Shown piece by piece: positions 1-64,000 of a DNA stretch of 64,000 bases. Both the position numbers and the translations under genes were made by a program. Source of the DNA: Candidatus Hydrogenedentota bacterium (GTDB lineage: Bacteria > Hydrogenedentota > Hydrogenedentia > Hydrogenedentales > SLHB01); contig CAXXTH010000014.1 of the NCBI GenBank assembly GCA_963668025.2, positions 76,605-140,604 on the forward strand, in the 5' to 3' direction. Positions within the stretch are counted from its first letter, which is position 1; each line of letters opens with the position of its first letter. The notes under the pieces are model-generated. The model made no database searches, had not been told where the DNA came from, and saw only the letters and a program-made list of their open reading frames with translations.

Positions 1-483
1 AATTGGAACGTCAGCTACTCGCTCTATCTCGAATCGCTTGATCCGTGGTTTGAACAGCATGCGCCCAAAGGCTGGATCGCCAACCGGCGGCGCACCATGG
101 AATTGCTCCAACGCGAATCCGAGGTGCAGGAAGTCGTACAGCTCGTCGGCCCCGACGCCCTTCAGGATGCGGAACGCCTTATCCTCGAAATGGGGCGCAC
201 CGTGCGCGAAGTGTTCCTCCAACAAAACGCATTTTCAGATAATGACGCCTTCAGCAACCTGGAAAAAACGGGAGGCCTTCTCGCCATCTTGCTGGAGTAT
301 TATGACGAGTGCCGGGCTGCTCTCGATAAAGGCGCCACGCTTAACCAGATCATGGAACTCCCCGTGCGCGAAGACGTGGCGCGCTTGCGTGATGTGGCCA
401 ATGCGGATTTCGCCGCCCAGAGCCAGCGCGTCCGCGAGGCCATGAAGTCCGCCATCGCGGGCCTGCAAGGCAGAAAGGAATAA
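1..483 (+). CDS. ntpA: V/A-type ATP synthase subunit A, C-terminal part (starts before window)
   Basis: Frame 1 is open from base 1 (NWNVSYSLY...ELLQRESEVQEVVQLVGPDAL...FLQQNAF), the typical V/A-ATPase A C-terminus; followed by subunits B and D. Confidence 0.95.
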   Translation, partial: NWNVSYSLYLESLDPWFEQHAPKGWIANRRRTMELLQRESEVQEVVQLVGPDALQDAERLILEMGRTVREVFLQQNAFSDNDAFSNLEKTGGLLAILLEYYDECRAALDKGATLNQIMELPVREDVARLRDVANADFAAQSQRVREAMKSAIAGLQGRKE

Positions 484-489
484 CGCCAC

Positions 490-1929
490 ATGGACACGCA
501 AATCGAAACCGGAGTCGAATCCCCGGACCTTTTGCATAGCGAGTATTGGGATCTGACCTATATCTCGGGGCCGCTGGTTTTCTTGCGCAACGGCGGGCGC
601 TTCGCATCGGGGGCCATCCTGGATCTCGCCATGGAATCGGGTGAGATACGCCAGGGGCAGGTGCTCGAGGTGAGCCGGGACCACGCCGTCGTCCAAGTGC
701 TTCAAGGCACACGCGGCATGGACATTCGCGGCACGACCGTCGCCCTGCGGAACGAATCCGCGCGCATTGGCGTATCCAAAGCGCTCCTCGGGCGGCGCTT
801 CAACGGCACGGGCGAACCTATCGACGGCCTGCCGCCCATCGTGCCCGACGCCGAATTGAACATCTCTGGCATGACACTCAATCCCGTCGCACGTGATAAG
901 CCCAACGATTTCATCGAAACCGGCATTACCGCCATCGACCTTTTCAACACCCTCGTTCGGGGCCAAAAATTGCCGATCTTCTTCGGCTCGGGGCTTCCCG
1001 CGAATGAAATGGCCAATTTAGTGGTTCAGCAAGCCCAAACCAAAAGCGGTGAAGAAGAATTCGTCGTGGTGTTCGGAGCCATGGGCATCACCGAACGCGA
1101 GGCGTCTTATTTCATGCGCGCCTTCGACGAGGGTGGCCAAGGCGGCCGCGTGGTGGCCTTCATTAATAAGGCCAATGATCCCGCCATCGAACGCCTCTTC
1201 ACGCCGCGCTGCGCGCTGACCGTGGCTGAATACCTGGCTTTCGAGCTGGATTACCAAGTTCTGGTCATTCTGACCGATATGACGAGCTATTGCGAAGCCT
1301 TGCGGCAAGTGGCCAGCGCCCGGGAAGAGATTCCTGGACGCCGGGGTTATCCCGGCTACATGTACACGGACCTCTCCACCATTTACGAACGCGCCGGACG
1401 CATTCGTGGCATGAAAGGCTCCGTGACGCAGATGCCCATGCTGAGCATGCCCGACGACGACATCACGCACCCAATTCCCGATTTGACGGGATACATCACC
1501 GAAGGGCAGATCGTGATGAGCCGCGGTTTGCATCGCCAGGGGGTGTTTCCGCCCGTGGACATCATCCCATGCCTTTCACGGCTAATGAACAACGGCATCG
1601 GCGAAGGCCGCACGCGCGGCGATCACCGCCAAGTAGCCAACCAGCTCTATGCGGCGTATGCGCGCGGGCGCGACGTGAAAAAACTTATGGCCATCATCGG
1701 CGAAGACGCTCTAAGCGATTTGGATAAGAAATTCCTCCATTTCTCTACACAGTTCGAGAAAGAGATGATCGGCCAAGGCTGGACCCGCCGGACCATAGAA
1801 GGTTCGCTCGAATGGGGCTGGAAACTGCTGTCGAAGCTGCCCAGGGAAGAATTAACCCGCATCAGCCGGGAATACGTGGAACAATATTACCAGGAAGATC
1901 CTTCTGCAAAACAAGCGGAGGAGGCATGA
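490..1929 (+). CDS. ntpB: V/A-type ATP synthase subunit B
   Basis: Motifs TGITAIDLFNTLVRGQKLPIF, SAREEIPGRRGYPGYMYTDL, DDITHPIPDLTGYITEGQI. Confidence 0.97.
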   Translation: MDTQIETGVESPDLLHSEYWDLTYISGPLVFLRNGGRFASGAILDLAMESGEIRQGQVLEVSRDHAVVQVLQGTRGMDIRGTTVALRNESARIGVSKALLGRRFNGTGEPIDGLPPIVPDAELNISGMTLNPVARDKPNDFIETGITAIDLFNTLVRGQKLPIFFGSGLPANEMANLVVQQAQTKSGEEEFVVVFGAMGITEREASYFMRAFDEGGQGGRVVAFINKANDPAIERLFTPRCALTVAEYLAFELDYQVLVILTDMTSYCEALRQVASAREEIPGRRGYPGYMYTDLSTIYERAGRIRGMKGSVTQMPMLSMPDDDITHPIPDLTGYITEGQIVMSRGLHRQGVFPPVDIIPCLSRLMNNGIGEGRTRGDHRQVANQLYAAYARGRDVKKLMAIIGEDALSDLDKKFLHFSTQFEKEMIGQGWTRRTIEGSLEWGWKLLSKLPREELTRISREYVEQYYQEDPSAKQAEEA

Positions 1930-1957
1930 GGCGCTTTTCCGCTGACTGGATAAACGT

Positions 1958-2602
1958 ATGAGCACGGAAGATGTCAAGCCAACCCGCATGAATCTGCTGG
2001 CGCGCCGGGCGCAAATCAAGCTCGCCTCGGATGGCCTGGGCGTATTGCGCGGCAAACGCGAAGCGCTCCTCAAGGAGCTGATCACCCGCGCGCGGCGGTT
2101 GCGTGAATTGCAACAGGAACTCCACCAGCGCGGCCGTGAATCCGCCGCCTCGCTGGCCATGGCCCGCGCCGTGCGCGGCACGCCCGAAGTGTGCTCCGTA
2201 GGCCTCGCGGGACAGCGCGACTTGCGAATTTCCGTCTCATATGAGAAAGTGTGGGGGATACAATTGGGTGCGATCACGCACGACGGCATCGTGCGGCTCA
2301 TCGAGCAGCGCGGCATTGGCGGGCTTGATTATGGCGCCCACATTACCTATGCCGCTGAAAAAGCGGAAGAACTGTTGCAGCAACTATTCGCCTGTGCGCC
2401 GGTGGAAGGGCAGATCCAAACGCTGGGAGAAGAAATTCGCAAAGTGAGCCGGCGCATTAACGCTATTGAAGAACACTTGCTGCCGCGTTTACGCTCCGAA
2501 ATTCAAGCCATCACCCGCGTGCTTGATGAACGTGAACGTGAGGACCGGTTCCGCTTGAAACGTGTGAAGGGTAAAAAAGCCAAGGCCCGAAAGAAAGGGT
2601 AA
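1958..2602 (+). CDS. ntpD: V/A-type ATP synthase subunit D
   Basis: KPTRMNL...LRGKREAL N-terminus and RRINAIE...LDEREREDRFRLK C-terminus; A-B-D gene order. Confidence 0.95.
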   Translation: MSTEDVKPTRMNLLARRAQIKLASDGLGVLRGKREALLKELITRARRLRELQQELHQRGRESAASLAMARAVRGTPEVCSVGLAGQRDLRISVSYEKVWGIQLGAITHDGIVRLIEQRGIGGLDYGAHITYAAEKAEELLQQLFACAPVEGQIQTLGEEIRKVSRRINAIEEHLLPRLRSEIQAITRVLDEREREDRFRLKRVKGKKAKARKKG

Positions 2603-2605
2603 AGG

Positions 2606-3091
2606 ATGTTTGTAAGCGAAATATTGCACGAACGGTCCATCAAACTCCAAGTACGCGCCACCACCAAGGAAGGCGTCATAGAAGAACTCGTGGATGTCTT
2701 GATCGAAGCAGGCGATGTCCCGATGGTTCAGCGCAACCACGTGCTCGATATCATCGCTGAACGGGAAAAGGCCATCAGTACAGGCGTGGGCAATGGCGTT
2801 GCACTGCCCCACGGCGCTACGGACCGGATCGATGACATTGTGGGCGCGTTGGGCATATCAAAGCATGGCATCGATTTCGGCTGCCACGACGGCATTCCCG
2901 CATCGATTATCGTCCTGCTCGTGATCCCCCGCCGCAATTTTCAAGAGCATATCCTCACTATGGCGTCCATTGCGCGCTTGATGGGAAACAAAGCATTCCG
3001 GCCAAAACTGATGCAAGCAGACAGCGCGCAATCAGCTATTGCGCTCATAGAAGAAGAGGAAAACAAGCATAACAGTCCCCGCAGCAAATAA
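2606..3091 (+). CDS. PTS EIIA-domain protein (Fru/Ntr type), stand-alone
   Basis: EREKAISTGVGNGVALPHG motif with the phospho-acceptor His; starts 3 bp after the ntpD stop. Confidence 0.9.
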   Translation: MFVSEILHERSIKLQVRATTKEGVIEELVDVLIEAGDVPMVQRNHVLDIIAEREKAISTGVGNGVALPHGATDRIDDIVGALGISKHGIDFGCHDGIPASIIVLLVIPRRNFQEHILTMASIARLMGNKAFRPKLMQADSAQSAIALIEEEENKHNSPRSK

Positions 3092-3113
3092 ATCCGCCCA
3101 TATTTTTGGAGGA

Positions 3114-5468
3114 TTATTTCCGCTTCCGGAATGCGGCCGCTGCACATGCCAGGCACAACACCGACAGGCCCACAACACTTGCGGCGGGAAGGCTGCCTGC
3201 CGCCACCACATGCACATATGCGGGTGCGGTTTGCTTCTCAAGCCCGCTATCGTCTTTGACCGTACATACATACGACCCTGTATCCGATAACGACAACGAT
3301 TCCACCACATACGTGGCCTCTGTCGCCCCAGGTAGTATCTCGCCGTCTTTGCTCCACTGGTATGCAGGCGCGCCGATAGCCCCTTCTACGGCTACAATCA
3401 GTTCCAGCCGCTGCCCTTCCTCTTTCCAGCCACCCAGCGGCTCTTGTGAAAAGCGGAATGCGCTCACTTCCTCATACACCGGCAAATAATCCGACGCCAC
3501 GATATCGAAAACATCATATGCAACCGTCTGGCCATCGCCGACTATGCCAAGCCCCGTTCCCGCTTGATTATTGGCGCTATCCATAAAATAGCCGAATTCC
3601 TGCCCATCCAGGTATATCGACACCTTTTCGCCAGAATAACCTAGCGTCACCGTATGCACCAGGTTGCGCGTCCAGCTCGATGGATAGCCGCCAGTTTCCG
3701 TGACCTCGATGTCATTACTAAATGAAGCATGCCCCGCACCCATATGCTCCGCGCCTTGATCCATCCAGAAGGCTTTATTCCCGCTTCCCATACCATCGCC
3801 TGGCGGCAAATAGCGCCCCACAAGGCCCCACCAAGAACGCACGGTCGTCGTATGCGGAACGGTCATGGTCACAAAATAATCCGCCGGAAGATCTCCTCCC
3901 GCCGCATTATAATAGATGCGGTAATCGCCACTATCGGTGCGCCGCAGCACATTATTGATGATCTCGGCTGTCGCATCGTTCACACTTGCCCACCCATTTC
4001 CAGGCTCGCCATCCGCGCGATGAAAATGGTCTTCCCAATACACTGCGCCTGAAGCTCTGGTGGTGAACGTGTAATCCGAAGAAACAGAAGTATTCCCCAG
4101 CGAGTCTTGGGAGGACACCCGGAAATGGTAGCCCGTGTTCGCGGCCAGCCCTTCCAGGGGAATGAAATGCTGGCGAGTCATGCCATCAGGCGACAACATG
4201 CTTCCATAAGCATCCGTGATTCCATACTCGACTACGGAAGTGCTAGATTCATTCGTAATCCAAGCAATTGAAGCGCTTGTAAGCGAGGGAGATACAGAGA
4301 CAGCGAATATAACCGGAGGGTTCGGATCATCATCGCCTCCATCAAAAGTCACCGTCCAGCCCCTTCCAATGAGATTGTTGGCATGCGTGCGGCCTGCGCT
4401 GGATGGAGCCGTATTGTTGGATACATTCACCGTGCCGCCGCTCGTATTGAACGAATCCAATTCTTCCAGAATGCCATCTATCGCACTTTGATCGAGCCGG
4501 TTATCATTCACATACAGCCGCATCAATCCAGGGCAATCCGTCAGATTGATGCTTGCCAGTTCATTATAACTCAAGTTGATTTCCCCATTGTGGCCCGCTG
4601 GGAAAGTCCCCGTAAAGTCCGCGGATTCATAATGATTGCCAGAAGCCTGCACCGATGCCAAATGAGTTGAAGTCGGATGCAGCTCTCCTGTTTGATTATC
4701 GTTCCACACAAACAATTCCACCAGCAATGGAAACTGGCTCATATCGGGAAGATTGCTCGTCATCTGCGGATTATCGCGGACGCAGATATGCCAGACATTC
4801 GCCCCGGTGCTACCCCAATTGATGGATGTGTAGGCGTTGACCGCCCCACGCAGATCCGCCAAAGAAGGGCTCTCCGAGAGATCCAGCTCCGCCAGATTAT
4901 TGTCCTCAAAACATGCCCTCGATAGCAGGGGCGTATTATGCAAATCGACGGAGGCCAGCGATTGGCATAAATAACACTCGATATCCGTCAAGCTTACGAA
5001 ATTGCTGAAGTCCAGCGAAGTGATCGGATTATTATTCGATGCCCATAATTGCAGATACGGCGCTACATGCTCCAATCCGTATACGGCAGTGACATTCTGC
5101 TGCTCGAGAAACGGGATCTCCCAAGACCCGCCATCCCCGGCGTCATATCCGATATTGATCCCCGTGAGCGCGCTCCATGGGGTCACTCGCAAGGCATTTT
5201 CCCGCAATTCACTCGTCCCGAAATCCTTGCTGGGCGTAGCCGAATCGGATGTCGTTCCATCTCCGAATGTCCATTCAATGGCCGCGCCATCGCTAACCGT
5301 AAGAATGGCGGCAAAAGACGCCCCTGTCGTTTGAAAAGTAATAGCGTCGGCTGGGGGATCAGCGAATGCATTTGCTCCACTAACAAGCGAAAGCAGCACA
5401 CACGATGCGCATATCAAAAAACGGCCGCCAAACGCTTGAGCGTTCACCTGGCGAAATTCGTTATCCAT
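3114..5468 (-). CDS. Secreted/surface protein with leucine-rich repeats, FN3-like and Ig domains and a C-terminal LP-TM-basic tail
   Basis: Signal peptide ending ...GANAFA; LRR-like units (NNNPITSLDFS, DNNLAELDLS); FN3-like ASIAWITNESSTSVVEYG; Ig YQWSKDG...DTGSYVC; tail LPAASVVGLSVLCLACAAAAFRKRK. Start chosen at 5468 after GGAG. Confidence 0.8.
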   Translation of the reverse strand: MDNEFRQVNAQAFGGRFLICASCVLLSLVSGANAFADPPADAITFQTTGASFAAILTVSDGAAIEWTFGDGTTSDSATPSKDFGTSELRENALRVTPWSALTGINIGYDAGDGGSWEIPFLEQQNVTAVYGLEHVAPYLQLWASNNNPITSLDFSNFVSLTDIECYLCQSLASVDLHNTPLLSRACFEDNNLAELDLSESPSLADLRGAVNAYTSINWGSTGANVWHICVRDNPQMTSNLPDMSQFPLLVELFVWNDNQTGELHPTSTHLASVQASGNHYESADFTGTFPAGHNGEINLSYNELASINLTDCPGLMRLYVNDNRLDQSAIDGILEELDSFNTSGGTVNVSNNTAPSSAGRTHANNLIGRGWTVTFDGGDDDPNPPVIFAVSVSPSLTSASIAWITNESSTSVVEYGITDAYGSMLSPDGMTRQHFIPLEGLAANTGYHFRVSSQDSLGNTSVSSDYTFTTRASGAVYWEDHFHRADGEPGNGWASVNDATAEIINNVLRRTDSGDYRIYYNAAGGDLPADYFVTMTVPHTTTVRSWWGLVGRYLPPGDGMGSGNKAFWMDQGAEHMGAGHASFSNDIEVTETGGYPSSWTRNLVHTVTLGYSGEKVSIYLDGQEFGYFMDSANNQAGTGLGIVGDGQTVAYDVFDIVASDYLPVYEEVSAFRFSQEPLGGWKEEGQRLELIVAVEGAIGAPAYQWSKDGEILPGATEATYVVESLSLSDTGSYVCTVKDDSGLEKQTAPAYVHVVAAGSLPAASVVGLSVLCLACAAAAFRKRK

Positions 5469-5595
5469 GCCTGCTCTCCAAGTTTTCATCACGTCGGCAA
5501 CGATTACCCAATGCATAACATAATGATCGGCTACCCGTGATATACGTGTCAAGCCTGGCGCGCCAGGATAATCACATGGAAAACTATCTTGTTTT

Positions 5596-5662
5596 GCCTT
5601 AAAAACACAAAAGGCGCACAAGGCAAAAAAACACCTCATGCGCCTCATGCGCTATTCGCGGC
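5596..5662 (-). repeat. Long imperfect hairpin just downstream of the clostripain gene
   Basis: Minus strand gccgcgaatagcgcatgaggcgcatgagg-loop-ccttgtgcgccttttgtgtttttaaggc pairs with several G-U pairs. Confidence 0.55.
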
Positions 5663-5664
5663 TG

Positions 5665-7026
5665 CTAGATGGATCGTGCAACGGCCCTTTTCCTGGCGCT
5701 CATTAGCGCTAGGCAAACACCTGCCGCAGCCAATATGCCCGTATCGCCCGGCCCGCCATTGCCGCCCGATATGGAGGAAGCATTACATCCATATGTCGTA
5801 TCATCGTCGTCGTCATCATCGCCCGTATCCGCTTTGTCGCGCAGATTGCTGCAAAAATCATACAGGTCGATATTATCATACTCGTCGTAATACCACGTGG
5901 CGTAGTTCGCATCCAGAACCCAGGAACTGCCCATTTTGGCAAGATACTCTTTTACAAACTCATCCCATTGGGTATCCACGGCGAATTGCAAATTCGAGGA
6001 GCTGTAATCTGAGTTCATGCTTCCGCTCAATGGCAAATAGATGGCCAGGCCGTTGCTGCCTGTTTCATCCGTGCTATGGCGCTCCGTTATCACCGCATTG
6101 GATATCGCGGTCTGGACATCCGAGGCCGCGTCAACGATGGAATCCGTGTCGCCGTTCCAATCCGCACGCAAGCTTTCCGCCAGCACATCCACGCATTCCG
6201 CCACGGTGTCCATCTGGCTGAGATCGATGGACGCAAGGGTGTAGAATTCCGAATATGTCGCGGCGAAACGGTTTACCATTATCATGGCAAGCGCCTTTGG
6301 GGTCATGGAAGGGGTGGAAACGAGAGAAGATAAAATAGTGTCGTATGGCCACCCCTCAAGGGCGATGGTTTCTTCGGAAGCCACATAATAATCCGCCTGG
6401 TTCCGGATTTCATACGCCACCTCCGCCATGCTCATTAGGCAGGCATCCATTCCGAGGATATCAATAGGGCCGGTCGAAGGTTCGGACGCCTCCAATGCGA
6501 GGCGTAGCTCCCGAATCGATAAGGCGTCACTGCTCGTGGTGTCCGTGGCGACGGATTTGGCGTCATTCTCCGGAGCCGTGAGCCATCCGTCTCCATGATT
6601 CCATATGATCACCGCATAATGCTCCGCCGGATAGGCCGAAACACCCCAATTGATGAAGTCCGACAGCGTATCCGGGTCGCCCATGTTCACTTCACCGATG
6701 CTTTCCCCCCAATCGGTTGTCGGCGAATCCCCCTGCTGGATAAGACCCCGCCGGGCGTCCGTCCAATTGTCTTCCGACGTGGAGTAGCTGGATATGCGGT
6801 CAAACAGCGCTGCGATGTTCACATCCGACGAGGAACCCACATCCGACGCTTCCAGAAAATCGGTGATCGCCGATGCTTCGAGATCATTGTCTCCATCCAA
6901 ATATAGGAGCACGGTCCACGACGCCGTCCCGGCATAAGCGCTGGAAAGGCAGCACAAACTGCATGTGGCGCACATTAGGGCTGATAGCCAGCCGTTGCTG
7001 AATTCCCGGCTTAATTTCATTCTCAT
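5665..7026 (-). CDS. Clostripain-family (C11) cysteine peptidase with C-terminal Cys/TM tail
   Basis: WTVLLYLDGDNDLE, EVNMGDPDTL, catalytic WNHGDG and MDACLM, ASEE; signal peptide; Asp-rich linker then YGC...GD-TM-RKR. Confidence 0.92.
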   Translation of the reverse strand: MRMKLSREFSNGWLSALMCATCSLCCLSSAYAGTASWTVLLYLDGDNDLEASAITDFLEASDVGSSSDVNIAALFDRISSYSTSEDNWTDARRGLIQQGDSPTTDWGESIGEVNMGDPDTLSDFINWGVSAYPAEHYAVIIWNHGDGWLTAPENDAKSVATDTTSSDALSIRELRLALEASEPSTGPIDILGMDACLMSMAEVAYEIRNQADYYVASEETIALEGWPYDTILSSLVSTPSMTPKALAMIMVNRFAATYSEFYTLASIDLSQMDTVAECVDVLAESLRADWNGDTDSIVDAASDVQTAISNAVITERHSTDETGSNGLAIYLPLSGSMNSDYSSSNLQFAVDTQWDEFVKEYLAKMGSSWVLDANYATWYYDEYDNIDLYDFCSNLRDKADTGDDDDDDDTTYGCNASSISGGNGGPGDTGILAAAGVCLALMSARKRAVARSI

Positions 7027-7503
7027 CGTGTAATCCTCCTACACAAGAAGTATACCAGAGAACCTTTATTTGTTACGTTACAATATCGTTATGCAAGTCC
7101 ATATCCGCCATGCCTGCAAAGGGATGTGCAAAACGATAAAATGCGAAAAACTGCTTCCCCCGCCGTTATTCGTGAATTGATTTGAACGGCTTTTGGGGGC
7201 CAGAACTGGAAATAACCATGAAAAAACAGGAATACGGTTTGATGATGGGCGGCATGCCGCCCTATTCTGTATCGAGTTATATCTAAATTAAGGAATACAA
7301 ATAGTATTCTATTGTCAAGGATTTTACAAAATGTCCGCAATGCGCATTTTCAGCACTATGAAAGCAGTGAAGCCCTTATTTGCTCTTCATGAGAATACTG
7401 TGCTACGATTAGCAAGTTCGCCCGGAGCAATAGCCGGGTAGGTAAAAGATGGTGCTATACATAAGGCGCATGGGGGGGGGTGAATGAAAAGGTGTGTGGT
7501 TAA

Positions 7504-7950
7504 GTGTCTGGAAATTTAAAAGACAAACTGATTCTTGAACTGCAAGGCATACGTATTACCACGGAGAGCATTCAGACCCCCAAAGGCCGGCATGCAATAC
7601 GCGAGATAACGCATGTCCGTATCGAAGAGCGCGCTAAAACACCTCGTTCCCGCTCCAAATGGCGCATAGTGCGCGATGCGGCGGCATGCATTGCCATCAT
7701 GGCGTTCGGTGTTTGGAGCTATATCAAATGGGAAAACGCATGGGCTTCGCTCCTGCTCATCGCGGCGCCAAGCATCATCATCCTTGATCTCATCATGTCG
7801 CTTTTCTCATGGTCCTACCGCAGCCGGATATCCGTCCAATATGTGGTGGTGCTCACGAAAAAAGAAGGCGATGTGCCGCTGATCGCCTGCGGCAAGCAAG
7901 AGATGGCGCGCCAATATAAAGACGCCATCGAACTAGCCTTGCAGCGATAG
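7504..7950 (+). CDS. Small two-TM membrane protein (DUF6232-like)
   Basis: GTG start; IRITT...HAIREIT N-terminal segment, two hydrophobic helices, C-terminal DAIELAL. Confidence 0.6.
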   Translation: MSGNLKDKLILELQGIRITTESIQTPKGRHAIREITHVRIEERAKTPRSRSKWRIVRDAAACIAIMAFGVWSYIKWENAWASLLLIAAPSIIILDLIMSLFSWSYRSRISVQYVVVLTKKEGDVPLIACGKQEMARQYKDAIELALQR

Positions 7951-7984
7951 AGGCGCATGCGCCACCCCGAGTGTTGCATTCGCC

Positions 7985-9109
7985 TCACCGGCAGGTTCGT
8001 GCGGTCTCCACGACAGCGAGTACGTTTTCAAGCGGAATATCGTAGAACAGATAGTCCGACGCCGCCACCATATGTTTCGAGCCTCGAGTGGCGTCAATAA
8101 CCCGCTTGGTTTCGCGCTGGACATCTTCAACGGTTCCTTGAAGCAATATATCGAGGCCAATATTGCCGCGCGTACACATGCTGGAAGGAAGGAGCTTGCG
8201 CGCCTCGGCCAACGATGCGACATTGCCTACCGGCGGAGGCGAAAGGGTCTCGAAGAGATCAATGCCCATCAGGCCATAATACCCCATGGTGAGAAATGGC
8301 TCGATGGGCGAGCAAATATGCGAATACACCAGGCCCCCCGCATCATGCACGGCCTTCGTGATCGCCTGTGAATCCGGCACGATATAGGCCTCATATAATT
8401 CCGGCGACATCATCTCCCGGCCCGGCCCGCCGAGAAATATGAAATCCGCACCCGCGCAAATCACCGCCTGGCACAATTTGATGTTCACTTCGCGAATCGC
8501 ATCGCATAACAGCCGGTAACGGTCTGGGTCCGTCATGGCGAACATGACGACATCCGGCACCGTGGCCAGGCAAAACATCTCGAAGGGCTGTACGGACCAC
8601 TGGATGCTAACAGGCCATTGCGGATGAACCTGCGCCAATACCGGCCCCACCATCTCAGCTATGCGCGGCAACGCCTTATAATGCTGCTCGATGTACCAAT
8701 AAACAATATCAAACGGGTCGTTTTTTTGACAGGCCTCCATATACGAAATCGGATACCGAGTGGGTGTGCCGCTTTGATGAGGATGCTCATGAATGAGCCA
8801 ACGAAGCTCACCGTACGGGGTCTCCAGCCAGCTTGTGGAATGCTTCCCGCCATTCTCCAAGCGCGTTTCACTCTTCCATGCCAGCTCTGGCACAATATCG
8901 CCCAATCCCGGCAGGCCCAGATTGATGAGCCCATCGCATCCCACCCGGTTATATGCATCCATGGTGTCTTGCACCGTGCCATCGCTGACCCATTCTTTAC
9001 CCGCCAGTTTCACATCGAAACCGCCGCCAGCGCCGATTTGCAAGGATACATACACGTTATCTTCGCCATGCCGGATATGATTAATAAACCGCTCGCGCAT
9101 CGTCATCAT
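7985..9109 (-). CDS. Uroporphyrinogen decarboxylase / cobalamin methyltransferase (URO-D) family protein
   Basis: MTMRERF start, ETPYGEL, MMSPELYEAY, YSHICS, RGNIGLD..L.GTVEDV, IPLENV; start trimmed to 9109. Confidence 0.8.
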   Translation of the reverse strand: MMTMRERFINHIRHGEDNVYVSLQIGAGGGFDVKLAGKEWVSDGTVQDTMDAYNRVGCDGLINLGLPGLGDIVPELAWKSETRLENGGKHSTSWLETPYGELRWLIHEHPHQSGTPTRYPISYMEACQKNDPFDIVYWYIEQHYKALPRIAEMVGPVLAQVHPQWPVSIQWSVQPFEMFCLATVPDVVMFAMTDPDRYRLLCDAIREVNIKLCQAVICAGADFIFLGGPGREMMSPELYEAYIVPDSQAITKAVHDAGGLVYSHICSPIEPFLTMGYYGLMGIDLFETLSPPPVGNVASLAEARKLLPSSMCTRGNIGLDILLQGTVEDVQRETKRVIDATRGSKHMVAASDYLFYDIPLENVLAVVETARTCR

Positions 9110-9387
9110 GATGCCCTTTCCCATAGTTTCCATATCATGGAGCTTCCAAAGAAATACGCTATGCTTGTTCCCACTGCATTCATGGCTACGGCCAGCACTC
9201 CACATTCATCGAAAAGACTAGAAATAGAATGAATGGAGAATGCGGCTGCCCGCCAATGATTTCATGCCTCCTTTCTTAAGTTTTGCAGTTGTCTCCGATC
9301 TTTGGATGGCCAGCTCCAGTAAAGAAACCACAAAAACGGGCATACCATATATTTCTCCGTATGCGCCATTCAAGTATTTCTAAAATA

Positions 9388-11209
9388 GAGGCATTTGCGA
9401 AATAAAGAAAATCCGTATTGACAAGGGTTTACAAAGCGGCGGAATTGGCGCCTACCCCGGAGAATGCGGGGAAAGGGGCTTGGCGGGGGCATGAATAAGG
9501 ATTTTTTGTGAAAAATCACCCCAAATGCCCTCGGCGAGCGGGAAAAGGCGTAACGTCTCCCGTGTGTGATTGTAGTATAGTTGACCACATAACCACGCAC
9601 ACACCAAGGAGACGTTTGCGATGGCCATTATACACCAAATGGGGTTGTTCTCGTGGAACCAGGTCGACGCGGCGTCGGATCTGGATCGGCTGAACCTGTT
9701 GCTGGCGGCGCTGCCGGATGAAGATTTGATGCGGGCGATGGAAGCCGAACGCAAGGGGCGGCGCGACGATTATCCTATCCGCGCGATGTGGAACAGCATA
9801 CTGGCGGGGATCGTCTTCCAGCACGACGGCGTCGAAAGCCTGCGCCGCGAACTAGCCCGAAACGGGCAATTGCGCCAGTTGTGCGGATTCGACGTGTTGC
9901 GGGGCGCCAAGGCGGTCCCGCCCGAATGGGTGTACACGCGGTTCTTCGCCAGATTACTGCGCCACTGGAAAGAAGTGGACCGGATGTTCGACGCGCTCAT
10001 CGTCCGGCTGATGGAACGCTTGCCGGATCTCGGGGTGCGTCTGGCCGTAGACTCGAAAGCCATCCAAACCCACGCCAAGCCTCCGCGCAAAGACGCGGTC
10101 CTGGAAAACGAAGAGCCGGACGGGCGGCGCGACCGCGACGCAGACTGGGGCACGAAAACCTACAAGGGCGTTCACAAGGACGGCACGCCCTGGGAGAAGG
10201 TCAAACGGTGGTTCGGCTACAAGCTGCACCTCATCGTGGACACGAAATACGAATTGCCGCTGGGCTACGCGGTCACGAAAGCCAGCGCCAACGACTCGCC
10301 CTTTCTGCTGCCCCTCGTGGCGGCTCTCGACGCGCGCCACCCCGAACTCGTCCAACGCGCCGAGTACCTCAGCGCCGACAAGGGCTATGATTCCGAAGCC
10401 AACAACAAGGGCCTCTTCGAGGAACATGAAATCCGGCCCATCGTGGACATCCGGGCGACCTGGAAAGAAGAACCGGAACGGCCCCGCCCTTTATATCCCG
10501 AACGGGTAGACACGATCTTCCATACCGAACGAGGTGAAGTCCTCTGCCGGTGTCGTAACGGCGCCCCAAACGAACGCGACAACTATGATTCCATGGCCTA
10601 CCAAGGATTCGAGCAAGATCGGGGAACCTTGAAATACCGTTGCCCAGCCAAGGCACGCGGGAGCGCCTGTACCCAGCAAGACCTCTGCAACCAAGGATGC
10701 CAGCCCGAACACGGACGGATTGTCCGCGTGCCCATCGCTATCGACCGGCGCATCTTTACCCCCCTGCCCCGCAGCGCCAAATCCTGGCGCCGCGAATACA
10801 AACACCGCACCGCCATCGAGCGAGTCAACAGCCGACTCGACGGCGCATACGGATTCGAGCGCCACTACATCCGCGGTATGAAAAAGATGCGCGCCCGCAC
10901 CGGATTAGCCCTCCTCGTCATGCTCGGCATGGCCCTGGGATGGCTCGAAGCCGGCCAGGCAGAACGCATGCGCTCGCTCCTCGGACAGCCCCGCGCCGCA
11001 TAGATCACATCGAATCCGCACAAGCAATGATGGCCCGAATCAAGGGCAAACCATGCCCATTCGGGCCGCAAGGGTCCTACACGCGAACCTCCTGCATGAT
11101 TTATTGCACCCGTAGCGGAGGCGTAATCCCATTGCCACAGGCGAAAACCGCTCCGCGTGTGCCCGCACCGTCCGCGCGTTCGCAAACCACGCTATTTCGC
11201 AAATGCCTC
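9388..11209 (+). mobile_element. Complete IS element (IS1182/IS5-like DDE)
   Basis: Perfect 17-bp TIRs GAGGCATTTGCGAAATA (9388-9404) / TATTTCGCAAATGCCTC (11193-11209); 5-bp direct repeat AAATA at 9383-9387 and 11210-11214. Confidence 0.93.
9621..11003 (+). CDS. DDE transposase
   Basis: GRRDDYPIRAMW N-terminus; AVDSKAI, GYKLHLIVD, SADKGYD, RTAIERVNSRLD. Confidence 0.93.
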   Translation: MAIIHQMGLFSWNQVDAASDLDRLNLLLAALPDEDLMRAMEAERKGRRDDYPIRAMWNSILAGIVFQHDGVESLRRELARNGQLRQLCGFDVLRGAKAVPPEWVYTRFFARLLRHWKEVDRMFDALIVRLMERLPDLGVRLAVDSKAIQTHAKPPRKDAVLENEEPDGRRDRDADWGTKTYKGVHKDGTPWEKVKRWFGYKLHLIVDTKYELPLGYAVTKASANDSPFLLPLVAALDARHPELVQRAEYLSADKGYDSEANNKGLFEEHEIRPIVDIRATWKEEPERPRPLYPERVDTIFHTERGEVLCRCRNGAPNERDNYDSMAYQGFEQDRGTLKYRCPAKARGSACTQQDLCNQGCQPEHGRIVRVPIAIDRRIFTPLPRSAKSWRREYKHRTAIERVNSRLDGAYGFERHYIRGMKKMRARTGLALLVMLGMALGWLEAGQAERMRSLLGQPRAA

Positions 11210-11247
11210 AAATATAAAACGCCTGATCTCATTTGCACCAAATGCCC

Positions 11248-11296
11248 TTGACAAACAGGCTTTTCCCATGATTTAATGTCTGAAAATGAATTCAGA
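11248..11296 (+). promoter_or_regulatory. Putative lexA sigma70 promoter and candidate SOS box
   Basis: TTGACA 11248-11253; TGnTTTAAT 11269-11277; palindrome TCTGAA-N6-TTCAGA 11279-11296 over the expected start site. Confidence 0.6.
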
Positions 11297-11334
11297 TCTC
11301 ATGCCGACGCATTACCTGATTCAGGAGGGGAACA

Positions 11335-11952
11335 ATGGCCAAGGGGCTGACGCAACGCCAAGCGGATATCCTAGATTATATTATCGAATGCATTCGCGCC
11401 GATGGTATGCCGCCCACCATTGCGGAGATCGGCTCTACATTCCGCATATCTTCCACCAATGGCGTGAATGACCACTTAGTGGCCTTGGAAAAAAAGGGCT
11501 ATATCACCCGTTCCTCCAAAGCCCGTTCCATTCATGTGACCGAACAGGCCTCGGCGGGATTATATGAGACCCAAGTCGCCATGGCCCCCTTGGTCGGCCG
11601 TATCGCGGCGGGGACGCCCGTATTGGCGCACGAGAATATCGATGGACAAGTCCCCATTGGCGCGCGCATTGCCGCTCCCGGCGTGTTTGCACTCACCGTA
11701 CGCGGTGAAAGCATGATTGAAGATGCGATTCTGGATGGCGATACGATTATCGTGGATCCCAATATCGCGCCTAATCTGGGAGATATCGTAGTTGCGCTGG
11801 TGGAAGATGAAGCCACGGTCAAACGGTACTACCGCCACGGCAACATGATCGAGTTGCGGCCCGCCAACGCATCCATGCAGCCCATTCTCGTCCCCGCCCG
11901 TTCCGTCCGCATTCAAGGAATTGTCGTGGCGCTACAACGCTCGATGCGATGA
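11335..11952 (+). CDS. lexA: SOS repressor LexA
   Basis: LTQRQ..IL wHTH, PPTIAEI, STNGVNDHL, Ala-Gly cleavage site in IAAG, catalytic GESM (Ser) and ATVKR (Lys). Confidence 0.97.
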   Translation: MAKGLTQRQADILDYIIECIRADGMPPTIAEIGSTFRISSTNGVNDHLVALEKKGYITRSSKARSIHVTEQASAGLYETQVAMAPLVGRIAAGTPVLAHENIDGQVPIGARIAAPGVFALTVRGESMIEDAILDGDTIIVDPNIAPNLGDIVVALVEDEATVKRYYRHGNMIELRPANASMQPILVPARSVRIQGIVVALQRSMR

Positions 11953-11959
11953 CAGGACA

Positions 11960-12769
11960 TTACACATTTAGTACGCGCAACACGTTCTGATACTGGACCG
12001 CGCTGTTTCCCAGCGCCGCGATGCCTGTTCGCTGCATCAGGTCATCCCGGGTTTGCTCCATGACGCCTCGGGCGATATCAAGATCACGAATCTGAGAAAC
12101 CGCCTCCGCTATATTCACGCCCGTATTGCGCCTTTCTGATATGGCGCTTTCAATCGTGTTCATTTGCGCGCCCATGCCGGAACGTGCGGAATTGATTTGA
12201 TTAGCGGCCGTATTCAAGGCCGTAAGCGCATTCGCCGCGCCCTCCGGCGTCGTCAGCTCCAGTCCATTCAGCCCCAAAGCATTCACGGTTGTCGTGGGAA
12301 GCGTAATCTGTACGCCGGTATTCGCGCCTAATTCAACCGTCGTCTGCGTTCCGTTAAGCAAGGCAGTATTGTTAAATTGCGTCCCCGTGGCCGTGCCGTT
12401 GATTCCCTCGATGAGCTGCTGGGCCTCCTGATTGAGGGCGGTGCGATTCTCCGCCGTCATCGTGCCGTTGGCCGCTTGCAGCGCCAAATCTTGCAAGCGC
12501 TGGACCGCCCCTCCCTGGGCCGCCAAACCGCCTTCCGCCGTTTCCGCGAGAGTATAACCATTCTGATAAGCGGCTATCTCTGCTTGGTATTGGTTTAGCA
12601 ACGCTTGCGCGTTTTCTGAAATGGCCAAACCCGCTGCATCATCCGCAGCCTGGTTTATACGAAGACCCGTCGCTAACTGGGCATTAGAACGCAAGAGCGC
12701 TTCGCTGGTGCGTCCTACTTGCTGCGCCGCGTTCAGCGCCGCATTGTTCGTGTTAATACGCATGCCCAT
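11960..12769 (-). CDS. Flagellin-like protein (short, no hypervariable domain)
   Basis: MRINTN...LATGLRINQAADDAAGLAIS N-terminus; RSGMGAQMN...SQIRDLD C-terminus; no other flagellar genes in the window. Confidence 0.85.
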   Translation of the reverse strand: MGMRINTNNAALNAAQQVGRTSEALLRSNAQLATGLRINQAADDAAGLAISENAQALLNQYQAEIAAYQNGYTLAETAEGGLAAQGGAVQRLQDLALQAANGTMTAENRTALNQEAQQLIEGINGTATGTQFNNTALLNGTQTTVELGANTGVQITLPTTTVNALGLNGLELTTPEGAANALTALNTAANQINSARSGMGAQMNTIESAISERRNTGVNIAEAVSQIRDLDIARGVMEQTRDDLMQRTGIAALGNSAVQYQNVLRVLNV

Positions 12770-12908
12770 GCCGCACCCTCCACCATGGCGTGCCCTGTAA
12801 CAATTTATACTTTAAATCACACTTATTATATTCCTCACTTTGAAAATCCACAAGACTTTGTTTCATATAAAGAATGGCATGGCGAATCTCTACCTTACGT
12901 CTCCGGCT

Positions 12909-12931
12909 CTTTGATTGCGGTTTTACCGCGC
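12909..12931 (-). repeat. Short hairpin repeat GCGCGG-N5-CCGCAAYCRAAG (copy 1)
   Basis: Minus strand gcgcggtaaaaccgcaatcaaag; matches the copy at 58251-58273. Confidence 0.5.
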
Positions 12932-12976
12932 GTTAAGCCGTTGCGCCGCGCTATAATTGTTCCACCGTATTGCGCC

Positions 12977-14443
12977 TTAGCTTCGCATGCGCTCAATCAG
13001 ATTCGTCGTGGATTGTCCTTCCACGCCGGGAAGCAAGGCGATGCGCCCGCCATAACCTTCAATCAACCGCCGCTCTTCCTGGTTAATGGTGTCGATGGTG
13101 TAATCGCCGCCTTTCGCATAGACATCCGGTTTCAATCGTTGGAGCGCCATGACCGTCGTCGGTTCGCTGAATAAGACCACATAATCCACGCACGCGAGCG
13201 CCGACAACACCATGGCGCGTTCGTGTTCCGGCATGACCGGCCGCGAAGGGCCTTTGATGGCGCGCACCGATGCATCGGAATTCATGCCCACCACCAGCAC
13301 ATCCCCTTCACTCGCCGCCCCTTGCAGATACAGCACATGCCCGGCATGGAGGATATCGAAACAGCCATTGGTCCACACCACGCGCTTGCCTTCCGCTTGA
13401 AGCCGAGGCGCCAGCGCCTCAAGTTCCTCGATGGTCCGCAGCTTCGCCGGTTTTTCTTCAGTGAAAGCGGCTTCCAACTCGGCCCGGGTGACGGCGGCCG
13501 CACCTGCTTGGCGGACGGCGATCCCAGCGGCGGCATTTCCCAACAAGGCCGCCTCTTCAAACGTGCCGCCAGCGGCCAGACCCAGCGCAAGCGCCGCCGT
13601 CAAGGTATCGCCCGCGCCGGTGGTGTCCACGACATGGCGCGCGGATGTGGCGGCAGGCACATGAGACACGCGTCCATCCTGCTCAAAACACATAATGCCT
13701 TTTTCACTGCGCGTGATGGCCACTCGCTGCGCCACCCGCAACAGCCTGCCGCCCGCTTCCTGTATCGAGCCGTCATCCACATGCGCCAGGCCCACGGCGC
13801 GGCACGCCTCATATGCATTGGGTGTTAGCACATCGAATCCCGCAAAATCGGCGGCCTGGCCGCGCGAATCGGCCACCGTGAGCAGCCCATGCTTTCGGGC
13901 GCACTCCACAATCGTGCGCCGGACAAGCTCCGACGCCACCGCACCCGCTTGGTCGCCCACGATAATCGCCGTGGCTTGGGACGCCCGCTCCTCAATGAAC
14001 GCGGCAATCTGCTCTTCCATCGCACGGGAAAGCGGCGTGGGAGGGGGGGTATCCATGCGAAGGATCTCTTGCGGAGGCCCGCTCGGAACGGACGCCTTCA
14101 GTTTCCCATACGTATTCGTCGGCCGGGACGCATCAGGCATCATGCCGCTGATATCGACTCCCGCACCCAATAATGCTTCCAGCAGCGCCTTGCCATTCGA
14201 GTCATCCCCTACAACGCCAATCGCACAGACGGACGCGCCCATCGCCGCCGCGTTGCGCGCCAAATTGCCCGCCGCGCCTGGATTATGCCGCCGTTCCCGC
14301 CACTCAAAGATCGGCACGGGGGCTTCCAAGCTCACCCCCGACAGCACGCCCATGATGACTTCATCCAAATAATAGTCGCCAACCACAAGAATGCGCGCGG
14401 ACGAAAAAAACGATAGAAGCTCAACCACCCGTTCATAAGTCAT
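12977..14443 (-). CDS. hldE: Bifunctional heptose 7-phosphate kinase / heptose 1-phosphate adenylyltransferase
   Basis: ILVVGDYYLD, SLEAPVP, PGAAGN, PfkB signature DTTGAGDT, then TNGCFDILHAGH and KGGDY; start trimmed to MTYER at 14443. Confidence 0.9.
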   Translation of the reverse strand: MTYERVVELLSFFSSARILVVGDYYLDEVIMGVLSGVSLEAPVPIFEWRERRHNPGAAGNLARNAAAMGASVCAIGVVGDDSNGKALLEALLGAGVDISGMMPDASRPTNTYGKLKASVPSGPPQEILRMDTPPPTPLSRAMEEQIAAFIEERASQATAIIVGDQAGAVASELVRRTIVECARKHGLLTVADSRGQAADFAGFDVLTPNAYEACRAVGLAHVDDGSIQEAGGRLLRVAQRVAITRSEKGIMCFEQDGRVSHVPAATSARHVVDTTGAGDTLTAALALGLAAGGTFEEAALLGNAAAGIAVRQAGAAAVTRAELEAAFTEEKPAKLRTIEELEALAPRLQAEGKRVVWTNGCFDILHAGHVLYLQGAASEGDVLVVGMNSDASVRAIKGPSRPVMPEHERAMVLSALACVDYVVLFSEPTTVMALQRLKPDVYAKGGDYTIDTINQEERRLIEGYGGRIALLPGVEGQSTTNLIERMRS

Positions 14444-14583
14444 AAAACTGCTCCCGTGAATGATTTGGTACGATTCGGAGATATTAAACGTGAAAACGTC
14501 CAATGAACTCAATTTCCCATTGGTTATACCCCGAAACCAAATGAAAGGTGGCAAATAGCGACAACGCCGGGCAGGCATTTGGC

Positions 14584-17022
14584 CTAAGCGGGCGCGTTTA
14601 GGCCCATCTGTTCATCGAAATAGGCCAGCGCTTCCTGGCCACCGAACTCTTTGTCTTGCAGATAGGCCGCCTCGCGCACTTGGCACAGAATCGTGGGTAG
14701 ATAGGTCCGGCTCAGATCCCACCACAGCCGATGAAATTGAAGCTTCTCCCCTCCATCGACCTCCGGATGCAACAGGTGCTGGCTTGTATAACGTGAACCC
14801 AGATTGTTTATGATAACCAGGTATATGCGCCCGTATTCAGCCGAATAGCCGATGGCGCATTTCAGGTGGCTGCGAGACTGCTCGATCAGTTTCTCCCGGT
14901 TGCCATCTCCTTCCGTGGCATTCCGCGCCGCGTTGGCTTGTACCAAAGCCAGGTGATACTCCCGGAACAGATGCGCCAATTGGTTCGTGGCCTTGGCCAC
15001 TCGAGCAAGATACTGGAGTTCCGGCTCGTCCGGCTGTGCCTTAAGCGCCTTGGCCGTCATCGCCTCTGCCCGCTCCGCGATGGCTATCGCCTCGCGGACC
15101 TCGAACCGTTCCAGCCACTTCCCCACTTGCGCTGGAGTGGCTTTCTGTAGATCCTCGGGCTGCGGGGCATGGGCCATCATGAATCCGCCCGAGGCAATCC
15201 CATCCACAGGGCCTGTAAGCCCGATCTGGGCAAAGGGGGCCATATCCACCGCCCAAGGCTTGCCATACGGGCCCCAGCGGTACATATCATAGCTTTCACT
15301 GCACGAAGGTTGTAGAAAGAAGGCGCTCGTAATTTTGTCCGTGCCTTCGAGCGCTTGATGCATGTAGTTCCCGGCATCATCCCCATATTTAGCCCGGCAC
15401 CAGTTGCGTATGTATTTGTGGGCATCCAAATCCGGATGCCAGTAGGCCACTTCCATTCCGGCGACCGGGCTCGTACAGCCGATCAGCCCTTGCCCGGGCT
15501 GCACGAACGTGCGCAGCTTCTCCAGGTATAACGGCAAAGCCCAGGACAAGTGCGATTCAACGGGCGATAGGGGCGCAACGACTCCCGGGCCTCCGGCTTC
15601 GTAATAATGAAAAAGGAAATATAAAGGCACCTGCTGGCCCAACATCGTCGAATCCGGCGAAAACCAGTTCTGGAAATCTCCGCCCGGAGGCGTGGTTAGC
15701 CGCATGATGATCGCTTCCATATCCTTGCCCAACCTATGAGTGATCTCCCGGAAGCCTACGGTGGGGTCAGTTCGATACTCTGGCTGCTGCATGGAAATCA
15801 TGCCCGGCAATGCGTGTTCGCGCATCATGAACCGTATCTCCGGCTTCACCGCCCGGGCGGTATCCATGGCCAGTTGCGCATAGTCCACGATTCTGTCCAC
15901 CATGGGGTAGTTCTTGCACTTGTCGCACGCGCAATTCAGTTCTCCGCCCATGTCCGAGAACTGGAGTATGATCATGTCCAATTCGGGATATGTCTCGACA
16001 AATTCCTTGATCCCAGCCACGGCGAATTTGCGCGTGGCCTCGTTGGAAGGACAGAGATTGCATCTCAGCCCGCCGGGAGTGGCCAGTATGCCGGGGTGGG
16101 CCTTCGACAGCGCCTGCCGATACTCCTCGTCGTTATTTCGCGAAGCGCACGAGAGGAAGCCCAACGGATTGATCACCATGGCCGTCAAAGCGCCATATTT
16201 TTTGGCGTTAGCGAATTTTTCATGCAGCCTGGCCTGTTGGCTGAGTATATACTCGCGTTTTTGTTCGCCGCCAAGCTCCGGAAAATCGGGATAGAAGATC
16301 GTGCCGGGCCAATAGTCATCGAAAGACATGGAGACGTTCAGACGCATTCGTCCGATCAGCGAGTAGGGTTCATCCACAAATGTATGCAGCGCCCAGCTTC
16401 GATATCTCACTCTCGGCACAAATGTGTCATCGAGCAGCGGAATCCCCCGCTTAGTGGTCCTCTCTTCCAATTCATACGCGCCGTACATCGCCCCTCGCTC
16501 CGAGGAGGCCGTTACCAATATAAGTCGCCGCCCGCTTTCGGTGATTGGCTTGATGATGTAGCCATCGCCGTTCATGGTGGTGTCATCGACCGCCAGGCCA
16601 TGCTTCTGGGCAAGCGACGCCACCAGTCGGCTGCCGCTCATAGTTCCCATCAGTACTACATCGCCGCCCGCCGTCGTAAGTTCGAGTTTGTCCGTGTCCG
16701 CGTCAATCTCGACAATGCCCGGCTGGCCCAACTCCAGCGCCAGAACCGATTGTCTGAGCGCTTCGGCGCCCACGCGCACGCAAGCCGGCGATGACTTGGG
16801 GATAATGATTGCGTCAAGTCTCGTGCTCCAGACGGGCTGTTCGAGCAAATCGTCGCGAGAGAACCTCAGCACGAAAGGCCTATCCGGGTAGGCAAGCGGG
16901 AGCACGGCCTCGCCCGCCATCCGTTCGCTGTAATCGTAGGCATATGACTCGACATCCAGCGCAACCACCAGCAACGTACAGAAACCCAAAACACGCGCTA
17001 TGTTGCGCCAATCCCTATTCAT
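14584..17022 (-). CDS. Secreted protein, probable glycoside-hydrolase-like (GH20/GH67-type N-terminal domain plus putative TIM barrel)
   Basis: Signal peptide; GDGYIIK...TASSERGAMYGAYEL motif; LCPSN and CACDKC typical of uncharacterised GH-like proteins. Confidence 0.55.
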   Translation of the reverse strand: MNRDWRNIARVLGFCTLLVVALDVESYAYDYSERMAGEAVLPLAYPDRPFVLRFSRDDLLEQPVWSTRLDAIIIPKSSPACVRVGAEALRQSVLALELGQPGIVEIDADTDKLELTTAGGDVVLMGTMSGSRLVASLAQKHGLAVDDTTMNGDGYIIKPITESGRRLILVTASSERGAMYGAYELEERTTKRGIPLLDDTFVPRVRYRSWALHTFVDEPYSLIGRMRLNVSMSFDDYWPGTIFYPDFPELGGEQKREYILSQQARLHEKFANAKKYGALTAMVINPLGFLSCASRNNDEEYRQALSKAHPGILATPGGLRCNLCPSNEATRKFAVAGIKEFVETYPELDMIILQFSDMGGELNCACDKCKNYPMVDRIVDYAQLAMDTARAVKPEIRFMMREHALPGMISMQQPEYRTDPTVGFREITHRLGKDMEAIIMRLTTPPGGDFQNWFSPDSTMLGQQVPLYFLFHYYEAGGPGVVAPLSPVESHLSWALPLYLEKLRTFVQPGQGLIGCTSPVAGMEVAYWHPDLDAHKYIRNWCRAKYGDDAGNYMHQALEGTDKITSAFFLQPSCSESYDMYRWGPYGKPWAVDMAPFAQIGLTGPVDGIASGGFMMAHAPQPEDLQKATPAQVGKWLERFEVREAIAIAERAEAMTAKALKAQPDEPELQYLARVAKATNQLAHLFREYHLALVQANAARNATEGDGNREKLIEQSRSHLKCAIGYSAEYGRIYLVIINNLGSRYTSQHLLHPEVDGGEKLQFHRLWWDLSRTYLPTILCQVREAAYLQDKEFGGQEALAYFDEQMGLNAPA

Positions 17023-17198
17023 CGAATCCGTCCTCCCTTACCGTGTGGATGCGGACACAACGGCCTCATCCTAAGTTTGACACCTCAATGAGATACAAGC
17101 AGAATAGAGAACGTTCATAACTCGCTTCAAGATCCTGGGGGATCAACAATGTTGTGCTGCACAAAATGTCTCGTGTGTTCGAGACGCGGAGGTTCAGG

Positions 17199-18281
17199 AT
17201 GAAACGTATACTCACGGTCTCTGTGATATTCACGTTCTTAGCCACATATTCGATGGCAAGCATTGCTGAATCTAGCCACGAGGAAGCGCCGAAGACTCGG
17301 CAGATGCGATACTCGCCTCGAAGCGAAGCCGACGCGCTGCAATGGCAGACACAGCTCCGTACAGAACTTTTCCGTGTATTGAAAATCGACGATCTGGCCG
17401 CACGGCAGACGCCTATTCCGTTCGCGGAGGAATGTACGTCGTCAACGGACATGAAGACCTACCGCACCAAAGAACTGCAAATACAGCTCACCCCTACGCG
17501 GCGCATACCGATCATCCTGACCCTCCCGCCAGCGGACGCCAAAGGCCCATTTCCGGCGGTGGTGTGCATCAACGGGCATGGCGGCGACCGCCACAGCCCG
17601 TATTTCCAGGAGACATTCAAACGGGAAAGCGATATCGCGGCGCAGGACCAGGCCTACAGCGGATTCGGGACCTTGCTGGCGGAACGAGGGTTCGTCACCG
17701 TGTCGACGGACATGGATGTCCGCACGGAAAGCACTGATCACAAAGTGTTTGACTCGGCTCGAACGTTGATGGGAGAACGGCTCTGGTGCGCCATGCGGTG
17801 TGTGGATTATGTCGCATCTCTACCGGACGTGGATGCATCGCGGATTGGCTGCGCGGGACTCTCGCTGGGCGGTGAGATGGCGATGTGGCTTGCTGCGATG
17901 GATACCCGCGTATCCGCTTGTGTGAGCTGCGGCTTCCTGGGCTACATGGAGGACTATGAAAAGTACAACGCCTGTCCCTGCTGGAAAGCTCCGGGGCTGC
18001 AAGAGCTGATTGACTTTCCTGATTTAGGTTCGCTGGCCGCGCCGCGCCCGCTTCAGTGCCAGATAGGCTATCAAGAGAGCGGTTCACTGACTACATCCGC
18101 AGCCCGGCGCGCGATGGAGGAGGTCCGGCAAACCTACGTTGATCTTGGCAAGCCCGAGAACGCCATTCTAGATATTCATGGGGGCGGCCACGTGGTGGAT
18201 ACGCCCTCTTTGATCTGGTTCCTCGAAAAGCACCTTATACCTCCACCGGCTGTCTTTAACCCGTGGTGGAAGGACCGGTAG
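17199..18281 (+). CDS. Secreted alpha/beta hydrolase (dienelactone hydrolase / acetylesterase-like)
   Basis: PAVVCINGHGG; nucleophile elbow GLSLGG; APRPL; C-terminal HGGGH. Confidence 0.85.
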   Translation: MKRILTVSVIFTFLATYSMASIAESSHEEAPKTRQMRYSPRSEADALQWQTQLRTELFRVLKIDDLAARQTPIPFAEECTSSTDMKTYRTKELQIQLTPTRRIPIILTLPPADAKGPFPAVVCINGHGGDRHSPYFQETFKRESDIAAQDQAYSGFGTLLAERGFVTVSTDMDVRTESTDHKVFDSARTLMGERLWCAMRCVDYVASLPDVDASRIGCAGLSLGGEMAMWLAAMDTRVSACVSCGFLGYMEDYEKYNACPCWKAPGLQELIDFPDLGSLAAPRPLQCQIGYQESGSLTTSAARRAMEEVRQTYVDLGKPENAILDIHGGGHVVDTPSLIWFLEKHLIPPPAVFNPWWKDR

Positions 18282-18482
18282 TCCTTTCCACCCGGTTATG
18301 CCGCGCCTTGAATGGCGGCATTCTTTTCGGCTTCGCGCGAAATATAGTAGTATAGAATTAGGCTTTACCTTTTGCGCCATATTCCATATAACAACCGCCG
18401 GGGCGGCGATCCCGCACTTTTTGCTGATAAGCAATGTGTGGAACCGCCGCCCTCGCTGCTCATTTTTCCTATAGTGCGCTGC

Positions 18483-19985
18483 TTACCAGTCTGTCCTGTT
18501 GGGCTTTCCTATTTTGACCAGCACGACACCATGCAGCGGCACGGATGCGGTGAAAGCTCCATCGAATTTACCCAGGTCTTTCTTTTTCCAAAGGTCACGA
18601 ACAGGCTGCTTGCCGCTGATTCCTACATCCGGCCATTTCACCGTGATATCCGTTTGCGCTTCTCCACGATTGAATAGCGCGACAGCAATCGTTCCATCCC
18701 AAAGTGGGCGGCTCCATATCTCCGTATCGCCGTTCTTGACTTTGCTTCCGGCGGGTTTGCCTAGAGGATCTTGGTCCACATCCAGCACTTCATCGTTGGT
18801 GACTAAGTCGAGCGTAAACGGATCGAGTTGGGATAAGTCACAGCCCAGCAAGAGAGGCGATGCGGTCATGCACCACAGCGTAAAATGCGAAAATTGCTCG
18901 TCATGAGTCAGCCGGTTGTCGCGGGGCGTGCCCCAGCCCACTTTGCCGACCACGAGCATATCCGGATCATTCCAATGCCCAGGCCCGGCATATTGCTCGA
19001 GGCCGTCCAGGAAGAACCCGAGGTTTGCGACGGGCCAAGAGTAACCGGTCGGCTCTGCTTTATACCATTCGTCTGTAATGTCTGTATGGGTCCGCCAACA
19101 GTTGGCGCCCGCCACCTCGGCTCCCCATTTCCACACCTCCATACAGCCATACTGGCACATGCTATAAACGATATCTCGCTCGCACTTATCCAGCGCTTTG
19201 CGCATGATGATATACGGCCGCTGCCCCTCTTCGAGATGGTTGGCTCCGGGAGCCTTGATTCTCTCCTCAAAGATTTTTGTATAGGTGCATAGATCATACT
19301 TCAGGTAGTCAATCCCCCAACTGGCGAAAGTCAGGGCGTCTTGGTCTTCGTGCTCGTAGCTGCCTTCCGTGCCTCCGCAGCCCTTCGGTCCTGGCGACGA
19401 GTATAAACCGAGCTTGATCCCTTTGGAATGGGCATAATCCGCCAGGGCCTTCATGTCCTTGAATCCCTCATTAGGTAGGATCTCATCATTGGCGTCCCGG
19501 CCTCCACTCCAGCCTTCGTCCATATTTACATATTGATAACCGTGCGCCGTAAGGCCCGCGCTGGCCATGCAATCGATCGTTTGCCGGATTCTCTGATCAT
19601 CGATCGTGACGCACCACACATTATAGGAGTTCCAACCCATCGGAGGGGTGAGCGCGAGCTTGTGATCACCGCCTACAATCTTGAGCTTTCGCTTGGCCTT
19701 CCCTTCCGGCCCCTTGACTTTGAGCTTAACGATGTATTCTCCTGCTTCTTTGAGTGAACCCGAAATGACTCCCGTATTTTTGTCCACGGATAGCCCTTCC
19801 GGGAGATTGGATGCCGAGTATTCCAAAGGCCCCTCGCCGGTGGCGGGTATAAGAAACATAAACGGATTACCAGGTGTGCAACCGGTGATCCTTGGCCCAT
19901 GAATGGCGGGAGCGCCTTCTGCATCTGCTTGCACCTGGATGGCCATGCATATTGCCGCACATAAAATCGCGAAAATTCGAAGCAT
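18483..19985 (-). CDS. Secreted alpha-galactosidase (GH27) with N-terminal putative Ig domain
   Basis: LALTPPMGWNS, MDEGW, DYLKYDLC, WRTHTDI, GPGHWNDPDML, DQDPLG. Confidence 0.93.
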   Translation of the reverse strand: MLRIFAILCAAICMAIQVQADAEGAPAIHGPRITGCTPGNPFMFLIPATGEGPLEYSASNLPEGLSVDKNTGVISGSLKEAGEYIVKLKVKGPEGKAKRKLKIVGGDHKLALTPPMGWNSYNVWCVTIDDQRIRQTIDCMASAGLTAHGYQYVNMDEGWSGGRDANDEILPNEGFKDMKALADYAHSKGIKLGLYSSPGPKGCGGTEGSYEHEDQDALTFASWGIDYLKYDLCTYTKIFEERIKAPGANHLEEGQRPYIIMRKALDKCERDIVYSMCQYGCMEVWKWGAEVAGANCWRTHTDITDEWYKAEPTGYSWPVANLGFFLDGLEQYAGPGHWNDPDMLVVGKVGWGTPRDNRLTHDEQFSHFTLWCMTASPLLLGCDLSQLDPFTLDLVTNDEVLDVDQDPLGKPAGSKVKNGDTEIWSRPLWDGTIAVALFNRGEAQTDITVKWPDVGISGKQPVRDLWKKKDLGKFDGAFTASVPLHGVVLVKIGKPNRTDW

Positions 19986-20297
19986 GCTTCTTTCTCCTTT
20001 TATATTAATCGAAGATAATAGGACATCACACAAAATAATGCTCCATTCTGCTGCATTGTTTGTATATTAATTTTTAACATATAACTATAACAATTATATA
20101 TACAAAAAAACTAGCATATATTCCAATCTAAAAGAAATCACCAACATGGCATACTGCTTTTCCTGGATAAAATGATATTTATATATAAAGGAAATCATCA
20201 AAAAAACCTTGTCTAGTTTGGTTATTGTTTTGTACAATTCACCGATCTTGAATTCAGGCCTCAACGTACCGCACGATGTCTTCTTTGTAGCCGCCAC

Positions 20298-20407
20298 AGC
20301 CTTGTCAGCCCGGAACTCACCAACAGGAAAGAAGGGCCCCCTTATCCCACCTGCATTCGTCCGCCGCGCTCAATGGATGCCATGCCAGCTTCGGCCCGAC
20401 AAGGGTA
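20298..20407. mobile_element. Possible MITE with IS630-like ends
   Basis: CCTTGTCAGCCC at 20300-20311 is identical to the reverse complement of the IS630 right end (25291-25302); imperfect inverted partner GCTTCGGCCCGACAAGGGTA at 20388-20407. Confidence 0.35.
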
Positions 20408-20589
20408 CGCGGTTCCGGCGGGAAAGGGCTTAAGTTCCTACTCTATACGTTGCACCTAGCTCTTGAATCCAGGTGGGAGATTGAATCTGGTTTGGGTTAG
20501 ATGTTAGGTTGCGGTATACTTTTGGCTTGGCTCAAGGGAGCGCCATCAGGGAAAAGTGGGGAAAACCTTTATACGCGCAGGGGAAAGGA

Positions 20590-21693
20590 ATGAAAAAAAT
20601 GAACGGGAACAGGATATTAGCCTGTATGATGCTTGCCGTGGTGGGGCTGGCGTGCGGATGCGGGCAGCAAGCGAATACGACTTCGACGCCACAAACGCCT
20701 GCATCCAATCCTCCGGCTGCGGATGTGAAACCAGCAGATGTAAAACCGGCGGATCTGAAGCCGATTACACTCTCGTATAGCATCTTCTTCCCGCCCACGC
20801 ACGTGCAATGCGAAACGGCGGTGCAATGGGCCAAGGAAATCGAAAAGCGGAGCAATGGCCGCGTCGTGATCAATGTGTTCCCAGGTGGTTCGCTCACCCC
20901 GGCCAACCAGTGTTATGAAGGTGTGGTGAACGGCATTTCCGACCTCGGGATGAGCTGCTTTGCGTACACCCGTGGGCGTTTCCCGCTCCTGGAAGGGCTG
21001 GATCTGCCATTAGGCTACCCCAACGGGAAAGTAGCCACGCGGGCCGCCACGGAATTGATTCGGAAATATCAGCCCCAGGAAACCGCGGACACGCATGTCC
21101 TCTATGTGCATGCCCATGGCCCGGGCATCCTGGCGAGCAAGAAGCCCGTTCGTACGCTCGAAGATATGGCTGGGCTTAAAGTGCGCGCCACGGGCTTGGC
21201 GGTCAAGATCGTCGAAAGTCTGAAAGGCACGGCGGTAGGCATGAGCCAGCCGGAGACGTACGAAGCATTGCAGAAGGGTGTTGTGGAAGCGACGTTGTGC
21301 CCTATCGAAACGCTGAAGGGCTGGAAACAAGGCGAGGTGATCGAGTCCGTCACGGACAGTTCGGCCATCGGGTATACAACGGCCATGTTCGTGACCATGA
21401 ACAAAGCCAAGTGGGATAGCCTGCCCGCCGATATCCAAGCCATTTTCACCGAAGTCAGTAACGAGTGGGTCGATAAGCATGGCGAGGCGTGGGACAAGGC
21501 GGACGAAGAGGGCAAGGCGTTCGTCATGAGCCTCAATCACGAGATCATCACCCTCACGCCGGAAGAACAGGCGCGGTGGAAAGAAGCCGTGAAGCCGCTG
21601 CTTGACGCGTATGTGAATGCGTGCAAGGAGAAGGGCTTGCCGGGCGACACGTTCCTGGCTGATCTCCTGGCCATGCTCGGTCCAAAATCCTAA
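20590..21693 (+). CDS. dctP: TRAP transporter substrate-binding lipoprotein (DctP family)
   Basis: Lipobox-like LACGC; [16 protein letters not shown]; GLKVRA; YEALQKGVV; three DVKPA-like repeats in the linker. Confidence 0.92.
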
Positions 21694-21705
21694 GGACATC
21701 GATAG

Positions 21706-22215
21706 ATGGTGCATAAGATTCGCTCGATTGGGCGGGCATACAACTGGGGATTGCGCTGGCTCGTGCTGCTCCTCGCGGGGTGTTCTGGCCTCGCCGTCCT
21801 GGTCATCATCGGAGTCACGTGCCTAGATGTAGGCATGCGCATATTTGGCTCCGCCTTGCAGGGTTCCTTTGACATTGTACAGATTGCAGGCGCGCTGGCG
21901 GTTGCCTTCGCACTGCCGTATACGACAGCCGTTAAAGGCCATGTAGCGGTCGAGTTCTTCTTTCAGAAGCTAAACCGGATGGGCCGGATTGTCGTGGACA
22001 GCATCGTGCGCGTGCTGGTGATTGCCCTTTTGGCCCTGCTTGCGGTGCAATGCGTGTTTTATGGGATTTCGCTGAAAGAGGCGAATCAAGTATCGTTGAC
22101 CCTCCAAGCGCCCATGTTCTGGATCCCGTATGTTATTTCCGGTTGTTTGGCCGTGACGGTCCTGGTCAAAATTCACAACCTGATTCACCCCGGCCGTGGG
22201 ATGATTAAGCCATGA
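21706..22215 (+). CDS. dctQ: TRAP transporter small permease
   Basis: Four TM segments; KGHVAVEF motif; lies between dctP and dctM. Confidence 0.9.
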   Translation: MVHKIRSIGRAYNWGLRWLVLLLAGCSGLAVLVIIGVTCLDVGMRIFGSALQGSFDIVQIAGALAVAFALPYTTAVKGHVAVEFFFQKLNRMGRIVVDSIVRVLVIALLALLAVQCVFYGISLKEANQVSLTLQAPMFWIPYVISGCLAVTVLVKIHNLIHPGRGMIKP

Positions 22216-23513
22216 CTTCGATTCAGATAGGCGCTTTGGGCATTGTGGTGCTGCTTATTTTTCTGGCCACGAGCATGCCGGTGGCTTTCGCCATGGCGCT
22301 GGCGGGGATAATAGGTTTTGCGGCGCTGGTGAACAGTGACGCGTCCCTGGCGATGGCCACGGGGGAGGTTTATAACACCTTTTCCATGTACAGCCTGACG
22401 GTGATTCCGCTGTTCGTGCTTATGGGCCAGATCGCCTTCCATGTTGGGATTAGTCGGCGCCTATTCAACGCGGCTTATGTCTGGATGGGAGCGCTTCCCG
22501 GAGGCTTGGCGATGGCGACGGTGGGGGCATGCACGGCGTTCGGCGCGATCTGCGGCTCGGGTCCCGCGACGGCGGCCACCATGGCGTCCGTCGCGCTGCC
22601 CGAGATGCGGCGGTACGGATACAGTATGGAGCTGGGCAGCGGTGCGGTCGCATCCGCTGGGGGATTGGGCATTCTCATTCCACCCAGCGTCGTGTTCATC
22701 GTATATGCGATTCTCACCGAACAATCCATCGGCAAGCTGTTTATCGCGGGCGTATTGCCCGGATTGTTCATCGCGGGGCTATTTTGCCTTACGATTTACA
22801 TCTGCTGCCTGCGGAATCCAAAACTCGGCCCGGCGGGGCCCAAGACTTCCATTAAAGAGAAAGTCGTAGCGCTTGGCGGCATTTCAGAAACGCTGGTGCT
22901 GTTCATCGTAGTGATGGGCGGGATGTTTTTAGGCTTTTTTACCCCGACGGAAGCCGCCGCCATCGGCGCTGCGGGGAGCATGGTTATCGCGGCGGTCCAG
23001 CGTAAGCTTACGCCCCGCATGCTGACGCGCTCTCTGCTCGAAACCGCGAGAACCTCGTGCATGGTGCTCATGATCGTGATGGGCGCTACGATATTCGGCC
23101 GGTTCCTTGCCCTGACGCGGATTCCGTTCGAGTTAGCCGAGTGGCTGGGCGGATTACCCTTGCCGGGTTGGATTATCATAGCGTTCATTATAGTGTTTTA
23201 CCTAATCGCGGGCTGTTTTGTGGACGCGCTGGCGCTGGTGTTGCTCACGGTGCCCGTGTTTTTTCCCGTGATCTCGAAGCTGGGATATGACCCGATCTGG
23301 TTCGGCGTTATCATTGTGGTAGTGACCATGATGGGCATAATCACACCCCCGGTGGGGGTTAATGTATACGTGGTGGCAGGCACGGAACGCGATATACCGC
23401 TCAGTACGGTGTTTCGTGGCTCCATGCCGTTCTTGCTCGCACTGATAGTCGCCACGGTGTTTTTAATCGCATTTCCCCAAATCGCCTTGTTCTTGCCGAC
23501 GCTGGCGAAATAG
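22212..23513 (+). CDS. dctM: TRAP transporter large permease
   Basis: IPLFVLMG, GILIPPS, FTPTEAA, YDPIWFG, ITPPVG. Confidence 0.95.
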   Translation: MTSIQIGALGIVVLLIFLATSMPVAFAMALAGIIGFAALVNSDASLAMATGEVYNTFSMYSLTVIPLFVLMGQIAFHVGISRRLFNAAYVWMGALPGGLAMATVGACTAFGAICGSGPATAATMASVALPEMRRYGYSMELGSGAVASAGGLGILIPPSVVFIVYAILTEQSIGKLFIAGVLPGLFIAGLFCLTIYICCLRNPKLGPAGPKTSIKEKVVALGGISETLVLFIVVMGGMFLGFFTPTEAAAIGAAGSMVIAAVQRKLTPRMLTRSLLETARTSCMVLMIVMGATIFGRFLALTRIPFELAEWLGGLPLPGWIIIAFIIVFYLIAGCFVDALALVLLTVPVFFPVISKLGYDPIWFGVIIVVVTMMGIITPPVGVNVYVVAGTERDIPLSTVFRGSMPFLLALIVATVFLIAFPQIALFLPTLAK

Positions 23514-23562
23514 GGCCTGGCGTTTTACAGGTTTGAGGCCATCGTAGAAAAGGAGCCGGAAT

Positions 23563-24057
23563 ATGCCACAAGAATATCCCTCAAGCCCGTACCGGCGGAT
23601 CCTGTTCTGCACGGACTTCTCTACAAACGCCGATTTGGCGTTCGATTATGCCCTCGACGCCGCAGTGCGCAGGCCAGGATGCGTGTTGTACCTGCTTCAC
23701 ATCATTCCCGAACCCGACGCCCAATTCTGGAAAACATATATTTACGAATTGGACGATATCGACGCCAAAGCCAAACAGGATATCAACGCCAAAGTGGCCG
23801 AGATCTACCGCCCACGTGTCCCCGAAGGCGTTGACTTTCGCGTCGAAACGGCCACCGGACGCGACTACCAGCGGATACTCGAGTTCGCCAGAAAGAAAGA
23901 CGTCGACCTGATCGTACTCGGCCGGCATGGGCACAGCGCGCTCGAAAACGTCTTGTTCGGCAACGTCACCGAGAAAGTCGTCCGCAAAGCGAACTGCCCA
24001 GTGCTGGTTGTGCCGATACGCACGAAACCCTCACCAGATACAACAGATTCTCCGTGA
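23563..24057 (+). CDS. Universal stress protein
   Basis: ILFCTDFS; DLIVLGRHG; FGNVTEKVVRKANCPVLVV. Confidence 0.93.
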   Translation: MPQEYPSSPYRRILFCTDFSTNADLAFDYALDAAVRRPGCVLYLLHIIPEPDAQFWKTYIYELDDIDAKAKQDINAKVAEIYRPRVPEGVDFRVETATGRDYQRILEFARKKDVDLIVLGRHGHSALENVLFGNVTEKVVRKANCPVLVVPIRTKPSPDTTDSP

Positions 24058-24067
24058 TCTCGGTCTA

Positions 24068-25305
24068 GTACCCCGTAAGTCCTAAAAGGCTGAATAAAAA
24101 AGTGTATCTTGCCGATATATCCAGAGGGAGGAATGGGTCTTTCCTTTGGAGGATAACGGCAATGCCCACAAAGCGATACGTAGTTCGGTTGACAGAAGAG
24201 GAGCGCCAGCAACTCCATGGCTTGGTAAGCAAGGGCAAGGCGGCGGCATACAAAATCAGGCACGCCAACATCCTGCTCAAGGCAGATTGCGACGGGCCGA
24301 ATTGGAAGGACGAACAGATAGCCGAAGCCTTTGGCTGCCACCGCACCACGGTGGAAGAGGTGCGCAAACGGCTGGTTACGCAAGGCATCGAATCCGCCCT
24401 GGGCCGCAAGAAGCGGGAAACGCCGCCGACCCCGCGCCGACTCGACGGCGACGCCGAAGCCCGGCTGGTTGCCATCGCTTGCGGAAAAGCTCCGGAAGGC
24501 CGGGCGAAATGGACCATGCGGCTCTTGGCGGACAAACTGGTGGAATTGGGGATCGTGGATTCGGTCTCGCACACGACCGTCTGGGAGACGCTTAAAAAAA
24601 CGAACTCAAGCCGCACTTGCGGAAATGCTGGGTGATACCGCCGAAGCAGGATGGCGAGTTCGTGGCGGCGATGGAAGACGTACTTGAAGTCTATAAGCGC
24701 GGCCGGAACCGAGAGTATCCGCTGGTGTGCATGGACGAACAACCGACGCAGCTCTTGAAGGAGACGCGAACGCCCTTGCCCGCCGAACCTGGGGAACCGG
24801 CGAAACACGACTACGAATACGAGCGCAATGGCACAGCGGCGAACTTCATGTTCACCGCGCCATTGGAAAACTGGCGGCGGGTGAGTGTGCGGGAGCGCAA
24901 GACGAAAATCGATTGGGCACAGGAAATCCGCCAGCTTGTCGATACGGATTTTCCCGAGGCGTCAAAGATCGTGCTGGTGATGGACAACCTGAACACGCAC
25001 ACGCCGGGGGCGCTATACGAGGCGTTTGCGCCGCAAGAGGCGCGCCGAATTCTGGAGCGGCGGGAGATTCATTACACGCCGAAGCACGGGAGTTGGCTGA
25101 ACATGGCGGAGATCGAGTTGAGCGTGTTCACGCGACAGTGCCTGGACCGGCGCATGCCGGATCTGGCGACGTTGCGTTCGGAGGCGGTTGCGTGGAACGC
25201 GAGCCGGAACGATTCGGGGATAGGTGTGGATTGGCACTTCACAACCTCCGACGCCCGGGTAAAACTAAAACGGCTTTATCCCTTAATTAAGGGCTGACAA
25301 GGTAC
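24068..25305 (+). mobile_element. Complete IS630-family element
   Basis: Imperfect TIRs GTACCCCGTAAGTCC / GGGCTGACAAGGTAC; TA duplication at 24066-24067 and 25306-25307 within CTAG targets. Confidence 0.93.
24162..25297 (+). CDS. IS630 transposase (HTH orfA 24162-24635 plus DDE orfB, joined by a -1 frameshift at the A7 run near 24594-24600)
   Basis: orfA RYVVRLTEEER...KWTMRLLA; CTTAAAAAAAC slip gives KKNELKPH; DDE motifs CMDEQP, VMDNLNTH, NMAEIE. Confidence 0.93.
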
Positions 25306-25307
25306 TA

Positions 25308-26083
25308 GTGCGACTGCGAGTGTACGCTGTCCGAGAGGTGTGAGTCCTCTTCAGGCATGCACGCTCCGGCCTGTAGCCGACTGTAACTGCGTCGCCGCGA
25401 GGCGGGGTGGAGAGCAACGGAAGGCGAACGGCCAGTCCGTAGGATACGAACTCGATTCGGCCTGATGTTCCGGCGAGCCTGCTGGCAAATGGCGAAGCCT
25501 AGAAATAACCGGTCACGCTAAGGGGTCGTGTGCAAAAGCGATGGCGGGGGAACATGGGGTGGTTGGAGACGGAATGGCCAGGAAGGCAGGGTACATGAAG
25601 CAGTGAGAGCCGCTGGGAGTAAGCAGGCGAGAAGCCACCCAACGGCAGTCAGAGCCGCCATAGTAGCGAGGAAACGCCGTAATGGGCGTGGAGCGAAGGG
25701 CGGTAGGAAGGTGGATGGGTGAGTACGGAATGCGAGGAAATACAACCGTCACCAGTGAACCGCGCAAGCAGTTCTAAACATGCCGGAGATAACCGCCCCT
25801 ACTGGAAGCGAGCGGTCCTTGCGTCTGGACGGAACCCATGTTGGCGGCCCTGAAACAAGGGGTGAAAGGAAGGCGATGGTTCAGCTTGATGGATAAGCAG
25901 ACCATCAATACTGAGCTAATGCTTACTTTGGCGGCCATAGGTCTTTTCAGCTTACAAAAGCCTATGAAACCGCTCGCCAATCCTCCAAGAGGTAAGACCA
26001 CCAACTGGAGAGCCGTATGCGGGAGATCTGCACGTACGGTTCGGAGGGAGGGGAGACCGGCCAACGGTCTTCCCTACCCCTAT
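25308..26083 (+). ncRNA. Group II intron with deleted, degenerate RT/maturase ORF (ORF-less; class E-like)
   Basis: 5' GTGCG; domain III-like GTCAGAGCCGCCATAGTAGCG...GGAGCGAAGGG; domain V GAGCCGTATGCGGGAGATCTGCACGTACGGTTC (26010-26042, AGC triad); domain VI with bulged A at 26076 ending CCCCTAT; RT remnants WTEPMLAALKQGVKGRRWFSLMDK and DHQY*ANAYF/AAIGLFSL. Confidence 0.92.
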
Positions 26084-26196
26084 CGACATTTGGATTTTGG
26101 GCTCATCTCGCTGTCTATAATGAGGCCCCGCCTGAAGCGATCTGGGAAAAAAAGCCGGTTGTGGGAGAATTCATTCCTTCGCAAGAAGCATCAGGA

Positions 26197-26221
26197 GAGA
26201 GCCTTTTCATAAAAGGCTCTC
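26197..26221. terminator. Hairpin, probable terminator downstream of the serine hydrolase
   Basis: GAGAGCCTTTT-CAT-AAAAGGCTCTC, a perfect 11-bp stem about 35 bp past the stop of the minus-strand gene. Confidence 0.5.
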
Positions 26222-26254
26222 CCCTTCATTCACATCCGCGACACGCATGTGGCT

Positions 26255-27394
26255 TTATTCGACGGCCTGGGCAATCAGGAGGTCCGTCATCGTGTCAATA
26301 ACACTTTGCATCTGGTTCGAGATGGTGGTGGGATCGGTCATATCGAGCCGGTTTAATCCGATGAAGAATCCGGCGTGGATTCGAGGAATATATGCCCAGG
26401 TGCCATAATTGCCAGGATTGGCGCCGCCATGGCTCACCACCACCTCTCCCTTGTATGTCTTGACGTTCATCCCATAGCCGTATTGGGTCGCGGGCTCCTG
26501 CACTGTCATCATTTCCGTACGAAGCGGCTCGGAAAGCAGGCAAGGCCCGAACATGACGTTCAGGAAACGGATCATGTCGGAGGCGGTGGTCACACCGGCT
26601 CCGGCGGTCCAGTTCCAGGACAGGTTCCAGTTGGTGACGTTGGACAGTTCCGTCTGATTCAGTAATATGGAGTAGAAATCCGCTGCGGGCGCGGTGGCCT
26701 TGCCGTCCACCACCTCCGTCCGTTCGATGAAGGCGTGGCGGAAGATGCGGTCTTCGAGGGCTTCCTGTACGGTCATGCCCGTGGCTTTCTCGATGATGAC
26801 GCCGAGTATATAGTAGCCCGCGTTGCTGTAGCTGTAGGAGGAGCCCGGCGTGAAGTCCAGAGGATAGCTCGCGATCAAATCCAGCACTTCCGTCTGCGAC
26901 CACACGCGTTCGGGAGTGTTGAGGATGCTGTCCACGAGCTCTGGGGTGCTCTGGTGATCGTGTATCCCGCTGGTGTGGTTTAGGAGCATTCTAACGGTAA
27001 TGAGGCCTCCATCGCTGAACTCACCGGGAAGCCATTGGTCCAGCGTATCGTCGAGACCGATCAACTCCTCGTCAACGAGTCTCAGCATCAATGCAGCGGT
27101 AAAGGTCTTTGTCATGCTAGCCAGGCGCATCTGCATTTCTGGAGTCATAGGCGTCTGGTCTTCGAGCTTCGCGACGCCCGACGCGCCCACCGCCCAGAAA
27201 TTGTCGCAAAACACTCCCATCACGCCGCCGGGAACCCCGGAATCGGTCACGGCCCCATCGAGCACGGACTGGTATTCCGAGGGCAGCGTGCCAATGGGAC
27301 GAATGCAGAGCAAACAACATCCGCTAACGCCGGCCAGCAATGCGAACAAACACACCGGTAAACACATAAAAGAAGTAAAACGAACCCTGTTCAT
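26255..27394 (-). CDS. Serine hydrolase (beta-lactamase / D-Ala-D-Ala carboxypeptidase family), probable lipoprotein
   Basis: SxxK ASMTK; LLNHTSG; YSN; HGG; lipobox-like VSGC; start after AAGGGGA. Confidence 0.9.
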   Translation of the reverse strand: MNRVRFTSFMCLPVCLFALLAGVSGCCLLCIRPIGTLPSEYQSVLDGAVTDSGVPGGVMGVFCDNFWAVGASGVAKLEDQTPMTPEMQMRLASMTKTFTAALMLRLVDEELIGLDDTLDQWLPGEFSDGGLITVRMLLNHTSGIHDHQSTPELVDSILNTPERVWSQTEVLDLIASYPLDFTPGSSYSYSNAGYYILGVIIEKATGMTVQEALEDRIFRHAFIERTEVVDGKATAPAADFYSILLNQTELSNVTNWNLSWNWTAGAGVTTASDMIRFLNVMFGPCLLSEPLRTEMMTVQEPATQYGYGMNVKTYKGEVVVSHGGANPGNYGTWAYIPRIHAGFFIGLNRLDMTDPTTISNQMQSVIDTMTDLLIAQAVE

Positions 27395-27582
27395 ACATAT
27401 TCCCCTTGTTGATGCAGATTTCGACTCAAATGGAAGCTGGCGGACCACAAAACGCAGTGTATCAGTCTGTGTCATCGATACACAATTTCTGCTACTACAG
27501 GGGAGTCCAGATATAGCATGGGCAAGGAATATAGAAGTGGGTTTCCCTCGCTAGAAAAGCAAAAAAAACCGTAACTGAAAAA

Positions 27583-27660
27583 TGGTCGGGGTGAGAGGAT
27601 TCGAACCTCCGGCCTCTTCGTCCCGAACGAAGCGCGCTAACCGGGCTGCGCTACACCCCG
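27583..27660 (-). tRNA. tRNA-Pro(CGG)
   Basis: Minus strand CGGGGTGTAGCGCAGCCCGGTTAGCGCGCTTCGTTCGGGACGAAGAGGCCGGAGGTTCGAATCCTCTCACCCCGACCA; anticodon CGG; encoded CCA. Confidence 0.98.
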
Positions 27661-27733
27661 ACGTGGAAGCGAATCATACCTGTGGCATCGGTTGCTTGTC
27701 AACTTTTTAACGCCTTCCGGTATTGCCGCATCT

Positions 27734-29173
27734 TCATATGCGCAAGGTGTTGCGAATAAAGGCTATATCGTAGAGGCCGAAGGCCCATGCGGCGGCGGCG
27801 TAGAGGAATGCGCCCAGGGAAACGGTGCAAGCCAGGGGCGCATCGCGGAAGGCCCATAGTCCGCAGGCCATGATGAGGGCCGCCAGCATGGGGCGGAGGA
27901 GCGCGCCACGCAGGAATTTCATGATGGATGCGCCGGGCAGCATCCAGCGCAGGGAGGCCATCATGCCGAGGGTGGTCCAGGCCGCGAATGCGGCGTTGAG
28001 GGCCAGGAGTCCCGGGATATCCCAGCGGGGTATCGCCCACAGGCAGAGGACGGCTTTGAGGGCCACGCCGCTGCCGTATATGCCCAGGGGGATGCCTTGC
28101 CGGCGCTGGGCGCGGGCGAATTCGATGAGGCCCCGGTTGAGCATCTCGATGGCCATGAACGCCGTGAGGGCGGCCACGGCGGGGACGCTGGGCAGGTAGC
28201 GTTCGCCGCAGAGGGTGGCCACGGCCGGTTTCGCCAGGACAATCATCCCGGCGGCCATGGGCAGGCCGAAGGACGCGAAGGTGCGGACGGCGCGTTCGAG
28301 GGCGGCGCATTGGTTCTCCGCACTTTCACGCGCGGTGCGGCTCAGGACAGGATACAGCACGGCGGCGAAGATGTCGGCGATGGGCGCGAGGAGGAGGTAG
28401 AACCGGATGGCGATGGCGTAGTAACCGGGGGAATCGGGCGCGCCGAAGGCGGTGAGCAGGGGCAGGTCCATGGCGCAGGCCGCCGTGGCGGCGAGTCCTC
28501 CGAGTGCGATGGGCCAGCCTTGGCGGAGGAGATAGGCGCATGGGGCCATGGCGAGGCGCATGGGCGTCGCGCCAGCGATGCGCCGGACGGCGCACCAGGA
28601 TAATCCCAGATGGACGGCGTAGACGGGGAGCATCCATGCCACAAGGCCTTGCGCGCCCACGCCGGCGTAGAGCAACAGCAAGGAGCCCAGCACGAGGGCC
28701 GTGCGGAGCAGCATGTTGAGGATGCTGATGGCGTAAAAATGGCCGTGGGCCGCCAAGATAGCGTGCTGCATGCGGCCCCAGGTCCATAGGGCCACGGCGG
28801 GCGCGCCGATGAGGAGGACGCGCCCTAATCCCGCCTCGAAGCCCAATGCAGGCGCGCCGGCCCAGAGTACGGTAACAAGAACAGCGGCGATGCCCGCTTG
28901 CAGCAGCAAGGCGGGCGCGTAGAGGAGAGCGGCCCGGCTGCGCCGCTGGGCCACATCGCGCACGAGGACATCGTAGAGGCCTGCATTCGTGAAGACCGTG
29001 AACAGGGGAAACAGGGCGATAAAGGTGCTATACCAGGCATTCTCCTCGATGCTGAGGCGGCGTGAGACATAGCTGAAGAGAATGAGGGTCAGGACTTTTT
29101 GCACGGCTTCGGCGGCGAGCAGCCAGAGTACGCTGCGCGCGTGGCGGCTAGATTCGGCTGGTTCCGCGCCCAT
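27734..29173 (-). CDS. Polysaccharide flippase (Wzx/MOP family)
   Basis: About 12-14 TM segments; ARSVLWL..AE..QK, GLYDVLVRDVA, GYYAIAIR, LYPVLSR patterns. Confidence 0.85.
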   Translation of the reverse strand: MGAEPAESSRHARSVLWLLAAEAVQKVLTLILFSYVSRRLSIEENAWYSTFIALFPLFTVFTNAGLYDVLVRDVAQRRSRAALLYAPALLLQAGIAAVLVTVLWAGAPALGFEAGLGRVLLIGAPAVALWTWGRMQHAILAAHGHFYAISILNMLLRTALVLGSLLLLYAGVGAQGLVAWMLPVYAVHLGLSWCAVRRIAGATPMRLAMAPCAYLLRQGWPIALGGLAATAACAMDLPLLTAFGAPDSPGYYAIAIRFYLLLAPIADIFAAVLYPVLSRTARESAENQCAALERAVRTFASFGLPMAAGMIVLAKPAVATLCGERYLPSVPAVAALTAFMAIEMLNRGLIEFARAQRRQGIPLGIYGSGVALKAVLCLWAIPRWDIPGLLALNAAFAAWTTLGMMASLRWMLPGASIMKFLRGALLRPMLAALIMACGLWAFRDAPLACTVSLGAFLYAAAAWAFGLYDIAFIRNTLRI

Positions 29174-29175
29174 GC

Positions 29176-30531
29176 CTAACGCGCCCCGCGCCCGGTGGCG
29201 ACTGTACGTATGGTGGCGAAGAGGATGCGCAGGTCCGCCGCGAGTGAAGCGCTGTTGAGATATAGCAAGTCGTAGCGGAGCTTCTGGGTGTAATCCATGT
29301 CGTAACGTCCATGGATCTGTGCAAGGCCTGTCAGGCCCGGCTTCACGAGGAGGCGGCGCTCATACAGGGGATTCTCGGTGATGAAGCGGGCGGCGAATTC
29401 GGGGCGTTCCGGCCGGGGGCCCACCAAGCTCATATCGCCGCGCAGCACATTCCAAAGCTGGGGGATCTCGTCCATGCGATACCGCCGCAAGAAATGCCCC
29501 GCGCGCGTGATGCGGGGATCGTCCGTCTGCGCCAGCAAAGGGCCGCTCCCGTTTTCCGCGCCGTCGTTCATGGTGCGGAACTTATAGATGCGGAAGGCGC
29601 GCCCATGCAACCCCAGCCGTTCCTGGGAATACAGGATTGGCGGGCCGCTATCAAACCGCACAAATAACGCCGCCAACAGCGCCGCGGGTGAAAGCAGGAC
29701 CATCCCTCCTATCGCCGCCGCGATATCGAGCGCACGTTTCCCCAAACGGTAATGGCCCATGGCGTCGGGATTCAGGGAGATGAGTGGCGTCTGGGCCAGG
29801 CTCGCCACGCGGGTGTGCAGGAGAAGCGGCAAGCCTAACTCGGGATACAAATAGGCCTCGATCCCCCGCGTATCGCATGTGGACAGAAGCTGGTGAAGCC
29901 TGGCCTGCGGCAAATCGCCCGAGACCAGCACGATGGCGTCGACGCGGGTATTGGCCAGTGCATCGGCGGCTTCCAGCGCGTCCCATGGGGCCGACAGCTC
30001 CATCAATTTTGGCGCATGAGACTGCATTTCACGCATCAATGCGCGGGACTGCCCGGCGGGCCCGATGACCGCCACACGCACGCGGTATCCCGTCCGCCGC
30101 AGCCACGCCAGCACGATGGCCCGCGAACAGATGAACCATGCGGCCAGCAACACGGCGTCCGCCGGTGCCGCCAGACGGGACAGATGGTTGGCGGGCGTAT
30201 AATACAATCGAATAAGCGCCAGGGCGATATAGCCGCACGCCACGCCCGCTATAGCAGCGCCTAGCCCTGAAAACGCATGCTCCGCCAGCGTGAGGCGATG
30301 GCGAAAATCGTAAAGGCCGCAACGTTCCGCGAAGAACAGGCGGATCAACACGGAAACCGGCAGGCAGACGCCATATAGGCGGATATGCTCTTCTGGCGGC
30401 ATGCCTCCGAAACGCAGCAACAGCGCACCCGCCATGCAGGCCATCATGGCGGCCACATCACACGCCGCCAGCATTGCCTCCCGGCGCACGGCGGGCGGGC
30501 GCTGTATGATGCGCAAATCAGAAGAATGCAT
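29176..30531 (-). CDS. Polyprenyl-phosphate sugar transferase (initiating glycosylphosphotransferase)
   Basis: KRALDI, YKFRTM, DPRIT, DEIPQLWNVLRGDMSLVGPRPE, KPGLTGLAQ; N-terminal TMs; start trimmed to 30531. Confidence 0.93.
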   Translation of the reverse strand: MHSSDLRIIQRPPAVRREAMLAACDVAAMMACMAGALLLRFGGMPPEEHIRLYGVCLPVSVLIRLFFAERCGLYDFRHRLTLAEHAFSGLGAAIAGVACGYIALALIRLYYTPANHLSRLAAPADAVLLAAWFICSRAIVLAWLRRTGYRVRVAVIGPAGQSRALMREMQSHAPKLMELSAPWDALEAADALANTRVDAIVLVSGDLPQARLHQLLSTCDTRGIEAYLYPELGLPLLLHTRVASLAQTPLISLNPDAMGHYRLGKRALDIAAAIGGMVLLSPAALLAALFVRFDSGPPILYSQERLGLHGRAFRIYKFRTMNDGAENGSGPLLAQTDDPRITRAGHFLRRYRMDEIPQLWNVLRGDMSLVGPRPERPEFAARFITENPLYERRLLVKPGLTGLAQIHGRYDMDYTQKLRYDLLYLNSASLAADLRILFATIRTVATGRGAR

Positions 30532-30701
30532 AATCGAGTGCCCCCGGTTTCGACTTCCATATGGTATGCTAGTGGCAATGCGCCCCACAATCAAGCGAAG
30601 GGACCAGGGAGAGTTGCATTTGAAAAGAGTGAAGGAAACAGCCACAGAGGACATAACCACAAAAATAGTATTACATATATTTTTACACAAACATAAATTT
30701 A

Positions 30702-31589
30702 TTATTTAAATGGCGAACACGCTGGAGCTGAGATGGATTTTGATGTTCTCCATCTGGAGATATCTATGGAATCCGTGTCCAGATAAACGGTTCCATGCCT
30801 TAGTTTCGCGGTTCCCGCGGCATTGGTGATATAGGTTTCCGTCCGCTGGCTTCCCGTTGCTTCATTGACCTTGCTTCCAAGATATTTCCAATCCGCATCG
30901 GCCTGATCATGGCCATTCAATTCCGCACACATTATATGCACAAAACAGATATCACCATTTGATCGGTTCAGCGAATAACATGCGATCAAATGCCATCCCG
31001 AATGGCCATTGTGGCTTTCGCCTCCTTTGCCAGGGCGAATAGTAGTCTTTACCTCCAATCCGGCAAGACATTTGCCATTTTCGGTCTTGTAGACAAGATC
31101 CGGATACCTCTGGTCATGATTATGTTTATATGAAGAAAAACGCGAGAGAGAATCACAAAGAATATTCGATACAATACCACCGAAATTATTACCCTGTATG
31201 AACGCGGAAAGTGGCCGTCCAGAAACACGGCGCAAGGTTGTATTTAGCAAATGCACCATATAATGCGTTTCATTCAAAGCTGTCTCTATTTGTGAAACCA
31301 TTAGCATCGGCGGTAATAGAGGGCCGCTAATAAAGAAGCTTGGCTTAACCGCTGGCGCCTCATTATGGTTGGTGTATGCGCGTTCAACAATGATCGGAAT
31401 ATCCATGTCGAGTGCTTTTGCCAATGCATCCAAAACACCTATCGTAAAATTCTCTTTCCCATTCTCAACGGAGGAAAGATATTGATACGTGATGCCTGCC
31501 CGCTCCGCAAGCCGCTCCTGCGACAAACCCGCAGTTTCTCGCAATTGGCGTATTACCCGCCCTATAATAGCTTTAGAATCGCCACCCAT
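30702..31589 (-). CDS. XRE HTH (controller-like) fused to a PD-(D/E)XK restriction endonuclease-like domain
   Basis: N-terminal IGRVIRQLRETAGLSQERLAERAGITYQYLSSVENGKEN; C-terminal YPDL...GLEVK nuclease motif; divergent from a DNA methyltransferase; low GC. Confidence 0.8.
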   Translation of the reverse strand: MGGDSKAIIGRVIRQLRETAGLSQERLAERAGITYQYLSSVENGKENFTIGVLDALAKALDMDIPIIVERAYTNHNEAPAVKPSFFISGPLLPPMLMVSQIETALNETHYMVHLLNTTLRRVSGRPLSAFIQGNNFGGIVSNILCDSLSRFSSYKHNHDQRYPDLVYKTENGKCLAGLEVKTTIRPGKGGESHNGHSGWHLIACYSLNRSNGDICFVHIMCAELNGHDQADADWKYLGSKVNEATGSQRTETYITNAAGTAKLRHGTVYLDTDSIDISRWRTSKSISAPACSPFK

Positions 31590-31644
31590 AGAGCGGAATA
31601 ATAGCACTTGACAAAAAGCATGTCTTTCAACTATAGTCGAAATC
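31590..31644. promoter_or_regulatory. Overlapping divergent promoters of the R-M cassette
   Basis: Plus strand: TTGACA 31608-31613 and TATAGT 31632-31637, 7 nt before the MTase ATG. Minus strand: TGcTATTAT 8 nt before the REase ATG. No SD on either side; near-palindrome AACTATAGTC at 31629-31638. Confidence 0.55.
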
Positions 31645-32583
31645 ATGGGCAAGGTTACGTTAATATCCGGTGATTGTTTGCTGGAGTTGAGCAAGCTTGA
31701 GCCTGACTCGATTCATGCCATATGCACGGATCCGCCATACGGGATGGTCGAGTTTTCAGAAGAAGAAATGGCGAAGCTCAGGGCGAAGCGGGGAGGGATC
31801 TGGAGGCTGCCGCCCAAATGGGATGGCTGCGAACGGAATCCGCTTCCACGCTTTACGGTATTATCCACCGAACAAAAAAAAGATATTGAACGTTTTTTTT
31901 GCCACTGGGCAAAGATAGTATTCTCGAAAATGCGGCCAGGCGGCCATGTATTGATAGCCAGCAATCCTATTCTCCAAATGTATGTTCAAAATGCCCTAGT
32001 TTCCTTAGGATTCGAAAATAGAGCCACGATTTTACGCTTGTATAATGGCTTCAGGGGTGGAGACAAACCGAAAAACGCGGAAGTGGAATTCGCGGGCGTA
32101 TGTGTGACGCCGAAAGGCAAATATGAGCCATGGCTCTTGTTTCGAAAACCTATTTCGGAAAAAACCGTCGCGCAGAATTTACGGAAATGGGGAACAGGCG
32201 GATTGCGCATGCTCGCGGGGGGGAAACCCGTGCCTGATGTTATCGCCAGCTTCAAAACGCCTGCATTGGAACGTCGCATCGCGGAACATCCGTCCCTGAA
32301 ACCTCAACATTTGTTGAGAATTTTTGTGCGCGCATTATTGCCTTTAGGCGAAGGCATCGTGCTAGATCCGTTCATGGGTGCTGGCTCCACCCTTGCGGCA
32401 GCTACAAATCTTGGTGTCGATACCATCGGAATGGAGATTGATCCCACATTTTTTGCAATAGCGGAACGGGCTATTCCTTTGCTTGCCGCACTTTATCCTG
32501 GAATGAACGGTGAAAACATGGAATGGCAAGAAACAGATGAAAGGCATACGAACTGCCAAGAACAGATGTCTCTTTTGGAATAA
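31645..32583 (+). CDS. Site-specific DNA methyltransferase (N4-C/N6-A, beta class)
   Basis: GDCL; motif IV DPPY precedes HPSLKP and motif I DPFMGAGST. Confidence 0.93.
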   Translation: MGKVTLISGDCLLELSKLEPDSIHAICTDPPYGMVEFSEEEMAKLRAKRGGIWRLPPKWDGCERNPLPRFTVLSTEQKKDIERFFCHWAKIVFSKMRPGGHVLIASNPILQMYVQNALVSLGFENRATILRLYNGFRGGDKPKNAEVEFAGVCVTPKGKYEPWLLFRKPISEKTVAQNLRKWGTGGLRMLAGGKPVPDVIASFKTPALERRIAEHPSLKPQHLLRIFVRALLPLGEGIVLDPFMGAGSTLAAATNLGVDTIGMEIDPTFFAIAERAIPLLAALYPGMNGENMEWQETDERHTNCQEQMSLLE

Positions 32584-32722
32584 TAAATGGGTTCATCCAT
32601 TCCATATTGCACAGGGTTCACAAGTGATGCAACATGGAAAAGCCTGTCTGTGCGGGGAAAAAAACTGCCGTTCTTGAGTAGGCGCAATAACCTACGGTTG
32701 AGGCAGATGACTCAAAATGTGT

Positions 32723-33070
32723 CTATTCTTCGAATGATTCTCTTGCAGTAGAAGGGCTATTGGGGCCGTTAGGTCCATGCGGCCCTTTTTCATCTCCTCC
32801 TATGAAGGAGAGAAGCAGCATCAGCACCACGACCCCAGCAAGCGCCAGCATGGTCTCACGGCGCGTAAAATACGAACAAAACGTCCTCCAGTGGGTAATC
32901 AGGTGAAACAAGCCCGCTATGGCGAACGCCAGCCCGATCCATTCGTGAAAACCTTTGATATAGGGAAGGCGAAGCTCGAACAGCATCATGATGCCGGTTA
33001 TCGCCACAACTATAAACGTCCATACTGTAATGGGCGTAATCCATGCCCGCCACTTGCTCATATCAACCAT
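32723..33070 (-). CDS. Small membrane protein (DUF4405-like, possible heme-binding)
   Basis: ITGIMMLF...HEWIGL...GLFHLITHW; three TMs with conserved His residues. Confidence 0.7.
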   Translation of the reverse strand: MVDMSKWRAWITPITVWTFIVVAITGIMMLFELRLPYIKGFHEWIGLAFAIAGLFHLITHWRTFCSYFTRRETMLALAGVVVLMLLLSFIGGDEKGPHGPNGPNSPSTARESFEE

Positions 33071-33274
33071 CGAGCAATTCCTTTCCTCAGTTTTGGTTTT
33101 GGCTTCCAACCTAAGCCATCTACAAATTAGTATCGCATTCCACCAACAATGTTACAAGATTGGACAAGATCGCAACGATTCTTCATAAAGCCAAACCTGC
33201 TTCAGTTGGCAAAGTGTCACAAAAAATCTTGTAAATCCTGTCAAAAAATCTCCCATTAACGGCGGTTTGCCATG

Positions 33275-33503
33275 TATTCACGGTTATTCGCATCTATTCG
33301 CGGTTTAAAAAAACAACCTAATGTCTTTACTCCAGATGGCTAAAGTGTAACGAAGTTTTATTGCAGGTATGTCGCGCTTTAAACGGTTGCATTCTTTGTG
33401 GCTTCGCGGCTTGCGTGAAATAGATGAGTAAGGCTGGCGCGCTGTAATACCAACAGAAATTCCATTCGATTGATACGCACGCAAAGCCGCCAAGAACACA
33501 AAG
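33275..33503. repeat. Cluster of short intergenic repeats (3x 10-mer plus a long inverted repeat)
   Basis: TATTCACGGT-TATTCGCATC-TATTCGCGGT (33275-33304); IR arms CTTTGTGGCTTCGCGGCTTGCGTG (33394-33417) and CACGCAAAGCCGCCAAGAACACAAAG (33478-33503). Confidence 0.6.
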
Positions 33504-33584
33504 GTAAACGAGAATAAACAATGCTATGTCGTTACATTGGGTTGTGGTCAACGCTCACGTCGGGTGTGCGTCCCAATTGTGCTT

Positions 33585-34898
33585 TCATGCGGCATCTTTC
33601 CTAGCTCTGTCGGCCCAGAAGTCTTCGAAGTCTCTGTTCAAGAAGGCGCATCGTAGCGTAATGATCTTGTTTGCACCGTTGACCGTCCATCTCATTCCGG
33701 ACTGCTTGAGCCGTTTTCCTACAACATTTTTGCAGCCGGCCTCTATGACGCCGGAGCCGACGAACAGTTTTTGTTCCCGGAATTCGGCATAGCGCATCAT
33801 GTGGGCGCGGCTGCCCAGATACAGAAAATGTTCCCAGGCCGCCTTGCCGTCATCGTCGTGGCTGGGCATGTGTGGCCGCAGTAGCTCCAGGGCCTGCGCG
33901 GCCTCTCCCTGCCGCACGAGTTCGCTGAGGCTTTGGCGCATCCGCATCCCCAGCTCAGTGGTCTTCCCAAAGAGCAGCGCGCACAACAGCGCCAGGTGTT
34001 CCAGTGCGTGATACAGGTCGAGGATGTGAACGGCCCCGGGGAAGTAGTCGGCGGCGATGTTCGCTATCCATTGCGCGCCGTCGGAAAGGACCACCACCTT
34101 TTGCGCGCGTTCCAGTCCACGGCGCTGGGCTTCGGCGAAGATGCGGCCTGCAAAGGCTTCGGCGTTTTCCACGGCGCCGGAAAAGGTGGTGCTGCCGGGG
34201 TCGCGCACCGGCTCCCCCTTCTCGTCCGTGCTGGTTTGTGTGAAGACGCATCCGATTTTGGCCTCACGGGTTTTGGCGGATCCGTCTTGCGCCTTTCCCT
34301 TGCGCCCGTCCGTTTCGGACTTGACGACGGGAACCCCCGTGCCGTCCATTTCGATGTACAGGACGGGAATCTCATCGCCGGTGCTGGGCTGCGCGGGGTT
34401 TGACGGATGCCCGCGCCGCTGCTTTTCCCACGCGGCCACGTCCGCTCCCGTCTGCTCGCTGGACCGCTCGCAGTCCTTGGCGCTCACGCTGATGCCCGCC
34501 AGTTCTTTTAGATCCCCGGCGGCGTCCGCGAAGCTTTCCCGCGCGCCAAGGCGCGCCGTCATTCGCCTGACGCCGGGCGAACGCGAAGTGCCCGCGACAT
34601 CCAGCAGTTCGTCCGCTGGATAGGCGGTGGCCCCGCATGGGCAGCGGTACATCGCGCGCTCCTGCGTGACGTTCCCCAGAATGGTCGTGATGCGCCTGGC
34701 CCGCATGCCCGCGCGGCGCATGGGATGGCCGCACAGCGGGCACGCATGCTCCTGGCCCTGGACAATGGCGTTTGCCTTGTCGAACAGGACGGCCAGCGTC
34801 TTTCCCGCGCCTTCCAGGGCGGCGGTGCGGATGAGTTTCTCCGTTGCTTCAAAGTCCACGCCGCGGTCCCGGCGGACTAGCGCCAGCGCCCGCGACAT
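33585..34898 (-). CDS. ISKra4-family transposase
   Basis: CPLCG and CPCG zinc motifs; EMDGTGVP; SDGAQWI; LDLYHALEHL; GSGVIEAGCK; RLKQSGMRW. Confidence 0.92.
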   Translation of the reverse strand: MSRALALVRRDRGVDFEATEKLIRTAALEGAGKTLAVLFDKANAIVQGQEHACPLCGHPMRRAGMRARRITTILGNVTQERAMYRCPCGATAYPADELLDVAGTSRSPGVRRMTARLGARESFADAAGDLKELAGISVSAKDCERSSEQTGADVAAWEKQRRGHPSNPAQPSTGDEIPVLYIEMDGTGVPVVKSETDGRKGKAQDGSAKTREAKIGCVFTQTSTDEKGEPVRDPGSTTFSGAVENAEAFAGRIFAEAQRRGLERAQKVVVLSDGAQWIANIAADYFPGAVHILDLYHALEHLALLCALLFGKTTELGMRMRQSLSELVRQGEAAQALELLRPHMPSHDDDGKAAWEHFLYLGSRAHMMRYAEFREQKLFVGSGVIEAGCKNVVGKRLKQSGMRWTVNGANKIITLRCAFLNRDFEDFWADRARKDAA

Positions 34899-34921
34899 TT
34901 CCGCGGACCTTTCCAGTTCGA

Positions 34922-35272
34922 CTAGAGCCCTTTTTTTTGCCGCTCGTGGGCGGCCTCCTTGTCGCGCTCAAGCTCTCCGAGCTGTTGTGTCAGCTCGCAA
35001 AAGCGTTCGGCGAGTTCGTGAATACGCTTGCTGTTGTCCGTCTGTTCACGGGCGCGCCGCACGTCCTCGGGACTTCGCAGCCGCTGCCGCCGGGGCTTTC
35101 CCTGCTCGTACCACTGCAGGGAGTAATAAGGTCCCCGTTCCACGGCCTCCGGCATGTCCTTGCGTGTGCCCTTGACCATTTGCTCCGACACGCCGCCCGG
35201 GTGGGCGCTTCGAATGGCGCGCATCTGCCCCAAAATACATTCCCGTTGCGCTTCAATCGTCTCAATGTTCAT
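34922..35272 (-). CDS. ISKra4 upstream accessory ORF, probably frameshift-linked to the transposase
   Basis: Inside the TIRs; RGPYYSLQW motif; ends in a poly-A/GGG run (QKKGL*) just before the transposase frame. Confidence 0.7.
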   Translation of the reverse strand: MNIETIEAQRECILGQMRAIRSAHPGGVSEQMVKGTRKDMPEAVERGPYYSLQWYEQGKPRRQRLRSPEDVRRAREQTDNSKRIHELAERFCELTQQLGELERDKEAAHERQKKGL

Positions 35273-35642
35273 GGCGGCCTCCATTTGTGTCTATACAGAC
35301 ACAAAATTATACCGCAAAAAACATCTGGACGCAACGAAACACAATCATGGCGCACACCCGCTCACGTCAGATCTCTTGCGAATTTCAACACGCTGTGGCA
35401 GACTAATCCCACCGGGCGAAACGGAGGCCGGCCCTGCTGGCGAGCAACCGGCCCTCTCACGCCCCCAAACACTCATCGGATTGATAGACCGCCTATGCCT
35501 CAAAAAACGCACACTTGAACCAATGGCTACGACCGACTGTAGCCGCTTAAAAAATCGGGGATTGTCCATTTCCCGCTGAACCGGCGCCGGAGGAATATAA
35601 GGATGATAAAATCAGGCCTGTTGCCATTTCTATTGTTTTTAC

Positions 35643-37012
35643 GGGTGCTCCCTCAATATGATAACCTCAATTGACCCCGTGGCGGGCCACGTGTTGCCAG
35701 AACTGGTCCCAACGGCCCTCGGTCATCTCCAGCGACCTGAGCGCGATCACCGCGCTCGCGCCCGCTTCCTTCCACCGCATCCCGGAGCATGCCAGGCGTT
35801 GCTTGATCAGCGTCTTGCACGCCGCCTCCGTCACTCCGCTGCCGATGGGAAGGCGCTCCGCCGTGTGCCGCCAGTATTGCATCTTCGAGCGGTGATTGCC
35901 GAAGTAGGTGATCGCCTTGCCGAGTTCCTCGCGGCAAGCCTGGGCGCGCACGCTTGGCAAGCTCGCCTTCATCTCCTCCAGCAAGCGTCCGGCTGCGCCC
36001 CTCGTGTGCTTCAGCCGGTGACTCCAGTCCGCCTCCCACTCCCGGCGGCGCGCGCCATGACCGTGAATCGCCTCCGCCGCCTTCCCCACGTATTCCCGCG
36101 CGTGATAGAAATCCAGCATCTGCCGGTCCGTGCGCGGCGTCAAAAACTTCCAGTTGTCCGGCGCGCCGTCGGCCAGGCCGATATACAGCGCCGCCGGGTG
36201 CCTCGCCCTCACGCGCTCCACCTCGCGGCCGAAGCGCTCGAGGAAAGTCTGCTTGCCGTACTCGGGCGATGCGCCCGCGTAGATCGTGTGCAGCCGCTCC
36301 CCGTCCTTGTCGTACAGGCTGATGGACCCGCACATCGCCTGACGCCAGCCGTCCTCCCTGAGCAGCATGCAGGTGCCGTCCAGGCCCACGGCCACCGACG
36401 CGACCGGCCTGTCCAATTCCGGCAGCTCGTACTCCCACGTCTCCTCCCTGGCCTGCGCCAGGGCGCCCACAAAATCGCCGATCTTCTTCACATAGTCGCG
36501 CGAGATTGCGCGGCCTGTCGACTCGAGCAGGTCGCGGCGCATGACATCGGCGCCCATGCGGGAGTATTTTCCGCTGACGATCCGGGCGTAGCGCGGCGTG
36601 GCGTTCATGACCATTCGCGCGTCCCGCTCCAGCGGGCAGAAGGTGCGCCCGCCCGTGGCGGTGTTCTGGTAGACGTGCCGCTCGACGCGGACCGGGCCGT
36701 GGGGCGTCTCGTAGGTCTGGCCGAAGCGCCCCTTGGTTTTGAAGGTGGTGGCGCCGACGCGGATGGGCGAGCCGTCTGTGTCGAAACGGGCCAGGGCCTC
36801 GGCCATGACTGCGCGCCCCACCCCGTTCAGGGCCTCCTGGACCGCCTCCTCCATATCGAGCATCGAACCACGCAGCCTCAGCGAGAAACTCACCTCGAAC
36901 GTGTCGCCGTCGCGCCTTGTCACCATCGCTGCCATCGGTCTTCCTCCGTTAAGGGTCCGGCATACTTATCGACCCGACACGAGGATTTCTTTAGCATTCT
37001 GCGGGAACACCC
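35643..37012 (-). mobile_element. Complete ISKra4-family element (copy 2, different subtype)
   Basis: TIRs GGGTGCTCCCTCAATATGATAA / TTAGCATTCTGCGGGAACACCC; 8-bp duplication GTTTTTAC at 35635-35642 and 37013-37020. Confidence 0.92.
35667..36935 (-). CDS. ISKra4-family transposase
   Basis: RFDTDGSPI; GLDGTCM; ADGAPDNW; LDFYHAREY; PIGSGVTEAACK; SGMRWK. Confidence 0.92.
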   Translation of the reverse strand: MAAMVTRRDGDTFEVSFSLRLRGSMLDMEEAVQEALNGVGRAVMAEALARFDTDGSPIRVGATTFKTKGRFGQTYETPHGPVRVERHVYQNTATGGRTFCPLERDARMVMNATPRYARIVSGKYSRMGADVMRRDLLESTGRAISRDYVKKIGDFVGALAQAREETWEYELPELDRPVASVAVGLDGTCMLLREDGWRQAMCGSISLYDKDGERLHTIYAGASPEYGKQTFLERFGREVERVRARHPAALYIGLADGAPDNWKFLTPRTDRQMLDFYHAREYVGKAAEAIHGHGARRREWEADWSHRLKHTRGAAGRLLEEMKASLPSVRAQACREELGKAITYFGNHRSKMQYWRHTAERLPIGSGVTEAACKTLIKQRLACSGMRWKEAGASAVIALRSLEMTEGRWDQFWQHVARHGVN

Positions 37013-38136
37013 GTTTTTACTGTTGTATGGCGTAAATCCGGCCAGCGCTCAAGATATGAACCAGATCGACGATTCCAGGCGATTTGAATTTGGAACCTTG
37101 CTCAGATTGGACCAGTCAGTTGATGATGCTATCTTGTCCAAAATATTCGATGAATTCCAAGCCGTTGAAAGTGACTCTTTTTCGGATGAGACACAGAAGT
37201 ATTCCCTAGATCAATCACGGCTAACGTCCATACTAACCCAGATTCAAGCCTGGAAAACAGGCCGAACAGATAATCGCGTCCCGGCCTGCGTCACACGCAT
37301 CGAAGCCGCGGCCAAGTGGGGCCTGGGAGAATGGAAGGCTGAAACAGCCGCCCAGGATCTTGTCGGCGGGGGGGATGATAAAGATCCCATTTCGATGCAA
37401 TTGGCAGTCACCATTTTGGCCCGCGACAGTCACTTCAAACAGGCTACAGAGATTCTCGCCGCTATACCAGCCGATACGCGGGAATTGACATGGACAACTT
37501 TTGAACTCAACAAATACTACGCCAAGTATTCTGGAGAACTGTATCCAGAGAACGGAACACCAGATCCAGATGATTTGGCCCGCCGCAAGGAATATCGAGA
37601 TTTCGTAAAGGATGTTTATTTGCCTAAAGTGCAGAAGATTCTTGACAGCGTTCAAGATCCTTCTTATCTTGAGCGTTTACAGATTGTAACGGCAATAGAA
37701 GATATGGCCGATAAAGTCCATCGCCATCTCACTCCCCGGCTTTACTTGGATCTGTCGCAAGAGACCACCGATACGTTGTTGCCTGATATTATTGAAACGT
37801 GGGAACGATCACTGGATTTGCTCGACGAAAAAGACGAAATGCAGGCTGAGTTGAAGAAGAATCTTACTAAAAAAATAGAGGCTTATCGGAAAAGCATCAT
37901 TCCGCATCTCAAGCAATTGCAACGGGATCAAGTCTACTTTCGGGAATTAAGGGCGATCAAGAGGGATGCCAGAGCAGAACGTCCATCTGTTCTGACGGCG
38001 CAGTGAGTTTTGTTCTTGCAATCTTATCGGTTGCCGCAGTCGGGTTCGCATGCTTCAAATCAAAAGATGAGTCCTGTCATACGACAGGAAGGGCGTGGGA
38101 GCGGCCCTCTGATGCCCCCCCAAACAACTCACCTGA

Positions 38137-38480
38137 TATGACATCGAGAACGTTCGGGTGTTGAATCGCCAAGGCCTGCAAAACCTCGTGCCGCTGGCGT
38201 TGGCGGTGATGTATTTCACGGCTTGCGTGCTCGATCAAGATTCACGCCTGCGCGTGATGGCTGGTTTTGTGGAAAAGGCCGCCAAACGGCTCTTTGGCAT
38301 TCCCGGCTTCAAGCACTACGCCCTTGCCGATGGATTGCGCGCCATTCTCACACGCTGCTCACACGCTGCCCAGGAGCCCCCGTGACGCCTAAACAATCTC
38401 CCAAACAGTCCCAGATGGCCCTCTTTGCATTCAATTCCTCACGAGACCTCTTCTCTCTGAAAATTTTGGAGGAACTCCTG
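38137..38480 (+). pseudogene. Truncated transposase remnant (IS4-like C-terminus) with probable right end
   Basis: YDIENVRVL...LQNL...AKRLFGIPGFKHYALADG resembles a DDE transposase C-terminus; ends ...GGAGGAACTCCTG; no N-terminal part present. Confidence 0.6.
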
Positions 38481-38773
38481 GCTATAAATACCATTGCATT
38501 ATGTTCTTATATGGGTATATGCTCGTTCTGGACGGAATCGTGTAGTAATAAAATGCACTAATGCTTTGAGGGTCCATATGAACTAATAACACTTGGGAAC
38601 AAGGTTTCCAAAGAACGCTATTCAATAGTTAACTTGGTTGGATTGCCACGATATAGCACTGTACGGCCTGGATACTAGACAATGCGTTGGTGTAGGGACA
38701 ATTATCGGTGGAGCGTTGAGGGTGGGGAAGTCAAAGACTGCTTTTCTAAACTCATAACACAGGAGTTCGACAC

Positions 38774-41700
38774 ATGCGCGGATGGATCGTGTTCTTGGGA
38801 ATCGTGATGGGCTGCACCTCAACCGCTTTCGGAGCGGTGTGGTATGTGGACAAGGACAACACCTCAGGCACAGAGGATGGAACTACCTGGGCTATGGCTT
38901 TCACTACCATCCAGCCCGCGATAGACGCGGCATCCACCGCTGGCGGCGGAGAAGTATGGGTCGCGGAGGGAACCTATAGTGAAGAACGGGTGAGTTATCC
39001 GCATTCCGAGTATCTCGACATCAACACCGGCTCGATCCTTATGAAGGAAAACGTGCATCTGTATGGTGGATTCGATGGAAATGAGACCGAACTCAGTCAA
39101 CGAAATTGGAAGACTCATGAGACCATTTTGGATGGTTCGACTGCCCGCGAGGGCTCGAACGCTTACCATGTGGTAGTAGGCGCGAATAACTCAACGCTCG
39201 ATGGTTTCGTAGTTTCAGGAGGAAAAACCCCTGAATATCTTGAAGGTAGTGAGGACAGTAGACAGTCTGGCGGTGGCATGAACAATTGCTATGCTTCGGC
39301 GGTTGCCGTGACGAACTGCACGTTCAAAGGCAACACAGCAAGATATTACGGCGGTGGGATGTATTACGGAACAGCTACGAACTGCACGTTCACGGACAAC
39401 TCAGCGAACAACCTTGGCGGCGGGCTGTATTGGGGAACGGCAATGAATTGCACGTTCACTGGGAATTCGGCTGACAACGGTGGCGGGATGATGCACGGCA
39501 CGGCCACGAACTGCATATTCACGGGCAACTCAGCATATTATAGTGGCGGCGGGATCTATTTGGGAACAGCGATGAACTGTACGTTCACCGGCAACTCGGC
39601 GTCAAACGGCGGCGGGATGTGCGAAGGGACTGCAACGAACTGCATTTTCTGGACCGACTCTTCGCCTGAACTAAAAAATACTACGGTGGCTTATTCTTGC
39701 ATAATGGGCGGGTATGAAGGCGAGGGAAACACGGACCAAGATCCACAGTTTGAGGATGCGGATAATGGCTTATTTTTATTACTTCCAAATTCGCCCTGCG
39801 TTGATACTGGAACCAGCCCAGGATCTCCTACTTCGGACATTCGGGGCATCGTACGGCCACAAGGTTCCGGTGTGGACATGGGAGCGTATGAATACTTTGA
39901 AGACGGCGATGGCCTGCCTTATGTGTATGAGATAAGCCAGGGTTGTGACCCGTATGTGGCGGATGCAGCGCTCTGGGCGCGACTCACGTATCCTTCCGCG
40001 GGGGCTACATTTCAAACAGCTCCTTTGATGTTGAAGGGCATACGCTCAAGCCAATATGTAAATGAGATATTGCTGAGTTTTGATGGCGGAGCCACATTTA
40101 CCGAAACAGCAGCATTGAATGGCCTGGAATGGACGTATGATTGGACGCCTCCACAGGAAGATACTTATGACATTATTGTGAGGGCTTCAAATATTTTCGG
40201 CGGTTTTGTAGATTCCGAGAAGGTAAGAATACATTATTGGCCAAATATGCCTTGCGCAGTTATTGCTTCACCTGTTTCGGGCATGCACATACAAGGAACA
40301 ATAAGCATTGAAGGCTCTGCACTGAGCGGACAACTTGGATTTGTCAATTATGCTATTTCATATGGGCCAGGAAGCGATCCAACGGCCATAGAAAGCTGGA
40401 CAGAACTGCTCGCCTCTACATTGCCTGTGGATAACGGCGTGCTGTTTTCGGATTGGGATGTCTCGGAGCTTCCGGCTGGGCCGTATGTGGTGAAACTGTC
40501 AGTGACGGATGGAGTAGGCTTCGACACCGTTGAGACATGGATATCAATCGAAGTGAATCACGACACCACCACGGTAAATATACCCTCTTTGCTGTCCATA
40601 GAAGGAGGTTTGTTGGCTACGGCGGTAGCGCCGGGAGGTGAAGTAAATGTCATCGGTATGTCTGAACCCGGTATGGAGTGTGCGAGCGCGAAGGTGACGG
40701 ATGGCTCAGGCAAAGCTATATTGGCTGATGTGACGGACTACATCACGATTCACGGAAGCGGCAGCATTCGTGGAATGTTCACGCTGCCCACTCCACTGGA
40801 TGCCGGCCAAGTGATACTCGAAATGCAGATAAAGGACGCTGTAGGTAACCTATCGAATACGGTGCAATCGAATGCATTGCTGGTAGATAACTCGGCGCCG
40901 CAGGTAACAATTGTATTCCCCAAAACCGATGCGACCCTTCCCGCTGATTCCATCTTGGTGTCTGGCATAGCCACGGATATCGGTGCGGCTAGCGTGGCGA
41001 AAGTAGAGTTCAGCACGGACGGCGGGGAAACCTGGCTGGAAGCCACAGGCACGGAGATGTGGGCATATGGCTGGACACCGGACACGGAAGGTCCTTATAC
41101 GCTCACGGTGCGCGCCACGGATGCTGTGGGGAACACGGGTAGCGCTTCGGTGAGCGTAACCATTAATAGTGCATTTCCCTCGGCGTATATCACGAGTCCT
41201 TTCCAAGGTAAAACAGTCCTCGAGGGTGAGACGCTAGACATCATCGGAACGGCAAACGACGCCACGAATTTCTCGCGGTATAAGCTTCAATGGGCGCTAG
41301 GCGTGTCGCCCACGACGGGCTGGGCAGATATCACGGAGATGACATACACCCCGGTTCAGGACGCTTTGCTGGGCCAGTGGAACACCACGGACCGCGTTGA
41401 AGGGATACACACGATCCGGCTCATCGTGGCGGATGAAAGCAGCAATATAATGCTCTTCGAGATGCAAGTACTCATCCGCGCGCGGATGAGTATCGCGGGC
41501 TTGCCGGATGTGTCTACAGCAGAAGATACAGCGAAAGAGAATGTTATGCATCTGCCGGATTATGCGGCGGCGCTGGGGCAGGATGCGGAGGCGCTCACAT
41601 ACAGCATCGTAGGTAATACGCATCCAGAATGTGGCGTTGTGATCAATGAAGGGAAGAACATCGACATTCACCCTGATGCCAATTGGTTTGGAACGAGTGC

Positions 41701-42602
41701 GGTGACCATCCAGGTGACGGATGGAACGCTGACGGACACAGATATGTTCCAGGTGACTGTCATCTCCGTGAACGATGCGCCTGAAGTGCGGGATGGGCAA
41801 ATCGGCATGGAGGCGGATAAAGGTGGCGTATCCTTGACTTTGAATTACACCTATTACGATGTGGAAGAAGATCCCTTCACAGCGGCGGAAATCCGCTGGA
41901 AGAAAAACGGAGTGGCTCAATTACAATACAACAATCAACGGACAATACCATCTTCGGCGACTACGCGCGGCGAAGAGTGGTTGTGCGAAGTACGCATATA
42001 TGATGGATTCACATGGAGCGCATGGACGCAGATCGGGCCGGTGGCGATTCCCAACACGCCGCCCACGACCACAGCGGACGGGGTAATGTTGACGCCCGAA
42101 CCGGCAACGATCTGGGACACCCCTTACTGCTACCTACGCATATTACGATCTGAATGGCGATGAGAAGGCTGGTGAAGAAGTGCGCTGGAAACATAACGAC
42201 GCGCTGGCGTCCGCATATGACGGCATGAATCCACTGCCGAACGAGGCCGTAGCACAGGGCGGCAACTGGATCTGTGAAGTTCGATTCTATGATGGTATCG
42301 ATTGGGGCGCCTGGGTGGCCAGCCAGACGGTGACCGTTCCGCTCGATTCCGACGGCGATGGCATCCCAGATAGTATCGAAGGAACAGGAGATGCCGATGG
42401 CGATGGCACTCCCAACTACCTCGACCTCGACAGTGACGATGATGGCATCCCGGACGCCGTGGAATGGACATTCGGCAGCGATCCTTACGATCCTGAGAGC
42501 CAGCCTCCATTGCCGATGACATGGTGGCCACTAGCCATCACTGTAGGTTTGTTGGGTATTGCGACATTAACCTTGAGGTATCGTGTGAGAAGACGCTTAT
42601 AA
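38774..42602 (+). CDS. Large surface protein (beta-helix repeats, Ig-like domains, Ca-binding DxDxDG repeats, LP-TM-Arg tail), split by one frameshift near 42120
   Basis: Signal peptide; YVDKDN...DGTTW..AF.TIQ.AID; [12 protein letters not shown] repeats; SPCVDTG..DMGAYE; after the CCCC at 42120-42123 the domain continues in another frame ([14 protein letters not shown]...) to [30 protein letters not shown]. Confidence 0.8.
39313..39650 (+). repeat. Intragenic tandem repeats of about 60-66 bp (beta-helix rungs)
   Basis: Five to six copies of AACTGCACGTTCAC...AACTC...GGCGGCGGG encoding [16 protein letters not shown]. Confidence 0.75.
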
Positions 42603-42959
42603 GCGATTAAGAATATCTGGCGTGAATATTCGTACTTGAGAGCACCGAGTTCTCATGGTAGAAGACCCTGTTCTTTCATAGGTTTGCGAGTGCGCCACCA
42701 ATTAAACAGTGGTGGAAATCTTGTAAATCCATTGGAAAAGGACATCTTCTTCTGTCAATGTCTTCTTTTCGGCTATTTTGCGCATCGGAGTCGCCAGAGA
42801 ACTCGGCACTCTCAAGGTAGTTGCATTGAACGCCGGATAGAACATACACTTAGTTCTCAATACCCTTTTATGGTTGTTGTGGCTCCCGCCCTGTCTTGAA
42901 TGACGCCACGAGCGGCTGGCCGTAATGAAGTATAGTGGATTTTCGCGGAAGGGAAGTGT

Positions 42960-45900
42960 ATGCACAGGCTCTGGGAACCCGTTATCCAGTACCTATTTGC
43001 ACGTTGGAAGCCGAAAAACATCGTTCTCATGGAAAAAAGCAATGGAGCGCTTGCCCAATTGCTGGGAGATTTCTCCGCCGAACAACACGCGGTCCTTCAT
43101 GTGCTGAATGCCAGTCCGGCTTGGGATGTGGCGGAATGGAAAAAGAAATATGGTGAGACCGTCCGCGTGTATCGGAACACATGGACAGACGCGCTGCCTC
43201 AACTAGAGCATATCGACACGGCCATTCTGGATGGCGATCCGAACTGGTATACGGCGTATCATGCCTTACAAGGGCTCCGGCAGTCAGCGGATATACATAA
43301 AGAGCCTTTCCCTCTAGTCATGGTTCATTATACCGGATGGCCTTATGCCCGCCGTGATGCATATCCCCGGCTGGACTCCGTGCCTAATAAATACCGACAT
43401 CCCAACGAGTTAGGCGGGATTGTGCGGGGTGCTGGCCTTCCACAAAAAAATGAAGGCTTAAATACCGCATGGCGGCATGCGGTCGTGGAAGGCGGCGAGC
43501 GTAATGGCGTATTGACCGCCATTGAAGATTTCATCAAGGCTTGCCCGCAAGAGATTAGTTTTCAATCCTTGCCCGTGTTGATGGGGGTAGGCGTGCTGTG
43601 CGCGGTGAAACACCGTAAAACGAACAAGGGATTGGATAACCATCTGCGCAATATCGCCGCGAATCTCCCCATGGCCAGCATATTATCAGCAGTAGAGCAA
43701 GATCGTGTTTCGCGCATGCTCGTCGGCGCTGCGGAAGCCCTATCCCAAGCTCCTGATACGCCCACAGGCCAGGAAGCGGAATATATGGCGCAGCAGGAAG
43801 CTGAGTTGGCATCCGCCCGCCAGGCATTGCAGGATGCTCACACTCAGTTGGCAAACGCCCAGGAAGAATTGGCGGCGGCGTTCGGGCAGGAGACTGAAAC
43901 AAAAGCGGAATGCGAACGTCTGAAGGCGGCCGTAGCTGCCGCGGAGGCCAAAGCTGCCGCAGCCGTCCAAGCGCAGGAAAAACCGCCCGTCAAAATTGCC
44001 GAATCCAAGCCCGCGAATGCGGAAGAACTGGCTTGGCTGAAAACTGATCTGAAGACAGCCCAACAGCGCTACGATGATGAATGCGCGGAATCCAAACGCC
44101 TGGAAAACCAGCTTCAGGCGCTCTACGGGTTAGTTCATTCGGCGGATGCGCGGCGGAAGGAAGCCGAAGAACGCCAGCGCACCGCACAGCAACAGAAAAA
44201 CGCCGCCGAGCAGGAACTCAGCCAAACCCGCACCACCCTGGAGCAGGCGAATGCAGAGCTTCATGGATACGCCGAGGCGCTCGAAAACGCCACCCGTGAG
44301 CTCGAGGCCATCCCTGCGCTACAGACTCAAGCCGAGGAATTGCGCACGGAAATCATGCGTTTGGACGGCCAGATCGAAGCGAAATCAAAAGAGCTCGAAG
44401 CCGCCGATGAACGGGAACAGCAGTATCTGCTGTGGCAGCGAAACTTGCTCATTGCTGTGCTGCTGGAGCAACGCGAACAAAAATCGCGCCATGTGCGCCA
44501 AATGCTGCGCCTCGTCGAAGCACAGTTTCAAGAATCCAAAGGTTTTCTGCATTCCTTGCGCTGGCGCATAGGCGACCGCTGTGTGCGCCTGATTGAGCTG
44601 GCGATGCTTAAAGGCAATAGCTCTAAATCCTCCGCTGCCCTCCAAAACGGCATAAAGCGGTACGAGGCATGGAAAAACACCTACGCGGAACGGGAAAAAC
44701 AGCGCACGCCCCGCTCAGCGTATGAGCAGCATCAGGAATATTCGTCGGCGGAAGAGATGGACAAGGCCTTGCACGATAAAGATGAACTCATCGCCAAGAT
44801 CCGCGACGAGATCATGGAGCGCGAGGAATCCATCGCGTATCTGATTAACGCTTTCGGCGAGACCAGCAAATTGCTTGGCAATCTGCGCCGGTCCACGCGC
44901 TGGCGCGCAGGCCTCCTGATCATGGGGCTCATAGAAACCTTCACGCCCCGCCGCCGCGTGCCGGGCTGCGTCGCGCGCATGGAGGACTTGCAGCGCCATT
45001 ATGAGCACTGGACCATGGTGTACAAGCCGCTGGCTTTGGACGAACGGGCTGAGCTGCCTCCCCCGCACGCCCGCCATACGCCCTCGGCTCCGCTTGAACC
45101 GGCCCAGCCGGTGGCCATGCCGGAGATAGATGCGAATGTGATGGCCTGGCTTGAACGTGGCGTGTCTCCTCCACGCATCTACCCGAAAGCGCCGCTTTTA
45201 GACATAAAAGCGCCTCGCTGCCGTGATGCCGCCGCATATCGCGTTCGCCTGACCCAATTCACTCCGGCAAAAACACGCAATCCGTTTTATGCGGGCATCC
45301 CCGAGACGCTGAAGAGCTGGGGCTGGAAATGCGAATACACCACCGACTGGAATGACCTGGCCGTAAAAGCAAAGTCGCGCCATTTCGCACGCGAGATCAT
45401 TCATTTCCATCAGCTTGATCCGCTGTACCATTCCAAGACCGGCGATCTGGAAGAGACCCGCCGTAATGCGTCAACGCTTATCGGCCATCTCAAGTCGCTG
45501 AAAGACGCCGGAGCTGTGCTGGTCTGGACGAAGCACAACCCCTACCCCCATAACCGGCGGTATTTTGATATCGACCAGGCGCTCATCCGTGAAGCGGCGG
45601 GGCTGATGGACCGCATCGTGGTCCTCGGCAGCTATTGCCGCAACATGATGAAGGAATATGCTGACCCACAAAAAATCATCGTTTTGCCTCATCAAAGCTA
45701 TGATGGATTTTATGGCCCGCGTGTCAGCCGGGAAACCGCGAGGGAACGCTTGGGGCTGGATCCGGAACGGTTCATTTTCGGCAATCTGGGCGAAATCCGG
45801 CCGTATAAAGGCCTAGAAACACTAATAGAAGCCACGCAGCGCCTCGCCGGAGAATCTCCAAATGGCAAAGCGCCGATGCTGCTCATTTCCGGCAAACCAG

Positions 45901-46313
45901 GCCCGCCTGATTATGTCGAGCGAATCAAGTCCGCCGCTTCCGAGCATGTCGTCGTGCATGCGCAAGAGATCGCCGATGCCGATATGCCCGTATGGCTGGG
46001 GGCCATGGACGCCGCTGTTTTCGCATTCAAGGACATCTGGATGTCTGGCTCCCTGATCCTGGCCATGTCGTATGGCGTTCCGCCCCTTGTCCCGAATATC
46101 GGCGCTTTGAGCGAATATGTACATGATGAAGACACAGGATTCCAATACCGGCATGAAGATACGGAGCACCTTGTAGAGCGCATGTCAGCGATGCAGCATT
46201 CTCCGCTGCTCGAACATATGCGTTATATGTGCGGCGTGTTCGCGAAAAAGAACACTATCCAGCAGGTAGCACGCACGTATGCGGACCTATATCTTGGCGC
46301 CGCAGGCATCTAG
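42960..46313 (+). CDS. Multidomain glycosyltransferase: methyltransferase-like N-terminus, long coiled coil, GT4 C-terminus
   Basis: DGDPNWYT, GWPYARRD, NGVLTAIEDF; A/E/Q-rich heptads with SLRWRIG and STRWRAG; GT4 GEIRPYKGLE, SGSLILAMSYGVP. Confidence 0.8.
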   Translation: MHRLWEPVIQYLFARWKPKNIVLMEKSNGALAQLLGDFSAEQHAVLHVLNASPAWDVAEWKKKYGETVRVYRNTWTDALPQLEHIDTAILDGDPNWYTAYHALQGLRQSADIHKEPFPLVMVHYTGWPYARRDAYPRLDSVPNKYRHPNELGGIVRGAGLPQKNEGLNTAWRHAVVEGGERNGVLTAIEDFIKACPQEISFQSLPVLMGVGVLCAVKHRKTNKGLDNHLRNIAANLPMASILSAVEQDRVSRMLVGAAEALSQAPDTPTGQEAEYMAQQEAELASARQALQDAHTQLANAQEELAAAFGQETETKAECERLKAAVAAAEAKAAAAVQAQEKPPVKIAESKPANAEELAWLKTDLKTAQQRYDDECAESKRLENQLQALYGLVHSADARRKEAEERQRTAQQQKNAAEQELSQTRTTLEQANAELHGYAEALENATRELEAIPALQTQAEELRTEIMRLDGQIEAKSKELEAADEREQQYLLWQRNLLIAVLLEQREQKSRHVRQMLRLVEAQFQESKGFLHSLRWRIGDRCVRLIELAMLKGNSSKSSAALQNGIKRYEAWKNTYAEREKQRTPRSAYEQHQEYSSAEEMDKALHDKDELIAKIRDEIMEREESIAYLINAFGETSKLLGNLRRSTRWRAGLLIMGLIETFTPRRRVPGCVARMEDLQRHYEHWTMVYKPLALDERAELPPPHARHTPSAPLEPAQPVAMPEIDANVMAWLERGVSPPRIYPKAPLLDIKAPRCRDAAAYRVRLTQFTPAKTRNPFYAGIPETLKSWGWKCEYTTDWNDLAVKAKSRHFAREIIHFHQLDPLYHSKTGDLEETRRNASTLIGHLKSLKDAGAVLVWTKHNPYPHNRRYFDIDQALIREAAGLMDRIVVLGSYCRNMMKEYADPQKIIVLPHQSYDGFYGPRVSRETARERLGLDPERFIFGNLGEIRPYKGLETLIEATQRLAGESPNGKAPMLLISGKPGPPDYVERIKSAASEHVVVHAQEIADADMPVWLGAMDAAVFAFKDIWMSGSLILAMSYGVPPLVPNIGALSEYVHDEDTGFQYRHEDTEHLVERMSAMQHSPLLEHMRYMCGVFAKKNTIQQVARTYADLYLGAAGI

Positions 46314-46351
46314 GCGGTAGCTCATCCGCCTTCGGAGCAAGGAGATAGCTC

Positions 46352-47299
46352 ATGAAAAAAATACTGATTACCGGCGGTGCGGGGTTTATCGGCTCGAGCC
46401 TGGCCGACCGCCTCCTGGCGCGAGGCGATGCGGTCACGGCGCTAGATAATTTCAATACCTATTATGACCCGGCGGTAAAGCGCGCTAACATCACACAAGC
46501 GCTCGAACAGAGCGCATATGCGCTCATCGAAGGCGACATCTGCGACGAGGAAACCGTCCAAACGGCGTTTCGGACGGCGGAGCCCGAGGTGGTGGTGCAT
46601 TTGGCGGCCCGGGCGGGCGTACGGCCTTCTCTGCAAGATCCCAATTTATACCATCGCGTGAATGTCATCGGTTCGCAGCATATTCTCGATGCATGCCGGG
46701 CCTATAAGCCCACGCATCTCGTGTTCGCTTCGAGTTCTTCCGTGTATGGGGGCATTACAGAGACGCCCTTCCATGAGCGCATGGACATCTCGCGTCCTAT
46801 CAGCCCATATGCCGCCACCAAGCGCATGAATGAATTGATGGGCCATGTATACAGCCATATTTATGGCCTTCACATCACCATGCTGCGCTTTTTCACGGTC
46901 TATGGCCCCCGACAGCGGCCTGACATGGCTATTCATAAATTCATCAAACTCATCAGCAAGGGCGAGCCTATCCCCATGTTTGGCGACGGCTCGACCCAGC
47001 GCGATTACACGTATATTGATGACATCATTGACGGCTTGGTGAAAGCGGTGGATACGCCGTTACCCTATGAAATTTTCAATTTGGGCGAAAATCACACCAC
47101 AAGCCTGCGGGATTTAATCGAATTGGTGGCCAAAGCCGTAGGACGCGAACCGGCCATCCAACAGCTTCCATTGCAGCCGGGCGACGTGAGTATCACGTAT
47201 GCGGACATTACCAAAGCCAAGGAAATGCTGGGATATGCGCCGCGCTTCAGCATGGAGGAGGGCATTCGCCGGGCGGTGTCGTGGTATCGGGGCGAGTAA
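46352..47299 (+). CDS. NAD-dependent epimerase (UDP-glucuronate 4-epimerase-like)
   Basis: ITGGAGFIG; HLAARAGVRPS; ASSSSVYG; YAATK; FFTVYGPRQRPDMA. Confidence 0.9.
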   Translation: MKKILITGGAGFIGSSLADRLLARGDAVTALDNFNTYYDPAVKRANITQALEQSAYALIEGDICDEETVQTAFRTAEPEVVVHLAARAGVRPSLQDPNLYHRVNVIGSQHILDACRAYKPTHLVFASSSSVYGGITETPFHERMDISRPISPYAATKRMNELMGHVYSHIYGLHITMLRFFTVYGPRQRPDMAIHKFIKLISKGEPIPMFGDGSTQRDYTYIDDIIDGLVKAVDTPLPYEIFNLGENHTTSLRDLIELVAKAVGREPAIQQLPLQPGDVSITYADITKAKEMLGYAPRFSMEEGIRRAVSWYRGE

Positions 47300-47356
47300 A
47301 ATTTCCTATAAGCAGGCAGCGGCAATACAGCGCAACAAACAAGGAATCCTTCAGAC

Positions 47357-48307
47357 ATGGCGCATTATCTCGTGACAGGCGGAGCGGGCTTCATTGGTTC
47401 AAGTATAGCGGACTTTTTGGCGGCCCAAGGCGAATCTGTACGAGTCTTGGACAATCTGTCGACCGGATACGCTAAAAACCTGGCTCACCTGGAAAGGCGC
47501 ATCGAGTTCATAAACGGCGACATTCGTGATCCGGAAGCTTGTTCGCACGCGGTGTGCGGCGTGGATTATGTGCTCCACCAGGCGGCTGTCCCGTCCGTGC
47601 CCCGTTCCGTGGCCGACCCCGTCCTCAGCCATGAATCCGGCACGACCGGCACGCTGAACATGCTGCTCGCCGCACGGGACGCCAAAGTGAAGCGCTTTGT
47701 CTTCGCCGGTTCAAGTTCGGTGTATGGCGATCAGCCGGGTGAGTTCAAACATGAAGAGATTATGCTAAGCCCATTGTCGCCGTATGCCGCCACCAAAGCC
47801 GCGGGCGAGCATTACCTGCAAGCCTTCAGCACCTGCTTCGGCATGGAAACCGTCACATTGCGGTATTTCAATGTTTTTGGACCGCGCCAAGATCCCGACT
47901 CCCCCTATAGCGCTGTGATCCCGATTTTTATCCGATTGATTCTGCGGGAAAAATCGCCCGTTATTTATGGCGATGGGTTGCAGGCGCGAGACTTCACGTT
48001 CGTGGAAAATAATGTCCGGGCGAATATACTGGCCGCCACGGGCGATTTTGAAGCGAAAGGCCAAGTGTACAACATCGCCGCAGGCGAATCGTATACGCTG
48101 CTGGACCTCGTAGCCGAGATCAATTCGCTGCTCGGTAAAAACGTGGAGCCGGTGTTTGAACCGGCCCGCGTAGGCGATATCCGGCTATCGAAAGCGGACA
48201 TTTCCCGCGCGCGCGCCGATCTGCGATACCAAGTGTTCGTGCCGTTCCGCGAAGGCATCCGCCGCACCATCGAGTGGTACGCCGCCCAAGAAGCCTCGCG
48301 CATATAG
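47357..48307 (+). CDS. NAD-dependent epimerase (UDP-GlcNAc/UDP-glucose 4-epimerase-like)
   Basis: VTGGAGFIG; HQAAVPSVPRSV; YAATK; RYFNVFGPRQDP. Confidence 0.9.
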   Translation: MAHYLVTGGAGFIGSSIADFLAAQGESVRVLDNLSTGYAKNLAHLERRIEFINGDIRDPEACSHAVCGVDYVLHQAAVPSVPRSVADPVLSHESGTTGTLNMLLAARDAKVKRFVFAGSSSVYGDQPGEFKHEEIMLSPLSPYAATKAAGEHYLQAFSTCFGMETVTLRYFNVFGPRQDPDSPYSAVIPIFIRLILREKSPVIYGDGLQARDFTFVENNVRANILAATGDFEAKGQVYNIAAGESYTLLDLVAEINSLLGKNVEPVFEPARVGDIRLSKADISRARADLRYQVFVPFREGIRRTIEWYAAQEASRI

Positions 48308-48316
48308 CGGAAAATC

Positions 48317-49399
48317 CTATCCGCGGCACCGTTTCGGGCGCACGGCGTCCGTTTCAACAATCCAGCGCCGAAGCCCCATGCGGGATAAGTAGGTGGGGAT
48401 CACCTGAAATCTGGGGTTTAGCGAAGGCAGCGCTTCAATAAAGGAACGCTTGTTTTCGCCTTGAGCGCCACAGAGAATGGTTAATGAACCGCCTTCGCCT
48501 CCCGCGCCGTTCACTTTCCAGCCAATTGCGCCATGCTCCCGCGCCAGCTCGATAATCGCTTGGGCCTCATTGCCCACCAAGGCGGGATGGAGCCCGGCTT
48601 GGGCTTCCGTATTGGCGATCATGGCCTTGCCAAACGCCTCGAAATCGCCTTCGAGCAATGCGTTCTTGCCCATGCCGCTCGTTTTACGCAACACTTCTAG
48701 CTGCGTCTTGTCGGCATTGGGCTGTTCGAGCTTGCGTATCACTTGCTCATGCACGGCGCTCGATGAATGGGAATTTCCTAAAAACACCAATACCAGACGG
48801 CGCTCGAGCTCCCACCAGAGGCTATTGGATAGAGTGATCTGTGAAACCGATGCGTGGGGATAATCAAACATGTCAATGTAGCAGATCCCGCCATATGCGG
48901 AGCAAATCTGGTCTTGTATGCCGCATTGAAGCCCCAGTTTCTCCGTCTCGACGCGCTGGGCCAGCAACGCAATTTCGTGGGGTGTCAACTGGCCGGGTGT
49001 CAGCAAATCTAGGGCCCCCAACAAGGCGATAGTGACAGCGGCGGAAGTGCCTGTCGATGCGCCCGCAGGCGCGACGGAATACAGATTGACTTCAAACGAC
49101 AGGTCATCCGGCAAATCCATTATTTTGATCGCCGCTTCCAGCAAAGGATGGCGGTCAAATCCTTCTGTCTTGGGTGCAAAGATATACCGGTCGCCGAAAT
49201 TCTCCGCGTTCACGACAACACTGCGGGTTTCGCCTTGTTTTATTTTGTTGACATAGATCTGCACTTCCGCATACGGATAAACGCCAATATTCAGCACTGA
49301 CCCCCGGCCTGCGAACCATGTATCGGTCCAGCCGCCCAAATCACATATCCGAATGGGAGCCATGGCGTTAATGACAAGGGTGCGATTATCTGGCCACAT
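48317..49399 (-). CDS. GHMP kinase (D-glycero-alpha-D-manno-heptose 7-phosphate kinase HddA-like)
   Basis: APIRICDLGGWTD; PAGASTGTSAA; GIQDQ..AYGG; KVNGAGGEGG. Confidence 0.85.
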   Translation of the reverse strand: MWPDNRTLVINAMAPIRICDLGGWTDTWFAGRGSVLNIGVYPYAEVQIYVNKIKQGETRSVVVNAENFGDRYIFAPKTEGFDRHPLLEAAIKIMDLPDDLSFEVNLYSVAPAGASTGTSAAVTIALLGALDLLTPGQLTPHEIALLAQRVETEKLGLQCGIQDQICSAYGGICYIDMFDYPHASVSQITLSNSLWWELERRLVLVFLGNSHSSSAVHEQVIRKLEQPNADKTQLEVLRKTSGMGKNALLEGDFEAFGKAMIANTEAQAGLHPALVGNEAQAIIELAREHGAIGWKVNGAGGEGGSLTILCGAQGENKRSFIEALPSLNPRFQVIPTYLSRMGLRRWIVETDAVRPKRCRG

Positions 49400-49431
49400 A
49401 CCGCGCCTCCTTCACCGGCGTTTGGAGAGAT

Positions 49432-50658
49432 TTATTTTGGAATAAAGAACCGTTCGCCATCCGCCTCGATGGCCACGCCATATATGCTGATGGCGATAAT
49501 GCGGGCGTTCGATTCAAAAAGGGGATCTCCCACATTAAATTTGCGGTAATTGATCAGTGCGAACGCGCGGGGCGTGTGTCGGCCCGCGCTGCCTACCGAG
49601 CGGATTCTCATTTCGGGCAGCCCAAGCCGGTTGCGCACCGCCGCGGTTAATACCGGCAACGTGCGAGGATCGACATCCGCGCTCATGCTGGCTTCCGCAT
49701 CATTACCCGCTTCACCACCGTTTCGATATGGTGCGGGCTGTGGTGCGTACGCCTCATTGCTCTTTACCGCTGCTGGCGCGGGCTTAGGCGCTACTGGCTG
49801 CGTGATGGGCTGCTCCTCTTCCGGGGATTCCTCCGGTTCGGGCTGAACCTGCACAGGTGCTGCCGGAGGCGCAACTACGGGGTTTGGCTGTGCTTGCGCC
49901 ACTTGAATTGGCTGCGCTTGCACCACCGGTTCGGGCTGAACCTGCACAGGCTGTGCTTTAACCTCATCGGCAGGAGGCATTACGGGCGTGGATTGCTTTT
50001 GTGCTCCTTGAAGCAACTGCGCTTGTACGGTTACCGGAGGTACTGCTGGTTCTGGCTGGGCCTGTACCACTTCGGCGGGCGGCGTCAAAGGCGTGGGCTG
50101 CACTTGCGCCACCTGGACCGGCAGGGCCTGCACGGCTGCTGGCGGCGCGGCTAGCTCGGGCTGATGCACGACGGACGCCGTTGGGGGCGTCACAGGTGCA
50201 AGCTGCGCTTGGACTGGCGTGGGCGGGGGCGGTGCTGGTTCCACCGGCGGAGCCACGGGGGGCGCAGGCTGCACCGGCACTACCTCGGCTGGCGGCGGTG
50301 TTGTTTGCACTTGCGCCGTCGGCGCGGATTGAACTATTGGGGTGGGCGGAGGCGTAACGGGTTTGGAAACGGCTTCCGTATTCGCAGAGATTGCAGCCGT
50401 CTGCGCGGCTGGCGTGGTGGCCACATGCGCGACAACAAGCGCCACGGCAACCGCCACCACAATCACGACGCCCACCAAAACGGCGATGCCCGCAATCACT
50501 TTCCCAGGAGATAAATCCAACACCATCCCCCCGCGATGTACGGGACGGCCAATCAAATCTTGGTGGGCGGCGTGGCTCTCAACCGGTTCTGGCGTGGCGC
50601 GGTTCGCCCGCGCCTTTTCCTCTTCACGCTTTTGCAGGGCGTCGAGAATCGAGCTCAT
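49432..50658 (-). CDS. exeB: General secretion pathway protein B (ExeB/GspB) with long Pro/Gln/Ala-rich linker
   Basis: MSSILDALQK N-terminus, one TM, low-complexity linker, FALIN C-terminal domain; overlaps the exeA stop. Confidence 0.8.
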   Translation of the reverse strand: MSSILDALQKREEEKARANRATPEPVESHAAHQDLIGRPVHRGGMVLDLSPGKVIAGIAVLVGVVIVVAVAVALVVAHVATTPAAQTAAISANTEAVSKPVTPPPTPIVQSAPTAQVQTTPPPAEVVPVQPAPPVAPPVEPAPPPPTPVQAQLAPVTPPTASVVHQPELAAPPAAVQALPVQVAQVQPTPLTPPAEVVQAQPEPAVPPVTVQAQLLQGAQKQSTPVMPPADEVKAQPVQVQPEPVVQAQPIQVAQAQPNPVVAPPAAPVQVQPEPEESPEEEQPITQPVAPKPAPAAVKSNEAYAPQPAPYRNGGEAGNDAEASMSADVDPRTLPVLTAAVRNRLGLPEMRIRSVGSAGRHTPRAFALINYRKFNVGDPLFESNARIIAISIYGVAIEADGERFFIPK

Positions 50659-52991
50659 CCCGCATCCTCCCCGGTAGCAGGCGAACTCGAAGCGCCAGAT
50701 GCCGGTGCGGCGTCTGGAGAAACCACGCTCTCAGCGGGCGGTGTTTCTGCCTTAGGTGCAGGCGAAGTTTCAATTGCAGGCGTTTCCACCACTGGTGGGG
50801 TGGAAGGCTCGATTGCAGGCGGTGTCTCCGCAGTAGGTGCAGGCGGGGCTTCCGTTGCTGGCGGTGTCTCCGCTGTTGATGCGCCAGCTTGCGCGGCCTC
50901 TGGCGTATCGGGATTTACCGGAGTAGAGCTAGGTTCTGTAGTGCTTTCGGGCGCAGGCTCCTGCGCTTTCGATTCTTCCGGCTGGACGGCGTCCGCCGGC
51001 TTGGATGCTGCCGTGGCTGAAGCATCACTGGGTGCAGGCGCTTGTGTTTCCGGCGCGGATGCTTCCGGCAGCGGCAATGCAGACGCCTTTTCCACATCGA
51101 CGGCCGCGGCAGCAGGAGCCTCTGAAGAAACCGTTTCTGAACCGCTCCCTTCCACAGGAGCAATCGGACTGGCGGCGGCAGGCGTCTCCGCTGGCGCAGG
51201 CGATGCCGGAACGGGCTCTTGAACGGGCGTTGGCGCTTCGATTACGGGCGTTTGCGGCTTGGGAAAAAGACTTGGCGTGTGCGATTGAGCCGCCCAACCG
51301 GCCAGCACCATGCGCGTCTGTTTTCCGACAATGCCATCCTGCATAAGCCCTGTTTCTGCTTGGAGCGTCTTTACAGCCGCTATGGTGGCGGCATCATAAT
51401 TTCCCGTGGGAGGCGGAGTGAGCCGTCCGAGCCGTTGCAATTCCGTTTGCAGCGCCACTACATTCGGCCCCATGCTTCCCGGCTGCATGGGGGGGTCCAT
51501 AGGTGTTGGATTCGACCAAAGAATCACAGCCATATCCAAATAGCGCTTTTGGAAATCCTCTATAGGCGCTTTGAGCGTCTCGTTCAAACCGCCCGTAATC
51601 TCCACCTCATTTTCGCTTATACCTAACAAGCCCACCCAAGCCAGTTGCTCATCTCCAAGCACTTTGACAAAAGCAGGCAGGTTTATTGCCTTGATCTGCT
51701 CGAATTTCAGCGTGAGCGCTTCGCTTTCCATGCCGTTGCTCAAGGCAAAGGCCTGCAGATCCGCAGCCGTGTCTCCTGCGGGATAGGAACCGGCCATGCC
51801 CTTATCCCAGGCGCGGAGCAAAGCGACGCCCGCCGCATTTCGCGCCACGGCAGGAGTCAAACGGTCCACTATGCGGGCCAGCGTCGAAGCAGACACCGGT
51901 TCAGGCATGGGAAGCGTGGCGGGGGACGGAGACACTGGTTCCGTATTAGGAGGTGTTTCGGGCGTTGATTCAGGAGCCGTTATCGGCGGTGCAACAGGAT
52001 TCGGCGCAGGGGCTTCAATGGGCGCCTCCGACCGATGAAAGACAGGAGACTGCAAGATGTATTGCGTGCCGACAAAGATGCCTGCTATCGCTCCCATGCC
52101 CGCAACGACTATAAGCACGGAAATGGCCAGCATGGCCAATTTAGGCAGAGAATCGCGCACGACGGAAGGCTTTTTCTGCTTGAGTTGCGCGCCCTGCACT
52201 TCGTGGATAGCTTGGTTAATGATAGCGGTATTGATATCGTGGGCTTCATGCGTATAGCCAATCAGCAAGGCCCTGTCGCAGATGGCGTTGATCATGCGCG
52301 GAGTGCCCCCAGAAACTTTATAAATCGATTTGAGAGCGCCTTGCGTGAAACGCACCTTTCCTTTGCCGCCCGCTACGCGCAAACGGGAGGCGATGTACTG
52401 CACCATCTCATCATGGTCAAGGGGTCTCAGATGATAGCGCGCCGTAATCCGCTGGTTGAGCTGGCGCAATTCAGGCAAGTTAAGCTGGTGGACCAGTTCA
52501 GGCTGGCCTATAAGGACAATTTGGAGGAGCTTCTGCGTATCTGTCTCGAGATTAGACAGCAAGCGGATTTGTTCGAGAACCGCTGGGCCCAGGTCTTGGG
52601 CTTCGTCGATGATCAGCACGCAGTTCTTGTCGCGGTTGAAACAATCGAGCAGATGGAAATTCAATTCGTCGATGAGGCCTTTGTTGGTCTCGGCTTCCGT
52701 TCGGATGCCGAACTCCTCATTGATCTTGCGCAGCAAATCCGTCGCGGAAAGGCAAGGATTAAAGACCAGCGCCAGTTCGGTATTATCTTCAAGCTTGCCG
52801 ATCAAAGTACGGCAAATCGTGGTCTTTCCTGCGCCGATCTCCCCCGAAATAAGCACGAATCCCACGCGATTTTGGATGCCGTACAGCAGATGGGCGATAG
52901 CTTCTTGGTGCTTCTCGCTCAAAAACAAGAATCGAGGGTCCGGCGTGAGATTAAACGGTTTCTCAGTTAACCCATAAAACGACTCGTACAT
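50655..52991 (-). CDS. exeA: General secretion pathway protein A (ExeA AAA ATPase with peptidoglycan-binding domain)
   Basis: MYESFYGL.EKPF.LTPDP; GEIGAGKT; IIDEAQ; GQPEL; GTPRMIN; PG-binding LQ..L...DGIVGKQT. Confidence 0.92.
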   Translation of the reverse strand: MYESFYGLTEKPFNLTPDPRFLFLSEKHQEAIAHLLYGIQNRVGFVLISGEIGAGKTTICRTLIGKLEDNTELALVFNPCLSATDLLRKINEEFGIRTEAETNKGLIDELNFHLLDCFNRDKNCVLIIDEAQDLGPAVLEQIRLLSNLETDTQKLLQIVLIGQPELVHQLNLPELRQLNQRITARYHLRPLDHDEMVQYIASRLRVAGGKGKVRFTQGALKSIYKVSGGTPRMINAICDRALLIGYTHEAHDINTAIINQAIHEVQGAQLKQKKPSVVRDSLPKLAMLAISVLIVVAGMGAIAGIFVGTQYILQSPVFHRSEAPIEAPAPNPVAPPITAPESTPETPPNTEPVSPSPATLPMPEPVSASTLARIVDRLTPAVARNAAGVALLRAWDKGMAGSYPAGDTAADLQAFALSNGMESEALTLKFEQIKAINLPAFVKVLGDEQLAWVGLLGISENEVEITGGLNETLKAPIEDFQKRYLDMAVILWSNPTPMDPPMQPGSMGPNVVALQTELQRLGRLTPPPTGNYDAATIAAVKTLQAETGLMQDGIVGKQTRMVLAGWAAQSHTPSLFPKPQTPVIEAPTPVQEPVPASPAPAETPAAASPIAPVEGSGSETVSSEAPAAAAVDVEKASALPLPEASAPETQAPAPSDASATAASKPADAVQPEESKAQEPAPESTTEPSSTPVNPDTPEAAQAGASTAETPPATEAPPAPTAETPPAIEPSTPPVVETPAIETSPAPKAETPPAESVVSPDAAPASGASSSPATGEDAG

Positions 52992-53175
52992 ACCGCCCTC
53001 AAAAAAACGTGAAATCGCCCATTAAAGAGGAATAATGTTGACAGAAAAGAATAGCATGCCGCTTCACGGCAGTCAAACGCGGTAACCACGTTTCGCTGGG
53101 CCAGATTTCGCTTGTGCTTTGATTTATGGCATACTACACAGATTATTGTCTACGTATTTGTAGGAACTGGCATAC

Positions 53176-54096
53176 ATGAACCTTAGCCGGTATTTGAGCC
53201 CATGGCAGGTGGTGTTGGGGATTCGCGAGCCTGATAAGGAGGCGTTGCTGGATCTGCTTGTCCACATGGCCATGGAGGGGCGGGCGTTCCGGGAACAGCC
53301 GGAGTTTACATTCGAGGCAGTGCGCGAGGCCGTGGCGGAGCGGGAGGCGGACAAGCCCACGGGCTTAGGTAATGGGGTGGCGTTTCCTCATGCGCGCATC
53401 CCCAACCTGCGTGGCGTAGGCCTATGCATCGCCGTTTTGGGCGAGCCGGTGGACTTTAATGCGCTGGATGGCCAGCCCGCACGGTTCGTGGCGCTTATCA
53501 TCGCGCCGCAGGAACAGCCCACGATCATCCTCAGGCTGATGTCGCAGATGGCCCAGTTGCTGCGCGATCCCGAAGCGTTCCAATTTTTAATGGAATCCAA
53601 AGAACCTGCGGCGGTGGCTACATATATTCAGAAGCATGTGCTGCATGAGGACCGGAGCATTTATGCGCGTGACATCATGCGCCCGCCGTTCGCGGATATT
53701 CATCCCGACACGCCGCTGCCCGAGGTGACGCGGATCATGCTCGAGCATGCGCAGGACACCATGGAAGTCGTCGAGCGCGATGGCGCGCTGGTGGGGGAGA
53801 TCACGTGCGATTTGTTATGCACGTTCGGCATGCCGGATTTTTTCAGCCAGCTCAAGTCCATATCATTCTTGAGCGAGTTCGATCCGTTTGAGAGGTATTT
53901 CGAGCGCGAGGCCCATATGCGGGCCTGCGACATCATGTCCAAGGATGTCGCGGCCATGCCCGAGGACGCCACGCTGATCGAGGTGTTGTTTGAGTTAGTG
54001 GTGAAGCGGCGCACCAAGGCGTATGTAGTGCGCGACGGGAAACGGATTGGCGTGCTAGACCGCATTTCCGTGCTGGACCACGTATTAAATATATAG
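53176..54096 (+). CDS. PTS EIIA domain fused to a CBS pair
   Basis: EREADKPTGLGNGVAFPHAR, then ARDIMR...ACDIMS CBS repeats. Confidence 0.88.
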   Translation: MNLSRYLSPWQVVLGIREPDKEALLDLLVHMAMEGRAFREQPEFTFEAVREAVAEREADKPTGLGNGVAFPHARIPNLRGVGLCIAVLGEPVDFNALDGQPARFVALIIAPQEQPTIILRLMSQMAQLLRDPEAFQFLMESKEPAAVATYIQKHVLHEDRSIYARDIMRPPFADIHPDTPLPEVTRIMLEHAQDTMEVVERDGALVGEITCDLLCTFGMPDFFSQLKSISFLSEFDPFERYFEREAHMRACDIMSKDVAAMPEDATLIEVLFELVVKRRTKAYVVRDGKRIGVLDRISVLDHVLNI

Positions 54097-54102
54097 GAAA
54101 TC

Positions 54103-55398
54103 ATGATCACTGCAATTATCATATTCGCCATCACCTATATCCTGATCGCCTCGGAGCGTTTCGATAAAACCGCCATATCGATATTGGGCGCTTCGACCGT
54201 GATCGGATTTGGCGTCATCCCGCATGAAATCGCCATGGGCAAGGTGGACTTAAATGTCATCTTCTTGCTGGTGGGGATGATGATAGTAGTGAATATCTTG
54301 GCGGAGACCGGTTTTTTCGAGTGGGTTGCCGTGACTATCGCGCAGCATTCCCGGGGCAATGGCCCGATGATCTTGGTGGAGATGGTGGCGGCCACGGCCT
54401 TGCTCTCCGCATTTCTGGACAATGTAACGACGGTGATTCTTGTCGCGCCGATCACGATCCTCGTCACGCAAGTGATGGATATCCCCACGATCCCCTTTCT
54501 TATCCTTGAAGCGATATTCTCGAACATCGGCGGCACGGCCACGCTCATTGGCGATCCGCCCAATATCCTCATCGGCTCGAAGGGCAATCTCACATTCAAT
54601 GAGTTTATATTAAATCTCACCCCTGTGGTGCTGATTATCGCTATTGTGGTACTGGCGTTGACCGTCTTATTTTTTGGCCGCTCGATGCGCGTGTCGGATG
54701 CCGCGCGCGAGCGCATTCTACGCGCCAAGCCGCGCCTCGCCATCACGGAGCCCCGCAAGCTCAAGCGCGCCTTGCCTGTTTTAGGCGTCATAATCATTGG
54801 CTTTTTCTTGAGCCACAGCATGGGCATCGAACCTGGCGTCATTGCTATTACGGGCGCATTCCTCATGATCCTTGTATGTGGTGCGGATCTGCACCACGCC
54901 ATGGAGCGCGTCGAGTGGAGCACGATTTTTTTCTTTATCGGATTGTTTATTCTAGTGGGCTCGCTGGAATATAAAGGCGTTTTTGAATGGGCAGGTGAAG
55001 CCATTATCGATTGGACGCATGGCAATCTCTTGCTCACCGTTCTCACTATTCTTTGGGCCAGCGCCATTCTCTCGGCGATTGTAGATAATATCCCCTTGGT
55101 GATCGCCATGCTGCCCTTGATCCAGACGATGATTCCCGCTTTCGGAGAGCAGATGGGGCTGGGTGGAGCAGAGTTGCGATCCTCCGTGAGCGAGCCGCTT
55201 TATTGGGCGCTGGCCTTGGGGGCGTGCCTGGGTGGCAATGGCACCCTTATCGGCGCGTCCGCCAATGTAGTGATCACGCAGATCGCACGCAAGAATAAAT
55301 ACCCCATCACATTCATGCAGTTCACGGCTTATGGATTTCCCATCATGCTCGTGACACTGCTTATATGCACGGCATATATGTATCTGCGCTATTTCTAA
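54103..55398 (+). CDS. ArsB/NhaD (ion transporter IT superfamily) permease
   Basis: LSAFLDNVTT; NIGGTATLIGDPPN; SAIVDNIP; GACLGGNGT.IGASAN. Confidence 0.92.
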   Translation: MITAIIIFAITYILIASERFDKTAISILGASTVIGFGVIPHEIAMGKVDLNVIFLLVGMMIVVNILAETGFFEWVAVTIAQHSRGNGPMILVEMVAATALLSAFLDNVTTVILVAPITILVTQVMDIPTIPFLILEAIFSNIGGTATLIGDPPNILIGSKGNLTFNEFILNLTPVVLIIAIVVLALTVLFFGRSMRVSDAARERILRAKPRLAITEPRKLKRALPVLGVIIIGFFLSHSMGIEPGVIAITGAFLMILVCGADLHHAMERVEWSTIFFFIGLFILVGSLEYKGVFEWAGEAIIDWTHGNLLLTVLTILWASAILSAIVDNIPLVIAMLPLIQTMIPAFGEQMGLGGAELRSSVSEPLYWALALGACLGGNGTLIGASANVVITQIARKNKYPITFMQFTAYGFPIMLVTLLICTAYMYLRYF

Positions 55399-56220
55399 TC
55401 ATCCCAGCGCCACATCGAGTATCATCATAATGGCGAATCCCACCAATACGCCGATGGTCGGGATATCCGTGTCGCCTTTGCGCTGCGCTTCCGGGATGAG
55501 TTCCTCCGCCACGACGAAGATCATGGCCCCCGCCGCAAAAGCCAGTGCGAACGGTAGAATCGGGCGCATGAGCAGCACGACAGCCGCACCTATCACGCCC
55601 GCAACCGGCTCCACCAAGCCCGATAGCTGGCCATACATGAAGCTCTTCATGGGTGAAAAACCTTCCCGCCGCAACGGCATGGCCACCGCTGTGCCCTCGG
55701 GGAAATTTTGCAGGCCGATGCCCACGGCCAGCGCGATGGCCGCCGCGACCGAAGCGCCTGGAAGGCCCGCCGCCGTCGCTCCGAAGGCGACGCCCACCGC
55801 CAGCCCTTCCGGGATATTGTGCAGCGTGATGGCCAGCACCAGCAATGTGCTGCGCCGCCAAGTGGTATGGATGCCTTCGGCATCTTTCTTGGCCAGCCCT
55901 TGATGCAAATGGGGAAGGATTTTATCGATTACCATCAGGCAGCCGCCGCCCAGGAGAAAACCGATGGTTGGCGGTATCCATGGGACAAAGCCCATGTCCT
56001 CGCTCAGCGAAATACTGGGCGCAAGCAGCGACCAAAAGCTGGCGGCAATCATCACGCCCGCCGCCATGCCGAGTGTTCCATCCATGAATTTTTGGTTGTA
56101 TCGCTGCGTGAAAAATACGGGTGTGGCGCCCAAGGCGGTCATGAACCAAGTGAACAAGGTCGCCAGCAGCGCTTGAACAACTGGATGAAGCTCGGCAAAT
56201 GCAGCCATTTCGTCCTCCAT
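55399..56220 (-). CDS. ZIP family metal transporter (ZupT/GufA-like)
   Basis: AAGVMIAASFWSLL; ITLHNIPEGLAVG; QNFPEG; AAGAMIFVV.EELIPE. Confidence 0.93.
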   Translation of the reverse strand: MEDEMAAFAELHPVVQALLATLFTWFMTALGATPVFFTQRYNQKFMDGTLGMAAGVMIAASFWSLLAPSISLSEDMGFVPWIPPTIGFLLGGGCLMVIDKILPHLHQGLAKKDAEGIHTTWRRSTLLVLAITLHNIPEGLAVGVAFGATAAGLPGASVAAAIALAVGIGLQNFPEGTAVAMPLRREGFSPMKSFMYGQLSGLVEPVAGVIGAAVVLLMRPILPFALAFAAGAMIFVVAEELIPEAQRKGDTDIPTIGVLVGFAIMMILDVALG

Positions 56221-56233
56221 AATGTGATGGTTT

Positions 56234-56710
56234 TTATTTCACGAGCGCTTGGCCCATGCCGGCTTGCCAGCCTGGCGGCAATAATCCATTATCTACAAAA
56301 CGGATACGCCGGACATCCATTCCCGCGTGCTCGAAATAAACATCGAGCCGCTTGTTGGGTAATAACACATCCGCCCGCTCCGCCCATTCCACGGCGCAGA
56401 CGCCATCAGGCTCGAACAGCTCTTCATACCCCAAATCCGCGATTTCATCCGGCCCCGAGAGCCGGTATAAATCCACATGATACAAGCGCGGGGATTCTCC
56501 ATACTGGTTCACAAGCGTGAACGTGGGGCTGTGGACTGCTCCGCCGGTTGCATAAACTGAAGCCATGCCGCGCACGAAGCAAGTCTTGCCTGCCGCCAGA
56601 TCGCCACGTAGCGCCACGACACCGCCAAGAGGCAGTATTTGCGCCAGCGCCTTGCCGAGGGCTTCCGTTTCCTCTTGGGCGTGTGTCTCGATCATCCATT
56701 CGTTATTCAT
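56234..56710 (-). CDS. tsaE: tRNA threonylcarbamoyladenosine biosynthesis ATPase
   Basis: LRGDLAAGKT; SPTFTLV; HVDLYRL; VEWA. Confidence 0.95.
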   Translation of the reverse strand: MNNEWMIETHAQEETEALGKALAQILPLGGVVALRGDLAAGKTCFVRGMASVYATGGAVHSPTFTLVNQYGESPRLYHVDLYRLSGPDEIADLGYEELFEPDGVCAVEWAERADVLLPNKRLDVYFEHAGMDVRRIRFVDNGLLPPGWQAGMGQALVK

Positions 56711-58176
56711 GGCTTCTTTATCGCTTCAGCATATAATTCCACATATTCTTTTGAGGCGCGGCGCCAGGATAGGTCTTCCCGCATGCCGAGCCGCCGCACC
56801 TCTTCGAGCGTTTCCGGGGCTTCGTACAGGCGAATGGCGCGGAAGACGGCGCGCGCCAACTCTTCCGGCGCACCCGGTCCGAAAACAATGCCGTTGGCTT
56901 TGTTTTTAGCGATATTGACCGGAGACGCATCCACGATGGTGTCCGCAAGGCCGCCGGTTTTGCGCACGACGGGAATCGCTCCATACGCCAGGCTGTACAT
57001 TTGGCTGAGGCCGCAAGGCTCGGTGAGCGAAGGCATCAAGAAAAAATCGCCCCCGGCGTACATTTGGTGTGCGAGAGGCTCATTATAGCCTAGCACGACG
57101 GACACCTGATCGGGATGGCGCGCCGCAGCATGTTCAAGGGCCACTTGCAACCGGGGCTCGCCGGAACCCAAGATGGCAAGCTGGATGCCCCGGCTCACAA
57201 GCTGTTCCATGGCGGACGCCACTAAGTCAATGCCTTTGTCCCACACCAGGCGAGTCACCATGCAGAACAGGGGCGCATCACTGGCAGGCAATTGGAGCCG
57301 GTCTTGCAACGCCGCTTTGCACCGCGCTTTTCCCGCCATGTCTTCCACGTTATAGTGCGCCGCGATATGGGGGTCGTGTGCGGGATTCCACTCCGCATAG
57401 TCAATCCCGTTGACGATGCCACTCAAGTCCGCCCGGCGCGTACGCAGAAAACCATCCAATCCCTGCCCATAGGCCATGGTCTGGATCTCCCGCGCGTATG
57501 TAGCGCTCACGGTGTTAATCTTGCTCGCGAAGCCGATGCCCGCCTTCATCAGATTCACCCGGCCCTCGAATTCCAGGAACTCCGGGGTGAATAATTCCCA
57601 AGGCAGCCCCGTATTCGCGTAATGCTCTCCGCCGAAACGCCCTTGATAGCCTAAATTATGTATGGTGAACACGGAAGGCGTGCCGCGCCAGATGGGATTC
57701 GGGTGCAGGTTTAGGCGCAGATATGCGGGAAGCACGCCCGTATGCCAGTCATGGCAATGGATGATGTCCGGCCGCCATTCCAACTGCGGAATGGCGTCCA
57801 AGATGGCCATGCAAAAAAAGCAAAACCGTTCGAGATTATCCTCGTATTCATGGCCCGCCGCATAGCCGTATGGATGCTCCCGCCGGAAATAGCCGTCGTG
57901 CTCGATGAGATATAGCGGAACCTCCGTGCCGGGCAGCACGGATTCGCGCAAGCAGCCGATATGTGTTTTGCCGCCCAGATTAGCATAGCAGGTGCGTATC
58001 GATTTTCCTTTGGACGCCTCTGGAATCTGCCCATAACAGGGAATGGCCAGCCGCACATCATGGCCCTGTTCGCGCAACGCATGCGGCAGCGCACGCACCA
58101 CATCCGCCAGCCCGCCCGTCTTCACCAGCGGCGCGGCTTCGGCGGCTACGAATAGTATTCTCATTGGTTTTGGCAT
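56707..58176 (-). CDS. glgA: Glycogen synthase
   Basis: KTGGLADV; HCHDWH; TIHNLGYQG; EPCGLSQM; TGGLADT. Confidence 0.97.
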   Translation of the reverse strand: MPKPMRILFVAAEAAPLVKTGGLADVVRALPHALREQGHDVRLAIPCYGQIPEASKGKSIRTCYANLGGKTHIGCLRESVLPGTEVPLYLIEHDGYFRREHPYGYAAGHEYEDNLERFCFFCMAILDAIPQLEWRPDIIHCHDWHTGVLPAYLRLNLHPNPIWRGTPSVFTIHNLGYQGRFGGEHYANTGLPWELFTPEFLEFEGRVNLMKAGIGFASKINTVSATYAREIQTMAYGQGLDGFLRTRRADLSGIVNGIDYAEWNPAHDPHIAAHYNVEDMAGKARCKAALQDRLQLPASDAPLFCMVTRLVWDKGIDLVASAMEQLVSRGIQLAILGSGEPRLQVALEHAAARHPDQVSVVLGYNEPLAHQMYAGGDFFLMPSLTEPCGLSQMYSLAYGAIPVVRKTGGLADTIVDASPVNIAKNKANGIVFGPGAPEELARAVFRAIRLYEAPETLEEVRRLGMREDLSWRRASKEYVELYAEAIKKP

Positions 58177-58250
58177 GTATTACAACAATCCCCCGTAATG
58201 CGAATAAACCGTCTATCGAATGATCATTATTTACCACCACGAAGAGCTTA

Positions 58251-58273
58251 GCGCGGCATGGCCGCAACCGAAG
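58251..58273 (+). repeat. Short hairpin repeat GCGCGG-N5-CCGCAAYCRAAG (copy 2)
   Basis: gcgcggcatggccgcaaccgaag; matches 12909-12931 on the minus strand. Confidence 0.5.
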
Positions 58274-58314
58274 ATCCGGATTTTGGACCACTAAATACAC
58301 TAAAATTTCGAGGG

Positions 58315-58336
58315 GTAGGGTGGGGCTTGCCCCACC
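58315..58336 (+). repeat. GTAG-type REP sequence
   Basis: GTAG followed by the palindrome GGTGGGGC-TT-GCCCCACC, intergenic. Confidence 0.65.
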
Positions 58337-58433
58337 GTTCAAAGGATTCATCGACCAAAATACTATGTAAAAATCATAGGTCTTAACCAGTTAAAATACA
58401 TTGTTTACACAGAAAATCCTCGCAAAAAATACA

Positions 58434-59561
58434 CTAGAGATTCGTAAATACTTCCGATTCCAAGCATACCGCCGTTTCTATAGGCAGCGTGTTTCGCACA
58501 TAATTGGCCAAACGCGGCAGCGCCCATTTCTCCATGGCGGCGTGCCCCGCGTCAACGACGGCCACGCCCGCATCCAATGCGGCTAGCGCATCATGATACT
58601 TGAGATCCCCCGTCACAAGCACATCAATGCCGGGTGGCATTTGGGAGGCCTCGCCGCCGCCGCTTCCGCCGATGACGGCTACATTTTGTATTTGGCATTC
58701 GGCATCGCCCACAAAACGTGTGGCCGTAGCGTCCAGTTTGTCACGGACATATTTGGCAAAGCGGTCAAGGGGCATCGGTTTGCCCAATACGCCCCGAACG
58801 CCCAAGCCTGCCCGGGGATTTGGATTCTCCAGCGCGATGATATCATATGCTGGTTCTTCGTACGGATGGGCCGCCAAAAGCGCCTCAAGCACCTTCGGTA
58901 GGCGTTCTTTCGCCACCAACACCTCGAAACGGCGCTCCGGCTCTTCATTCAATCGTTCTGTTTCACCTAGGAAGGGCCGGGCGTTGGCGCTGGGCGTGAA
59001 CGTGCCAGTTCCTAGCGCACTGAAGCTGCAACATGCGTAATCGCCAATATGCCCCGCGCCAGATTTGAAAACGGCATCCTGCACTGCGGCCAGATGGGAC
59101 TCCGGCACAAAGGTGACGAGTTTCACTTGGCGGGCTTGGGGCGCGGGCAACAGCGGTTTCACTTCTTTCAAGCCCAGTTGTTCCGCAAGGGCGGCATTGA
59201 CTCCTTCCGGCGCAACGTCCAGGTTGGTATGGGCGACGAAACATGCGATATTCGCACGTACAAGTTCCACACACAACGCCGCTGTGGGCGTATCCTCCCG
59301 GAGCGTCTTCAGGGGCCGCCAGATGAGGGGATGATGCGCGACAATCATGGAGGCCTTGGCGCGCTGGGCCGCCGCGATGACATCCCGCGTCACCGTGAGC
59401 GCTACGAGAATCCGGGAGACGGGCGCTTCAGGATCGCCCACTTGCAGCCCTACGTTGTCCCAGTCATACGCCCATGCCGCCGGAGCCATATACTCGATGG
59501 CGGCGCAAACATCCTGGACACGCACAACGGTTCTGGCCGCCGGATTACGCTTCATCCGCAT
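58434..59561 (-). CDS. Nif3-like dinuclear metal center protein (YqfO/YbgI type with PII-like insert)
   Basis: WDNVGLQVG; AHHPLI; HTNLD; GAGHIGDY..CSF; HPYEEPAYD; GDLKYH; DAGH. Start uncertain. Confidence 0.92.
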   Translation of the reverse strand: MRMKRNPAARTVVRVQDVCAAIEYMAPAAWAYDWDNVGLQVGDPEAPVSRILVALTVTRDVIAAAQRAKASMIVAHHPLIWRPLKTLREDTPTAALCVELVRANIACFVAHTNLDVAPEGVNAALAEQLGLKEVKPLLPAPQARQVKLVTFVPESHLAAVQDAVFKSGAGHIGDYACCSFSALGTGTFTPSANARPFLGETERLNEEPERRFEVLVAKERLPKVLEALLAAHPYEEPAYDIIALENPNPRAGLGVRGVLGKPMPLDRFAKYVRDKLDATATRFVGDAECQIQNVAVIGGSGGGEASQMPPGIDVLVTGDLKYHDALAALDAGVAVVDAGHAAMEKWALPRLANYVRNTLPIETAVCLESEVFTNL

Positions 59562-60375
59562 ACTCCATCGAGATGGCCGCGTATCCGACCACGCGCTCAT
59601 AATCGCCCGATACGCGGCCGCTGGTCCGGTAATCCAGCAAGTTCCAAGCATTCGCGCCCATGGATTGGGCGTATGCCATGGCCACACTCACTGCCGCCGC
59701 CCCACACATGGAGTATTCATTGTGTTGAATGCCATGGGCGAAATCGTCCCACTTCTGGGCGAGTACGGCCTCCAACGTGCGCTGATCCATGGAATTGGCG
59801 TCTGGTTCCCGCAAATAATGCGAAAGATCCGTCGAGGCGATAAGCAGATCCGAAGGATCAGACATCTTCGCTAGTGCGCGCCCCAAACGGGCATGCCATT
59901 CGCCAATCATCGAGCCTAAAAGGACGGGAACGATAGGAACCTCTCCCAAGGCTGCCGCGAGAAAAGGCAATTGCACTTCCAGCGCGTGCTCGTATAGGTG
60001 CGCGGATTCCGATTCCGATTGGGTTTCACGGGCCAGCGCTTCCGCGAATGCCTCATCAATGGGGAATGCGCCCAGCGGAGAGAGAAAGGCCCCGCGCGTA
60101 AAGACGGACGCCGTGGAGATATACTCCCGGTGGGAGCAGCCCGCCAGGATCACCCTGCGAGGCCGTTTGCCTCGAATACGCGCATATGCAAAACCCGCTG
60201 TAGGGCCAGAATAGATGAATCCCGCATGCGGCGCTATGATGGCCGCTACGGAGTCCGGGGCGGGAGCCACGCCGGATTCCTCGATAAACCCTTCCACCAT
60301 GGCGCGCAGTTTGCCCGGTTCATTTGGATAAAACTGACCCGCGACAGCGGGCTTGCGTTCCATATATGCAGCCAT
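59545..60375 (-). CDS. amrB: AmmeMemoRadiSam system protein B (MEMO1 family)
   Basis: RKPAVAGQFYP; APHAGFIYSG; EHALEVQLPFL; ASTDLSHY; SMCG; VVGYAA. Confidence 0.93.
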   Translation of the reverse strand: MAAYMERKPAVAGQFYPNEPGKLRAMVEGFIEESGVAPAPDSVAAIIAPHAGFIYSGPTAGFAYARIRGKRPRRVILAGCSHREYISTASVFTRGAFLSPLGAFPIDEAFAEALARETQSESESAHLYEHALEVQLPFLAAALGEVPIVPVLLGSMIGEWHARLGRALAKMSDPSDLLIASTDLSHYLREPDANSMDQRTLEAVLAQKWDDFAHGIQHNEYSMCGAAAVSVAMAYAQSMGANAWNLLDYRTSGRVSGDYERVVGYAAISMEYADEA

Positions 60376-60436
60376 GGCGCACCTCCTCTCCCCGTTGATA
60401 TCATCACGTTTAGTGTATCAATCATGCTCAGAAGCG

Positions 60437-61066
60437 TCAAAGGTCCAGGCTTGGGAATTTCTTGAAATGGCCGTTTCCACGGATATGCTTTTTGGCGTTT
60501 TCCGCCGCTTCGAGGATGGGCAATACATTGCGCAGATGCTCCGCCAGGGCGATCAACCGATCTCCTTCACGAGGAATGCCGAGAAAGCCCACTTTCTGTT
60601 CGAGCGTCAATCCCACTTCATGCGCCAGACGGAATGAGAGATACAGCTGGCTGAAATCATGCTGGTCCCGATTTGTTTGGAATAATTGGTGCAGGCGGGA
60701 GTACAAATCCATCAATTCGTCCAAAGGCGCATCCTGCGTATCGGGATCGTTTTCAATGCATTCCACTTCGCCCGCGGCATAGAGTTTTCCGGGAGCCTCC
60801 CGTATGAACCGGCTCAGATGGAAGGGCCGCTGTCCTTGCACGAGAATATCCATCTCGCCTTCCTCGTAGACATGGAAAACCCGCGCAAGGGCCATCTCGG
60901 TTCCAAATTCCGCCAGCTTGCCCTCCACATAGGCGGGTATGCCAAAGGTAATGCCTTCTGATTCGCATTCCCGGATGAGCTGTTTATATCGAGGCTCGAA
61001 GATGTGGAGTTTTAAGTCTTCACCCGGAAAAACGACCAATTGCAATGGAAATAACGGCAATAGCAT
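60437..61066 (-). CDS. LON peptidase N-terminal (substrate-binding) domain protein
   Basis: LPLFPLQLVVFPG..L.LHIFEPRY. Confidence 0.9.
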   Translation of the reverse strand: MLLPLFPLQLVVFPGEDLKLHIFEPRYKQLIRECESEGITFGIPAYVEGKLAEFGTEMALARVFHVYEEGEMDILVQGQRPFHLSRFIREAPGKLYAAGEVECIENDPDTQDAPLDELMDLYSRLHQLFQTNRDQHDFSQLYLSFRLAHEVGLTLEQKVGFLGIPREGDRLIALAEHLRNVLPILEAAENAKKHIRGNGHFKKFPSLDL

Positions 61067-61156
61067 AAAAGCGCCTCCATATACGGGTTTGCATCGCCGC
61101 GCACGCCTGCGTATGCTCTGTGCGTCCAGTATAAACTGAAGCAGGGGATATTAGAA

Positions 61157-61924
61157 ATGCGGCTCCTTTCATGGAATGTCAATGGCGTGCGGGCTATCGC
61201 GGGCAAAGGTTTTCTCGAATGGCTGGATGAGGCGTCCCCCGATGTCCTGTGCATTCAAGAGATCAAGGCGCATGCCGAGGCCGTGCCGCCTGAGGTGCGC
61301 GCGCCTAAAGGATACGGCAGCGTATGGCGTCCCGCGAAGCGCCCCGGTTATAGCGGAGTAGCGGCCTTTTTCAAGAAAGGCATGGAGCCGCTGGATGTCC
61401 GGGAATTGGGCATCGAAGAATTCGATCTCGAAGGCCGCGTCCAAATCCTCGAATATGCGGAGTTCCACCTGATAAACGCCTATTTCCCCAACAGCCAGCC
61501 CGAGCGCGCGCGGCTCGATTATAAATTGCGTTTTTGCAAGGCCATGCTTGAGCTATGTGAAGGCCTGCGGTCGGCTGGCAAACATGTGGTTTTATGCGGC
61601 GACTACAACATCGCTCATACGGAAATTGATCTGGCGCGGCCCAAGGAAAACCGGGATAATCCCGGCTTTTACCCCGAAGAATGCGCCAGTATGGATGCCT
61701 TCCTTCACACAGGCTATGTGGATGTGTTTCGCAAGCTCCACCCCGGCGAGCCGGGCCACTATACCTGGTGGTCCTACCGCATGAAGGCCCGTGAGAAAAA
61801 CGTCGGCTGGCGGCTGGATTACCATTGCGTCAACGAGGAATTCGCGCCTCGGGTGAAAAACGCGGTAATCTTAAGCAACATCATGGGCTCCGATCATTGC
61901 CCCGTGGCGTTGCAGATCAAATAG
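61157..61924 (+). CDS. xth: Exodeoxyribonuclease III
   Basis: SWNVNG; QEIK; GYSGVA; GDYNIAH; YTWWSYR; GWRLDY; SDHCP. Confidence 0.96.
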   Translation: MRLLSWNVNGVRAIAGKGFLEWLDEASPDVLCIQEIKAHAEAVPPEVRAPKGYGSVWRPAKRPGYSGVAAFFKKGMEPLDVRELGIEEFDLEGRVQILEYAEFHLINAYFPNSQPERARLDYKLRFCKAMLELCEGLRSAGKHVVLCGDYNIAHTEIDLARPKENRDNPGFYPEECASMDAFLHTGYVDVFRKLHPGEPGHYTWWSYRMKAREKNVGWRLDYHCVNEEFAPRVKNAVILSNIMGSDHCPVALQIK

Positions 61925-62012
61925 AAGGTTCTGCATAATCGGTGTTTCCGCAATAAAACTCAATCATGCTCCCCGGTGTTCATGCTTACATGTGGAGTAG
62001 GAGGCCGTAATA

Positions 62013-63845
62013 GTGAGATATTGGAAAGATGATATACCATTTGACACGTTGGAAGATGCGCTGTCTTCGCGGAAACTGGATGATGTGAAGACCCTGGCGA
62101 TGCTAGTAGTGGGGACTAAACCGCCACGCAAGGATGAGTGCATCACCGCCATTCAAAAGTCATTATCCGGAAGCGGCTTGCAACGTTTTTGGGAGCGTTT
62201 GGACAGCTTGTCGAAGTCGGCGGTGACGGAAGTAGTACATGGAGGCAATGGCCGGTTCTATCCTGACCGGTTTCTTGCGAAATATGGCGCTCTTCCCCGC
62301 CGTCACCATGAAGATTACCATGATCGTACAAAAAATGTTCCATGGACATTGCTGGACATCGTTTTTACACAAAATAAGATGCCTCGCGACATAAAGGAGC
62401 GTTTCCTCGATTTTGTTCCACATCCTGCAAATCCAACGGTCAAAACAGTAGACGAATTACCTTCATCCATCCCATCCTTGCTGCATTCTTGGGATATCCG
62501 GCAAGGGAAGCAGCCTGTCGAGCAGCCGCTTCATGTATGCGAGACTGAAGAGGCCGCTTTTCACGATCTAGTGGCGGTGTTGCGCTTGATCGATTCAGGC
62601 AAAGTGGGCGCAAGCGCGTCCACGCACCGCCCCTCGCTTTCGGGAGTGAAAGCGATCGCTGGCGTCCTGCGAGACGGAGATATTGTTGACATAGAGAAGG
62701 CGGCGAGAGCGGAGGATTATATCCGGGCATTCGCGTGGCCGCTACTCGTGCAAGCGGCGGGCTTGGCCCGCCTGAAAGGCCCTAAGCTGGAATTGACGAA
62801 ACAAGGCCACGCCGCCCTTTCCGCTCCCGCTCATGAGACACTTAAACACACGTGGAACCGATGGCTAGATAAAGGCCTTATTGACGAGTTTAATCGGGTC
62901 GAGGCCATTAAAGGCCAGTATAAGAAGGGGCGCGGAGGGCTTACCCAGGCATCGTACAGAAGATACGCCGTGAATGAAGCGCTCGAGGAGTGTCCAGCGG
63001 AGAAATGGATCGAGATAGACGAATTTTTCCGGTATTTCCAAGCCCTTGGCATCGAACTTGAGGTAGTGCAAGATCCGTGGAATCTTTACATCTCCGATTC
63101 ACAATATGGCAACCTCGGTTATGAGGGATACCATCATTGGAACATCGTTCAAGGCCGGTATGTAATGGCTTTGCTGATGGAATACGCCATGACGCTTGGC
63201 CTGGTGGATATCGCCTGTATTGAGCCAGAAGGCGCTCGAAATGATTACTGGTACAATTGGGGATCGGATGATCTGCCTTGCCTCTCCCGATATGATGGCC
63301 TAAAGTATCTGCGCATCACGGCTCTAGGCGCGTATTGCTTCGGGATCTCCGAAGAATATGTGCGGACGCCGCTTGCCCCGCGCTCCGTGCTTAGCATACT
63401 TCCCAACCGGGATATCGTCATCCGGGATGCTTCGGCGTTTTCCGCCGGGGACGCCCTCTTTCTAGACCGGATAGCCGTTAAAAACAGCGACCACACCTGG
63501 GCGCTGGACCAGATGCGCATCTTGGACGCATTGGAGAGCGGAATTCGTCCCGATGAGATATACGTTTTTTTTGACGCCATGAGCCATTCGCCCATGCCGG
63601 ATAATGTGCGCTTGTTCATTGATGGCATCGTCCAGCGCGCATCCTTGGTTTCATATGAAGGCGCAGCGGAAGTATTTCGTGTAGCCGACGAGCCCACGGC
63701 GCTACTCATCGCCCATGATTCCACTGCCAGGTCCTTGTGCTATATGGCTGGGCCTAATCGCCTGGTCGTCGCTTCGCGCCATGCCAAGGTGTTCCGGAAG
63801 GCTTTGCGGCAAATGGGATTTATCGCGCCACAGGGAAAGGTGTGA
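62013..63845 (+). CDS. Helicase-associated domain protein (Helicase_C_3/XPB-partner-like C-terminus)
   Basis: GTG start after GGAGG; AFAWPLLVQAAGL, DEFNRVEAIKGQ, LSRYDGL.YLRITALGAY; C-terminal WALD...GI...I..F...PMPDNV pattern. Confidence 0.7.
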   Translation: MRYWKDDIPFDTLEDALSSRKLDDVKTLAMLVVGTKPPRKDECITAIQKSLSGSGLQRFWERLDSLSKSAVTEVVHGGNGRFYPDRFLAKYGALPRRHHEDYHDRTKNVPWTLLDIVFTQNKMPRDIKERFLDFVPHPANPTVKTVDELPSSIPSLLHSWDIRQGKQPVEQPLHVCETEEAAFHDLVAVLRLIDSGKVGASASTHRPSLSGVKAIAGVLRDGDIVDIEKAARAEDYIRAFAWPLLVQAAGLARLKGPKLELTKQGHAALSAPAHETLKHTWNRWLDKGLIDEFNRVEAIKGQYKKGRGGLTQASYRRYAVNEALEECPAEKWIEIDEFFRYFQALGIELEVVQDPWNLYISDSQYGNLGYEGYHHWNIVQGRYVMALLMEYAMTLGLVDIACIEPEGARNDYWYNWGSDDLPCLSRYDGLKYLRITALGAYCFGISEEYVRTPLAPRSVLSILPNRDIVIRDASAFSAGDALFLDRIAVKNSDHTWALDQMRILDALESGIRPDEIYVFFDAMSHSPMPDNVRLFIDGIVQRASLVSYEGAAEVFRVADEPTALLIAHDSTARSLCYMAGPNRLVVASRHAKVFRKALRQMGFIAPQGKV

Positions 63846-63901
63846 GAGTGAATCTCCGCTATTCCGCAATAGTGAGAGTGAATCTCCGCTATTCCGCAAT
63901 A
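63842..63901 (+). repeat. Perfect 30-bp tandem duplication overlapping the stop codon
   Basis: GTGAGAGTGAATCTCCGCTATTCCGCAATA x2 (63842-63871, 63872-63901). Confidence 0.9.
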
Positions 63902-64000
63902 AAGATAGCGTGTGGGACCGGCGCCTTCGCCTGCCATTCATGGAGAAGCAGCCAAAATGTCACCCTAAAAACGCCAGTTGAATCTTGAGTGTCGAGCAGG

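Follow-up and report, generated by a model that had tools for sequence, protein, structure and literature searches.

Two group II introns of class D (IIB), RmInt1 and RmInt2, are described cases of an intron that is physically joined to an IS630-type element or to the ends of an insertion sequence (IS). For IS630 itself, a preference for the TA within CTAG was reportedly described by Tenzen and Ohtsubo in 1991. In Sinorhizobium meliloti, RmInt1 is reported in ISRm2011-2, which belongs to the IS630-Tc1 group, and RmInt2 in an inverted repeat of ISRm17 (PMC4615759). Introns of class C (IIC) are described as following inverted repeats, terminator motifs among them (PMC1702495, PMC4424553), and the specialized IIC-attC introns as inserting at the attC hairpins of integrons (PMC4424553). 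A group II intron of P. putida is reported to have two of its nine copies at REPs (PMC1525189). Introns that have lost their open reading frame (ORF) are, in the account of one review, uncommon and hardly ever found in a genome that lacks related introns (PMC4424553). Here we analyzed a locus within a 64,000-nucleotide stretch of DNA (hereafter the window) in which an IS630-family element touches an ORF-less group II intron. We regard this contact as a case of mobile elements nested in the ordinary way.

Anatomy of the junction

The original prediction had described an IS630 end joined with zero spacing to an ORF-less intron of ~776 nt whose first G completes the CTAG target of the IS. Reading of the sequence together with the Rfam model RF00029 and the NCBIfam model NF033545 bore out this anatomy: the IS630-family element at positions 24068 to 25305 directly abuts the intron at 25308 to 26083, the junction string being ...TCGGTC-TA-[GTACCCCGTAAG...CTGACAAGGTAC]-TA-GTGCGACTGCG... 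(IS in brackets). The left flank of the IS is the 3′ flank of a plus-strand universal stress protein (USP) gene (23563 to 24057; Pfam Usp, 122 bits), and the left copy of the TA target lies at 24066 to 24067, preceded by a C at 24065. On the right, the last four bases 5′ of the intron are ACTA (25304 to 25307, plus strand), assigned as IBS1 from the pairing logic in an alignment of relatives. The TA at 25306 to 25307 also serves as the right-hand copy of the IS target, the CTA pairs with EBS1, and the closing G of the right-hand CTAG is the first base of the intron (25308). The 3′ exon begins with CG (26084 to 26085, plus strand), which follows the intron in 4/4 copies of the genome, and the C at 26084 is the putative IBS3.

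Farther downstream, a terminator-like hairpin detected by a consensus scan (26193 to 26225) lies between the intron and a convergent beta-lactamase-family gene on the minus strand (26255 to 27475; Pfam Beta-lactamase family, 184 bits). The intron and the transposase have the same orientation, and no terminator is predicted between the two. Both flanks in the window are unique in the genome, and thus neither belongs to a repeat unit. Among the listed read-derived contigs of four sequencing runs, none bridges 24065/24066, 25307/25308, or 26083/26084 and none contains an IS-less or intron-less joint. These contigs break at repeat borders, which explains why none crosses 25308, and the junction at 25307/25308 is consequently known from the assembly alone.

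The IS630 element and its target rule

The IS body (1238 bp, plus strand) carries imperfect terminal inverted repeats, GTACC...GGTAC, and is one of seven copies in the genome that are about 99% or more identical. Its transposase is divided between an N-terminal frame with HTH domains (24162 to 24635, plus strand; Pfam HTH_32, 56 bits) and a catalytic frame (24617 to 25297, plus strand; Pfam DDE_3, 86.9 bits), which scored 67 and 137 bits, respectively, against the IS630 model NF033545 (cut-off, 100). A run of seven A residues at the overlap of the two frames (24594 to 24600, plus strand) is present in 7/7 copies and may bring about a programmed frame change; the use of frameshifting or transcriptional realignment is reported for the IS630 family (PMC5009743). 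A nested IS200-like element is found inside two of the copies.

The flanks of 7/7 copies read C-TA...TA-G, a pattern that suggests duplication of TA by this IS. CTAG is the rarest NTAN in the genome, accounting for 5711 of the 216,485 TA sites (2.6%); since all seven copies nevertheless lie in CTAG, the G supplied by the intron in the window fits a strict target rule. In a table of single-nucleotide differences, the window copy was closest to the C11 copy throughout (2 differences) with no clear mosaic, an absence that has no bearing on recombination. The copy at C10:91106 has its right flank within another IS (element Z) and an unrelated left flank, and these mismatched flanks indicate that rearrangement at these IS copies has occurred in the genome. 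The left neighbor of the C8 copy is a REP hairpin; on the right this copy lacks the intron, as do all six IS630 copies outside the window at their right ends.

Structure and coding remnant of the intron

The intron (776 nt, plus strand; GTGCG...TAT) starts with GTGCG at 25308 and ends with ...CCCTACCCCTAT at 26083, in agreement with the GUGYG/AY boundary test, and these boundaries were set by four copies with unrelated flanks. RF00029, which models domains V and VI, matched positions 26008 to 26083 with 56.6 bits (gathering score, 40). Its alignment places domain V at 26010 to 26042, with the AGC triad in GAGCCGUAU, and domain VI at 26045 to 26083 (both plus strand). The bulged A of domain VI is position 26076, which lies 8 nt from the 3′ end. 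The Rfam models for domains I to IV scored below their gathering scores (RF02001, 26.1 bits against 32; RF01998, 25.0 bits against 35). A consensus fold of 10 sequences is multi-domain and contains EBS1 within a terminal loop; combined with covariation, it assigns EBS1 to the UGGC at 25483 to 25486 (plus strand). This loop spans 11 nt and caps a hairpin of domain I.

No RT-domain ORF was found within the intron. However, domain IV retains a remnant of the N terminus of an intron-encoded protein (MLAALKQGVKGRRWFSLMDK; ~20 codons at 25838 to 25897, plus strand), which in a tblastn comparison is 81% identical over 27 amino acids to the intron protein of a relative in genome G009. With respect to that relative, ~1066 nt of the ORF have been deleted, corresponding to a blastn gap at query position 590. 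Full-length relatives in other genera measure 1844 to 1876 nt and encode an intron protein of ~410 to 460 amino acids with RVT_1 and GIIM (RT and maturase) domains only (TIGR04416, 382 bits). The best PDB matches of this protein were 7uim (196 bits) and 6ar1, the GsI-IIC RT (195 bits), and the IIB entry 6me0 scored 172 bits. The intron behaves like a class C intron, and its class was assigned from this behavior and from scores only slightly above that of the IIB enzyme, not from phylogeny.

The genome contains four copies of the intron that are 98.7 to 100% identical. None of the substitutions that distinguish them is private to the window copy, which differs from the C10 pair at 9 to 10 positions and from the C19 copy at 11; the C10 and C19 lineages are separated by 20 to 21 differences, with the window copy at the inner node. 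Between copies, stem positions have changed in a compensatory manner, which we counted in favor of a functional ribozyme.

Hairpin targeting and EBS1-IBS1 pairing

The three intron copies outside the window have no IS at their 5′ junction. Each is placed 2 nt past a REP-like GC-rich hairpin, GCATGGGCG-N3-CGCCCATGC followed by TA or CA, so that the insertion site reads YA/CG (the slash marks the intron junction). This hairpin has 86 copies in the genome, most commonly flanked by TACG (27 copies) or CACG (11 copies). A perfect stem of at least 6 bp ending no more than 5 nt from the junction was detected at 11 of the 15 evaluable non-window copies (3 from this genome and 12 from other genera), compared to 1.7% of a background of 5100 random positions. 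In genome G075, the hairpin that precedes related introns likewise recurs throughout the genome (104 matches versus 0 in a control). The actual target of the intron is a REP-like hairpin followed by CYA.

Upstream of IBS1, the hairpins differ in sequence between copies. EBS1 covaries with the last four exon bases among relatives: in 5 of 12 copies, carrying four different EBS1 sequences (UGGC, UAGG, UAGC, and UGGG), all four positions pair, while 4 of the remaining copies pair at three of four positions and 3 pair poorly. Such pairing upholds the EBS1 originally guessed, UGG(C), which is now placed in a terminal loop at 25483 to 25486. The two C10 copies carry UGGG. In the window, the pairing is 3/4 with one G-U and is identical with or without the IS; hence, of the earlier idea that splicing is preserved either way, the part concerning IBS1 stands and splicing itself is plausible.

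The window copy is alone among the examined copies in having no upstream hairpin. The strict stem test found none, and DNA folds covering the site with or without the IS (−1.6 and −3.2 kcal/mol) did not surpass those of shuffled sequences, compared to −16.6 kcal/mol for a REP site. Since a hairpin is missing in both configurations, the insertion of the intron at this position is atypical under every scenario.

Order of insertion

We consider it probable that a hairpin-targeting class-C-like intron came first and that the IS then inserted into the CTA/G at its 5′ junction. The intron, which in its class-C-like behavior recognizes a hairpin (as DNA or RNA) and the 3 to 4 following bases that pair with EBS1, would already have occupied the intergenic DNA 3′ of the USP gene, and the junction before the arrival of the IS would have read ...TCGGTCTA/GTGCG. 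Its CTA/G would have offered a CTAG target in which IS630 integrated with duplication of the TA, thereby bringing the right end of the IS against the first base of the intron. The duplicated TA would restore the CTA before the intron and leave the EBS1-IBS1 pairing unchanged, and the intron may still splice from transposase read-through transcripts. The contact would thus follow from the fact that the last exon bases and the G of the intron together spell CTAG, the only site observed for this IS. The two orders differ in the target they require, CTAG if the intron came first and CTAC if the IS did; the presence of 7/7 IS copies in CTAG favors the former, in line with the suggestion in the original prediction that the IS landed exactly on the 5′ splice site. 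Most likely, the contact arose a single time as a side effect of two target rules that overlap, with no homing relationship.

Two variants of the intron-first order would account for the missing hairpin, and we regard them as about equally probable. Either this copy entered an ectopic CTA/CG site that has no hairpin, or it inserted behind a REP hairpin and its left flank was later exchanged through recombination, or a deletion, between two copies of IS630. Such a replacement would be scarless because all IS copies have identical C-TA...TA-G borders, and the mismatched flanks of C10:91106 as well as the C8 copy, with its REP hairpin on the left and no intron on the right, were counted in its favor. 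With 5711 CTAG sites in the genome and ~4 intron junctions, the a priori chance that 1 of 7 IS insertions would strike such a junction is ~0.5%, which counts against the intron-first order. Searching metagenome contigs for exact matches to the left flank, and separately to the intron 5′ end, gave 0 hits each and hence no empty or IS-less site. Of 53 same-family relatives, 11 preserve the DctM-USP gene pair, and the DNA past USP, which varies between genera, matches neither the right side of the window nor that of the C8 IS copy. In a search of the literature outside subscription journals, we found no account of an IS630 element at the 5′ junction of an intron.

The reverse order, in which IS630 inserted into C-TA-C downstream of USP and the intron then reverse-spliced behind its right end (...GGTACTA/CGACAT, with IBS1 being CTA and IBS3 being C), by chance or through an attraction to IS ends, appears improbable. 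Its ...ACTA/CG site would match the other copies in its 3/4 EBS1 pairing and its CG 3′ exon, the intron and IS are co-oriented with no predicted terminator between them, and introns are on record whose homing sites lie in IS630-family elements or in the inverted repeats of an IS (RmInt1 and RmInt2; PMC4615759). A short AT-rich palindrome, CCCTTAATTAAGGG, is also found 11 nt before the CTA. However, this palindrome folds at −3.2 kcal/mol, a value equaled or bettered by 60 of 200 shuffles, and it lies outside the 0- to 5-nt spacing seen at other copies. An IS-first order also calls for a CTAC target against CTAG for the other 6/6 IS copies, and for two atypical events against one. None of those six IS ends bears an intron, and the G that follows their TA would mismatch an EBS3 reading C. 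IS630 is likewise absent from 3/3 other intron copies, which have unrelated 5′ exons (the first of two observations that the original prediction had asked for in a one-off adjacency), and from 30/30 loci of related introns (72.7 kb), where no IS630-type transposase was found. The two elements meet at 1/7 IS copies, 1/4 intron copies, and 0/30 loci of relatives, and the earlier proposal of an intron homing to the ends of IS630 and hitch-hiking there is not supported.

We also considered a functional IS630-intron composite, in which the IS transcribes the intron or both move jointly and the window copy is the expressed source of the others. The inner-node position of the window intron, which is free of private substitutions among the four copies, and its co-orientation with the transposase, with no terminator predicted in between, would fit this scheme. 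Nonetheless, an inner node is equally expected of an ordinary copy that has diverged little, neither a second IS right end nor an inverted repeat is found beyond the intron, and the arrangement occurs a single time, making such a composite quite improbable. Finally, a misjoining of two repeats at their borders during assembly is hardly credible: both elements are multi-copy repeats and no listed read-derived contig bridges 25308, but contig C14 crosses both of them into unique flanks on either side, 16 copies of a 1.9-kb intron were kept inside contigs, which suggests that repeats were spanned, and the junction follows the CTAG/TA rule exactly.

Discussion

Our analysis favors an intron-first order in which the zero-spacing contact is explained by target rules, CTA/G being CTAG, and a homing relationship is unnecessary. 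The fixed CTAG/TA target gives all IS copies identical borders and hence permits scarless recombination, which makes flanks unreliable for dating insertions. The intron lineage also exemplifies a site choice based on hairpins, with REP-like hairpins in several genera and an EBS1 that covaries with the hairpin tail. A broader scheme, which we offer tentatively and hold to be doubtful as a whole, is that REP-like hairpins of this bacterial order act as landing pads shared by several mobile elements and that the intron lineage, specialized on them, retunes its 4-nt EBS1 to the hairpin tail of each host. In this scheme, the ORF-less derivative, which now has four near-identical copies and lacks a cognate protein, would have been spread by a resident IIC protein with only 36 to 37% identity to its own or by a lost helper, the CTA/G junctions would constitute new IS630 targets, and the IS may transcribe the inner-node copy.

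Several described systems resemble this locus in part. As for RmInt1 and RmInt2, a group II intron is joined here to an IS630-type element; however, those introns home to a long specific site inside the IS via EBS1, EBS2, and EBS3, whereas the window intron lies outside the IS, the association was observed a single time, and the IS most likely arrived second. The IS itself resembles IS630 of Shigella sonnei, which targets the TA in 5′-CTAG-3′, in its TA duplication, CTAG preference, and HTH plus DDE transposase, but differs from it by a two-frame transposase overlapping at A7 and by a nested IS200-like element in two copies.

With ORF-less introns that are served in trans, the intron shares a protein remnant in domain IV and the occurrence of several near-identical copies, yet the present assembly contains no cognate protein. 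Its resident IIC intron proteins are only 36 to 37% identical to the protein of the nearest full-length relative. The genome harbors two further intron families, which resemble the window intron only over 184 nt of domain I (fam3, 62% identity) and over a 41-nt stretch at domain V (fam2), and the confinement of similarity to these two stretches provides no sequence support for a protein-binding site shared with either family. An ORF-less family of this kind could be used to test the range of intron proteins acting in trans.

Class C introns such as B.h.I1 of Bacillus halodurans and the Eubacterium rectale IIC retroelement (7uim) likewise insert right after a hairpin, with an IBS1-EBS1 pairing of 3 to 4 bp and a small domain I, and the protein of the relatives consists, as theirs does, of RT and maturase only. 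In contrast to those introns, the hairpins used here are REP-like repeats without a T-run and not terminators, the present element has lost its ORF, and its window copy has no hairpin. The IIC-attC introns (S.ma.I2) offer a parallel as an IIC-type specialization on a repeated non-terminator hairpin, the target here being a REP-like intergenic hairpin with no integron. REP hairpins are also landing sites of mobile elements in the case of REP-targeting insertion sequences (Tobes and Pareja 2006). Compared to the P. putida intron, 3/4 copies of the intron described here lie at REP hairpins and share one fixed position (YA/CG), and its relatives in other genera use the hairpins of their own hosts.

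An ORF-less group II intron directly follows an IS630-family element

By direct reading, the locus in the window runs ...TCGGTC-TA-GTACCCCGTAAG...CTGACAAGGTAC-TA-GTGCGACTGCG..., with the body of the IS630-family element (the IS) at 24068-25305 and its TA copies at 24066-24067 and 25306-25307. The intron, 776 nt long, starts directly after the right TA, with its first base G at 25308 and its last bases, ...CCCTACCCCTAT, at 26083. The Rfam group II intron model matched domains V and VI at 26008-26083 (56.6 bits versus a gathering score of 40), and the IS transposase is composed of two overlapping frames carrying HTH domains and a DDE_3 domain, both of which match the NCBIfam IS630 model (67 and 137 bits versus a cut-off of 100). 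No reverse-transcriptase (RT) frame was found inside the intron, where a remnant of the intron protein (about 20 codons of the N terminus) begins at 25838. From these boundaries, the model matches, and the missing RT frame, the anatomy described in the original prediction is therefore correct. An A7 run at 24594-24600, where the two transposase frames overlap, is kept in all seven IS630 copies of the genome, which suggests programmed slippage rather than decay. Past a beta-lactamase-family gene, a tRNA gene is located on the minus strand at 27586-27660 (Rfam, 65.8 bits).

The IS obeys a strict CTAG target rule

The source assembly (6.15 Mb in 24 contigs; 93.75% complete), in which the window is contig C14:76605-140604, contains seven copies of the IS, all flanked as C-TA...TA-G, and CTAG is the rarest NTAN of this genome (5711 of 216,485 TA sites, or 2.6%). 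The IS of the window therefore obeys a strict CTAG rule, as does IS630 itself, whose target was reportedly identified as CTAG by Tenzen and Ohtsubo in 1991. The intron is absent from the right end of all six other copies. In two IS630 copies, an IS200-like element of about 658 bp (locus L096; contigs C8:17741-18398 and C6:114373-115031) with a Y1_Tnp match (140 bits) and hairpin ends is nested at an identical site, some 40 bp before the right end.

Other copies of the intron follow a REP-like hairpin

Four copies of the intron are present in the genome (98.7-100% identity), and their ends are fixed exactly because the flanks are unrelated. The three copies outside the window have no contact with any IS630; all three have the hairpin GCATGGGCG-N3-CGCCCATGC, then TA or CA, upstream and CG downstream. 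This hairpin is a REP-like repeat of the family form GCATGGGC-N3-9-GCCCATGC, found in 86 places genome-wide but none near window positions 23500-26500. Its outer flanks are most commonly TACG (27), and also CACG (11), so that the intron position corresponds to YA|CG of the repeat. The hairpin is frequently paired with a second one of the form GCATGGCCGGGACGGCCATGC.

Insertions of element Z (locus L095) also adjoin REP-like hairpins. This 1905-bp IS, bounded by the terminal repeats CTGGAGTTTCT...AGAAACTCCAG, encodes a DDE_5 transposase of 459 aa and is found outside the window, at C10:455514-457418 and in roughly 10 additional places. For two of the four intron copies (C19:180741 and C10:251251), the hairpin at the insertion site directly borders a Z end. 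The Z copy beside the C19 intron is broken by about 1.17 kb of other DNA (C19:177850-179015), which is not IS630 and lies at or near the CTAG that IS630 occupies in two other Z copies.

Related introns turned up in several genera when 41 genomes, and then 133, from the same family and order were searched at the DNA level. Relatives of full length (1844 and 1876 nt) code for an RT-maturase of about 410-460 aa; other relatives are independent ORF-less deletion forms. The 5' flank could be evaluated in 15 non-window copies, and 11 of them showed a perfect stem of at least 6 bp ending at most 5 nt from the junction, versus a background of 1.7% (5100 random positions in the same loci); one copy whose contig ends at the intron and another whose match begins past intron base 1 were left out. 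In G075, a genome belonging to a different family of that order, the hairpin preceding the intron copies is a genome-wide repeat (104 matches with at most 1 mismatch versus 0 for the control). An IS630-type transposase was detected in none of the 30 loci of relatives (72.7 kb). A read-derived contig in sequencing runs X1 and X5 joins window position 25444 to 25990 with 1634 other letters between, its sides being about 90% alike; a full-length relative therefore exists in those samples.

Exon recognition points to a class-C-like intron

In a consensus fold of 10 sequences, GCC[UGCUGGCAAAU]GGC forms a terminal hairpin loop of domain I, and UGGC (25483-25486) co-varies with the last four exon bases among copies and relatives. 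The exon/EBS1 pairs are GCCA/UGGC in the C19 copy and G046, CCUA/UAGG in G118, GCUA/UAGC in G002, and CCCA/UGGG in G132, the G numbers being genomes of relatives. Pairing is perfect over 4 bp in 5 of 12 copies, with four different EBS1 sequences, reaches 3/4 in four further copies, and is poor in three (G009 and two G034 copies). Both the covariation and the terminal-loop position support the EBS1 originally proposed. As also anticipated, pairing of the window copy is alike with the IS (exon ACTA) or without it (TCTA), at 3/4 each way with one G-U pair.

The G009 intron protein contains only the Pfam domains RVT_1 and GIIM and matches TIGR04416 at 382 bits. Against solved structures, IIC enzymes scored best (7uim, 196 bits; GsI-IIC RT 6ar1, 195 bits), followed by the IIB enzyme 6me0 (172 bits). 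The IIC features outlined in PMC1702495 and PMC4424553 include the targeting of hairpins, a short IBS1, a small domain I, and the lack of an endonuclease domain in the protein. We filed the intron as class-C-like on its targeting, short IBS1, small domain I, and the endonuclease-less protein of its relatives rather than on a protein phylogeny.

The intron fold appears to be maintained

The AGC triad is intact in domain V, as is the bulged A of domain VI, 8 nt before the end. Substitutions between copies are mostly compensatory, as in the C10 pair (GGCC/GGCC to GACU/GGUC) and the domain II stem of the C19 copy (UGGG/CCCA to UUAG/CUGA), a sequence pattern that speaks for selection on the fold. 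None of the substitutions is private to the window copy, which forms the inner node of the four.

No cognate intron protein was found in the 93.75% complete assembly. The proteins of two other group II intron families of this genome, fam2 and fam3, share only 36-37% identity with the G009 protein, and their ribozymes are barely alignable to the window intron. fam3 introns (IIC, 1.9 kb) encode their own protein and occur in 16 copies of about 99.3% identity or higher (e.g., C6:51051-52942), mostly after hairpins with T-runs following. fam2 comprises a full-length copy (C10:692596-694485) and four ORF-less copies of about 611 nt (C10:12468, C10:709044, C17:956626, and C18:555013). Head-to-tail pairs occur at C10:694485 and C17:956626, where a fam3 copy starts precisely at a fam2 intron's 3' end.

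The stop of the universal stress protein gene, left of the IS, and a terminator-like hairpin at 26193-26225 bracket the intron. Downstream of the transposase stop, no plus-strand terminator is predicted ahead of the intron, which could possibly be transcribed by transposase read-through. Splicing would have no coding consequence because the intron interrupts no gene.

The window copy lacks the upstream hairpin

Among the copies examined, only the window copy has no upstream hairpin. The strict stem test found nothing in its upstream flank, and the predicted DNA folding energies of that flank (-1.6 kcal/mol without the IS, -3.2 with it) lay inside the shuffle range; a REP site gave -16.6. One possibility is ectopic insertion of the intron at a CTA|CG that had no hairpin. 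Alternatively, it may have stood behind a REP hairpin until its left flank was replaced when two IS630 copies recombined or a deletion occurred between them, an event that would leave no scar because all IS copies share C-TA...TA-G borders. One such case exists in the genome, as IS630 copies C10:251506 and C10:91106 occupy the same CTAG inside element Z, the second with an unrelated left flank; the C8 IS copy, which is preceded by a REP hairpin and has no intron after it, also fits such a replacement. SNPs among IS copies do not separate ectopic insertion from flank replacement. At C10:91106-92341, the right flank is within Z and the left flank is unrelated to it, which points to deletion or recombination mediated by an IS. 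Scans of metagenome contigs for the IS-less or empty site gave 0 hits; read-derived contigs end at repeat borders, and gene order past the universal stress protein gene is not conserved between genera.

The IS probably inserted at the 5' junction of the intron

With the intron already in place, the IS would have entered C-TA-G, the site it invariably uses; in the reverse order it would have entered C-TA-C, a site used by none of the six other copies. The CTAG flanks of all seven IS copies support the earlier proposal that the IS landed on the 5' splice site, and we consider it probable that it did so at the CTA|G junction. The intron would have been present first, and the CTAG-specific IS would then have inserted at this 5' junction. 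The contact is probably a one-off nesting from overlapping target rules. The intron itself adds a new ORF-less member to a class-C-like, hairpin-targeting lineage whose insertion sites are REP-like repeats.

The contact is thus real and well described, and its exciting reading is without support. That the intron homes to IS630 ends and hitch-hikes, as also suggested originally, is improbable, since no IS630 link was found in the other intron copies, the other IS copies, or the relatives' loci, a C-TA-C target is without precedent in the six other IS copies, and the base after the intron is C in all four copies, which the usual IS right flank TA|G would mismatch, therefore making IS ends poor intron targets in general. 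Two introns, RmInt1 (target ISRm2011-2) and RmInt2 (target the IR of ISRm17), are known to home into IS630-type elements (PMC4615759). As portrayed in that source, RmInt1 and RmInt2 are each found at a specific site within many copies of an IS, a pattern different from that of the window intron.
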